Shown here: positions 1 through 48,120 of the stretch, one piece after another
Position numbering within the stretch: position 1 is the first letter of the stretch
Layout of the letters: the number at the start of each line of letters is the position of its first letter
The notes under the pieces: model-generated
What the model saw: the letters and a program-made list of their open reading frames with translations, nothing else
The model's database searches: none
Told to the model about the DNA's origin: nothing
Position numbers and translations under genes: made by a program
Assembly (NCBI GenBank): GCA_026391515.1
Contig: JAPLEC010000447.1
Coordinates: forward strand, 1-48,120
From: Bacteroidia bacterium
Lineage (GTDB): Bacteria; Bacteroidota; Bacteroidia; Bacteroidales; VadinHA17
DNA: 48,120 nt
Reading direction: 5' to 3'

Positions 1-39
1 ACGATTGAAGTGATCAGGGCTGACCTTCAGAAGAAGCAG

Positions 40-1590
40 TTAGATTACAGGCTGGTGTAGGTTTTCCACCTGATCTTCCTTTATTATCCTCAGCAGTTCC
101 TCCACCGCATTTTCTTCCGGCACATTCTTCTTCACAGGCACCATTCCCCTGTAAATATGCACCTTGCCTTCACCTGCTCCGATATAACCGTAGTCTGCAC
201 CTGCCATCTCCCCGGGACCGTTTACAATACATCCCATAATGGCAATTTTTAATCCGGTAAGATGTCCGGTTGCAGCTTTAACTTTTTTTACGGCATCCTG
301 CAGATTGAATTTAGTACGTCCGCAGGTAGGGCAGGAGATGTAACGGTTGCGTGTTATCCTTGCTTCAGTTGCCTGCAAAATAGAAAATGAAAGTTCTTTC
401 AGTTTTTCTCCCTGGACCTTTCCACTGTTGGTAATACAAATTCCATCTGCCTGCTTTAAAATGAAATAACGCCCGAGCAAGGCAGCAGCATCAATGGTAA
501 GCTTTTCAGGATCATCTTCCTCAAAAACAGGATTAAGAAAAGTTTTTTTCTGAGATTTTTCTGATAGAAATGGCGGGGTTTTGTAGCTGAAAATGAGCAT
601 TTCACCCTTGAATGGCTTATCGTTTTCTGTCAGGTATTTGCCATTTTTATAAATTATGACTTCAGGTTTATACGATAAATCTCTGGTATTGAATTTTTGA
701 GAATCCACAGCTCTTATTATGCGATCTTTTGATCCACCAAGGAAACGAACTATCTCTTTTGCAACAGGAATCTCACGTTCAGGATCTTCTGTCAGAGAAA
801 CTCTTACACTGTCTCCGATCCCTTCCGAAAGAAGTGCTCCGATTCCAGCCGCTGATCTTACCCTTCCATCTTCACCTTCTCCTGCTTCGGTTACACCCAG
901 ATGTATCGGATAGGCAACTCCCTCTTCCAGCATCTTCTTAACCAGCAATCTGTTAGATTCAAGAACTATAACAGTATCAGAAGATTTCATCGACAAAACC
1001 AGGTCATTGAAATTTTCAGACCGGAATATTTGTACAAATTCCATTGCCGATTGAACCATACCTTCAGGAGTATTTCCATAGCGTGTCATAATCCGGTCAG
1101 ACAATGAGCCGTGATTAATACCAATCCTGATAACTGTTTTATTCTCCCTGCAAATATTTATAAGCGGTAAAAGCCGTTCATGGATCCTTGCCAGTTCTTC
1201 ATTATATTCTTTATCGGAAAGCTCTGTTTTAATGAATGAAGCCCTTTTATCAGCATAATTTCCGGGATTGATCCTTACTTTTTCGACGATGCGTGCTGCA
1301 ATCTCTGCAGCAGCAGGATTGAAATGAATGTCAGCAATTAACGGAGTGTCGAAACCAGAGTGTTGCAGCTCTTTTTTGATTTTTGCCAGGTTCTCTACTT
1401 CCCTGACTCCCTGTGCTGTCAGTCGTACAAAATCCGCACCGGCTTCGATAATTCTGATACATTGAGCAACGGATGCACGCGTGTCAAGCGTGTCAGTATT
1501 TGTCATCGATTGAATACGAATGGGATAAGCACCTCCCAGTGCGACCGGCCCAATTAATATAGGTGTGGAAATATATTTTTTTAGATTCAT
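40..1590 (-). CDS. ispG: 4-hydroxy-3-methylbut-2-enyl diphosphate synthase (IspG/GcpE), long form with internal insert domain
   Basis: 516-aa ORF. N-terminal TIM-barrel signatures (RIQSMTNTDT, RLTAQG, ADIHFNP, RINPGN). C-terminal Fe-S ligands (SCPTCGRT ... GCIVNGPGE). Roughly 150 extra residues lie between the two domains, as in the Bacteroidota/Chlamydia/plant-type enzyme. Confidence 0.93.
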   Translation of the reverse strand: MNLKKYISTPILIGPVALGGAYPIRIQSMTNTDTLDTRASVAQCIRIIEAGADFVRLTAQGVREVENLAKIKKELQHSGFDTPLIADIHFNPAAAEIAARIVEKVRINPGNYADKRASFIKTELSDKEYNEELARIHERLLPLINICRENKTVIRIGINHGSLSDRIMTRYGNTPEGMVQSAMEFVQIFRSENFNDLVLSMKSSDTVIVLESNRLLVKKMLEEGVAYPIHLGVTEAGEGEDGRVRSAAGIGALLSEGIGDSVRVSLTEDPEREIPVAKEIVRFLGGSKDRIIRAVDSQKFNTRDLSYKPEVIIYKNGKYLTENDKPFKGEMLIFSYKTPPFLSEKSQKKTFLNPVFEEDDPEKLTIDAAALLGRYFILKQADGICITNSGKVQGEKLKELSFSILQATEARITRNRYISCPTCGRTKFNLQDAVKKVKAATGHLTGLKIAIMGCIVNGPGEMAGADYGYIGAGEGKVHIYRGMVPVKKNVPEENAVEELLRIIKEDQVENLHQPVI

Positions 1591-1673
1591 ATTCGTCTCC
1601 CTCTCTCGCCCTCTCGCCCTTTCGTCATTCCGCTGTCGCGGAACTTCGTCGCTGCGCTCCTTGTCTCGCTATC
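1591..1673. repeat. GC-rich low-complexity intergenic element (tandem CTCTCGCC x2 plus ttccgc/gcggaa hairpin flanked by TTCGTC direct repeats)
   Basis: Seen directly: ctctcgcc at 1603-1610 and 1611-1618; hairpin 1628-1643 (ttccgc tgtc gcggaa); ttcgtc at 1621-1626 and 1645-1650. The composition is far more GC-rich than the flanking genes. Confidence 0.6.
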
Positions 1674-3143
1674 TCACTCCCGCTCCCATTCCGCCCCATC
1701 CTTCAGATCTTTCAGAATTATTCCTGCATTTTTAAGCTCCTCCCTGATTTTGTCTGAAGCTGCCCATTCCTTCTTGTTTTTTGCGTCCTGACGCAGATCA
1801 ATAATAATCTTCATCAGATCATCTGTGAGCTTCTCATCACATCTTCCTGCAGTCTCATCTTTCAATCCAAGGATATCGAACACAAACACATTAAAAAGAC
1901 TCTTTAAAGATTCAAGATCATTACTGCTCAGCTTTTCGGTTCCATCGCTTACCGAATTGATATATTTCACTCCTTCAAACAGATACGACAACAATACAGA
2001 GCTGCTAAGGTCGTCATCCATTGCTTCATAGCAATTTTTTCTCAGCGATGATATATCAATTGAAGAAGCCAGGGACGGTTTAAGTTTATCAAGAGTCTCT
2101 GTAGCCTTCATCAGTTTCTGAAATCCTTTTTCCGCAGCCTGAAGAGCTTCATTTGAAAAATCTATTGTGCTCCGATAATGAGCCTGCAGAAGGAAAAATC
2201 TGATAGTCATCGGACTGTATGCCTGTTTCAGTAAAGGATGATCACCGCTGAAAAATTGTTCAAGAGTGATAAAATTCCCCAGCGAACGGGCCATCTTCTG
2301 GCCATTAATTGTGATCATATTATTATGCATCCAGTACCTGACAGACTCTTTGCCTTTGGCAGCTGTCGATTGTGCTATCTCACATTCATGGTGAGGGAAC
2401 AGAAGATCCATTCCGCCTCCGTGGATATCAAAAACTTCTCCGAGATATTTTGTGCTCATTGCAGAACACTCAAGATGCCATCCCGGAGATCCTTCGCTCC
2501 ATGGCGATGACCAGCGCATCAGGTGTTCAGGTGTAGCCTTTTTCCAGAGAGCAAAATCGAAAGGATTCCGTTTTTCTTCCTGCCCTTCAAGCGTTCGTGT
2601 ATTAGCCTGAAGCTCTTCAAGAACTCTTCCTGACAGCTTCCCGTATTTAAATTTTTTACTGTACTTCAACACATCAAAATAGACTGATCCATTAACTTCA
2701 TAAGCATATCCTTTTTCCAGGATCTCACGAATAAGTTCCTGTTGTTCAATGATATGTCCTGACGCTCTTGGCTCAATTGAAGGGTGAAGCGTATTTAGCT
2801 CTTCCATGTTTTTCTGGAAGCTGTTAATGTATTTCTGTACCACTTCCATAGGTTCAAGATGCTCAAGCCGCGCTTTCTTTTCAATCTTATCCTCCCCCTC
2901 ATCAGCATCGTTTTCAAGATGACCGACATCTGTTATATTACGTACATACCGCACTTTATATTCAAGATGGGTAAGATACCTGTAAAGCATGTCGAAAGTC
3001 ACGGCAGGACGTGCATGTCCGAGATGCGGATCGCTGTAAACCGTAGGGCCGCAAACATAGAGTCCCACAAATGGCGGATGAAGCGGTTTGAAAGGTTCCT
3101 TCTTGCGGGTGAGACTATTATAAATAGTGAAGTTGTTATCCAT
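1674..3143 (-). CDS. cysS: cysteine--tRNA ligase
   Basis: 489-aa ORF. Class I HIGH motif (PHLGHARP), KMSKS-type motif (KMARSLGN), typical N-terminus ([12 protein letters not shown] ... YVCGPTVY) and WHLECSAM zinc/cysteine-site region. Confidence 0.95.
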
Positions 3144-3188
3144 GAGAAAAATTATTATGTAACAAAATTAACTTAAATAATGATTTTT

Positions 3189-3297
3189 TTAACCACAAAG
3201 AGCACAAAGGATATCACAAAGGGCACTAAGGCATCTCAATCAGAAGATGTTTTTCCTTTGTGTTCCTTCGTGTGTACTTTGAGTCCTTTGTGGTTAA
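3189..3297. repeat. Imperfect inverted repeat built from CACAAAGG words (full two-arm copy)
   Basis: Left arm is ttaaccacaaagagcacaaaggatatcacaaagggcactaagg. Right arm is cctttgtgttccttcgtgtgtactttgagtcctttgtggttaa. The termini ttaaccacaaag / ctttgtggttaa are exact reverse complements. The right arm is homologous to 21396-21450 and 14754-14785. Confidence 0.8.
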
Positions 3298-3310
3298 ATG
3301 GATTTCATTT

Positions 3311-3341
3311 TTTGTATTTCAAAAAAACATTTATACATTTG
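3311..3341 (+). promoter_or_regulatory. Candidate Bacteroidota sigma-A promoter (-33 TTTG / -7 TAnnTTTG) for the riboswitch-led met operon
   Basis: TTTG at 3311-3314 and TAcaTTTG at 3334-3341, separated by a 19-nt spacer. The -7 box ends about 45 nt upstream of the riboswitch P1 stem. Confidence 0.5.
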
Positions 3342-3385
3342 CATTCACAAATCAAATATTCCTACCATTTAAGGGTGTTTGGTTT

Positions 3386-3494
3386 TTATTAAGAAGGGCG
3401 GAGAGATTAGGCTCTGCGAAACCCTGGCAACCAATCCGCCAACTGGCGGAGAACGGTGCCAAAACCTAATCCCGGGAAAGCCGGGAGATAATAA
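3386..3494 (+). promoter_or_regulatory. SAM-I (S-box) riboswitch aptamer
   Basis: P1 is ttatta (3386-3391) paired with taataa (3489-3494). Conserved core strings are in the right order: AGAAGGGCGGAGAGA, GGCTCTGCGAAACCCTGGCAACC, a P3 hairpin (tccgcc aact ggcgga), CGGTGCCAAAACC, and a P4 hairpin (cccgg gaaag ccggg) followed by AGATAATAA. This matches the remembered yitJ-type consensus nearly position for position. It lies upstream of methionine genes. Confidence 0.9.
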
Positions 3495-3590
3495 AAATAA
3501 AACACGGAAACCATGAAGTCATTTCATCTGTCCCGAAAAAATCTGACCATGCCGCTCATGCCTATGGACATGTGTTGCCAGAGTTACTGA

Positions 3591-4993
<1,403 letters not shown>

Positions 4994-4994
<1 letters not shown>

Positions 4995-6013
4995 TGAAGA
5001 CACTAAAATATAATCAGCCATTTACAACCGAAACAGGAACGATTTTTCCTGCAATCGATATAGCATATGATACCTGGGGAAAACTGAATTCTTCTGCAGA
5101 TAATGTCATCTGGGTCTGTCATGCACTTACAGCCAACTCTGATGTGGAATCGTGGTGGCCCGGAATGGTTGGGGAAGGATTACTTTTTGATCCGGAGAAA
5201 TATTTCATAGTCTGTGCAAATATCCTGGGTTCATGTTATGGAACTACTGGTCCGGCTTCAGTAAATCCGGAGACAGGCAAACCCTGGCTTCGTGATTTCC
5301 CGCTGATAACTTTCCGCGACCTTGTCAATGTTCATGAAATACTCCGGAATCACCTTGGAATAAGGGGAATACATTCAATAATCGGTTCATCGATAGGCGG
5401 TTATCAGGCACTTGAATATTGCATAATGCAGCCCGATATCATTCAACGTCTTATTCTTATAGCATCGAACGCAAAACAATCACCATGGGCAATTGCTTTC
5501 AATGAATCTCAGCGGCTTGCTTTGGAAACCGATCAGTCGTTTGTAGCAAATGATCCTGAAGGAGGGAAAAAAGGGATGAAAGCTGCTCGTTCAATAGGTC
5601 TTATCAGTTATAGAACAAGCACAGCTTATAACCTTACTCAAAAAGAAGATGATGAGGAGAAGATAACATCATTCAAAGCTTCTTCATACCAGGCATATCA
5701 GGGCGATAAGCTTGTTAAAAGATTTAATCCTTATTCATACTGGTCTTTACTTCAATTAGCAGATACTCATAATGTTGGAAGAGGCAGAGATGGTGTTATA
5801 AATGCACTGAAAGAAATTAAATCAAAAACTCTTTGTGTCGGAATAAAATCTGATATTCTTTATCCGGTTGATGAACAAAAATTTGTAGCTGCAAATATTA
5901 CCAATGCAGAATTTGTTGAAATAGATTCATTTTATGGACATGACGGTTTCCTGATAGAAACAAAAATTGTTACAGATGTCATCAGGAAATTCTGGGAAAA
6001 AACTTCAAACTAA
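4994..6013 (+). CDS. metX: homoserine O-acetyltransferase
   Basis: 339-aa alpha/beta hydrolase. Nucleophile elbow GSSIGG, catalytic His context YGHDGFL, family-typical CHALTANSDV and ILGSCYGTTGP. The start overlaps the metY stop by 1 nt (TGATG). Confidence 0.9.
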
Positions 6014-6018
6014 AAAAA

Positions 6019-7221
6019 ATGACAAGAGAAAAATTACGAATAGGGATGTTCGGCTACGGATGCGTAGGTCAGGGATTGCACGATGTGCTGAACAGCAGCA
6101 AAGGCTTCAAAGCCGATATTGTCAGGATCTGTGTAAAGAACCGTGAGAAAAAGAGAAGGATACCAATGTCGAATTTCACTTTTGAAAAAGATGATATACT
6201 GAACGATCCTTCAATCAATCTCGTTGTCGAGCTTATTGATGATGCTGATGCGGCATTCGATATTGTTACGACTGCAATGAAAAAAGGTAAAAATGTGGTT
6301 ACTGCCAATAAAGTGATGGTGGCAAATCACTTTAAAGAGCTTGTTGATATGCAGGGAAAATATAATGTTTCACTGTTATATGAAGCTTCAGCGGGTGCTA
6401 GTATTCCTATCATAAGAAACCTTGAGGAATATTATGATAATGAGTTGCTTTACTCATTAAGGGGAATACTGAATGGTACGACAAATTATGTTCTGACGCT
6501 GATGCATAACCAGGGAACTGATTATGCCGCTGCTTTAAATGAAGCCAGGGAAAAAGGTTTTGCTGAATCAGATCCGGCACTCGATGTGGAAGGCTGGGAT
6601 GCAAAATTCAAGTTATGCATTATTACCGGCCATGCCTATGGCCTTTTTCTTGAACCAAAAGAAGTGTTTCATTACGGCATAAACACCATTTCAAAGTTTG
6701 ATATTCAGTACGCAAAAGAGAAAGGATTTAAGATAAAGCTTGTTCCATATGTAGGAAAGACAAACGAGAATACTATTACAAGCTTTGTGCTTCCACGATT
6801 CATTTCTTCTGACAAATATTTGTATAATGTTGATAATGAATATAATGGAATAATTACTGAAGCAGCATTTGCCGATAAGCAGTTCTTCTCGGGAAAAGGT
6901 GCAGGAGGTCATGCAACAGGAAGCGCCGTGCTCTCCGACATCTCTGCCAATTCCTATGGTTATAAATATGAATATAAAAAATACCAGCAGGGAACAGTCT
7001 CAAATTATACACGCGATTACAAGCTTGAAATTTACCTTCGATATAAAAATGAAAAAGACAGGAATTTATTTGGATTTGAGGAAGTGTCGGAATATTTTAG
7101 CGGCAGATTGTATAAATATGCAATAGGAATAGTAAATCTTCAGAGATTGTATGCCTTGAGAAAACAACTTCCGGGCATGGATGTTTTTATTGTGAATACA
7201 GGGAGGAAGGGGATAAACTAA
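6019..7221 (+). CDS. hom: homoserine dehydrogenase
   Basis: 400-aa ORF. N-terminal NAD(P) fold GYGCVGQG, catalytic-domain motifs YEASAGASIPII, LNGTTNY, GFAESDPALDVEGWDA. Confidence 0.85.
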   Translation: MTREKLRIGMFGYGCVGQGLHDVLNSSKGFKADIVRICVKNREKKRRIPMSNFTFEKDDILNDPSINLVVELIDDADAAFDIVTTAMKKGKNVVTANKVMVANHFKELVDMQGKYNVSLLYEASAGASIPIIRNLEEYYDNELLYSLRGILNGTTNYVLTLMHNQGTDYAAALNEAREKGFAESDPALDVEGWDAKFKLCIITGHAYGLFLEPKEVFHYGINTISKFDIQYAKEKGFKIKLVPYVGKTNENTITSFVLPRFISSDKYLYNVDNEYNGIITEAAFADKQFFSGKGAGGHATGSAVLSDISANSYGYKYEYKKYQQGTVSNYTRDYKLEIYLRYKNEKDRNLFGFEEVSEYFSGRLYKYAIGIVNLQRLYALRKQLPGMDVFIVNTGRKGIN

Positions 7222-7224
7222 ACC

Positions 7225-7296
7225 GCCCCCCTGCCCCCCTAAAGGGGGGTTAATTCTGTGAACTGTTTTAGCCCCCCTTCAAGGGTGGTGGGGGGC
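7225..7296. repeat. Pair of poly-C/poly-G hairpins between hom and metH
   Basis: cccccc taaa gggggg (7235-7250) and gcccccc ttcaagggtggt ggggggc (7271-7296), seen directly. Strongly GC-rich against an AT-rich background. Confidence 0.75.
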
Positions 7297-7361
7297 CGAT
7301 ACAACAGAGATGGAAGAAATTTACATGATGTAACTAAAAGTAAATTAATTAATTACAACCT

Positions 7362-10300
7362 ATGAACTCTTCACTCGAAGATATTATACAAAGAAAGATC
7401 CTGGTTCTAGATGGTGCAATGGGAACCATGATACAAAAACATAAGCTGCAGGAAGAAGATTATCGCGGCAAAAAATTCCGCGATCATCCAAAGCCGCAGA
7501 AGGGCAACAATGACCTTTTATCCCTGACTAATCCTGAAATAATCAGGAATATTCATAAGGGCTATCTTGAAGCCGGTGCAGATATCATTACTACCAATAC
7601 TTTTAATGCAAACAAAATATCCATGTCCGATTACGGCATGGAAGACCAGGTTTATAATATGAATTTTCAGTCTGCACAGCTTGTAAAAGAGGCAATATGT
7701 AAGTTTGAAAATTCAAAGGAACCCCTCGAACATTTTATCTTAGGCACACTCGGTCCCACAAACCGAACAGCTTCAATGTCGTCGGATGTAAATGATCCCG
7801 GGGCACGATCAGTTACTTTTGATGCTCTGGTTGATGCATATTCTGAACAAGCCAGAGGGCTCATTGATGGCGGTGTTCATATTCTACTTGTCGAAACAAT
7901 TTTTGATGTACTGAACTGTAAAGCAGCACTTTATGCGATTGATACAGTTTTTGAAGAAAAAGGCATCAGGCTTCCTGTTATGGTTTCTGTAACAATTACA
8001 GATGCTAGCGGAAGAACTTTGACAGGGCAAACCCTTGAAGCATTTCTGATTTCAGTTTCACATTTTCCGCTCTTTAGTGTTGGTCTTAACTGTGCTCTTG
8101 GTGCTGAACAGCTCAGGCCTTTTGTTGAGGAGCTCTCTACAAAATCGCCATTTTATGTATCAGCTCATCCGAATGCCGGACTTCCAAATCAGTTTGGCGA
8201 ATATGATCAGTCTCCGGAATTTATGGCCTCAATTACTGAGGATTTTTTGAAAGAAGGATGGGTGAATATTATTGGCGGCTGCTGCGGAACAACTCCCCAG
8301 CATATCTCTAAAATAGCTGAGGCGTCAAAAAAATATAAGCCACGGACAAAACCGGTAATTATTAAATATACCAGGCTCAGCGGTCTGGAAGCATTGATCA
8401 TAACCCCTGAAACAAACTTTGTAAATATTGGTGAACGTACCAATGTCTCAGGATCTTTAAAATTTGCAAGGCTCATCAAAGAAGAAAAATACGGGGAAGC
8501 TCTTGCTATTGCACGAAACCAGGTAGAAGGAGGAGCACAGGTTATCGATATCTGCATGGACGAAGCAATGCTTGATTCGGAAAAAGCTATGGTGAAATTT
8601 GTAAATCTCATTATGGCAGAGCCGGATATTGCAAAACTGCCACTGATGATAGATTCATCACGATGGAATGTAATTGAATCAGCACTGAAATGCATTCAGG
8701 GGAAATCGGTTGTTAACTCTATAAGTCTGAAAGAGGGTGAAGAAGTTTTTCTCAATCATGCCCGCCTGATAAGGAAATATGGCGCTGCAGCTGTCGTAAT
8801 GCTCTTTGATGAAAAAGGTCAGGCAGATACTTATGAAAGAAGAATTGAAGTTGCGAAAAGATCATATAAACTTTTAACTGAAAAAATTGGATTCCCCCCT
8901 GAAGACATTGTATTTGATCCTAATGTCCTTGCAATTGCGACAGGTATAGAGGAGCACAATAATTATGCAGTAAATTTTATCAGGACAACGGAATGGATTA
9001 AGAAAAATCTGCCTCTTGCAAAAGTGAGCGGAGGCGTAAGCAACCTTTCATTTTCATTCAGGGGAATCGATAAGGTGCGCGAAGCAATGCACTCAGTATT
9101 CCTGTTTCATGCTATTAAAGCAGGTCTCGATATGGGAATTGTAAATCCAGGTATGTTGCAGGTTTACAGCGAGATACCTGTCGATTTGCTTCAACTGACA
9201 GAAGATGTTGTGCTTAATCGCAGGAAAGATGCAACTGAGCGGCTGGTTAAATTTGCAGAAGGATTGAAGAATGAAGGGAAGAAAGAGGAAAAAAGCGATG
9301 AATGGCGTTCACTGCCAATAGTCGATCGTATTAAACACTCCCTTATCAGAGGTCTTGACGAACATATTGAAAAGGATATTGAAGAGGCACGTTCACTCTA
9401 TTCAAGATCAATTGAACTGATTGAAGGTCCGCTGATGGGAGGGATGAATGAAGTAGGCGACCTTTTTGGTTCAGGAAAAATGTTTCTTCCCCAGGTAGTC
9501 AAAAGCGCCAGAGTGATGAAAAAAGCAGTTTTAAAGCTGGCACCTTATATTGAAAAGGAAAGCGAAGGCGCTGAAAAGAAAATTGCCGCAAAGATCCTTC
9601 TTGCAACCGTGAAAGGCGATGTTCACGATATTGGTAAAAACATTGTCGGAGTTGTGCTGTCGTGCAATAATTATGAGGTGGTTGACCTTGGTGTAATGGT
9701 ATCTTCAGATAAAATAATTGATACCGCTATAAAGGAAAGGGCCGATTTTATTGGACTCAGCGGCTTAATTACACCATCGCTTGAAGAGATGGTACATGTT
9801 GCTTCCGAAATGGAACGAAGGAAATTGACTGTTCCTCTTCTTATCGGCGGAGCGACAACCTCAGAGATTCATGCTGCTGTCAAAATTGCACCCACATATT
9901 CCGGAACCGTTATTCATGTGAAAGACGCCTCAAAAGCAGCTGGTGTATTATCTTCACTTCTTAAAAAAGATAACAGCCAGTTTGTTACTGCAATCGCTGA
10001 AAAATACAGGAAGCTTAAAAGTGATCATGCTTCAAAACAGGGAGGAAGAATACTGATACCATTGACTGAAGCAAGAAATAACAAACTGACAACAGACTGG
10101 AATTCCATAAAGCTTGCAGAACCTGAAAAAGCAGGGTATCATGTGATAAATGATATTGATCTGAAGGAGCTTTCAAAATATATCGACTGGACATTCTTTT
10201 TCTATGCCTGGAAGCTCTCAGGAAAATATCCTTCAATTTTCAATGATCCTGTCAAAGGAAGTGAAGCAAAAAAATTGTATGATGATGCTCAGAAATATCT

Positions 10301-11084
10301 CAACGAAATAATAAACGGGAATCTGATTAAATCAAAAGCGGTTTTTGGAATTTATCCTGCAGTATCTGATGGTGATGATGTAATTGTGGTTACAGAAAAA
10401 CAAAAAAACATCCCCCTTGCCCTCCCGCTTCTCCGCCGGTTGGAGGATACGCGGGACAAGCTCTTCAAAGGGGGAATTAAGAAGAAGAAAACCATCTTCA
10501 GATTTCTCAGGAACCAGGAAAAGAAAGAAAAAGGTGTGCCAAACCTCTCACTTTCTGATTTCATTGCTCCGGAATCGTCCGGACTAACTGATAATATGGG
10601 ATTCTTTGTGGTCACTGCAGATATTGATAATGAGGCAATTAAGAAATATAAAGATGATGATTATGCAACAATAATGATCAGATTATTAAGTGATCGTCTT
10701 GCTGAGGCAGCTGCCGAATGGCTTCATGAAAAAATCAGAAAAGAATACTGGGGTTTTGCAACGGATGAAAATCTTACAGTTGAAGAAATGTTATCAGGAA
10801 AATACAAGGGAATAAGACCTGCTCCCGGCTACCCGGCCTGTCCTGATCATACTGAAAAAAGGATTCTTTTTAGCCTTCTTGATGCAGAGAACGCAATTAG
10901 TGTTGGACTGACAGAAAATTTTGCAATGACACCACCTGCAACAGTCTGCGGTTATATTTTCTCTCATCCTGCTTCATCTTATTTCAATGTCGGGAAAATT
11001 GGCCCTGACCAGCTGAAAGATTATGCCTCAAGAAAGAAAATGTCAATTGAAGAGGCATCAAGATGGCTGGCTCCAAACTTATAA
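7362..11084 (+). CDS. metH: cobalamin-dependent methionine synthase
   Basis: 1240-aa ORF with all four modules: Hcy-binding (GGCCGTTP), pterin-binding, B12-binding ([12 protein letters not shown] ... [10 protein letters not shown]) and AdoMet activation domain ([17 protein letters not shown] ... RWLAPNL). Confidence 0.97.
10412..10474. repeat. GC-rich imperfect palindrome lying in frame inside metH
   Basis: The sequence is ccccttgccctcccgcttctccgccggttggaggatacgcgggacaagctcttcaaaggggg. Nested arms are ccccctt/aaggggg, tcccgc/gcggga and ctcc/ggag. Flanking coding sequence is A-rich. Both strands lack stops here, giving spurious ORFs 10352-10615 (-) and 10384-10587 (+). Confidence 0.65.
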
Positions 11085-11094
11085 TGTTTTGATA

Positions 11095-12048
11095 ATGAGT
11101 GTTACAGATAAAATAAAAAGCGCTAAAGGACCCTTATTCACATTTGAACTGCTTCCTCCGCTAAAAGGGCATAGCATTGAAAGAGTCTATTCGACAATCG
11201 ACAGACTGATCGAATTTCAACCTGCATATATAAATTTTACCACACACCGAAATGAAATAACATTCAAAGAGAGACCTGACGGGCTTCTTGAAAAAAGAGT
11301 GACACGGCTGAGGCCGGGAACTATTGCGCTAGCTGCTGCAGTAAGATATAAATATAATATTACGGTTGTTCCCCATATCCTGTGCGGCGGATTTACAAAA
11401 GAAGAGACCGAAAATGTTCTTATTGAAATGAACTTCCTTGGCATTGATGATGTTCTGGCTCTCAGGGGAGATCCCCAGAGAGGAAGCCGTACTTTCATTC
11501 CTGATAAAGACGGGCATACCCATACATTTGAACTCGTCAAACAAATTGTGGATATGAATAACGGAAAATATCTTGAAGACTCTCTTATTGATACAACTCC
11601 TACAAATTTCTGTATAGGAGTTGCAGGCTACCCGGAAAAGCATTTTGAAGCACCGAACCGGCAGACTGATATGGAAAACCTTAAAGCTAAAGTGGAATCA
11701 GGAGCGGGCTATATTGTGACACAGATGTTTTTCAATAACAGGAAGTTCTTCCGTTTCAGGGACGAATGCAGGGAGACAGGAATTAATGTCCCCTTAATTG
11801 CAGGGTTAAAACCCATATCAGCACTTAACGATATTAATCTTTTACCACAGACTTTTCATATCGATGTACCGAATGATCTTGTAACTGCAATTAAAAAATG
11901 TTCAACAGATAAGGAAGCCCGTGAAGTGGGCATTGAATGGGCGACAATGCAGTCACAGGAGCTTATAAAAGAAGGAGTTCCGGGGATTCATTACTACACT
12001 CTCGGGAGATCTGATAATATTGCTCGTATTGTGAAAGCAGCTTTCTAA
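11095..12048 (+). CDS. metF: 5,10-methylenetetrahydrofolate reductase
   Basis: The ORF track start (11023) overlaps metH. The ATG at 11095 (MSVTDKIKSAKGPLFTFELLPP) fits the family N-terminus. Also LALRGD and GYIVTQMFF motifs. Confidence 0.9.
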   Translation: MSVTDKIKSAKGPLFTFELLPPLKGHSIERVYSTIDRLIEFQPAYINFTTHRNEITFKERPDGLLEKRVTRLRPGTIALAAAVRYKYNITVVPHILCGGFTKEETENVLIEMNFLGIDDVLALRGDPQRGSRTFIPDKDGHTHTFELVKQIVDMNNGKYLEDSLIDTTPTNFCIGVAGYPEKHFEAPNRQTDMENLKAKVESGAGYIVTQMFFNNRKFFRFRDECRETGINVPLIAGLKPISALNDINLLPQTFHIDVPNDLVTAIKKCSTDKEAREVGIEWATMQSQELIKEGVPGIHYYTLGRSDNIARIVKAAF

Positions 12049-12060
12049 ATAAATAAAAAA

Positions 12061-12129
12061 CTTACACAGAGGAAATCCTGAGAACCACAGAGGACCACAG
12101 AGTAAAACCTCTGTGTAACTCTGTGTAAG
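12061..12129. terminator. Nested hairpin built from CACAGAGG words between convergent metF and metK (probable bidirectional terminator)
   Basis: Outer stem is cttacacagag (12061-12071) with ctctgtgtaag (12119-12129). Inner stem is cacagag (12096-12102) with ctctgtg (12109-12115). CACAGAGG words at 12065, 12086 and 12096. No U-tract. Confidence 0.6.
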
Positions 12130-12144
12130 TTCTTTATAAGAGAT

Positions 12145-13488
12145 TCAGATTTTAAACTCTTTCTTGATTTTCTCTACATAATCCAGCTTCTCCCAGGCAA
12201 AAAAGTCAACCTTCTTCAGCCAGGTTTTCTTCCCATTGCCATTGACAACCAATGGCTTGTTGCCTGGAACCTCATAATAAACTTCAACATTTTTAACCTC
12301 ATGATCGCGACCAAAATGTCCATATGACGCTGTCTTCAGGAAAATAGGATTTTTCAGTCCCAGCCGCTTAATGATTGCATAAGGACGCATATCGAACAGA
12401 GAGTTGATTTTGCTGGCTATCTCGCTGTCATGCAATATTTTACCTTTATTATTCTTTACATGAGCTGTTCCAAATGTATTTATATAGAGACCAAAAGGTT
12501 CTGCAACTCCGATTGCGTACGCTACCTGTATCAAAGCTTTATCACAAACACCAGCTGCAACCATGTTTTTTGCAATATGACGGGCGGCATAAGCTGCCGA
12601 CCTGTCGACTTTTGATGAATCTTTTCCTGAGAAAGCACCACCGCCATGAGCGCCATGTCCTCCATAAGTATCGACAATGATTTTACGTCCTGTAAGACCA
12701 GTATCACCATGAGGGCCTCCAATGACAAATTTTCCCGTCGGGTTTACAAGAAGCCTCAAATTGTTTGTAAATAGCTTTTGAATCCTGGGGGAAAGAGATT
12801 TCTTCACTCTTGGGATAAGTATATTCTTTAGGTCGTCATGGATTTTTTTCTGCATAGCTTTTTCAGCTGCCTTCTCAGCAATGTGAGACTTATTTTTTGG
12901 TAAAATAAATTCATCATGCTGTGTACTTATGACGACAGTGTTTATCCTGAGAGGCTTATTATTATCATCATATTCGATGGTTACCTGCGATTTGGAATCA
13001 GGTCTCAGGTATTTCATCACTTTACCTTCGTGACGAATTGCTGCAAGCTGCTGAAGGAATATATGTGCAAGTTCGCTGCTTATAGGCATGTAATTGTCCA
13101 TCTCGCGGCAGGCATAGCCAAACATCATCCCCTGATCACCGGCACCTTGCTCTTCAGGTTTTTCACGTACCACACCCTGGCGGATATCTGAGGATTGTTC
13201 ATGAATGGTAGAAATCACGCCGCACGAATCACAATCAAAACGGTATTCTGCTTTTGTATAACCTATATTACGTATCACCCGGCGAGCAGTTTCCTGAACA
13301 TCAACCCATCCTGAGGTTTGTACTTCACCTCCGCAGACAACCAGTCCGGTTGTAACAAAAGTCTCGCAAGCGACCTTCGATTCCGGATCCCATTTTAAAA
13401 ACTCATCCAGCAATGCATCTGAAATCTGGTCGGCTATCTTGTCAGGGTGACCTTCTGAAACCGATTCTGATGTAAAAAAATATCCCAT
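12145..13488 (-). CDS. metK: S-adenosylmethionine synthetase (Bacteroidota long form)
   Basis: 447-aa ORF. Motifs [53 protein letters not shown]. Carries the internal and C-terminal extensions typical of Bacteroidota MetK. Confidence 0.96.
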
Positions 13489-13510
13489 AGTTTTTTAAGT
13501 TTAGAATGCC

Positions 13511-13605
13511 TAAAGTACTTAGAGTACTTAGAGTTATTACATAGTTTTATATTTATTATATAAACTTTAAGTACTCAAAACTTAAGCTCACTTTAAGTAC
13601 TTAAC
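13511..13605. repeat. Long imperfect palindrome built from AAGTACTT words in the metK 5' region
   Basis: Left arm is taaagtacttagagtacttagag. Right arm is ctttaagtactcaaaacttaagctcactttaagtacttaa. An AT-rich palindromic centre (agttttatat ttat tatataaact) lies between them. The element ends 22 nt upstream of the metK ATG. Confidence 0.7.
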
Positions 13606-13744
13606 AATTGATGGGAAAATTGGTTGAACAGAAAAAAAGATTTTTAAGCGTTTTAGCATTTTTTCCTGTGGTTGAAATCAGCACAAATCTTTCCACCTGA
13701 TAATTGTGGCACAAAGCAAATAAAAAAAAACTAGAAAAAAAAGA

Positions 13745-14659
13745 TTATCCGTTAGTAAGGTGCCTGAAAACCTCCTCCAGATTACTTTCTTCTTTCTGAA
13801 GGGAAAGTACTGTAAGATTATTTTTTACGGCAAATGAAAATATGGCAGGACGAATATCTTCCTCACCTTCAGCTTCTATGAGCCAGGAATCTTTTCTGAT
13901 TTGCTGAACCTTACTGACATAAGGTATATTCTTTAATTCCGATTTATCAACTTCCCGGTTAAATTCAACATGGATAGTTTGTTTCTGACATTTCAGAAGT
14001 GAATAAATCTTATTTTTTTCTTCATCAGCAACAATCACACCCTTGTCAATAATGATGACCCTGTCGCAGATTGCTTCAGCTTCCTGCATGATATGTGTGG
14101 AGAGCAATACTGTTTTTTCTTTTCCGGCTTCCCTGATGAGATTTCGTATTTCAACAATCTGATTTGGATCGAGTCCCGATGTTGCTTCGTCAAGTATCAG
14201 AACATCAGGATTATGAATAAGCGCCTGTGCAAGACCTACTCTTTGCCTGTATCCTTTTGAAAGAGATCCGATCCTTTTCTTCTGCTCGGGAGCAAGACCA
14301 GTGATTTCAATAACATTATCGATCTGCTTCTTCAGAGAGTTGCTCATTTTATATACTGATGCCACAAAGCCAAGATATTCCCTGACATACATTTCAGGAT
14401 AAAGAGGATTATTTTCAGGAAGATAACCAATAATTTTTTTTATTTCCGTAGTGTTTGAAGAAATATCAATGTCATTTACAAATACAAAACCGGATGTGGC
14501 TGGAATAAAACCGGTTATTATCCTCATCATTGTGGATTTCCCGGCACCGTTTGGACCCAGAAAACCAACTATCTCCCCTTTTTTAACTTCAAAAGATACA
14601 TTATCCAGAGCTTTCTGTTCCCCGTAATACTTTGTAACTCCCTGAACTGCAATAGACAT
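13745..14659 (-). CDS. gldA: ABC transporter ATP-binding protein, GldA-like
   Basis: Walker [10 protein letters not shown], signature LSKGYRQR, Walker [12 protein letters not shown]. The string [19 protein letters not shown] resembles the remembered Flavobacterium GldA sequence. No gldF/gldG genes are adjacent. Confidence 0.7.
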
Positions 14660-14753
14660 CCGAAAGTTTTATTATTAAATTCAAAACTTTCAAATTTACT
14701 CTTTTTTATGAAAGCTCCTTTTATTATCGAGAATCATCTTATGAGTGAAAACC

Positions 14754-14785
14754 CCTTTGTGTCCCTTCGTGTCGAATTCACAAAG
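14754..14785. repeat. Partial copy of the CCTTTGTG word element
   Basis: cctttgtgtcccttcgtgtcgaattcacaaag shares cctttgtgt and ccttcgtgt with 3256-3275 and 21396-21412. It forms a ctttgtg/cacaaag hairpin. Confidence 0.6.
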
Positions 14786-14840
14786 ATTCCAATAGCTATG
14801 TATTTCTTCACAATTCATGTAACAGTTTATAAATTTGAAT

Positions 14841-15692
14841 TTATGATCCCCAGCCGCCCATAAATTGAGCGGTATTAGCAAAGGAAGCCTTTGGATTTAC
14901 ACAGCAGACTGGTATTTTGGAGCTGTTGGCAATAATATATTGTTCTGAAGCTCCAACCATATAATCGGCAAATGTAATGTTCTTGGTAGTCACAATAAGT
15001 ATCAGGTCAGCATTGATCTTCTGGGCAAAATCAAGCGTCTGTTGTGCGAAATTACCCTTTGGAATTTCATGGATCTGATATTCTATGTTATTTTGAATGA
15101 GATATCTGATCGCAAAATTAAGATTGATTTTTGTTTTCTTAATCAGGTTCTTATCATAAGCAGTTGTAACAAGAATATGCATTTTCGAGTCAAAATATTT
15201 ACCCATGAAAATTGCCATTTTCGTTTTCTCCTTGTTTTCTTTCCTGAAATCCACGGGGAAAACAATATTATGATATCTCTCCTGGTCAGCCGGAGGGTCC
15301 TGAACAACAATAAACGGCACTTTCGATTTTACGATAACTTTTAATGCCCAGCTGCCGGTAAGTTTCTGCATCCCTTTCATACCATGGGTTCCCATTACAA
15401 CCACACTTGCATCCTTATCGTTTACAAAATCAGCAATTGCTGAAAAAATGCTCCCTTTCGAGATATCAGATACAATGGTCATATTGTATTTCTTGCTGTT
15501 TTCATTAGCAACATGCTTTAAAAGTACTCTTTTTTCTCCCTCAACAGCCGGTTTTATGCCAGAGTCGACAATATGAAGCAGACATATCTCATTTCCGACC
15601 ATACGGCTGATTTTAACTGCATGTGCCAGTGCATGTTCAGCTACGGGAGTAAAATCCCAGGGAACTACTATAGGTTTCTGATGCTCTTCCAT
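14841..15692 (-). CDS. universal stress protein family protein (two tandem Usp domains)
   Basis: 283-aa ORF. The first domain ends in VVMGTHGMKGMQKLTGSWALKVIVKSKVPFIVV (the Usp ATP-binding-type G-x2-G-x9-G(S/T) region). The second half repeats the fold. Confidence 0.8.
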   Translation of the reverse strand: MEEHQKPIVVPWDFTPVAEHALAHAVKISRMVGNEICLLHIVDSGIKPAVEGEKRVLLKHVANENSKKYNMTIVSDISKGSIFSAIADFVNDKDASVVVMGTHGMKGMQKLTGSWALKVIVKSKVPFIVVQDPPADQERYHNIVFPVDFRKENKEKTKMAIFMGKYFDSKMHILVTTAYDKNLIKKTKINLNFAIRYLIQNNIEYQIHEIPKGNFAQQTLDFAQKINADLILIVTTKNITFADYMVGASEQYIIANSSKIPVCCVNPKASFANTAQFMGGWGS

Positions 15693-15923
15693 AATTTCTA
15701 TTAATTTTCAAATTACACTCAAAGTTATTCAGATTTTACCAATTTTCAAATCATTTGGTTTTGCTGAAAAATGATTCATTAAATAAAACTCTTTTAAAGT
15801 GGAAATATTATTCAAAAAGGCCTCTTTCGCACAAAAATAATGCCATAATGAAATAAAAGACCCCTGTTCTGAGTTCCCGGCCTGACAATTTATTATTTTT
15901 ACAAAAATTTTTAACCTGTTTCG

Positions 15924-17312
15924 ATGAAAAGAATAAAAATAAAAGAATTGTTGGCATCACCTGAAATTGAATCTGATGTACTTGTGAAAGGATGGGTGAG
16001 AACTAAGAGGGGAAATAAAAACATCGCCTTTATTGCTCTGAATGATGGTTCGACAATAAATAATATTCAGGTCGTTGCTGATACTGCAAAGTTTGATGAA
16101 AACCTGTTGAAAGATATAACAACAGGATCATGTCTTTCTGTTTCCGGTAAGCTTATCGAGTCACAGGGACAGGGTCAGAATATTGAAATTCATGCTGAAT
16201 CTATAGAGCTTTATGGTAAAAGTGATGCTGAAACTTATCCTCTTCAGAAAAAAGGACATTCAATGGAATTCCTCAGGGAGATTGCTCACCTTCGTCCCAG
16301 GACGAATACATTCGGAGCGGTTTTCAGAATAAGACATGCCATCGCTTTTGCAATTCATAAATATTTCAACGACAAAGGATTCTTTTATCTTCATACTCCG
16401 ATAATTACCGGCAGCAATGCTGAAGGTGCCGGTGAATTATTTCATGTCACAACCATGGACCTGGCCAACATACCTCACAACAAGGACGGGTCGGTTGATT
16501 TCAATAATGATTTTTTCGGGAAGCCTGCAAACCTTACTGTTTCCGGACAGCTTGAAGGAGAGCTTGGAGCACTGGCTCTTAGCGATATCTATACCTTCGG
16601 ACCAACATTCAGGGCTGAAAACTCAAATACACCAAGACACCTTGCCGAATTCTGGATGGTTGAACCGGAAATGGCTTTTTATGATAATAACGACAATATG
16701 GACCTGGCAGAGGATTTTGTTAAATATCTGATCCGGTATGCCCTGGAAAATTGCAAAGACGATCTTGATTTTCTTAATAGTATCATCGACAAAGGGCTTC
16801 TTGAACGTCTGAATTTTGTTCTGGGGAATGAGTTTATCAGGATGACATATACCGATGCTATAAAAATCCTGATTGATTCGGGTAAAAAATGGGAATACCC
16901 GATAAGCTGGGGTAAAGACCTGCAGGCTGAACATGAAAGATATCTTGTCGAGGAACATTTTAAGAAGCCTGTAATACTGACCGACTATCCAAAAGACATA
17001 AAAGCTTTTTATATGAAGCAAAATGATGATGGGAAAACAGTAAGAGCAATGGATGTTCTTTTCCCGGGAATAGGCGAGATTATCGGAGGTTCGCAGAGAG
17101 AGGAAAATTATGATGCTCTTCTCTCACGTATCAAAGAGCTGAATTTGCCGGAAAAAGATCTTTGGTGGTACCTCGAAACAAGAAAATTCGGAACGGCACC
17201 CCACAGCGGATTCGGTCTTGGCTTTGAAAGAATGATAATATTCATAACTGGTATCCCTAATATTCGTGACGTAATACCATTTCCAAGAACCCCTAAAAAC
17301 GCAGAATTTTAA
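15924..17312 (+). CDS. asnS: asparagine--tRNA ligase
   Basis: 462-aa class II aaRS. OB-fold N-terminus ([21 protein letters not shown]), motif 2 [21 protein letters not shown], motif 3 GFGLGFERM. Confidence 0.95.
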
Positions 17313-17338
17313 TTCCGTAATTGACTTAAGGAACTACG

Positions 17339-18796
17339 ATGCTCAAGCAGAAGTTACAGCAAAAATTGCTTCAAAAGCTTTCACCGCAGCAGATTCAAAT
17401 GATCAAGCTGCTTGAGGTTCCTACAATTCAGATTGAACAACGAATTAAAAAAGAACTTGAAGAGAATCCGGCACTTGAAGAGGGCTCGGAAGAAGAAGAT
17501 ATTCCTGATGAAGAATCTGAAGACGAAGAGTACGAAGAAAAAGATAAAGATCAGGATGAATTTACTATCGACGATTATATAGAGGATGATGAAATACCTG
17601 ATTACAGACTTCAGACAAACAATTACAGCAAAGAAGATGAGAAAAGAGCAGAGATCCCTTTTTCTGTAGGATCTTCATTTCATGAGCACCTTGGATCCCA
17701 GCTGGGACTGAGAGATCTGACCGATAAACAAAAAATCCTTGGAGAATATATCATTGGGAATATCGATGAAGATGGTTACCTCAGAAGGGATTTAAGCAAT
17801 ATTATAGACGACCTTGCATTTCTTCAGAATGTAACTGCTACCGAAAAAGAGCTTGAAGAAGTTCTTAAAATAATTCAGGACCTTGAACCTGCAGGGGTAG
17901 GTGCAAGAACACTAAGGGAATGCCTTCTTCTTCAGCTTGAAAAAAAAGACAATACCCATCCTTCAGTTAAACTTGCATATTCGATTATAGATCAGCATTT
18001 CGAAGAATTTACCAAAAGACACTACGACAAGATTATTGCCAGGATGGGTATCAGTGAAAGTGATCTTAAATCGGCAATCGATGAGGTTCTTAAACAAAAT
18101 CCCCGGCCGGGAGGTGTTTATACCGATCCATTCAGTAAAATTGCACAGCCAATAATTCCAGATTTTATTCTTGAACATTCAGAAGAGGGTTTTGATCTTC
18201 ATCTTAATTCAAGAAACCTTCCTGAATTGAGGCTCAGTTCTGCTTATAACGAGATGCTTCAGGCATACAGCAGGGACAAGAGTAATAAAAAGGAAATGAA
18301 AGATGCGGTTCTTTTTGTAAAACAAAAAATTGATTCCGCAAAATGGTTTATTGATGCAATAAAACAGCGGCAGAATACGCTTCTTCTTACAATGAATGCA
18401 ATTCTGAAATACCAGCAGGAATATTTCATAGATGGCGACGAAACTAAATTGAAACCAATGATTCTTAAAGACGTCGCTGAAATGACAGGACTCGACATTT
18501 CAACAGTCTCAAGAGTTGCAAACAGCAAGTATATTCAAACTCATTTTGGCATTTTCCCATTGAAATTTTTCTTCTCTGAAGGACTGCAGACAGACAGTGG
18601 TGAAGAAGTATCAACAAGAGAGATTAAAAGAATTTTGCAGGATTGTATAAGTAATGAAGAAAAACGCAAACCTCTGACCGATGAAAGACTTACAGAGATA
18701 CTCCAGGAAAAAGGATATCAGATCGCTCGCCGGACAGTTGCTAAATATCGTGAGCAACTAGATATTCCGGTCGCAAGATTAAGAAAGGAAATTTGA
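17339..18796 (+). CDS. rpoN: RNA polymerase sigma-54 factor
   Basis: 485-aa ORF. Gln/Leu-rich region I (LKQKLQQKLLQKLSPQQIQMIKLL), acidic linker, HTH, and RpoN box ARRTVAKYRE. Confidence 0.95.
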   Translation: MLKQKLQQKLLQKLSPQQIQMIKLLEVPTIQIEQRIKKELEENPALEEGSEEEDIPDEESEDEEYEEKDKDQDEFTIDDYIEDDEIPDYRLQTNNYSKEDEKRAEIPFSVGSSFHEHLGSQLGLRDLTDKQKILGEYIIGNIDEDGYLRRDLSNIIDDLAFLQNVTATEKELEEVLKIIQDLEPAGVGARTLRECLLLQLEKKDNTHPSVKLAYSIIDQHFEEFTKRHYDKIIARMGISESDLKSAIDEVLKQNPRPGGVYTDPFSKIAQPIIPDFILEHSEEGFDLHLNSRNLPELRLSSAYNEMLQAYSRDKSNKKEMKDAVLFVKQKIDSAKWFIDAIKQRQNTLLLTMNAILKYQQEYFIDGDETKLKPMILKDVAEMTGLDISTVSRVANSKYIQTHFGIFPLKFFFSEGLQTDSGEEVSTREIKRILQDCISNEEKRKPLTDERLTEILQEKGYQIARRTVAKYREQLDIPVARLRKEI

Positions 18797-19428
18797 TGAC
18801 ATCTGATAAAACATCAGCATTTGAAGATACCCTGGCAAAGATAATATCAGTGGTTTATCACCCGTTGCTCATCCCTTTGTATGGTTTGCTTATCATCTTT
18901 TTATCCCCGACAATTTTTGAGTATCTTCCTCTTGCCTATAAGAAAATATTGTTACTTATAGTCCTGTTAAATAATGTACTAATCCCTCTTTCTTTAATAC
19001 CTTATTTAAAGTACAGACAATTAATAAGTTCCTGGTTTGTGATAAACCAAAAAGAAAGAATAATTCCCCTGATAACTACTTCCATTTTCTATTTTATTAC
19101 TTTATATATTATACTCACATTCAAAATACCTGTCTTCATAAAAGCTTTTATTTTAACATCTGCCGTACTTTCAAGTATTATTACTGTAATAAATTTTTGG
19201 TTTAAAATTTCAATTCATTCTGTCGGGGCTGGTGCACTTATAGCTCTTGTTATTGCCCTTTCGGTAAAATCTAATGATCCACTGACATTAATGCTGATTG
19301 CAGTTATACTATTAGCCGGACTTGTACTTTCATCACGGCTTTGGCTTAATTCACACAGCCCGAAAGAAGTATGGCTTGGGTTTTTTCTTGGAGTTTTTAC
19401 TTCAGCCTTTTTGTTATTCTTTTTCTAA
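18796..19428 (+). CDS. polytopic membrane protein, PAP2 phosphatase-like
   Basis: Six or so hydrophobic segments. SIHSVGAG and SSRLWLNSHSPKEV resemble PAP2 motifs 2 and 3 (PSGH / SRxxxxxHxxxD). The ATG at 18796 overlaps the rpoN stop by 1 nt (TGATG). Confidence 0.5.
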   Translation: MTSDKTSAFEDTLAKIISVVYHPLLIPLYGLLIIFLSPTIFEYLPLAYKKILLLIVLLNNVLIPLSLIPYLKYRQLISSWFVINQKERIIPLITTSIFYFITLYIILTFKIPVFIKAFILTSAVLSSIITVINFWFKISIHSVGAGALIALVIALSVKSNDPLTLMLIAVILLAGLVLSSRLWLNSHSPKEVWLGFFLGVFTSAFLLFFF

Positions 19429-20514
19429 TAATTCCTTTAGAGCTTTTTCAAGGAGAGCTTTACTTTGTACCAGAATTTCATCTGTGTTTAAAGACATTTT
19501 AGGAGAGAAAGATACTCCGGCATTAAGATCTTTTTGTAAAATAGTATTGAACCAGCCTTTTCCTTCCAGATACCGTGCAAGATATTCCTGTTCCGTCTGA
19601 CCTGTTGTAGGTATTAACAATGCACTGCATTTAAGGCTGATAAGATCCATTATTGTTGAGTAGCCCGATCTTGTTATAACAGTTTCACTCCCGGTTATCA
19701 ACCCTGCCATCTCTGAAGAAGACAGATGGTTATAGAAGATAATATTATTCAACTGCATCGATTCTTCTGCTCTTTCAGGTCTGCCTTCTAGAAAAACTGA
19801 TTGAGGTTCTTTATCTTTCAGTATATCGGTAAGCTTCTGTTTCAGAATTCCTCGCTGAGGCTCAGGTCCGGATAAAATAATAGTATTGTGTCTGTATTTT
19901 ATCGGACTCTCAGTTAATGTTGGTTTTATTTCAGAGAACCTTGAAAGAATACCTATATATCTGGTATTCTTAAGCAGTTTGACGCCATGAGATAATCTGC
20001 CGGATAAATTAATTTCTCCCGGCAAGTCAGGAATAAAACAAAATGTATATCTTTTAATAATTGCTCTGTGAAGCAAAATACCTGTAGATTCAAGAAAGGA
20101 GAGCGCCCTCGGGAATGGGATTAAAGGCATGTGAGTAATATATACCGTTTTGACTTTTTTGTTCCAAAGTCCGAAACGGTTATCACTAATAACTATATCA
20201 ATGGAATATTCCCGGATTATTTTTTTCAGCCTGGCGTGTTCGTTTATCAGATGATAAATGAGGATAGGAATTTTTAAAAAAAGAGAAATATATTGTGGAA
20301 GATATTTTGAATAAGCAGGTCTAAAACCGGGGAAATTAATATAATTCAAGCCATGCATTTCGTAACGGAATAATGATAAATGTTTTTCTCCGGCACCTAT
20401 AAAGATATTATTATTCATTTCCCGGAGCCTTGCGGCCAGAGGCATCATCCGTGCAGAATGACCTAATCCCCATTCGAGAGGACATATCAATATATTCTGT
20501 TTTTTTTCAGACAT
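19414..20514 (-). CDS. GT-B fold glycosyltransferase (MurG/GT28-like)
   Basis: 366-aa ORF. N-terminal G-loop CPLEWGLGHSARMMPLAARL and C-terminal nucleotide-sugar region VITRSGYSTIMDLISLKCSALLIPTTGQTEQ. Confidence 0.7.
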   Translation of the reverse strand: MSEKKQNILICPLEWGLGHSARMMPLAARLREMNNNIFIGAGEKHLSLFRYEMHGLNYINFPGFRPAYSKYLPQYISLFLKIPILIYHLINEHARLKKIIREYSIDIVISDNRFGLWNKKVKTVYITHMPLIPFPRALSFLESTGILLHRAIIKRYTFCFIPDLPGEINLSGRLSHGVKLLKNTRYIGILSRFSEIKPTLTESPIKYRHNTIILSGPEPQRGILKQKLTDILKDKEPQSVFLEGRPERAEESMQLNNIIFYNHLSSSEMAGLITGSETVITRSGYSTIMDLISLKCSALLIPTTGQTEQEYLARYLEGKGWFNTILQKDLNAGVSFSPKMSLNTDEILVQSKALLEKALKELLEKE

Positions 20515-21296
20515 CAGCCTGAAACCTGGGTTCTGATACCAAGCTTATTAACCAGCGAAGCTATATGCTTTAATTCTGCAAGCGGGATTTTTTTCAATTG
20601 TCCCCCTTCAGGCGTATCCCTTGATATTGTATAGATCATTACTTCTGATGGTCTGATCTTTTTAATTGCCTGAAGCCATGCACCAATCTCCGCAGGAGTA
20701 GTGTTATCAATTTTTCTGCCATAGTATATTCCACGAAGAAAAAGAGTCTGAATAATGAGCTCTCCATTAAACTTTTTAAGATTCCTGATAAGCTTATCAA
20801 CCTCCACATTCACTCTAGGCTGATTATGAATTTTTACCGTAAGATCAAATGCAGAATCAAGCTTAAGAATATTTGAATCGACTTTCCGAAGTGCATTTTT
20901 AATTTCAGGTTTTGTGATTAAGGTGGAATTGGATAACACAGCTATTTTTGAATCAGGGAAGTATTTGTTTCTCAGTTTAATACTATCATCGATTATCCCT
21001 GGAAATTCAGGATGAAGCGTTGGTTCTCCATTACCTGCAAAAGTTATTACATCGGGCATCTGATGTTTTTCTTTCATCGTGGCAAGCTTCAGATCAAGAG
21101 CTTTGTAAACCTCTTTTCTGGCGGGAAACTTCTGCCCTTTTATATTAGTATTATAAGTCCAGCCGCATTCGCAGTATATACAATTAAAGTTGCATATTTT
21201 TTTTGTTGCAGGCAGAAGGTTAATTCCAAGCGATACCCCAAGCCTCCGGCTTCTGACTGGTCCAAAAATTATCTCATCAAACAGGAATGTGGACAT
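20514..21296 (-). CDS. radical SAM protein of unknown function
   Basis: 260-aa ORF. N-terminal FGPVRSRRLGVSLGINLLP followed by the CxxxCxxC cluster motif (CNFNCIYC) and GNGEPTLHP. The stop overlaps the downstream glycosyltransferase ATG by 1 nt. Confidence 0.85.
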   Translation of the reverse strand: MSTFLFDEIIFGPVRSRRLGVSLGINLLPATKKICNFNCIYCECGWTYNTNIKGQKFPARKEVYKALDLKLATMKEKHQMPDVITFAGNGEPTLHPEFPGIIDDSIKLRNKYFPDSKIAVLSNSTLITKPEIKNALRKVDSNILKLDSAFDLTVKIHNQPRVNVEVDKLIRNLKKFNGELIIQTLFLRGIYYGRKIDNTTPAEIGAWLQAIKKIRPSEVMIYTISRDTPEGGQLKKIPLAELKHIASLVNKLGIRTQVSG

Positions 21297-21395
21297 TTGT
21301 CATGTTTAAAAAAGCAAAATTAGTATATATATTTTTTTATATCTTAGAATTCACTAAGGAAAATAAAAAAAACAGAATGGATTTTAGCTTATAAT

Positions 21396-21450
21396 CCTTT
21401 GTGTTCTTCGTGCGGTCCCGAGTGCTCGGGATTGTGTCCTTTGTGGTTAA
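21396..21450. repeat. One-arm copy of the CCTTTGTG word element with an internal GC hairpin
   Basis: The sequence is cctttgtgttcttcgtgcggtcccgagtgctcgggattgtgtcctttgtggttaa. It shares tcctttgtgtt, cttcgtg and tcctttgtggttaaatg with the right arm at 3254-3300. It carries an inserted tcccgag tg ctcggga hairpin. Confidence 0.75.
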
Positions 21451-21465
21451 ATGAAGCGTTCTCAG

Positions 21466-22650
21466 TTATCTCTCATAATTTAACCTGATAACAGAAGTCT
21501 CTGGCAATAATCTCAGATTAACAAGGTCCAGGTTTTCGAGAAGTAAAAGCCCGGGCTTCATACCTGGTACAATTTTCCCAAAAATGTCATCTTTTCCGAG
21601 AGCCTTTGCCCCATTGATTGTTGCCCAGCGAACAAGAACTTCAAGAGGAATTGCCGGAAAATGCCGTTGAAGAGTTTTAAGCTCAGACAAGATACTCAGC
21701 TTTTTGTTCGAAGCCAGACTATCAGTTCCAATTACAATTTCGCAACCTTCGGAAATCAGCACTTCAACCGGAGGAACTTTTTTATCAATATACAAATTTG
21801 AATCAGGACAAAGACACCAGAAAGTATTTCCTCTTTTTTTAACTTCTTTAATAGTATTTCTGTCAGCAAAAGTATTATGGACAAGAATAAGATTACCCGA
21901 AGGAGTCACTTCATTTAGTATAGCAGTTAAATGATTTTCAGGCATTTCAGGATTTTTTGGTAATAATCCTGCTTCTTCATAAGACTTCCTGAGAGGACCG
22001 GAATGATTTGAAATGAATGATACTTCACTTTCAGTTTCCATAAAATGAATTGAAGTAACCCTGTTAGTCAGTGTTTTTTCCTTCAGAAGCCTGAACAGAG
22101 GCAATGATACTGAATAAACAGAGTGAGGTACCAGGAAATAAGGCAGGAGCATCTCGTCGGCCTTTTTTACCACGCTGATAATTTCCTCCATCCTGTGAAC
22201 GGCTTTTTCAGGGATTATTCCAAACACCTCGAGCATATTTAAATACTGAATCCTGCTCTTCTTCTTAATTTCGAAAGTATCAGTAGTATTACAGATGTCA
22301 GCACATAAGACTATTCCTTCATTATAAAGATCCCTGTCGGCAGAATGAGCGGAAGAAATTATGTCGTCAGGGTTTATATTTCTTACGTTTCGAACCTTCA
22401 TCAGAAAATCTCCAAGACCATTTCCTTCATCTATAACACCTTTAAGATGAGACAGTTCAAGATGGCTATGACAATTAACAAATCCGGGAATAATTATACC
22501 GTTATAAAATTCAATCGATTGATTTTCTTTAAGGGCACAATCATAATTCTCGACGCTTAAAATTGTCCCGTCATTATCGACTGATATTAAGCCTCTTTTA
22601 ATCGGAGGTCCTGAATTTGTATAAATAAATTGGGCTGAAAAACGTTTCAT
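21466..22650 (-). CDS. amidohydrolase superfamily protein (chlorohydrolase/deaminase-like)
   Basis: 394-aa ORF. Metal-binding HxH (FVNCHSHLELSHL), later LVHN and IGTDS motifs typical of the cytosine/guanine/MTA-deaminase branch. Substrate not assignable. Confidence 0.75.
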   Translation of the reverse strand: MKRFSAQFIYTNSGPPIKRGLISVDNDGTILSVENYDCALKENQSIEFYNGIIIPGFVNCHSHLELSHLKGVIDEGNGLGDFLMKVRNVRNINPDDIISSAHSADRDLYNEGIVLCADICNTTDTFEIKKKSRIQYLNMLEVFGIIPEKAVHRMEEIISVVKKADEMLLPYFLVPHSVYSVSLPLFRLLKEKTLTNRVTSIHFMETESEVSFISNHSGPLRKSYEEAGLLPKNPEMPENHLTAILNEVTPSGNLILVHNTFADRNTIKEVKKRGNTFWCLCPDSNLYIDKKVPPVEVLISEGCEIVIGTDSLASNKKLSILSELKTLQRHFPAIPLEVLVRWATINGAKALGKDDIFGKIVPGMKPGLLLLENLDLVNLRLLPETSVIRLNYER

Positions 22651-23453
22651 ACAGGCATAATCCCGGTAAATGAAAATGAAATATTTTCAATTCTGGCATG
22701 TTTTCCCCATTCATCCGGATTATTTTCATAATCATAAAACAAGCCATTAAAGTTGACAAGCCCGATTGATGGAGCTTTGCTTTTTATCGTGAAAGTATGC
22801 CGATGGCCATCTTTGATGTATTTAATTGGAGGTAAATAAATCCGTTTGCCGGTCTCAGCACTGTCAGCATTGCAGTACCAGGATGTAAAGGATGGATTGA
22901 ATGACTGATCATCCGGATATATTGTTACAGTAAAGGTCAGGGTATAAGTCCCCGGAGTAGAAATCGTATATTTGAAACCAGGTGGTTCTTTCAGAGTAGT
23001 ATCCGGCAGATAATAAGCTATATTCCCCATTGTCTTAACTGCTTTGCCTTCCATTTCACTTGTTATTTTTTTCTGAACGTCAGACTGTATTTCACTTAGA
23101 TTTTTAATGACCTGATCGTAGATCTTGATTAGTTTTTTAGGCTTGTTGATAAAGTAATAGTTTATTGTACTGTTCATTGTTTCATATGAATAGCCATAGC
23201 TCTCAATGATATCCAAATAGTTTGAAATGGAGTCCCTTTTTGAAAACATACTCCGTAACTCAGGAAGTGAAAGCAATCCGTCTGCTATATAAACATCAGT
23301 CAGAATTGAGACAAATGTTTTTTCCGGAATAAGACTACTATGATCTGATTTGTCTTTATTGTTACGGCATGATACGAACATGATAGCGATTGCTGTTACG
23401 GATATAAGAATTCTCACGAGTATAATATATCTTCTTTCAGGCTTATTTCTCAT
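22647..23453 (-). CDS. hypothetical lipoprotein
   Basis: 268-aa ORF with a signal peptide ending in a lipobox-like MFVSC. Overlaps both neighbours (11 nt and 4 nt), so it is likely co-translated in the operon. The N-terminal region (FVSILTDVYIADGL) resembles a Bacteroidota DUF seen beside FtsX-like permeases; this is from memory and unverified. Confidence 0.6.
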   Translation of the reverse strand: MRNKPERRYIILVRILISVTAIAIMFVSCRNNKDKSDHSSLIPEKTFVSILTDVYIADGLLSLPELRSMFSKRDSISNYLDIIESYGYSYETMNSTINYYFINKPKKLIKIYDQVIKNLSEIQSDVQKKITSEMEGKAVKTMGNIAYYLPDTTLKEPPGFKYTISTPGTYTLTFTVTIYPDDQSFNPSFTSWYCNADSAETGKRIYLPPIKYIKDGHRHTFTIKSKAPSIGLVNFNGLFYDYENNPDEWGKHARIENISFSFTGIMPV

Positions 23454-24669
23454 TTTTATTAAGGTATTTCTTTGTTAGAAACCTTACCGGGTACCAGGCA
23501 GCCCAGAAACCGATCATGAGGACTGTTGCCGGAACAATGATAAAATCAATAAATTTCATTACTACAGGATATGAATCCATAATAAGAGTATCGCTCTGCA
23601 ATTTTACAAAGCCATAAGTCTGCTGTAACCAGCACATGATAAAGCCAAGTATCAGACCTGCAAAAGCTCCTATTATGGATATAAGCCATCCTTCAAAAAT
23701 AAAAATTTTCCTGATAAGGTTATTATCTGCGCCAAGGCTCTTCAGTATTTCAACATCCCTTTCTTTTTCAATAATAAGCATTGTGAGCGAACCAACGATA
23801 TTAAACGACGCTATAATCAGGATCAGGGTGAGAATGAAGAAGATAGCGAGCCGTTCCGAACGCATTACTTTATAAAAAATTTCTTGTTGTTCAAATCTGT
23901 TCTGAACAAGGAATTCTTTACCGAATGTTTTTATAACCTTCTTCTGAACAGTGCGGGCATCAGCTTTCTCAGAAAATTTAATTTCAACAGAACTTACTCC
24001 ATTATCATTTTCAATCAGTTCACGGGCAAAGTCGATCGGTAAAAAGATATATTTTGAATCGTAAGTCTGTTCAACCTGAAAGATCCCTGAAGGGAAAATA
24101 TATTCGTGGTTGAAAGCTTCTTCAGGATTCAGAGTTGTGCCGGCACTTCTTTTGGGAACCCAGATAAATAACGGATTAACAAAATTTACTCTTATTCCAA
24201 GATAATTTGCGATTCCCACTCCAGGAATAGCAAATGGACGTCCTTTTTCGGATCTCAGAATAAATTCTCCTTCCCACAATGAACTGTCAATATTCGATAC
24301 TCTGGCATAATTGCCATCAACTCCTTTTATTGTTGCTATAACCTGCCTTTCGCCATATTTCAAAAGAGCATTTTCTTCAATAGTAAGTGAATAACATGAT
24401 ACACCGTCAATATTTTCAAGAAGCATTAATTTTGAAGAATCAGGGACAAATGTCTTTCCTTCAACAGCAGTAATTTTAAGATCGGGATCGAATGTATTAA
24501 AGATGGAAGTAACCAGCTTTTCAAGTCCATTAAATACTGATAGTACCACAATCAGAGCCATTGTCCCAACAGCAACACCGGCAACAGATACCGCTGAAAT
24601 AACATTAATTGCATTTCGCGATTTCTTTGCAAACAAATACCTTTTTGCTATGTACAACGAGAGCTTCAC
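23443..24669 (-). CDS. FtsX-family ABC permease, LolC/LolE-like
   Basis: 408-aa ORF. N-terminus MKLSLYIAKRYLFAKKSRNAINVISAVSVAGVAVGTMALIVVLSVFNG is typical of LolC/E. Large periplasmic domain followed by three C-terminal TM helices. Confidence 0.85.
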   Translation of the reverse strand: MKLSLYIAKRYLFAKKSRNAINVISAVSVAGVAVGTMALIVVLSVFNGLEKLVTSIFNTFDPDLKITAVEGKTFVPDSSKLMLLENIDGVSCYSLTIEENALLKYGERQVIATIKGVDGNYARVSNIDSSLWEGEFILRSEKGRPFAIPGVGIANYLGIRVNFVNPLFIWVPKRSAGTTLNPEEAFNHEYIFPSGIFQVEQTYDSKYIFLPIDFARELIENDNGVSSVEIKFSEKADARTVQKKVIKTFGKEFLVQNRFEQQEIFYKVMRSERLAIFFILTLILIIASFNIVGSLTMLIIEKERDVEILKSLGADNNLIRKIFIFEGWLISIIGAFAGLILGFIMCWLQQTYGFVKLQSDTLIMDSYPVVMKFIDFIIVPATVLMIGFWAAWYPVRFLTKKYLNKNEK

Positions 24670-24674
24670 TTAAA

Positions 24675-25484
24675 TTACTTTCTTGCAGTAACCAGCAACC
24701 CGGTCCCTGTTTTATGCGTTAAATAAAGATCAAAAATGTTAAGTATCATTGAAAAAGGTAAAACAATCACGTAATAAAACGGTAAAAGGATAAAAAACAG
24801 ATATGAGATGTTAAGCATTTTTACAGGATATTTCATTGTAAATTTCCAGGAAATGTTCCCCGGCTTTCCGTAAGTATATAATGCTTCAACTTTACTAAAA
24901 CCTGCACCAGTCATCTTTTCCGTAATATCCCTGATACTGTAGCCGTTCCTTACATGTTCATGGATAAATGACAGATCTTCATCAGAATGAACATCCGAAC
25001 CCCCCTTGTCGGAGGGAGTTGAAACCAGAAGGATACCATTATGTTTCAATGAGTTATTAAAATTTTTAAATACAATTTCATCTTCTTTGATATGCTCCAT
25101 AACATCAACAGAAAGAATCAGGTCATAACTTTCAGGGCTTACATAGGTAGCAAGATCAGCAGTTTTGAAAGCAACATTTTCAGACATGCCTGCCTTTCTG
25201 AAAAAAACGGAACACTCTTCAATTTGTTCAGCATTGATATCAACGGCAACTATTTTCCAGCTTTTATTCATCCGGCACATCCGCCAGGAATATTGACCAA
25301 ATCCGGAACCAGCGTCCAGCACACAAGCCTGATCAGGTATTTCAAGGCTTATTTTTCGCAAAGCTTTTTTAACATGCCACGTACGGAGGAGAAGAAGATC
25401 GAGAAGAAGATAAAGCAATTTTCTCATGAATAAAGGTCCCGAAAAAAACCTTCCCATCGATCTTTTAATAGGTTCATACTGCAT
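24675..25484 (-). CDS. class I SAM-dependent methyltransferase with C-terminal membrane segment
   Basis: Motif I VLDAGSGFGQY and post-I/II acidic residues (VAVDIN, DLILSVDVMEH). Hydrophobic C-terminus (ISYLFFILLPFYYVIVLPFSMIL). Confidence 0.8.
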   Translation of the reverse strand: MQYEPIKRSMGRFFSGPLFMRKLLYLLLDLLLLRTWHVKKALRKISLEIPDQACVLDAGSGFGQYSWRMCRMNKSWKIVAVDINAEQIEECSVFFRKAGMSENVAFKTADLATYVSPESYDLILSVDVMEHIKEDEIVFKNFNNSLKHNGILLVSTPSDKGGSDVHSDEDLSFIHEHVRNGYSIRDITEKMTGAGFSKVEALYTYGKPGNISWKFTMKYPVKMLNISYLFFILLPFYYVIVLPFSMILNIFDLYLTHKTGTGLLVTARK

Positions 25485-25489
25485 GTTAA

Positions 25490-25837
25490 TCAGGATTTCA
25501 GCAGCTTATCTATTTTTTCAATATAGTCAAGACTATCATCAATAAAAAAAGCAATTTCAGGAACGATGCGAAGCTGTGATCTTACCTTGTGACCAAGATC
25601 AAATCTTATTTTGTGAGCATGATTCTGCACTGTATACAGTATATCACTGTAATTAGCTGAGGGGAAAATGCTTATATATATTTTTGCATAAGAGAGATCG
25701 GGACTGACCCTTACTTTGGTTATTGAAATCATTTTCCCGGGAGCATATTCATTGCCCTTGCGGAGAAATATACCGGCAACTTCTTTCTGAATCAGCTTTG
25801 CTACCTTTTTCTGTCTTGTCGATTCCGTTGATTCCAC
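25490..25837 (-). CDS. rbfA: ribosome-binding factor A
   Basis: 115-aa ORF. RQKKVAKLIQKEVAGIF ... ITKVRVSPDLSYAKIYIS is the RbfA KH-like signature. Confidence 0.9.
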   Translation of the reverse strand: MESTESTRQKKVAKLIQKEVAGIFLRKGNEYAPGKMISITKVRVSPDLSYAKIYISIFPSANYSDILYTVQNHAHKIRFDLGHKVRSQLRIVPEIAFFIDDSLDYIEKIDKLLKS

Positions 25838-25898
25838 AGCTATCTTGTTTTTGATCTGGCAAAGGTACTATTTTCCGAGGAAAATACCTCTCCCTAAA

Positions 25899-25981
25899 TC
25901 CCTCCCCCAAGAGGGAGGGACTTAATGAATCTCATTTTTGATATTCAAAAATAACTTCCCCCGCTCTCCTGGGAGCGGGGG
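25899..25981. repeat. Two GC-rich hairpins in the rbfA/trpS divergent region
   Basis: tccctccc ccaaga gggaggga (25899-25920) and cccccgctc tcctgg gagcggggg (25958-25981), seen directly, separated by AT-rich sequence. Confidence 0.75.
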
Positions 25982-26062
25982 ACAGGAGGGGGTGAGGCAG
26001 ATGGAAATAAATAGCGTACATTCCTAAAAAACTTTTAGCTTTACAGGACTTATTTTTATTAT

Positions 26063-27052
26063 ATGGAGACAGTAGTCAGCGGCATACGATCAACAGGTAA
26101 CCTGCACCTGGGAAATTATTTTGGTGCATTGAAAAACTTTCTGAAAATGCAGAAGGAGAATAATTGCTTTTTCTTTATTGCTGATTATCATTCCCTTACA
26201 ACACATCCAAAACCTGATGACCTCCATGGAAACATAAAACAGATTCTTGCAGAATATCTCGCCTGCGGGATTGATCCGGAAATTGCTACCGTCTTTGTAC
26301 AAAGTGATGTCCCGGAAGTAACTGAATTATACCTCCTGTTAAACATGAATGCCTATGTGGGAGAGCTTGAAAGGACAACATCTTTCAAAGAACAAATCCG
26401 AAAACAACCGGATAATATAAATGCAGGTCTATTGACTTATCCCGTTCTGATGGCTGCAGATATAATTATACATAAAGCCAATAAAGTGCCAGTCGGAAAG
26501 GATCAGGAACAGCACCTTGAAATGACCAGGCGATTTGCAAGACGTTTTAATACACTTTATGAGGTGGATTATTTTCCTGAACCTGAGGCTTATAATTTTG
26601 GAAAAAAACTACTCAAGATACCCGGACTTGACGGCACAGGAAAAATGGGAAAGAGCGAAGGAAACGGCATTTTTCTGGCCGATAGCCCCCAGGAAATAAG
26701 AAAAAAAGTGATGCGGGCAGTTACTGATGCAGGTCCACAAAAGCCTGGTGAAAAACCTTCTGAACCGGTGCAGAACCTCTTTACAATAATGAATGTTGTT
26801 TCGGATCCCTCTACTGTTAAATATTTCACAGAAAAACATGCTTCATGCGAAATACGCTATGGCGATATGAAAAAGCAGCTTGCAGAAGATATAATTAAGG
26901 TTACTGACCCGATAAGGGAAAAGATTAACCTGATTCTTTCTGATAAAAAATACCTTGCAAAAGTAGTATCCTATGGGGCAGAAAAAGCCATAGCCAGCGC
27001 TTCAAAAACTATTCGTGACGTAAGGGAAATAATCGGGTATAAGTCATTCTGA
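26063..27052 (+). CDS. trpS: tryptophan--tRNA ligase
   Basis: 329-aa class I aaRS. GNLHLGNYFGAL (HIGH region), KMGKSEGN (KMSKS), VGKDQEQHLE. Confidence 0.95.
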   Translation: METVVSGIRSTGNLHLGNYFGALKNFLKMQKENNCFFFIADYHSLTTHPKPDDLHGNIKQILAEYLACGIDPEIATVFVQSDVPEVTELYLLLNMNAYVGELERTTSFKEQIRKQPDNINAGLLTYPVLMAADIIIHKANKVPVGKDQEQHLEMTRRFARRFNTLYEVDYFPEPEAYNFGKKLLKIPGLDGTGKMGKSEGNGIFLADSPQEIRKKVMRAVTDAGPQKPGEKPSEPVQNLFTIMNVVSDPSTVKYFTEKHASCEIRYGDMKKQLAEDIIKVTDPIREKINLILSDKKYLAKVVSYGAEKAIASASKTIRDVREIIGYKSF

Positions 27053-27065
27053 CATAATAAAAGAA

Positions 27066-27086
27066 AGCCAGGCTTTTGACCTGGCT
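27066..27086 (+). terminator. Hairpin 14 nt downstream of trpS (possible terminator, no U-tract)
   Basis: agccagg cttttga cctggct, a 7-bp stem. Confidence 0.4.
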
Positions 27087-27274
27087 GAACTTGAAGAATC
27101 AAGTATATGATTGAGATTGCCTGTGTACTGACATAAAATCAAATAATATGCCAAAAATTATCCCTGTTAATAATTTTATCCTTTTTCAGGGAAAAACCAC
27201 CCGGATAAATGCTTATTTTAGCTAATATTATGTAAATTTAATGATCTGTAAATGACGGCATTAAATATTTTTCT

Positions 27275-28861
27275 ATGAAAAATAAAGAATTATATATGCA
27301 AAACATCACTAATCGTAAAAATGTAACAAATGTTACAAGACGTGGTTTTATATCTGTATGTTCAGCATGCGCAGCCTGTATGGCATTAAGGCCAATTTCC
27401 TTCATTAATCCTTCAGATTCTTCCGGGAAGGCTTTATCGAAGGTGAGAATACGAATTCTTTACTCACTTCATGGACCTGTTCAGACAAAACCCGACTGGC
27501 CAAATATAGGATTTGATTTTAATCCGGCAATGGAGAAAATAAATACCACCCTGGAGAAAAATTTTCCGGATTATGAATTTATTCCGGTAATGGCAACAGG
27601 AGAGGAGGATGCTAAGAAAATAGTCGAACAGGATGCTGCTGAAAATATTGACGGATATCTGGTGTACCAGATGAATTGCTGGAACAGTGTTGTACAAACA
27701 ATAGTTAAAACTGGGAAACCGGTGATTTATGCTGATTTTCAATTCGGAGGGAGTGGTGGTTTTCTTGTTTATACCGCCTCTTTTTTAGGCACTAAAACAC
27801 CTAATCTGGGATTTGTAGCTTCATCGCGCATGGAAGATCTTATTGTTGCTGTCAGCTGCTTTAGCATAGTAAAAAACGGAGGATCAGTTGCCGATTTTGT
27901 AACAGCAACTGAAAAAGCGCGCCTGGATTCAACTCCTGCTGCAGGACATTACTCTGTAAATTCAAATAAGATAAAATCGTTATCTCCCCGGGAGTGCACA
28001 AGTCTGTTGAGCAATTCGAAAATTCTGGCAGTAAGGGACCAGACAGCTAAAGTTGCTGATCGTGTCATGGATATTCCTGTTGAATATATTCCATTCTCAG
28101 AAATAAATGATGCATGGAGCAAAGCCGATAAGGATGAATCAGATGAAATAGCCAGGAAATGGCAAAAATCTGCGCTGGAAGTAGTTGATGTAAACTACGA
28201 AACATTGCTTACATCGGCTGCTATGTATCTGGGTATGAAGAATGTAATGAAGAATCACAATGCAAAAGCGATAACAGTTAACTGTCTGGGTGGATTTTAT
28301 GGAGGCCATATACACGCTTATCCGTGTCTTGGTTTTCATGAACTATGCAACGAGGGACTTGTTGGTGGTTGTGAATGTGATGTAAATTCCACTGCAACCA
28401 TGCTTGCATTTTCAACGATGACTGGCGGAAGACCGGGATTTATATCTGATCCTGTAATTGACACTTCCAAAAGGCAAATAATATATGCCCATTGCGTAGC
28501 TTCAAACAAAGTCTTTGGTCCCACGGGAAAAGCAAATCCATTCAGAATCATGACTCATTCTGAAGACAGAAATGGAGCTTCTGTTCAATCGATTCTGCCG
28601 AAGAACTATATGACAACAACCCTCGAAATCAGCCCATCGCGTAAAGAGATATTATTTCACCAGGCAGTATCGCTGGGCAACGATCCGGACGACAGAGCAT
28701 GCAGAACAAAATTATGTGCCGAACCGGTAGGCGATCTGGAAAAACTATTTAGAATGTGGAATAAATGGGGCTGGCACAGGGTTACATTTTACGGTGACCT
28801 GAAAGATCCGGTTAATGCATTTGCTGAAGCAATCGGTTGGAAAGTGATTGAAGAAGCTTAG
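27275..28861 (+). CDS. Tat-signal protein with sugar (fucose/arabinose) isomerase-like core
   Basis: 528-aa ORF. The N-terminus carries a twin-arginine motif TRRGFIS followed by a hydrophobic Cys-rich h-region. A later segment (AITVNCLGG ... GGCECDVNSTATMLAFSTMTGGRPGFISDP ... HCV) resembles the catalytic-domain pattern of COG2407-type isomerases, from memory. Confidence 0.45.
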   Translation: MKNKELYMQNITNRKNVTNVTRRGFISVCSACAACMALRPISFINPSDSSGKALSKVRIRILYSLHGPVQTKPDWPNIGFDFNPAMEKINTTLEKNFPDYEFIPVMATGEEDAKKIVEQDAAENIDGYLVYQMNCWNSVVQTIVKTGKPVIYADFQFGGSGGFLVYTASFLGTKTPNLGFVASSRMEDLIVAVSCFSIVKNGGSVADFVTATEKARLDSTPAAGHYSVNSNKIKSLSPRECTSLLSNSKILAVRDQTAKVADRVMDIPVEYIPFSEINDAWSKADKDESDEIARKWQKSALEVVDVNYETLLTSAAMYLGMKNVMKNHNAKAITVNCLGGFYGGHIHAYPCLGFHELCNEGLVGGCECDVNSTATMLAFSTMTGGRPGFISDPVIDTSKRQIIYAHCVASNKVFGPTGKANPFRIMTHSEDRNGASVQSILPKNYMTTTLEISPSRKEILFHQAVSLGNDPDDRACRTKLCAEPVGDLEKLFRMWNKWGWHRVTFYGDLKDPVNAFAEAIGWKVIEEA

Positions 28862-28889
28862 ATACACATCATAAATTAACGCTCCTGCC

Positions 28890-31568
28890 GTGAGAAAACG
28901 GATCGCAATTATTTTAGCAATATTTTTACTCTTCGGTCTTGCAGTGCTTGGTTATTTTCTTCAGCAGGGCAGAAGAGTTCTGCAGACTGATCCTTACAAA
29001 GCAATTTCTCCTGACGCATGTATTATTATTGAAACTATTGATTTACAGAGTTTCATCAATTCGCTGACAACAGGAAAAGGTTTGCCTGGAGAAGCCGGGA
29101 AGATAAAAGAATTTGAGATCCTTAATAAAAAAACAAGATTTCTGGCAGATCAGCTGAATAAAACAGGATATAAAAAAATAATTAGCGGGAGTCATGCCAT
29201 CATTTCATTTAGTTTATCAACAGATCGAAAGCTGCAATCCATACTTTCTATGGCTGTTTCTTCAGAAATCAGGTTAAAGCAGCTCAAAGAAATGCTTAAG
29301 CTTGCAGGAATCAAAACAATAAATGAAAAAAGTGTTTACGGCAAAAGTGTCATTGAACTCCCATATATACTTGATAACCAGAAAGGAACAGTGTTTGTTT
29401 CTATTATTAGCGGATTGTTTATCTGCGCTTCTTCGGAAGAAATGATGAAAAATGCCATTGCTCAGACAACCCGTGAAAGTGATATTAGAAACCTCCCGGG
29501 TTTTTCAAGAATTTTACAGGCATCGGGGAAAAATGAAGATAAGATATTTGTGATCTTCAGTAATCTGCCTCCTCTGTTCAGGTCTGCTTTCAGACAGGAA
29601 TATGCTACATCAACTCAAAAAATCGGCAATCTTGCAGGATGTGCAGGCGCAGATATCTATCTCAACGAAAATGGCCTGGTGATGAGCGGCTACACTGAAA
29701 GTCTTAATCCAAAAGAATTCTTTTATAAATACAAATCGGGAACACCGGGATTATTTCATACATACAAAATACTTCCATCAGCCACAGTGCTTTTTGAATC
29801 AATTTTACTAAACGCAGCACCACGAGCAAAGCAGCCAACAGGGACTAAGGCAGCAGATCTTGCAAATAAGCTGCGTGAATATACAGGTGAAGAGGTGACC
29901 AAAGCGTATATTGATATTAAGGGAAGATCTGTCGAACAGAATACCCTTATGATTTATGAACTTAAAAACCGTGTATATGCTGAAAAAATATTTATTGACG
30001 AGTTCGGTCCGGAGATTAATAAAGACAATATTTTCTTTTTTCAACCTGACGAACAGATAAAAATATCTATCTATTTAACACATTATAAAGGTTTTGCATC
30101 AGCCATGCTCCCGGGTTTTATTCAGGATTTCGACGATTCCTATTTTGCCTTTTATGACAATTTCCTGATAACCGGCAATTCATATATTACCATTTCAAGG
30201 CTTTTATATGATAACCTGTTAAATAAAACTCTTGCAAACGATTTGACTTACAGGGATTTTGAGAGCTCTCTTCCAAGCATTGCCGGATATTTCTTCTATT
30301 GTGTACCATCGCGAATTATTGATTATCTCGCTTGCTATTTCAACGAGAATATTATTAACACCCTGAGGTCAAATAAAAATTCCCTGAATAAAATTCAGGC
30401 AGCCGGGTATCAGTTCATATCAAGTAATGATATGATATATAATAGTTTATCTATAAGGTTCAAAGAGGAAGCAAGAGAAGAATCAAAGACTGAATGGGAA
30501 ACATTATTAGATACTGTTGCAGCTGTTAAGCCGTTCTTTTTTACAAATCATATTACAGGTGCCAGGGAGATTTTCATTCAGGATTTGAAAAACAATGCGT
30601 ACCTGATAAACGCTGCAGGAAGGATACTCTGGAAGGTGCCTCTGGGGGAGCGGATAACAGGAACAATTTATATGATTGATTATTTCAGAAACGGTAAATA
30701 CCAGTTGCTTTTTTCCGGAAAGAAATACCTTCATCTTCTTGACAGGAATGGAAATTATGTAGAAAGATACCCGGTAAAACTAAGATCTCCTGCAACAAAT
30801 TCTCTTGCTCTTTTTGATTATGATAATAACCGCAATTACAGGATTCTTATTGCCGGAGAAGATAAAATGATTTATGCTTATGATAAAACCGGAAGCTTGG
30901 TTAAGGGATGGAAATCTTTCAGAACCAATGGTTATGTTAATTCGGAAATCAATTGGTTCAGGGTTTCCGGGAAAGATTACCTTGTCATTTCCGATGAAAC
31001 ATCATTATATTTTATCGATCGTTCCGGCAATCCACGACTAACGCTTAAAGAGCCGGTAACAAAAGCAAAAGGATCTTCCATCAGGTTAATTTCCGGGACT
31101 CCTCCGTCGGTAGTATGCACAGCCCCTGATGGTACAATTCAGCATATTTATTTTGACGGAAATGTGAAAAAATTCACATTAAGGGTGTTTTCCAGTGACC
31201 ATTTGTTCGATATTTTTGACGTAAATGGAGATGGTTATGGCGAATATATTTTTATTGACAAAGGTATATTGTATCTTTATAATCATAATAGTACAGAAAT
31301 ATTTAAAAGGGAATTCAGTTCAGATGAACTGGGTGGTCCTATAAATTTTGTCTTTTCATCATCCGACATGAAAATCGGAGTTTTTGACATTAAGAAAAAT
31401 CTCATATATCTGATAGACAGAAACGGAGACACTATGAATGGATTTCCATTAAGAGGAGCCTCGATGTTCTCAATCGGGAAATTGTCGGAAAAAAGCGGTT
31501 GGAATCTGATAGTCGGAGGAACCGACAGGTTTTTGTATAATTATAAGCTGGATACCGAAACTAAATAG
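28890..31568 (+). CDS. large N-terminally membrane-anchored protein with C-terminal beta-propeller-like repeats
   Basis: 892-aa ORF with a GTG start and an N-terminal TM helix (IAIILAIFLLFGLAVLGYF). The C-terminal 350 aa contain recurring blades of the form h-h-D-x-x-G-x-x-x-x-G(W/F)P (LINAAGRILWKVPL, LLDRNGNYVERYPVKL, AYDKTGSLVKGWKSF, FIDRSGNPRLTL, LIDRNGDTMNGFPLR). Confidence 0.6.
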   Translation: MRKRIAIILAIFLLFGLAVLGYFLQQGRRVLQTDPYKAISPDACIIIETIDLQSFINSLTTGKGLPGEAGKIKEFEILNKKTRFLADQLNKTGYKKIISGSHAIISFSLSTDRKLQSILSMAVSSEIRLKQLKEMLKLAGIKTINEKSVYGKSVIELPYILDNQKGTVFVSIISGLFICASSEEMMKNAIAQTTRESDIRNLPGFSRILQASGKNEDKIFVIFSNLPPLFRSAFRQEYATSTQKIGNLAGCAGADIYLNENGLVMSGYTESLNPKEFFYKYKSGTPGLFHTYKILPSATVLFESILLNAAPRAKQPTGTKAADLANKLREYTGEEVTKAYIDIKGRSVEQNTLMIYELKNRVYAEKIFIDEFGPEINKDNIFFFQPDEQIKISIYLTHYKGFASAMLPGFIQDFDDSYFAFYDNFLITGNSYITISRLLYDNLLNKTLANDLTYRDFESSLPSIAGYFFYCVPSRIIDYLACYFNENIINTLRSNKNSLNKIQAAGYQFISSNDMIYNSLSIRFKEEAREESKTEWETLLDTVAAVKPFFFTNHITGAREIFIQDLKNNAYLINAAGRILWKVPLGERITGTIYMIDYFRNGKYQLLFSGKKYLHLLDRNGNYVERYPVKLRSPATNSLALFDYDNNRNYRILIAGEDKMIYAYDKTGSLVKGWKSFRTNGYVNSEINWFRVSGKDYLVISDETSLYFIDRSGNPRLTLKEPVTKAKGSSIRLISGTPPSVVCTAPDGTIQHIYFDGNVKKFTLRVFSSDHLFDIFDVNGDGYGEYIFIDKGILYLYNHNSTEIFKREFSSDELGGPINFVFSSSDMKIGVFDIKKNLIYLIDRNGDTMNGFPLRGASMFSIGKLSEKSGWNLIVGGTDRFLYNYKLDTETK

Positions 31569-31576
31569 ATCAAATT

Positions 31577-33067
31577 ATGACTGGGAAAACAAAATATTTT
31601 TTGATGATGCTGATTACAGCTGTTTGTTTAGACGCAACATCCCAGAACAGCCAGGTCCTTTATTATATGAAACTACCTCAAAATCATCTTCTTAACCCTG
31701 CAATCAGGCCTTCTGATAAGTTTTATATAGGACTTCCCGTAATTACAGGTATAAATACAGAATTCGGAAATAATTTTCTGCAGGTTTCTGATATTCTTCC
31801 TTCGGGAACCAAAATTAATTCTTTATTCTTTAAAACCCTTAATCTTAACAAATTGGCCGGAAAGCTAAGGGATCGTAACACAATAACGACCGATGAAAGT
31901 ATTCAACTTTTAGGACTAGGCTTATCATTCGGCAAAGATTTGTATATATTCCTTGATGTTGTTGACAAAATCAATGCAAAAACCATATTACCACGTGACT
32001 TATTGGAATTATACTTAACAGAGCCACCCGATTTTATTGGTAAGACATTTGATTTATCAATGATGAATATGCAGACCCAGTATTACAGGGAGTATGGGTT
32101 GGGATTTTCAAAAAATGTAACAAAAAACTTAAGAATAGGTGCAAAGGTAAAACTCCTATCAGGCATTGCTTCGGCCTCACTTGATAACAAATCTCTTACC
32201 ATGAAAGTTAACAGTGATTTCAGCCAGGCAATAAATGCAGATACCTACCTGAATGTGAGCGGAAAAGAAACCCTGCAAAGAATCTTTACATATAACCATA
32301 TACTTGGCCATCCGGATTCGACTGACAATGGAGACTTAAAAGGTTTTGCATTTGATTATCTTAAAATTCCTGTTTCAAATGTAGGAGCAGCTTTAGATAT
32401 AGGTGCCGTTTATAACCTGGGTAAATTCTTTACTTTTTCTGCAAGTGTTACTGATCTTGGATTCATTAACTGGAAGCACGATCTTAAAAGCTATTATTCG
32501 AAAGACACAATTCATCTGACGGATTTAACCCTTAAGGAAGCTGTAAATAATCCTGATTATGATATAAAAAATTTTATTCATGCATTAGTGGATACAATAA
32601 GGAGAAGTTTTAAAGATACAATACCTAAATCCTTTAGAACGTATCTTCCTACAGGAATCTCTGCAGGAGTAAGCATAAATCTATTACCTGTAATTTCTTT
32701 AGGAGTGTTATCTAATACCAAATTTTATGCAGGCACGGTAAGAGAATCTGTTACACTCTCAGCCAATGCATATCTTGGAAGAATTCTGTCTGCAAGCGTG
32801 AGTTATACAATTGCCAATTACAGTTATAACAACCTGGGTTTCGGCCTTGCTTTTAAAACAGGCAGTATTGTACAATTTTATGTAATTGCTGATAAAATTC
32901 CGCTTAACTGGGGGAAAGTTTATATTGAAAAAGGCCACAGTGGAGATTATTTACCAATACCGGAACCGCAGAGTATGAATTTATTCAATCTCAGTATTGG
33001 GATGAATATTGTTTTTGGCAAACCTGTGACGAAGAAAACAGACAGGCCAATGATTGTGATTCAATAA
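31577..33067 (+). CDS. predicted outer-membrane beta-barrel protein
   Basis: 496-aa ORF with a signal peptide and alternating hydrophobic beta-strand pattern throughout. The N-terminal mature motif SQVLYYMKLPQNHLLNPAIRP resembles the SQYMFNxLxxNPA motif of the PorP/SprF barrel at 40667-41626. Confidence 0.55.
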   Translation: MTGKTKYFLMMLITAVCLDATSQNSQVLYYMKLPQNHLLNPAIRPSDKFYIGLPVITGINTEFGNNFLQVSDILPSGTKINSLFFKTLNLNKLAGKLRDRNTITTDESIQLLGLGLSFGKDLYIFLDVVDKINAKTILPRDLLELYLTEPPDFIGKTFDLSMMNMQTQYYREYGLGFSKNVTKNLRIGAKVKLLSGIASASLDNKSLTMKVNSDFSQAINADTYLNVSGKETLQRIFTYNHILGHPDSTDNGDLKGFAFDYLKIPVSNVGAALDIGAVYNLGKFFTFSASVTDLGFINWKHDLKSYYSKDTIHLTDLTLKEAVNNPDYDIKNFIHALVDTIRRSFKDTIPKSFRTYLPTGISAGVSINLLPVISLGVLSNTKFYAGTVRESVTLSANAYLGRILSASVSYTIANYSYNNLGFGLAFKTGSIVQFYVIADKIPLNWGKVYIEKGHSGDYLPIPEPQSMNLFNLSIGMNIVFGKPVTKKTDRPMIVIQ

Positions 33068-33089
33068 GAATTTTCAGTAAGAAGAGTTT

Positions 33090-33845
33090 TTACTTATCCG
33101 ACGATCTTAACTGTTTTGCCAGAGAGTTGGCAAACACAAAATCATTTAATATTTCACAGTCGGAATGAAGGATTTCATGTTTAGTGCCTTCCCAGCAGAT
33201 TTTGCCATCATCAATAAAGGTTATTTTTTCTCCAATCTCCATTACCGAATTCATATCGTGAGTATTGACTATTGTTGTCATATTATATTCTTCAGTGAGC
33301 TCTTTTATTAGAGCATCGATAAGAATGGCGGTTATAGGATCGAGTCCCGAGTTGGGTTCATCACAAAATAGATATTTTGGATTTAATGAGATAGCTCTGG
33401 CAATAGCCACTCTTTTTTTCATACCTCCTGATAGTTCGGAGGGAAATAGGGTATTGGCATTTATTATATCAACTCTTTTCAGACAAAAATTAACCCTGTC
33501 AATTTTTTCCAGCGGGCTTTTATTTGTAAACATATCAAGAGGGAACCTGACATTATGTTCAACTGTAAGGGAATCAAAAAGAGCGCTTCCCTGGAACAGC
33601 ATTCCCATCTCTTTACGAATATCTTGTTTCCCGTTAAAATCGAGCTTGTTAAAAAGAACATCATCAAACCAGACTTCGCCGCTGTCTACTTCATGAAGTC
33701 CGACAATTGATTTGAGCAATATAGTTTTTCCGGAACCGCTGCGACCTATAACAAGATTTGTTTTACCACTTTCAAAACTGACAGTGACATCATCCAGCAC
33801 CTTCTTATCGTAGAACGATTTGTTAATATTTTTGACACTAATCAT
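33090..33845 (-). CDS. ABC transporter ATP-binding protein, MlaF-like
   Basis: Walker A GRSGSGKT, signature LSGGMKKR, Walker B LFCDEPNSGLD. 4-nt overlap with the upstream MlaE-like permease. Confidence 0.85.
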   Translation of the reverse strand: MISVKNINKSFYDKKVLDDVTVSFESGKTNLVIGRSGSGKTILLKSIVGLHEVDSGEVWFDDVLFNKLDFNGKQDIRKEMGMLFQGSALFDSLTVEHNVRFPLDMFTNKSPLEKIDRVNFCLKRVDIINANTLFPSELSGGMKKRVAIARAISLNPKYLFCDEPNSGLDPITAILIDALIKELTEEYNMTTIVNTHDMNSVMEIGEKITFIDDGKICWEGTKHEILHSDCEILNDFVFANSLAKQLRSSDK

Positions 33846-34585
33846 GACAGAAGGAGCTGTGTAAGAATTAAATTAAACAACAAAATAAGGATGCTGCTGA
33901 ACACCACTGCTTTAGTGCTTGCCCTACCGACTTCAAGAGATCCGCCATCGACATAATAACCCTGAAATGCTGAAACTGTGGTAATTATAAAAGCAAAAAA
34001 TACAGTTTTAATCAGTGAATAAGTTATATAATAAGGAATGAAAGCATATTGAATTCCATAGATAAAATCTTCGGGAGTCATTGTACCGGTAATTATGACA
34101 ACGCTCCATCCTCCCAGGATGCCGACACATATACTGATGAGTGTAAGAAGAGGGTTAAAAAGAACTGCGGCTATTATCTTAGGAAGTATCAGATACGATG
34201 CAGAATTGACTCCCATTATTTCAAGAGCATCAATTTGTTCTGTAATACGCATAGTACCTATTTCAGATGCAATATTAGAACCGACTTTTCCTGCAAGTAT
34301 CAACGCTATCATGGATGATGAAAATTCAAGAATAATTGAATCGCGGCAGCCAAGACCAACTATATATGTCGGAAGAAATGGATTTTCAGTATTATAAATA
34401 GTCTGAAGGGTAATTACTGCTCCCATAAAAAAAGAAATTATCGTAATAATACCCACAGAATTAAATCCAAGGTAAACCAGCTCATGCATAGTTTGCTTAT
34501 AATATAATGAGGGTTTTTCAGGTTTGGAAAAAACCTTCTTAAGAAGAAGAAAATAGCGTCCGAATAATGTCAGAAACTTAATCAT
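33842..34585 (-). CDS. MlaE-family ABC permease
   Basis: 247-aa polytopic protein. ASEIGTMRITEQIDALEIMGVNSASYLILPKI matches the MlaE/Ttg2B signature region. Confidence 0.85.
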   Translation of the reverse strand: MIKFLTLFGRYFLLLKKVFSKPEKPSLYYKQTMHELVYLGFNSVGIITIISFFMGAVITLQTIYNTENPFLPTYIVGLGCRDSIILEFSSSMIALILAGKVGSNIASEIGTMRITEQIDALEIMGVNSASYLILPKIIAAVLFNPLLTLISICVGILGGWSVVIITGTMTPEDFIYGIQYAFIPYYITYSLIKTVFFAFIITTVSAFQGYYVDGGSLEVGRASTKAVVFSSILILLFNLILTQLLLS

Positions 34586-34707
34586 TCAACGTGTTTAACA
34601 AAAGATAAAATTACAAATATTTAATATATTTCCTTTGCTTGAGTTTTAAAACTGGGAACATAAATAATTATATATTTGCAAAATATTTAAAATTTAAGGA
34701 ATCATTC

Positions 34708-35793
34708 ATGGACAACAGGTATGTAATTATCATGGCCGGAGGAGTAGGGAGTCGATTCTGGCCATTAAGCCGCCGAAGCAGACCTAAACAATTTCTTGAT
34801 ATCCTGGGAACAGGAGAAACCCTGATTCAACAGACTTTCAGAAGGTTTAAATCCAACTGTCCGGAAGAAAATATTTTTATTGTCACAAGTGCAGGACATA
34901 AAGATATTGTGATTGAGCAGCTTGGAATTGCTCCTTCCAATGTACTGGCCGAGCCTTTTCGCCGCAATACAGCACCCTGTCTTGCATACGGAACTTTCAG
35001 AATATTAAAGGAAAATCCTGATGCTGTTATTACCATCACACCTGCAGATCATCTGATAGTTAAGGAAGACAAATTTTGCAAAGTAATAGAGGAAAGCATG
35101 AATTTTGTGAAAGATAATGATGTATTATTGACATTAGGAATAAAACCTGACAGGCCTGAAACCGGATATGGGTATATTCAGGCTGACCGTAAAAAGCCGG
35201 TTAAAGGATACAGTAACCTGCTTAAAGTGAAGACTTTTACTGAAAAACCAAATATTGAGCTTGCAAAAGTATTTATACAAAGCGGCGATTTTTACTGGAA
35301 TTCCGGAATTTTCATCTGTAACATAAAATCAATTATAGCAGCTTTCGAAAAATATCTGCCTGACATGTTTACTGCCTTTGATGAGGGCAAAAAACTATTT
35401 GGGACGAAACAGGAAAACAGCTTTATCGCAAGAACGTATGCCGAATGCAAGAGCATTTCAATCGATTATGGCATTATGGAGAAAGCTGATAATGTTTATG
35501 TAATGTGTACCGACATCGGCTGGTCAGATCTGGGTACGTGGAGTTCTCTCTATGATCATTCTTTACTCGATAAAAGCGGGAATTCGAGAATTAAAGGTAA
35601 TATTTTTTCATACGATAACAGGGGAAATATCTTTAATATCTCTTCCGGAAAGGTTGCTGTGATACAGGGACTTAAAGATTATATTGTTGTCGAATCTGAT
35701 GATGTTCTTCTGATTGTAAAGAAAGAAGAAGAGCAGAACATAAAAAATTATCTTGAAGATGTGAAGAAAGAAACGAAAGAAAAGTATTTATAG
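34708..35793 (+). CDS. manC: mannose-1-phosphate guanylyltransferase (nucleotidyltransferase domain only)
   Basis: The ORF track starts at a TTG (34639); the ATG at 34708 gives MDNRYVIIMAGGVGSRFWPLSRRSRPKQFL, the canonical N-terminus. GYGYIQ motif present. Confidence 0.85.
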   Translation: MDNRYVIIMAGGVGSRFWPLSRRSRPKQFLDILGTGETLIQQTFRRFKSNCPEENIFIVTSAGHKDIVIEQLGIAPSNVLAEPFRRNTAPCLAYGTFRILKENPDAVITITPADHLIVKEDKFCKVIEESMNFVKDNDVLLTLGIKPDRPETGYGYIQADRKKPVKGYSNLLKVKTFTEKPNIELAKVFIQSGDFYWNSGIFICNIKSIIAAFEKYLPDMFTAFDEGKKLFGTKQENSFIARTYAECKSISIDYGIMEKADNVYVMCTDIGWSDLGTWSSLYDHSLLDKSGNSRIKGNIFSYDNRGNIFNISSGKVAVIQGLKDYIVVESDDVLLIVKKEEEQNIKNYLEDVKKETKEKYL

Positions 35794-35825
35794 ATAGGAT
35801 TTTATAGACTTGCATGACCGCAAGA

Positions 35826-35861
35826 CAAAAAAAGAGGCTGTTTTTACAGCCTCTTTTTTTC
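35826..35861. terminator. Bidirectional intrinsic terminator between manC and gldN
   Basis: aaaaaaa agaggctg ttttta cagcctct ttttttt: a perfect 8-bp GC-containing stem (35833-35840 / 35847-35854) flanked by an A-run and a T-run. Confidence 0.85.
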
Positions 35862-35872
35862 AGACATATCTT

Positions 35873-36694
35873 CTAGTATTCCCAAAGATCGTGTTCAATA
35901 TTAAACAGCTCGTTTTTAATACGTTCGGCTTCAAAAAGGGCTGGTTTACCGGCTAAATAATCATTTATTTTCCTGTCATCATATACGTTTGATTCGCCAA
36001 GCATATAACTGCTAAATCTTCTCTGCATGAAAAAATCATCGAACGAAATTCTTTGAGCATCATTTCTTGCAGAAAATACCTCATATTTTGCAAGAATATC
36101 CCTGATTTCATTAAACTTAATCCAGCCTACTTCTTTTTTATCGGGTTCACCTGAAGGATTAGTGTATAAGAAAAGGAGTTCAATAGCAATAATTCTAACA
36201 TCAAGTTTTGAGAGCTTTTTATCAAAATACCATTCTTCATACAATACAAGGTTTTGTAACATATCTCTTTTTGCATCTCCTTTAACAATAGTATCTTTAA
36301 AAGTAGTACCATCTCCCACCGGTTTTTGAATATGCTGTTCTCCACCACCCATATTTTTCTCGATATCATCATAGGTGGTAGGAGCAAAACTCAAAGCATT
36401 GTAAACAGTAATATTCCCGGCTTTAATTTCATCTAGAATAATATTTATAAAACTTTTTCTGCCATCCTGAGTATTGGTTTTTATGGGATAATATAAAGGG
36501 AAATTGACCTTTTCACGGAGATCAACCATGCGGTAATACCTTTTTGACCAGGCAGCGTCAGCTTCCCTGAGGAATGGATAATTGATCTTTTTGGCATCAG
36601 GAATCGACTTCTGATAAATATCACCGAATGACTGACTTTTTACCAATCCGGCGAATGACAGAATGATAACCCCCAAAATAATTCGCTTATTCAT
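35873..36694 (-). CDS. gldN: type IX secretion/gliding motility protein GldN (PorN)
   Basis: 273-aa secreted protein. READAAWSKRYYRMVDLREKVNFPLYYP matches the remembered GldN N-terminal signature. Last gene of the gldKLMN block. Confidence 0.85.
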   Translation of the reverse strand: MNKRIILGVIILSFAGLVKSQSFGDIYQKSIPDAKKINYPFLREADAAWSKRYYRMVDLREKVNFPLYYPIKTNTQDGRKSFINIILDEIKAGNITVYNALSFAPTTYDDIEKNMGGGEQHIQKPVGDGTTFKDTIVKGDAKRDMLQNLVLYEEWYFDKKLSKLDVRIIAIELLFLYTNPSGEPDKKEVGWIKFNEIRDILAKYEVFSARNDAQRISFDDFFMQRRFSSYMLGESNVYDDRKINDYLAGKPALFEAERIKNELFNIEHDLWEY

Positions 36695-36715
36695 AGTGTA
36701 ACTATTATATTAAAT

Positions 36716-38326
36716 CTAATCTATTTTAAGACTAATTGCTGGTAATGCTATTATTTTCCCTGTCGGACTTTTTGCTGTTATATCATCGAAATACAACCTT
36801 TGTCCTCTGGTCATCTTCGCAATTTGGGTTTTCTGCTCAGGTGTAAGTTTTGAACTATTACTTATTACACCAACACTTCCAAAACTTCCCGGGAACATGA
36901 TTGTAAATCCGGTCACCTTAAATTGAAGATCGAATTCGAACTCTTTGAGGACAGCATATACTTCGTCCATATTTTTGGCGGCACTTAAGGAAATTGTTCC
37001 AAAACTCTTTCCGCCAAATTCAGACACAGGTGTAGGAACATTCTTTATCCTGAAATTTTTCGGAGGATATTTTATTATTTGACCGTTTTCACCTTCACCT
37101 GAGACGGAGATCTGGATAATGCTGCCAGGTTCACCTGTTGGTGTGATTGCCCATTCTCCGGGGAATAATTCATTGGTTCTTGCGTTTCGAATTCTTTCTT
37201 TTTTAATATTACCCGTGTTACTATTGACTCTAATTCTGTCTGGCCTTATACCAGGTGCTGAAACATCAAGAGGATTAGGAATTCCTGCGTACAAAACATT
37301 AACAGCACTTGCTGCAATGTTTGCACTGGATTCTACAACCTGATATTCTGAATGGAAAGGAATTTCTCTTGTTGTTTTTCCGTCGGGTGAAGGAAGTGAA
37401 ATAATCCCATTCCATGGTTTTATTCCAAGAGTTGTCGCTTTAACAGAATATATTCCTCTGCCGGCATCATCAAGTTCGAGAGGTGTTTGGCCCACAGTAA
37501 TAACAGGTCTTTGAAGAGTATCTATTCCGGCAAGGACAACTGATGCTTCATAATTTGTTCCGAGTGCTACAGTATTGGAGTTTGGGAGGACCACTGCAGC
37601 GAGCTTATTAACCTTAAAATTAGATTTATCAATCTGGGTATAAAGCCAGTTAATAACTTCAGTTTCAGCATTTCTGACATCCACCTGAACTTTTGTCAAC
37701 AGAGCATTGGCTCCCACAAGTGGCATAAGCTGAAATGTATAATTTGGCCAGGGTTCTATAGCTCCGTCTTCACTTGGCCCTGGTTCAAAATTAAGGGTTT
37801 TTTTCAACGATGCTTCAATAACAGGATTTTCTCCTTGAACAATCATATAAATTAATGAATCGCGAAAATCATTTAAGATATGCATCAGTTCATACCCCTT
37901 ACCATCTTCGTTATCACCAACAAGGATCTGGGAAGGTATATTATTCTCATCATATTTCACAAGAGAGTCAATGATTATTTCTCTCCCACGAATAGCCGGA
38001 GGATTTTTACCATCAGCCTCTTTGATCATCATTATCTTGAGATCCTGAATGAATTCATACGTTTCATCAGCACGCTGTTTTACATAAAGGGCTTTTTTAT
38101 AGTATGGACCGGTTTTCACAGGAGTTGTTGCAAAAGATTCTGCAAAATCGCTATACATGATTCTGTTTTTTTCAACATAATTATCGACCGTAAGCTTAAG
38201 CCCCTTGTCAACCTTCATGAATGCTTTAACAACTTCCTTTTGTACGTTAAGTGCAAGCATGGCGGTAAGCACAAGGTACATCATACCGATCATCTTTTGC
38301 CGTGGGGATAGCTTTTCGTGAGCCAT
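36716..38326 (-). CDS. gldM: type IX secretion/gliding motility protein GldM (PorM)
   Basis: 536-aa ORF. N-terminus KLSPRQKMIGMMYLVLTAMLALNV (single TM) is the GldM hallmark, followed by a long periplasmic region. Confidence 0.9.
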   Translation of the reverse strand: MAHEKLSPRQKMIGMMYLVLTAMLALNVQKEVVKAFMKVDKGLKLTVDNYVEKNRIMYSDFAESFATTPVKTGPYYKKALYVKQRADETYEFIQDLKIMMIKEADGKNPPAIRGREIIIDSLVKYDENNIPSQILVGDNEDGKGYELMHILNDFRDSLIYMIVQGENPVIEASLKKTLNFEPGPSEDGAIEPWPNYTFQLMPLVGANALLTKVQVDVRNAETEVINWLYTQIDKSNFKVNKLAAVVLPNSNTVALGTNYEASVVLAGIDTLQRPVITVGQTPLELDDAGRGIYSVKATTLGIKPWNGIISLPSPDGKTTREIPFHSEYQVVESSANIAASAVNVLYAGIPNPLDVSAPGIRPDRIRVNSNTGNIKKERIRNARTNELFPGEWAITPTGEPGSIIQISVSGEGENGQIIKYPPKNFRIKNVPTPVSEFGGKSFGTISLSAAKNMDEVYAVLKEFEFDLQFKVTGFTIMFPGSFGSVGVISNSSKLTPEQKTQIAKMTRGQRLYFDDITAKSPTGKIIALPAISLKID

Positions 38327-38366
38327 TTTGTAGGTAGTTTAATTAGGTAAAACAAACGATGATGCA

Positions 38367-39239
38367 TTACTTGACATTCATAGCGGCAAGCATATTTCCA
38401 TAAACATTATTCAAAGCAGATAGATTATCGTTGAGTTTGGATATCTGTTCGCGATATTTTTTGGTGTCACCTGAAGATTCTGTCAGATCTTTCATCAGGC
38501 CCTGCAAGCCTTTAAAGAGAGCGTCAGATTCTTTAACATGATCGTCTGCACCTTTCTTCTGAAGTTCGTAAACTGCATTCAATGCAGAAAGGTTTTTGTT
38601 CAGAACCTCAAGCTGCTGCTGGTATGATTTGCCTCCGGATTCTATAACCGACAGAGAATCAGCAATATTCTTGTAATTTGATCCGGTTTCATTTATAATC
38701 TTTGTGGTTGTCTGATATGATTCAGACAGTTTGCCAAGAGATTCATTTGCCGTATTGATGGTTCCCATATACTTGGTTGAGGCAGCTGTAATATCGCCCA
38801 TCGCATTTATGTTGGCTGTTGAATCGCCAAGCTTTTTCATGCCGACGCCAAGCTTCTGGAACAGGTCGGGAGTGATCTCGGCTTTTTCAAGCATCTCGTC
38901 AAATTTTGCAAGGGCTGCTGAACCTGCACCTCCTCCACCACCAACTCCACCACGATATTTCCCACCGTGAGAAGGTAATTCTTCGACTCCTTCTTCAGGA
39001 ATACCTGCAAGTTCCGGATAGACAAGTGACCAGTCAACCTCTTCATGCAAAGGTTCAAATGCTGAAAAGAAGAAGATAACTGCTTCTGTACACAGACCAG
39101 CACAAAGCATAAAAGTTGCTCCGTGCCAGTGCGATATCTTAAACAATGCACCTATGATAACTACTGATGCACCTATACCATAAAGTTTGGCGATGAAATT
39201 CTTCCATCCACTGCTTTGTACTATTTCTGCTAGACTCAT
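38367..39239 (-). CDS. gldL: type IX secretion/gliding motility protein GldL (PorL)
   Basis: 290-aa ORF. Two N-terminal TM helices (KLYGIGASVVIIGALFKISHW; LCAGLCTEAVIFFFSAFEP with the conserved membrane Glu), a Gly-rich linker, then a coiled-coil-like C-terminus. Confidence 0.9.
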   Translation of the reverse strand: MSLAEIVQSSGWKNFIAKLYGIGASVVIIGALFKISHWHGATFMLCAGLCTEAVIFFFSAFEPLHEEVDWSLVYPELAGIPEEGVEELPSHGGKYRGGVGGGGGAGSAALAKFDEMLEKAEITPDLFQKLGVGMKKLGDSTANINAMGDITAASTKYMGTINTANESLGKLSESYQTTTKIINETGSNYKNIADSLSVIESGGKSYQQQLEVLNKNLSALNAVYELQKKGADDHVKESDALFKGLQGLMKDLTESSGDTKKYREQISKLNDNLSALNNVYGNMLAAMNVK

Positions 39240-39273
39240 ATACCTGATAATTTTAGGGTTATTTCAATTTTAA

Positions 39274-40620
39274 TTATAATTCTGCTCCAATATAAGTTCT
39301 TACATTACGGAAACCTATATAAGGTTTTGTAGAATCCTGATATTCATAGTCTCTTGTGCTTGTCTGAAGAAAATATGCAATATCTTTCCATGATCCGCCG
39401 CGGATAACCTTACGCTTTAAGATAGGAGGATCCTGTGGTGTGGCGTTGTATTCATAGTTAGGCTGCAAATCGTGCTGGAATATATATGCTGATGGATGAT
39501 ATGCACCGCAGGTCCATTCAGCAACGTTTCCTGCCATGTCATATAATCCGAATTCGTTCGGGTCGTATGAAGCTACTTTTCCGGCATATACATTTCCGTC
39601 ATCGATATAATTTCCGCGCAGAGGTTTAAAGTTTGCCAGAAAGCATCCTTTATCATTACGTGTATAAGGTCCTCCCCATGGATACATTGAGAGGTCGAGA
39701 CCTCCCCTGGCTGCATATTCCCATTCTGTTTCGAGAGGCAGCCTGTATGCCTGGACATCAGAGATTCCATTCTTTCTTAATGCAGTATTCATATAATCGG
39801 TTCTCCATCTGCTGAAAGCATTAGCCTGCGGCCATGAAATACCAACAACAGGATAATCGTCAAATGACGGATGCCAGAAATAAAGATCTGCCATTGGGTC
39901 ATTGAAAGAATAAGTAAAATCACGGATCCAGCATAAAGTGTCAGGATAAATGTTTATAATGACTGTTTTAATGAAAGAAGAACGGTCTTTTACATCAGTA
40001 CGTGTACCGTCAATATTTGTTACCTGTCCTTCGTATTTTCCTGTATTGTTCTGGTAATCATAGACATATCTTGATCTTGCAGCTTGCTGATAATCAACCC
40101 AGAAGTATTTATAATTAAATCTCCGGACATCATACTGTTTTTTACCGTTAAATCTTTCTTCGGGCGGATAATACATTTCTTCAATAATACCTTTGGTTGT
40201 TTCCTCTTCCGGATCTATTTTTTCATCCCAGTTAATGATATTAGGTTCAAGTATATTACCTTCATCGTCGACAACGAAATATTCCCTTTCGGCAATCTGA
40301 GCTTCGCCCAGCTTTGTTCTGAGAATAGAATCGCGGACCCAGTAAACAAACTGACGGTACTTGTTATTGGTAATTTCTGTCTGATCCATCCAGAACGCAT
40401 CAACAGTGACAGATTTTGAAAGGCTGTTCATTGCAAACAGAGCATCCTGGTCGCTGGGCCCCATCACGAAATTGCCGGCGGGTATAAATGCCATCTCCAG
40501 AGGTTCCGGTTCAAAAAACTTCTTCCTTCCCGGCACACCGGTCAGCTCTCCATTATCGGATGAGCCGCACCCAGTCATGAACATTATAATAATCAGGGCA
40601 AATAGGATTACCTTTTTCAT
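39274..40620 (-). CDS. gldK: type IX secretion/gliding motility lipoprotein GldK (PorK), SUMF1/FGE-fold
   Basis: The ATG at 40620 gives MKKVILFALIIIMFMTGCGSS (lipoprotein signal); the track start (40644) adds 8 residues. FGE-sulfatase-type motifs are YRLPLETEWEYAARGG and RVIRGGSW-like (KVIRGGSWKD). Confidence 0.9.
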   Translation of the reverse strand: MKKVILFALIIIMFMTGCGSSDNGELTGVPGRKKFFEPEPLEMAFIPAGNFVMGPSDQDALFAMNSLSKSVTVDAFWMDQTEITNNKYRQFVYWVRDSILRTKLGEAQIAEREYFVVDDEGNILEPNIINWDEKIDPEEETTKGIIEEMYYPPEERFNGKKQYDVRRFNYKYFWVDYQQAARSRYVYDYQNNTGKYEGQVTNIDGTRTDVKDRSSFIKTVIINIYPDTLCWIRDFTYSFNDPMADLYFWHPSFDDYPVVGISWPQANAFSRWRTDYMNTALRKNGISDVQAYRLPLETEWEYAARGGLDLSMYPWGGPYTRNDKGCFLANFKPLRGNYIDDGNVYAGKVASYDPNEFGLYDMAGNVAEWTCGAYHPSAYIFQHDLQPNYEYNATPQDPPILKRKVIRGGSWKDIAYFLQTSTRDYEYQDSTKPYIGFRNVRTYIGAEL

Positions 40621-40666
40621 ATTTCTTAGTAATTTATAATGCAAGTAAGTTATTTTTTTTTAATAA

Positions 40667-41626
40667 TCATAAAAATCTTATACTTTTATATCTCATAGGA
40701 CTTTTTCCAAGGCTCAGGTCAAAACAATAATTCACCATAAATTCGTGCGATCCGCTTGTATTTTTTCTTATATCCGATAGCGGAAAATCATAAGAATAGC
40801 CTATGCGGATCCCATTAAAAAGCTCAAAACCGATTATCCCAATCACTGCATCACCGGCTCTGTAAGAAACGCCTCCCCATACCTTTTTATTGTATCGCAA
40901 TAAAGAAGTTACATTAAACTGAATAATCTTGCCATCACTGTAAGCAAATACTGAAGGAAGCAACTCGAAAGATGGATTTGTCAGCTGCACATTATAGCCT
41001 GCTGTCAGATAATAATGCCTGCTGACATAAGAAATAACTTTGGTTTTTTCTTTAGTATATTTTATTTTAGGTTGATTTATATGTGTAACTGACAGAGAAG
41101 CATAGTATTTATCGGCATTTAAATACACACCAAAGCCTGCATCAAAAGCTACAAAGTTCTCTTTACTGGTTGGAATTAACGGATCGTCATCAGGTGAGAC
41201 AAAACCATTGCCATAATCGGGTATGTTCCAGGTAGGATCAATCGTTTTATTTATTATGCCAAGATTAATTCCTATTCCCAGTTTTGCTATATTAAGATCA
41301 AGAAGATAAGAATAAACAGCCGACAGATTTAAATCTTTATCAAATCCGACATTATCGGTTTCTATTACAAGTCCAACACCGTGTTTTCTTTTAAAAAGTG
41401 AAATTGGAGCAGAAACATCAAAAAGAGTTGTAGATGGTGCCCCCTTAAAACCTACCCACTGCTGTCTGTTAAGAGCTGTGGCACAAATCATACCGGAAGT
41501 GCCCGCAACACCGGGATTATATGTCAGAGTATTAAACATATATTGACTTGTCAGAGGATCCTGCTGTGACAAGCCTGAAAAACATATTAAGACTAAAAAA
41601 AGAAATGCTACACTAAGTCTTTTCAT
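40667..41626 (-). CDS. porP: PorP/SprF-family type IX secretion outer-membrane protein
   Basis: The ATG at 41626 gives MKRLSVAFLFLVLICFSGLSQQDPLTSQYMFNTLTYNPGVAG, the canonical PorP/SprF N-terminus. The track start (41701) is a TTG and overlaps a promoter-like box. Confidence 0.85.
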   Translation of the reverse strand: MKRLSVAFLFLVLICFSGLSQQDPLTSQYMFNTLTYNPGVAGTSGMICATALNRQQWVGFKGAPSTTLFDVSAPISLFKRKHGVGLVIETDNVGFDKDLNLSAVYSYLLDLNIAKLGIGINLGIINKTIDPTWNIPDYGNGFVSPDDDPLIPTSKENFVAFDAGFGVYLNADKYYASLSVTHINQPKIKYTKEKTKVISYVSRHYYLTAGYNVQLTNPSFELLPSVFAYSDGKIIQFNVTSLLRYNKKVWGGVSYRAGDAVIGIIGFELFNGIRIGYSYDFPLSDIRKNTSGSHEFMVNYCFDLSLGKSPMRYKSIRFL

Positions 41627-41698
41627 TTCTTCACTAAGCCTAAAGATTTGATACAATTGAGTTGAACCAGTAAAATAAATAAAAATATAAAACGTAAA

Positions 41699-41706
41699 CA
41701 AATATA
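41699..41706 (-). promoter_or_regulatory. Candidate -7 box (TAtaTTTG) for the porP-gldKLMN operon
   Basis: The reverse complement of caaatata is TATATTTG, matching TAnnTTTG, about 73 nt upstream of the porP ATG. No clean -33 TTTG was seen. Confidence 0.3.
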
Positions 41707-41811
41707 CTTTTATTTATTTAAGAGTGAAAAATAGTTGTTTTGATAAGTGTTCATCAGCGGAATGATTAACGGAGTTGTATTTATGACAAAAGGAGAAAAA
41801 ACAATGAGCAA

Positions 41812-42981
41812 TCACGATTTTAATCTGTCAATTCCCTGTATCCATCTTTCAGGAACTTCATTCCGGTTAGCCCTTAAATAATCTTCATGTGAACAGGCAA
41901 TATAGAAATTCTTGTCAGCTTCGGTGGTCAGTTCCATCCACCATCGGTCTGTAAGATTGCTCTTTACAAAAATGAGATCATCCTCAAGATCTGTTACCCT
42001 GACATGATACCTGACAAATCGCCCTGATTTACTGTTACTTAGTATAGGTGCTTCGTACTGTTTCTGTGAGAACCCTTCAAGGAAGAACCATAATATCTGG
42101 GCAGCCAGACCGGTGGTCTGACACCTGATATCCATATCGGGATTTACATCAAACAGACCAAATATTTTCAGATTATCAGAAATCCCGGCATATCTTGCCA
42201 AAAGACATATTTCTTCACCGTAAAAACCATTGGGAGAAGGACTTATGGTTCCCGGTGCATCCGATTGTCTGACTGCAGAAATATCGAAAACAGCCAGATC
42301 AGAATCTCTGAAAAGGGGTTCAGTGAGGTAGATCGCTTTTCTGACATCACCAATTCTGACAAGTTCGGATTTTCGTTTTAAAAAACGATTAACCACTTGC
42401 TGATCATTAAGATATGTCTGGTAACCGATATTAATATAATGATGTAAAGTGCTTTTATGATTGTGCATTATGTTACTTAGATAATTAAATGAGTCAGACT
42501 CTTTCTTTTCAATGCTGAAATCTATTCTTGAATCAACAGCAGTAAGAGTATATTTCATTTTAAGATTTGATAAAGCTTTATCAATTGAAACCACAAGTGC
42601 GCTGCTTCCTCCGATTATAATAGGAAAAATATTTTCACCAATAAGATAGACCAGGATATCAGTTAATCCGGCAATGGTGTCGTTAAATGCAACCCCCTGT
42701 TTCATATTGCCCAGATCGATGATTTTTGATTTACCGGGGATCCTGGCAAGCTTGTAAAGTTCCTTTCTGATAAAGTCAGGTCCTTTCATTGTACCTGTTC
42801 CGGGAGAATTTCGTCCTTCAGGAACACCAAACAGAGCAATTTTATAATTGCTTAAATCCTTAAGTGGCTTACTGTCAGTATGTATAGTGATAGAATGAGG
42901 GAAACCTGCCTGACATGTAAGATGCTCAAATTCAGGTCTTTCAATGCTTACGGGATTAAAATAATCATTCAGATCCATCAT
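41812..42981 (-). CDS. arginase/formimidoylglutamase-fold protein with degenerate metal-binding motifs
   Basis: 389-aa ORF with ureohydrolase-family layout, but GGDHS reads GGSSA, DAHxD reads DSRID, and DxDxxDP reads DISAVRQSDAP. Confidence 0.65.
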   Translation of the reverse strand: MMDLNDYFNPVSIERPEFEHLTCQAGFPHSITIHTDSKPLKDLSNYKIALFGVPEGRNSPGTGTMKGPDFIRKELYKLARIPGKSKIIDLGNMKQGVAFNDTIAGLTDILVYLIGENIFPIIIGGSSALVVSIDKALSNLKMKYTLTAVDSRIDFSIEKKESDSFNYLSNIMHNHKSTLHHYINIGYQTYLNDQQVVNRFLKRKSELVRIGDVRKAIYLTEPLFRDSDLAVFDISAVRQSDAPGTISPSPNGFYGEEICLLARYAGISDNLKIFGLFDVNPDMDIRCQTTGLAAQILWFFLEGFSQKQYEAPILSNSKSGRFVRYHVRVTDLEDDLIFVKSNLTDRWWMELTTEADKNFYIACSHEDYLRANRNEVPERWIQGIDRLKS

Positions 42982-42998
42982 AGTTGATATAAGGTGGT

Positions 42999-45293
42999 CT
43001 ATTTAGGTTTATTGTTCTTTTCAATGATCTTAATGCAGTCTTCCTTAGTCAGCTTTTCAGATTCGGTACCTTTTGGAAGCCTGTAATTTAACTTGTCTCT
43101 GGTAATATATGGACCATACCTTCCATTTAAAACTTTAATATCACCAAAATCTTTAATGACCTTTTTCTTCTCGCTCTCATTCTTCTCGTTTATTATCTCA
43201 ATAGCTCTTTCAACAGTCAGAGAATAAGGATCATCCGTTCCTTTTTTCAAGGAATAGAATTTATTCTTATATCTGATGTAAGGTCCGAATTTTCCTATAC
43301 CTACTACCATCTCGTCATCTTCATGCATTCCAAGCGACCTGGGCAGCCTGAAAAGATTCAAAGCCTCTTCAAGGGTAATTGTTTCAATCAGCTGATTCTT
43401 TGAAAGACTTGCGAATCTCGGTTTGCTTCCGTTATCTGAATTTCCAATTTGTGCAACAGGTCCGAATCTGCCCATTCTGACAGTGATTGGTTCTCCGGTC
43501 TCAGGATGATTTCCAAGAGTTCTGACTCCTGTTTTCCTGTCTTTATTCTCGAGAGTCTTTTCTATGGTTTTGTGGAAAGGGACATAAAATTCATGAAGCA
43601 TCCCTGTCCATTTTAATCTGCCCATTGCAATCTCGTCAAACTGCTCTTCAACTTCAGCAGTAAAGTGATAATCAACAATTTCCGAGAAATTTTCAATCAG
43701 GAAATCATTGACTATCATACCAATATCCTGTGGAAAGAGCTTTGATTTTTCTTTACCGGACACTTCTGTTTTGGATATCGCTGTGATTTTACCTTTTTCA
43801 AGAGTCAGAACTTTAATATGCCTTTTTTCTCCCGGCCGATCCTCCCGTGAGACATATCCTCTGTTTTGAATGGTAGAGATAGTCGGTGCATACGTGGAAG
43901 GTCGTCCGATTCCCAATTCTTCAAGCTTTTTGACAAGACTTGCCTCAGTATATCGCGGAGGAGGTGCGGTGAATTTCGGGGCAGCAGTTATATTATTATA
44001 ATATAATGGCATTCCTTTTTTCACCGGATGGATGACATATTTTTCTTCATCATTATTTTCCTGGTCTGAAGATTCTGTATATAATTTCAGAAATCCGTCA
44101 AATTTGATAACCTCACCGGTTGCATTGAAAACAACGGGTGAATTATTCATTTCAATTGAAATAGTTGTTTTTTCTACTTGAGCATCAGCCATTTGGGATG
44201 CGATCGTTCTTTTCCAGATAAGCTCATACAGTTTCTTTTCGTTCAGATTACCTGTAATGGTTAAATTATCAGGATATGCCGGACGAATTGCTTCATGTGC
44301 TTCCTGAGCACCTTTTGTTTTAGTTTTAAACTGACGTGTTTTCGAATATTTTTCACCATACCCTGAAATAATTACTTCACGCGATTTGACAAGAGCAAGC
44401 TTTGAAAGAATTGTCGAGTCCGTTCTCATATAAGTAATTTTCCCGGCTTCATAAAGCTTTTGAGCTACAGCCATGGTCTGGGCAACGGAAAATCCAAGTT
44501 TGCGGTATGCTTCCTGCTGCAGAGTAGATGTAGTAAAAGGAGGAGCTGGTGATCTGGTTCCCGGTTTTACAGTTATATCTGAAACATTATATTTTGAAAT
44601 ATTGCACAGCTCCAGAAATTTCTGAGCTTCTTTTTCGTCAGGAAATCGTTTGGAAGCTTCTGCTCTTAGAAACGCACTTTCAAGGTTCGCTTCATCAACC
44701 CTGAAAATGGCATTGATACGGAATGATGATTCCGGTTTGAATGAAAAGATCTCCCTTTCTCTTTCAACAAGAAGCCTTACTGCAACTGACTGAACTCTTC
44801 CTGCCGAAAGTGAAGGCTGGACTTTTTTCCACAATACCGGTGAAATTTCAAAACCGACAAGCCTGTCCAGAATGCGACGAGCCTGCTGTGAGTTGACAAG
44901 ATTCATGTCAATGCTTCGCGGATTTTCGATAGCATTGGAAATCGCATCCTTAGTTATCTCATGAAAAACAATCCTGCGCGTTGTTGCAAGATCAAGCTTC
45001 AGAACACCGGCAAGATGCCATGCAATTGCTTCTCCTTCACGGTCTTCATCAGAAGCGATCCATATATTTTTGGCTTCAGAAGCAGCTTTACGTAACTCTG
45101 AAACAACCCTGGTTTTTTCTTTGGGTATTTCATAATCGGGAGCGAAATCATTTTCAATATCGATACCCAGGTTCTTTTTTGAGAGATCTCTGATATGTCC
45201 GAAACTTGATATCACTCGGAAATCTTTTCCCAGGAACTTCTCTATGGTTTTTGCCTTTGCAGGTGACTCAACAATTACAAGATTTTCGATCAT
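42999..45293 (-). CDS. topA: DNA topoisomerase I
   Basis: 764-aa ORF. Toprim N-terminus LVIVESPAKAKTIEKFLG, DEDREGE, active-site tyrosine context ITYMRTDS. Cys-less C-terminal repeats (GRFGPVAQ, GKFGPYIRY, GRYGPYI). Confidence 0.96.
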   Translation of the reverse strand: MIENLVIVESPAKAKTIEKFLGKDFRVISSFGHIRDLSKKNLGIDIENDFAPDYEIPKEKTRVVSELRKAASEAKNIWIASDEDREGEAIAWHLAGVLKLDLATTRRIVFHEITKDAISNAIENPRSIDMNLVNSQQARRILDRLVGFEISPVLWKKVQPSLSAGRVQSVAVRLLVEREREIFSFKPESSFRINAIFRVDEANLESAFLRAEASKRFPDEKEAQKFLELCNISKYNVSDITVKPGTRSPAPPFTTSTLQQEAYRKLGFSVAQTMAVAQKLYEAGKITYMRTDSTILSKLALVKSREVIISGYGEKYSKTRQFKTKTKGAQEAHEAIRPAYPDNLTITGNLNEKKLYELIWKRTIASQMADAQVEKTTISIEMNNSPVVFNATGEVIKFDGFLKLYTESSDQENNDEEKYVIHPVKKGMPLYYNNITAAPKFTAPPPRYTEASLVKKLEELGIGRPSTYAPTISTIQNRGYVSREDRPGEKRHIKVLTLEKGKITAISKTEVSGKEKSKLFPQDIGMIVNDFLIENFSEIVDYHFTAEVEEQFDEIAMGRLKWTGMLHEFYVPFHKTIEKTLENKDRKTGVRTLGNHPETGEPITVRMGRFGPVAQIGNSDNGSKPRFASLSKNQLIETITLEEALNLFRLPRSLGMHEDDEMVVGIGKFGPYIRYKNKFYSLKKGTDDPYSLTVERAIEIINEKNESEKKKVIKDFGDIKVLNGRYGPYITRDKLNYRLPKGTESEKLTKEDCIKIIEKNNKPK

Positions 45294-45384
45294 TAAGGCG
45301 AGATTTTTTCAGTTAAAAACACCGCAAAGTAAATCAATTAGCTGGCAAACTTCAAAATAAACCGGCAAGATTCTTTTATTTTAC

Positions 45385-45392
45385 TATTTTTG
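45385..45392 (+). promoter_or_regulatory. Candidate -7 box (TAttTTTG) upstream of the PBP gene
   Basis: tatttttg matches TAnnTTTG and ends 20 nt before the ATG at 45412. No clean -33 element. Confidence 0.3.
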
Positions 45393-45411
45393 AGACATAA
45401 TTTCCGGACCG

Positions 45412-47760
45412 ATGAAAGGCAATAAAAAAAACAGAAAATATCTGATCTGGTTCTGGACAATATTTATATTTCCATTCGCATTAGCTGTAACAATTTTCAT
45501 ACTTATTTCAAAGGATAAACTTGGGCCTATGCCCTCATTCAGCGAACTGGAAAATCCTGAATATTATTTAGCTGCTGAAGTCTATTCGGAAGATGAAGTC
45601 CTTCTTGGAAAAATAAGCATTGAGAACCGAACATGGACGGAATACAAAGATCTATCGCCTTATCTGGTTGATGCTTTGATAGCTACTGAAGACATAAGGT
45701 ACTACAGACACTCAGGTGTTGATATCCGCGGACTTGCAAGAGCAGTGGTCAGAACGATTCTTCTTGGTCAGAATACAGGTGGGGGAAGCACAATTACTCA
45801 GCAGCTTGCCAAGCAGCTTTACCCGAGAGACACTATAAAAACATCTGCTATTGTCAGAAAAATTAAACTGGGCGTTTCAAAATTCAAGGAGTGGCAAACA
45901 GCTGTTAAGCTGGAGAAAAGTTATACCAAGGAAGAAATAATTACAATGTATCTCAATAAATATGATTTTAATTATCATGCTATTGGGATAAAATCAGCTG
46001 CAAGGGTTTATTTTAACACAACACCTGATTCACTTAATATTCAGGAAGCTGCAGTTCTGATTGGAATGCTTAAGGCTTCGACCAGGTATAATCCTTTAAG
46101 AAATTATGACAGGGTATTGCAGCGCAGGAATATTGTACTTTCTCAGATGGCCAAATATGGTTATCTGAAACCTGCGGTTGCAGACTCAGTTAAAAAGCTG
46201 CCAATTGAACTTGACTTCCAGATTGAGGATCATAACACAGGGCGTGCAACATATCTGAGGGAGTATCTCAGGAATATAATGAATAAGCCTGAACCTGACA
46301 GAAAAAAATATGTTCAGGAATCGTCTTATGAGGATGCCCTTTGGGAATGGCAAAATAATCAGCTTTATGGATGGTGCAACAAAAATAAGAAGCCAGACGG
46401 GTCAAATTACGATATATATAAAGATGGGCTTAAGATTTATACCACAGTCAATTCAAAAATGCAGCAATATGCAGAGGAGGCTCTGGCAGAGCATCTTTCA
46501 AAAGAAGTGCAGCCCGACTTCTATGTCAGGGCGAAAGGCTTCAAAAATCCTCCATACTCCGACGATCTGACAAAGAAAGTAATTGATGAGCTTATAATGA
46601 GATCACTTAAACAGAGCGACAGATATTATATAATGCGTGCAAGAGGTTGTTCTGAAGATTCTATAATGCTTGCATTTAATACTCCCGTGAGGATGAAGGT
46701 TTTTTCATGGAAAGGAGAACGTGATACAATAATGACACCTCTTGATTCAATATGGTATTATAAATATATTATAAGATCGGGATTTATGGTTGAGGATCCT
46801 CATTTTGGTTATGTCAAAGCTTATGTCGGAGGTCCCGATTTCAGATATTTTAAATATGATGTTTGTACACAGCAGAAAAGACAGGTCGGCAGTACCATAA
46901 AGCCATTCCTTTATACTATAGCCATGCAGAATGGCTATTCGCCATGCTATGAAGTAGAAAATATACCGCGATCATTTGATATAGGCGACTCTGTTCCTTG
47001 GACGCCAAGAAGCTCAGGCAACAAGAAATATCACGGTAAAATGGTAACTCTTAAATGGGGTCTTGCACAATCAGAAAACTACATCTCCGCCTGGCTGATG
47101 GAACAATTTAAACCCATAGCAGTAGTCGACCTGATGCATAAGATGGGAGTCAGAAGCTTTATAGATCCGGTATATTCCATTTTTCTTGGAACTTCTGATG
47201 TAAAGCTTGAGGAAATGGTCGGAGCGTATGGAACTTTTGCAAACAAGGGAGTTTATACACGACCCATGTATGTAACCAGAATTGAAGACAAGAATGGCAA
47301 TATAATCTCAAAATTCACTCCCAAAATAGAAGAGGTATTAAGCGAGCAGACCGCATTCTTAATGATTAACCTTCTGCAGGGTGTTGTATTGACAGGCTCG
47401 GGAATCAGAATGCGCAGAGAACCATACTTGCTTATGAACCAGATAGGTGGTAAAACAGGAACGACACAGGAGCAGTCGGATGGCTGGTTTATGGGTGTAA
47501 CTCCCAATCTTGTAGGAGGTGTATGGAGCGGCTGGGAAGACCGGGCCATTCATTTTGAAACCCTGGGAGAAGGACAAGGTGCAAATATGGCTTTGCCGAT
47601 TTTTGCCATTTTCCTTAGAAAGGTATATAATGATCCGCAGTTTGGAATAATGGAAGCAGATGAATTCGAACGTCCCAACAATTTCAACATGGAGCTCGAT
47701 TGCAATAAGGTTAAAAGGGAAAGTTCGAGAAGGGATAATTCGTTGAGGGATCGGTATTAA
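45412..47760 (+). CDS. mrcA: class A penicillin-binding protein (glycosyltransferase GT51 + transpeptidase)
   Basis: 782-aa ORF with an N-terminal TM anchor. GT51 motifs EDIRYYRHSGVD, GGSTITQQLAK, RKIKLGVSKFKEWQTAVKLE. Transpeptidase motifs STIKPF (SxxK), SEN, KTGTT. Confidence 0.93.
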   Translation: MKGNKKNRKYLIWFWTIFIFPFALAVTIFILISKDKLGPMPSFSELENPEYYLAAEVYSEDEVLLGKISIENRTWTEYKDLSPYLVDALIATEDIRYYRHSGVDIRGLARAVVRTILLGQNTGGGSTITQQLAKQLYPRDTIKTSAIVRKIKLGVSKFKEWQTAVKLEKSYTKEEIITMYLNKYDFNYHAIGIKSAARVYFNTTPDSLNIQEAAVLIGMLKASTRYNPLRNYDRVLQRRNIVLSQMAKYGYLKPAVADSVKKLPIELDFQIEDHNTGRATYLREYLRNIMNKPEPDRKKYVQESSYEDALWEWQNNQLYGWCNKNKKPDGSNYDIYKDGLKIYTTVNSKMQQYAEEALAEHLSKEVQPDFYVRAKGFKNPPYSDDLTKKVIDELIMRSLKQSDRYYIMRARGCSEDSIMLAFNTPVRMKVFSWKGERDTIMTPLDSIWYYKYIIRSGFMVEDPHFGYVKAYVGGPDFRYFKYDVCTQQKRQVGSTIKPFLYTIAMQNGYSPCYEVENIPRSFDIGDSVPWTPRSSGNKKYHGKMVTLKWGLAQSENYISAWLMEQFKPIAVVDLMHKMGVRSFIDPVYSIFLGTSDVKLEEMVGAYGTFANKGVYTRPMYVTRIEDKNGNIISKFTPKIEEVLSEQTAFLMINLLQGVVLTGSGIRMRREPYLLMNQIGGKTGTTQEQSDGWFMGVTPNLVGGVWSGWEDRAIHFETLGEGQGANMALPIFAIFLRKVYNDPQFGIMEADEFERPNNFNMELDCNKVKRESSRRDNSLRDRY

Positions 47761-47797
47761 ACGGTGTAAAGGCGTAACGGTGCAAAGGTGTAACGGC
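47761..47797. repeat. 16-nt tandem repeat (2.3 copies) starting immediately after the PBP stop codon
   Basis: acggtgtaaaggcgta / acggtgcaaaggtgta / acggc, seen directly. Confidence 0.75.
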
Positions 47798-47816
47798 ATT
47801 TCTGATTCCCCCTTCG

Positions 47817-47875
47817 CTGGCGCCGATTTGCAATCGGTGCCAAGTAGAAAGGCACGGATTACAAATCCGCGCCAG
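47817..47875. terminator. Twin inverted GC hairpins between convergent mrcA and radA (probable bidirectional terminator / REP-like element)
   Basis: Hairpin 1 (47819-47841) is ggcgccgatt tgc aatcggtgcc. Hairpin 2 (47851-47873) is ggcacggatt aca aatccgcgcc. The two units are inverted copies of each other, and the whole element is bounded by ctggcgc ... gcgccag. Confidence 0.65.
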
Positions 47876-47882
47876 CATTAGT

Positions 47883-48120
47883 TCAGGTAAACAGCGACCT
47901 TACAAGATGCTCAATTTTTCCGACAGGAACAATTTCAATTTCCAGCCCTTTAAGTGATAGATTTTTATGATATTTTGACAGATATATCTTCTTAAATCCC
48001 ATTTTTGAAGCTTCCCTGATTCTTTGCTCAATTCTGGATACCGGCCGGATTTCACCTGACAATCCAGTTTCACCTGCGAAACAAACTTCTCTGGGAATCG
48101 GGATATCAAGATTTGAGGAA
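47883..48120 (-). CDS. radA: DNA repair protein RadA/Sms, C-terminal fragment (5' end outside window)
   Basis: My own translation of the minus strand from 48119 gives SSNLDIPIPREVCFAGETGLSGEIRPVSRIEQRIREASKMGFKKIYLSKYHKNLSLKGLEIEIVPVGKIEHLVRSLFT, with the stop at 47883-47885. The GE(T/V)GL(S/T)GEIRPV ... RI EA KxGF pattern is the Lon-like C-terminal domain of RadA. It is absent from the ORF track because it has no start codon in the window. Confidence 0.85.
   Translation of the reverse strand, partial: SSNLDIPIPREVCFAGETGLSGEIRPVSRIEQRIREASKMGFKKIYLSKYHKNLSLKGLEIEIVPVGKIEHLVRSLFT

Follow-up and report, generated by a model that had tools for sequence, protein, structure and literature searches.

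We report that a GC-rich segment lying in frame within metH, the gene for cobalamin-dependent methionine synthase, on a 48-kb stretch of Bacteroidales DNA is a copy of a small dispersed repeat built of nested hairpins, one that is probably read through with the surrounding gene and is best seen as selfish or neutral DNA that the protein tolerates. Copies of this repeat family, most of them intergenic, are scattered over genomes of Bacteroidales and related contigs from metagenomes, and we could not find the family described in Rfam or in the literature searched. We call the subtype to which the metH segment belongs A1. Throughout, the window is the whole stretch of 48,120 nt that was analysed, W is the copy or genome in the window, and L-numbers are loci of relatives, nearly all of them Bacteroidales or "Rikenellaceae" MAGs.

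Results

A nested palindrome within the metH reading frame

A Pfam search finds five MetH domains in the 1240-aa product of the host reading frame (S-methyl_trans, Pterin_bind, B12-binding_2, B12-binding and Met_synt_B12). Within this frame, at positions 10412-10474, lies the 63-mer CCCCCTTGCCCTCCCGCTTCTCCGCCGGTTGGAGGATACGCGGGACAAGCTCTTCAAAGGGGG, which a preliminary description had singled out as a three-tier imperfect palindrome open in the metH frame. Both properties are borne out: RNAfold gives three nested stems (CCCCCUU/AAGGGGG, CCCGC/GCGGG and CUCC/GGAG) with a fold energy of -31.7 kcal/mol (z = -2.98; 2 of 200 shuffles were equally stable), and the 1240-aa frame runs through the segment intact. 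The element has a GC content of 0.60; that of its 150-nt flanks is 0.36 and that of the remainder of metH 0.40. No second copy of the 63-mer was found in the 48-kb window at up to 3 mismatches.

The figure of 63 nt holds for the palindrome itself, but the full element is longer. Comparison with other family members identifies the flanking ACAT (10408-10411) and AATT (10475-10478) as parts of it, and since these flanks are common to family copies, the element extends beyond the 63-mer over 10407-10478, or 72 nt (Table 1). In the metH frame its codons are free of stops, as are five of its six reading frames. The preliminary description had also put the excess over E. coli MetH at about 24 residues, and the alignment agrees, with 18 residues between GDD and LRQQ in the E. 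coli protein and 42 between GDD and LRNQ in the window protein. When the 24 codons are deleted in silico, what remains (VIVVTEKQK+KKKKTI) is exactly 15 residues long, as in insert-free orthologues. The window copy can be described as a canonical 54-nt unit with a further hairpin of ~18-20 nt nested in its loop, the net gain over the canonical unit being 18 nt, or 6 codons.

Table 1. Host gene, parts of the metH element and related hairpin units in the window
Feature	Position	Strand	Basis or remark
metH host gene, cobalamin-dependent methionine synthase, 1240 aa	7362..11084	+	ORF translation and Pfam
Complete inserted element, 72 nt, 24 codons, MetH residues 1016-1039	10407..10478	+	Model R1 match; removal of 24 codons gives 15-residue loop
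Element 5' end: ACAT tag and C5 run, outer stem arm	10408..10416	+	Conserved in subfamily A1 copies
Core module 5' half CCCTCCCGCT, including inner stem arm TCCCGC	10420..10429	+	Metagenome scan pattern; invariant in alignment A2
Nested extra hairpin TCTCCGCCGGTTGGAGGATA in core hairpin loop	10430..10449	+	20-nt insertion relative to model R1
Core module 3' half GCGGGACAAGCTC	10451..10463	+	Metagenome scan, alignment and model R1
Element 3' end: TTCAAA, then G5 outer stem arm, then AATT tail	10464..10478	+	TTCAAAGGGGGAAT(T) conserved in non-metH A1 copies
Short-type unit CCCCCCTGCCCCCCTAAAGGGGGG in hom-metH spacer	7226..7249	+	R1 matches outer part, 7219-7255, E 0.005
Second short-type unit, inverted orientation	7271..7296	-	Doublet partner of 7226-7249

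Place of the insert in the protein

In an alignment with the E. coli activation domain (1MSK), the insert falls at the turn RDETRTH, which joins the strands GDDIEIY and VINVSHH and which we take to lie at about residues 1015-1021 of E. coli MetH, assuming that position 1 of the 1MSK chain is residue 897. An AlphaFold2 model of a 357-aa C-terminal query has a mean pLDDT of 86.5 and places strands at 123-128 and 159-164 on either side of the insert (query residues 133-156), where pLDDT falls below 50 at 132-145 and 147-156. The prediction is thus of a disordered segment that projects from a beta-hairpin tip in the activation domain, an outcome in line with the preliminary description. If translated, the insert would add a Pro/Leu/Gly/Lys-rich peptide of ~24 residues to a surface loop.

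A family of dispersed hairpins

That the palindrome has relatives elsewhere, as the preliminary description had supposed, is clear from a scan of metagenome contigs for the core pattern CCCTCCCGCT-N2-4-GCGGGACARGCTC, which returned at least 120 loci. Among the matches listed, 98 of 122 copies are clear of open frames of 120 codons or more, and ~80% are intergenic. The other 24 listed copies fall in such frames; of the 13 inspected, the majority precede the true start codon by a short distance, so we rejected open frames spanning metagenome copies as intragenic cases. Matches to C5-N3-12-G5 number 220 in 1.36 Mb, against ~3 expected by a back-of-envelope estimate, and 93 of 122 C-run/G-run clusters lie outside long open frames.

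Subfamily A1 makes up 23 of the 102 non-identical copies listed. Its consensus, ~54 nt long, is ACAT-C5-TNN-CCC[TCCCGC-N4-GCGGGA]CAGGCTC-TTCAAA-G5-AAT, and its outer ends, (A)ACAT-CCCCC ... TTCAAAGGGGG-AAT(T), are those of the metH copy. The ACAT-CCCCC end is conserved in 19 of the 23 A1 metagenome copies, all but one of them outside metH, and intergenic short units with ACAT...TTCAAAGGGGGAAT ends occur in L138, L177 and L196. On the reverse strand, TGTC adjoins the inner stem. Variation within the family is confined to the core hairpin loop and a 2-3-nt spacer, the stems being almost invariant, and it is exactly this variable loop that the nested hairpin of the window copy occupies. The intergenic copies show a signature co-variation, in which CCC goes with TTCAAAGGG (22:1) and CCCC with TCAAGGGG (6:0). 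Such strong conservation across many organisms, loops aside, could reflect a cellular function of the family.

The membership of the metH segment in this family was established with a covariance model (R1) built from 19 metagenome copies, with no metH copy included. R1 matches the window element at 10404-10478 with 62.6 bits (E 1.2e-16), the sole highly significant match in the window; save for the 20-nt insertion in the core loop, the copy there hardly departs from the R1 consensus. A match at E ~1e-16 to a model built without metH copies identifies the metH segment as a copy of the dispersed repeat. The same model finds the metH copies of relatives together with non-metH copies in the Bacteroidales MAGs L043, L006, L033, L022, L041 and L040, and other species, L022 and L138 among them, have identical 26-nt cores between genes.

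Among the Rfam 15 covariance models, no family matches the hairpins at gathering or E-value thresholds; the Rfam matches in the window are SAM and SAM-II riboswitches located elsewhere, with only noise (14 bits) at 10430-10472. A core scan of IMG/VR viral contigs gave 0 matches and hence no sign of carriage by phage. In the literature searched, the motif string retrieved unrelated primer sequences only, and no description of a Bacteroidetes REP or MITE family matched the present one.

Other hairpins in the window

Hairpins occur at three loci in the 48-kb window, which holds no second A1 copy. The metH palindrome had been likened to the intergenic hairpins at 7225-7296 and 25899-25981, and the likeness is genuine for the first of these alone. 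The spacer between hom and metH contains two short-type units of the same superfamily (Table 1), the first of which (7226-7249) has the architecture of the metH inserts in L006, L067 and L002; the inverted pair (7226-7296) folds at -50.2 kcal/mol and forms a REPIN/BIME-like doublet. The hairpin at 25899-25981 was rejected as an A1 relative, R1 giving a non-significant E of 0.6-1.7, so that its resemblance is one of style. Also rejected was an R1 match at 6321-6372 (minus strand) in hom, considered as a decayed copy: all orthologues have this conserved sequence, which is native to the gene.

Distribution and variants among metH orthologues

The comparison covered 120 homologous C-terminal domains together with 80 loci drawn from species-representative genomes. 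In ~45 Bacteroidales loci the stretch from GDDVxV to FRFLRNQE is a fixed 15-residue loop, and most orthologues have no insert. Hairpin inserts occur only in the subclade nearest the window (W, L003, L004, L006, L001/L005, L002, L007, L015, L051, L067, L204 and L205), and the closest insert-free orthologues keep the 15-residue loop, a distribution that confirms the suspected lineage-specificity of the extra residues.

Several forms of the repeat are found at this one site. The long form, A1 (ATCCCCC..CCCTCCCGCT-N-GCGGGACARGCTCTTCAAAGGGGGA), is carried by W, L001=L005, L004 and L007 and, very decayed, by L015; a frame-shifted sister form, A2, with an additional C in the core and TCAAA replacing TTCAAA, by L204 and L205; and the short form (ATCCCCCCGGCCCCCTTCAAAGGGGGA) by L006 and L067 and, as two tandem copies, by L002. 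L051 has a compensated inner stem (CCCGATAGTTATCGGG), a core variant with an intergenic relative in L029. Both co-varying subtypes of the intergenic copies are thus represented at the metH site. All variants have in common the 5' junction AAC AT|CCCCC and the 3' end TTCAAAGGGGGA, and every one of the ~12 keeps the frame and lacks stop codons. An identical insert is present in three independent assemblies (L001, L005 and L107).

The reading frame also persists where the hairpin is destroyed, as in L003, in which the 5' arm is deleted, and in L007, L015 and L205. Unrelated inserts in the same MetH loop (L061, with +56 aa rich in Q/S/N, and L053, L074 and L068) indicate that the loop tolerates changes in length. 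The split metH of P0113/L203 was considered as an out-of-frame insertion and rejected; the whole gene is in five ORFs, which is consistent with assembly errors.

Turnover at the metH site

The distribution within the subclade is patchy. In a neighbour-joining tree of the C-terminal domain, computed with the loop masked and with bootstrap, insert-free loci are nested as sisters among insert-bearing ones, with bootstrap values of 100 and 100 in (L001,(L008,L012)), 100 and 99 in (L002,(L014,L020)) and 99 in (L051,L007,L009,L017). The tree needs at least three events of gain or loss, and the insert-free loci retain exactly 15 residues. Several subtypes at one codon, together with this interleaved presence and absence, point to repeated gains, losses or conversions.

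Turnover is also evident between near-identical genomes. W and L003 have Hom proteins that are 98% identical and insert-flanking DNA that is ~97-99% identical, and three stretches of the W insert are missing from L003: 26 nt in the 5' arm, the nested hairpin (18 nt) and a single nucleotide beyond it. The difference adds up to 45 nt, so the frame is kept; the core is read differently in the two genomes, as PPAVAGQAF in L003 and as ALPL..RDKLF, in another frame, in W. An assignment of L003 to subtype A2 was discarded, direct alignment showing a W-type copy with deletions. The hom-metH spacer of L003 differs from that of W in having a ~22-nt hairpin nested in the loop of its short unit, and this hairpin (TCTCCGCCGGTCGGCGGAAA) is 17/20 identical to the one nested in the window metH copy.

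The element ends, ATCCCCC and GGGGGAAT, form short inverted arms, and the A-rich flanks preclude the calling of a target-site duplication. The loci examined yielded no transposase, no target-site duplication and no pair of empty and filled alleles, and it is from the distribution of copies that mobility is inferred.

A second probable in-frame case

In L005, L010, L014, L015 and L067, the ispG frame opens at an ATG further upstream and takes in a short unit (LSPSQGDHRG) before reaching the conserved N-terminus, with no ATG in between. Most ispG orthologues, including the one in the window (40..1590, minus strand), start directly before YISTP. The N-terminus of ispG is probably a second in-frame case of the repeat.

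Discussion

The metH element is best seen as selfish or neutral DNA, and less well as a MetH component that has a function. The decay in L007, L015 and L205 and the partial deletion in L003 speak against the hairpin as such being under selection in metH. On this reading, one copy would have landed in, or been copied into, A-rich DNA encoding the beta-hairpin tip of the MetH activation domain. Because five of its six frames are free of stops and its length is a multiple of three, it could be read through, adding a disordered loop rich in Pro, Leu, Gly and Lys. Selection would purge disruptive insertions from metH and leave those at the length-tolerant loop. The window unit would later have gained the further hairpin of ~18-20 nt within its own loop, and the relatives would now carry short, tandem, alternative-core, decayed and partly deleted variants at the same codon. 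Movement might be due to a trans-acting transposase that recognises hairpins, or to template switching or gene conversion between hairpins.

Two explanations that would do away with an inserted repeat altogether fare poorly. It might be supposed that the segment is a native, lineage-specific loop of MetH made GC-rich and palindromic by its codon content, for loop length does vary across MetH and inserts of other kinds occur in L061, L053, L074 and L068; yet a model derived from non-metH copies alone recognises the segment at E ~1e-16, identical 26-nt cores stand between genes in other species such as L022 and L138, the closest insert-free orthologues have the ancestral 15-residue loop, and the flanks of the non-metH copies exclude their being fragments of metH, so that we give this explanation next to no credence. 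An assembly artefact or chimera, or a segment removed by splicing or skipped by translational bypassing, strikes us as highly improbable too. The assemblies are of the metagenome type, and hairpins and homopolymer runs are prone to error, as the five ORFs of the L203 metH illustrate, but all of the ~12 variants are in frame and stop-free (L003 by compensating indels of 26, 18 and 1 nt), identical inserts recur in three independent assemblies, and inteins and self-splicing introns are far larger than 72 nt. We also doubt that the hairpin serves metH in cis, whether as an RNA fold that makes ribosomes pause or lends the mRNA stability or as a DNA site for a nucleoid protein or gyrase, as proposed for REP/BIME. 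Its stable fold (-31.7 kcal/mol, z ~-3), the almost invariant stems and variable loops of the family, and the recurrence of copies at matching places in the operons of relatives (ahead of ispG and in the hom-metH and metF-metK spacers) would suit such a role, which is nevertheless improbable given that most metH orthologues do without the hairpin, that it is destroyed in L003, L007, L015 and L205 while the ORF stays intact, and that no Rfam family matches it. Nor does it have the form of an intrinsic terminator: the metH hairpin is followed by AAUUAAGAAGAAG, with no U-tract, and no T-run lies downstream in the family.

A different question is how the variants at the metH site arose. They may descend from one ancient, vertically inherited insertion that indels, duplication and gene conversion from other copies reshaped where it stood and that was precisely deleted in several lineages, a history that competes with recurrent insertion and leaves the identity of the element untouched. 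The junction AAC-AT|CCCCC and the 3' end TTCAAAGGGGGA that all variants have in common speak for it, as do W and L003, which clearly stem from one insertion and later diverged by deletions and the nested addition, and the old, decayed appearance of L007, L015 and L205. It would need at least three, and probably at least seven, deletions each restoring exactly a 15-residue loop, however, and four subtypes (short, A1, A2 and GATAG-core) are found at the site, each with intergenic relatives; moreover, the window copy has stayed near the consensus outside its loop, whereas identity among these relatives in the MetH domain is only ~70%. We regard a single ancient insertion as a serious possibility, if not a probable one. 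Somewhat more doubtful, in our estimation, is the proposal that the family is an undescribed kind of very small, site-targeting mobile DNA in Bacteroidota that grows by insertion of hairpins into hairpin loops. The presence of at least four subtypes at one MetH codon, the exact ancestral loop in insert-free sisters and the ~20-nt module in two host hairpins would point to precise, structure-directed insertion and excision. Were the proposal true, the agent would be an enzyme acting on single-stranded DNA hairpins, similar to those of IS200/IS605 or to RAYT but ACAT-tagged.

Read as a tolerated repeat, the metH element brings free-living environmental Bacteroidales into the range of selfish palindromes in essential genes, for which Rickettsia is the best-known case. 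It has practical consequences as well: the repeat yields spurious small ORFs (for example ...PLSLPLSRDRLFKGG... peptides) and inflates apparent protein divergence, and its homopolymer runs may help to break genes in long-read assemblies. The site marks a naturally permissive insertion point in the MetH activation domain, which is of relevance to protein engineering. Interleaved presence and absence, together with a nested hairpin that differs between near-identical genomes, offer a system in which questions of REP-like movement and growth can be addressed.

The preliminary description had presented the case as exceptional beyond Rickettsia. The family is indeed new to the literature searched, but palindromic repeats in frame are already known (RPE and intragenic REPs), the latter having been reported in several phyla, with REPs also nested in other palindromes (Di Nocera et al., PMC3733652). 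Like REPs and REPINs, the present elements are short imperfect palindromes with conserved stems, variable loops and a conserved unpaired tag at one end, and they are numerous, mostly extragenic, arranged in inverted doublets (7226-7296 in the window) and occasionally in frame. Unlike GTAG/CGTC REPs, they have the conserved ends ACAT and AAT(T) and no GTAG or CGTC tag, their inner stem is of 6 bp as against 8-9 bp in REPs (PMC3733652), and they are composites of two to three nested stems.

A review of MITEs lists in-frame fusions (intragenic ERIC, QMITE1 of Coxiella and Anabaena MITEs), none of them from Bacteroidota (PMC10969869). The present family is similarly composed of small non-autonomous repeats that can be read through in ORFs; its canonical unit, though, falls below the usual 70-300 bp of MITEs, and it has no long terminal inverted repeats, no detectable target-site duplication and no known parent insertion sequence. 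Mitochondria of yeasts and other fungi harbour GC clusters, which are GC-rich palindromic mobile sequences in AT-rich genomes, sometimes in frame in coding sequence and often nested. Since these are organellar and eukaryotic and their sequences unrelated, the parallel is one of analogy.

RPEs are dispersed palindromic repeats that occur between genes and in frame inside housekeeping genes (Ogata et al. 2000, cited after PMC10969869 and PMC3733652), and the comparison with them, made from the outset, is apt as to behaviour. Here too a dispersed palindrome lies both between and inside genes (metH and probably ispG), the host ORF remains intact, the insert takes a surface or loop position, and copies decay after insertion. 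The hosts, however, are Bacteroidota (Bacteroidales) instead of Alphaproteobacteria; the unit is 54 nt in canonical form and 72 nt in the window as against ~100-150 bp; the family is GC-rich in an AT-rich genome; and nearly all copies seen are intergenic, with in-frame cases only in metH and probably ispG, whereas RPEs are often intragenic. No sequence relationship to RPEs is expected, and size and host phylum speak against membership. The comparisons support a family set apart from those already named, one that may be called RPE-like by analogy of behaviour.

Hairpin units at ispG and between hom and metH

The spacer between cysS and ispG in the window contains a hairpin, TTCCGCTGTCGCGGAA, similar to the core of the metH element, the GC-rich hairpin repeat carried in frame by metH. 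Against this spacer, R1, a covariance model of the long type (A1, the subtype of the window's metH copy) built from 19 metagenome copies outside metH, gave only a weak match (1628-1644, E 0.2). At the same position, relatives carry short hairpin units that read in frame into ispG. At loci L005, L010, L014, L015, and L067, on the minus strand of each, a unit of the short type, which is related but smaller, separates an ATG further upstream from the conserved N-terminus without breaking the frame, and encodes the peptide LSPSQGDHRG or LSPFKGDYRG. The N-terminal unit of ispG probably represents another in-frame insertion of the hairpin superfamily, in addition to the one in metH.

In the hom-metH spacer, the unit (5528-5575) of L003, a relative's genome fragment, holds a hairpin of about 22 nucleotides nested in its loop, whereas the window's unit (7226-7249) has none; flanking DNA is approximately 97-99% identical between the two genomes. 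This nested hairpin of L003 agrees at 17 of 20 positions with the piece that the metH copy of the window holds nested within it (10430-10449).

Length variation in MetH

The MetH loop, the beta-hairpin tip of the activation domain in which the metH element is inserted, is a general hotspot of length variation, and unrelated insertions that are not hairpins are found at the same tip in L061, L053, L074, and L068. The metH gene of L203 (926-4630), whose contig measures 215 kb and bears a name in the long-read style, is divided among five ORF calls, a split that probably results from assembly frameshift errors.

Coordinates of repeats, inserts, and riboswitches in the window and at comparison loci
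Feature	Locus	Positions	Strand	Remarks
Long-type copy	L006	12000-12058		~1 kb downstream of metH
Long-type copy	L022	4074-4100		~1 kb downstream of metH
Long-type copy	L043	6842-6899		~1 kb downstream of metH
Long-type copy	L033	9493-9550		~1 kb downstream of metH
MetH loop insert	L061	10304-10564		~56 extra residues, Q/S/N-rich
MetH loop insert	L053			+11 aa
MetH loop insert	L074			+11 aa
MetH loop insert	L068			+16 aa
cysS-ispG spacer	window	1591-1673		83 nt, C-rich and GC-rich; between cysS (1674..3143, -) and ispG (40..1590, -)
44-nt inverted repeat of CACAAAG-type repeats (TTTAACCACAAAGAGCACAAAGG...)	window	3188-3298		upstream of SAM-I riboswitch
SAM-I riboswitch	window	3383-3497	+	74 bits
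SAM-II long-loop riboswitch	window	13643-13702	-	48.7 bits
Two GC-rich hairpins, CCCTCCCCCAAGAGGGAGGG and CCCCCGCTCTCCTGGGAGCGGGGG	window	25899-25981		divergent promoter region, flanked by 25490..25837 (-) and 26063..27052 (+)
Inverted pair GCTGGCGCCGATTTGCAATCGGTGCC / GGCACGGATTACAAATCCGCGCCAGC	window	47816-47876		88% complementary

Other repeats and riboswitches of the window

Arrays similar to the CACAAAG-type repeats occur at L016, L018, L032, and L168, and these repeats therefore constitute another dispersed family. A near-identical copy of GGCACGGATTACAAATCCGCGCCAGC adjoins a hairpin element at the metagenome locus L122. The two hairpins of the divergent promoter region have the style of the metH element, and the A1 model found no significant match to them.

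A single methionine locus is flanked in the window by two different classes of SAM riboswitch. Downstream of SAM-I lie genes for a Cys_Met_Meta_PP enzyme, an alpha/beta hydrolase, hom, metH, and metF, while SAM-II precedes the divergently placed metK (12145..13488, -).

Long-type copies outside metH and their hosts

The long-type copies that recur 3' of metH in the relatives L006, L022, L043, and L033 apparently occupy the spacer separating metF from the convergent metK. In its own metF-metK spacer the window carries a hairpin of another kind, which is AT-rich (12053-12137). The same 26-nucleotide core recurs at L097, L105, L133, and L137, metagenome contigs that appear GC-rich judging by their flanks; GC content reaches 0.65 among the 120 metagenome core loci listed. 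The hosts of these four contigs are probably not Bacteroidales, and the presence of the core there suggests that the repeat either has a broader range of hosts or has spread horizontally.
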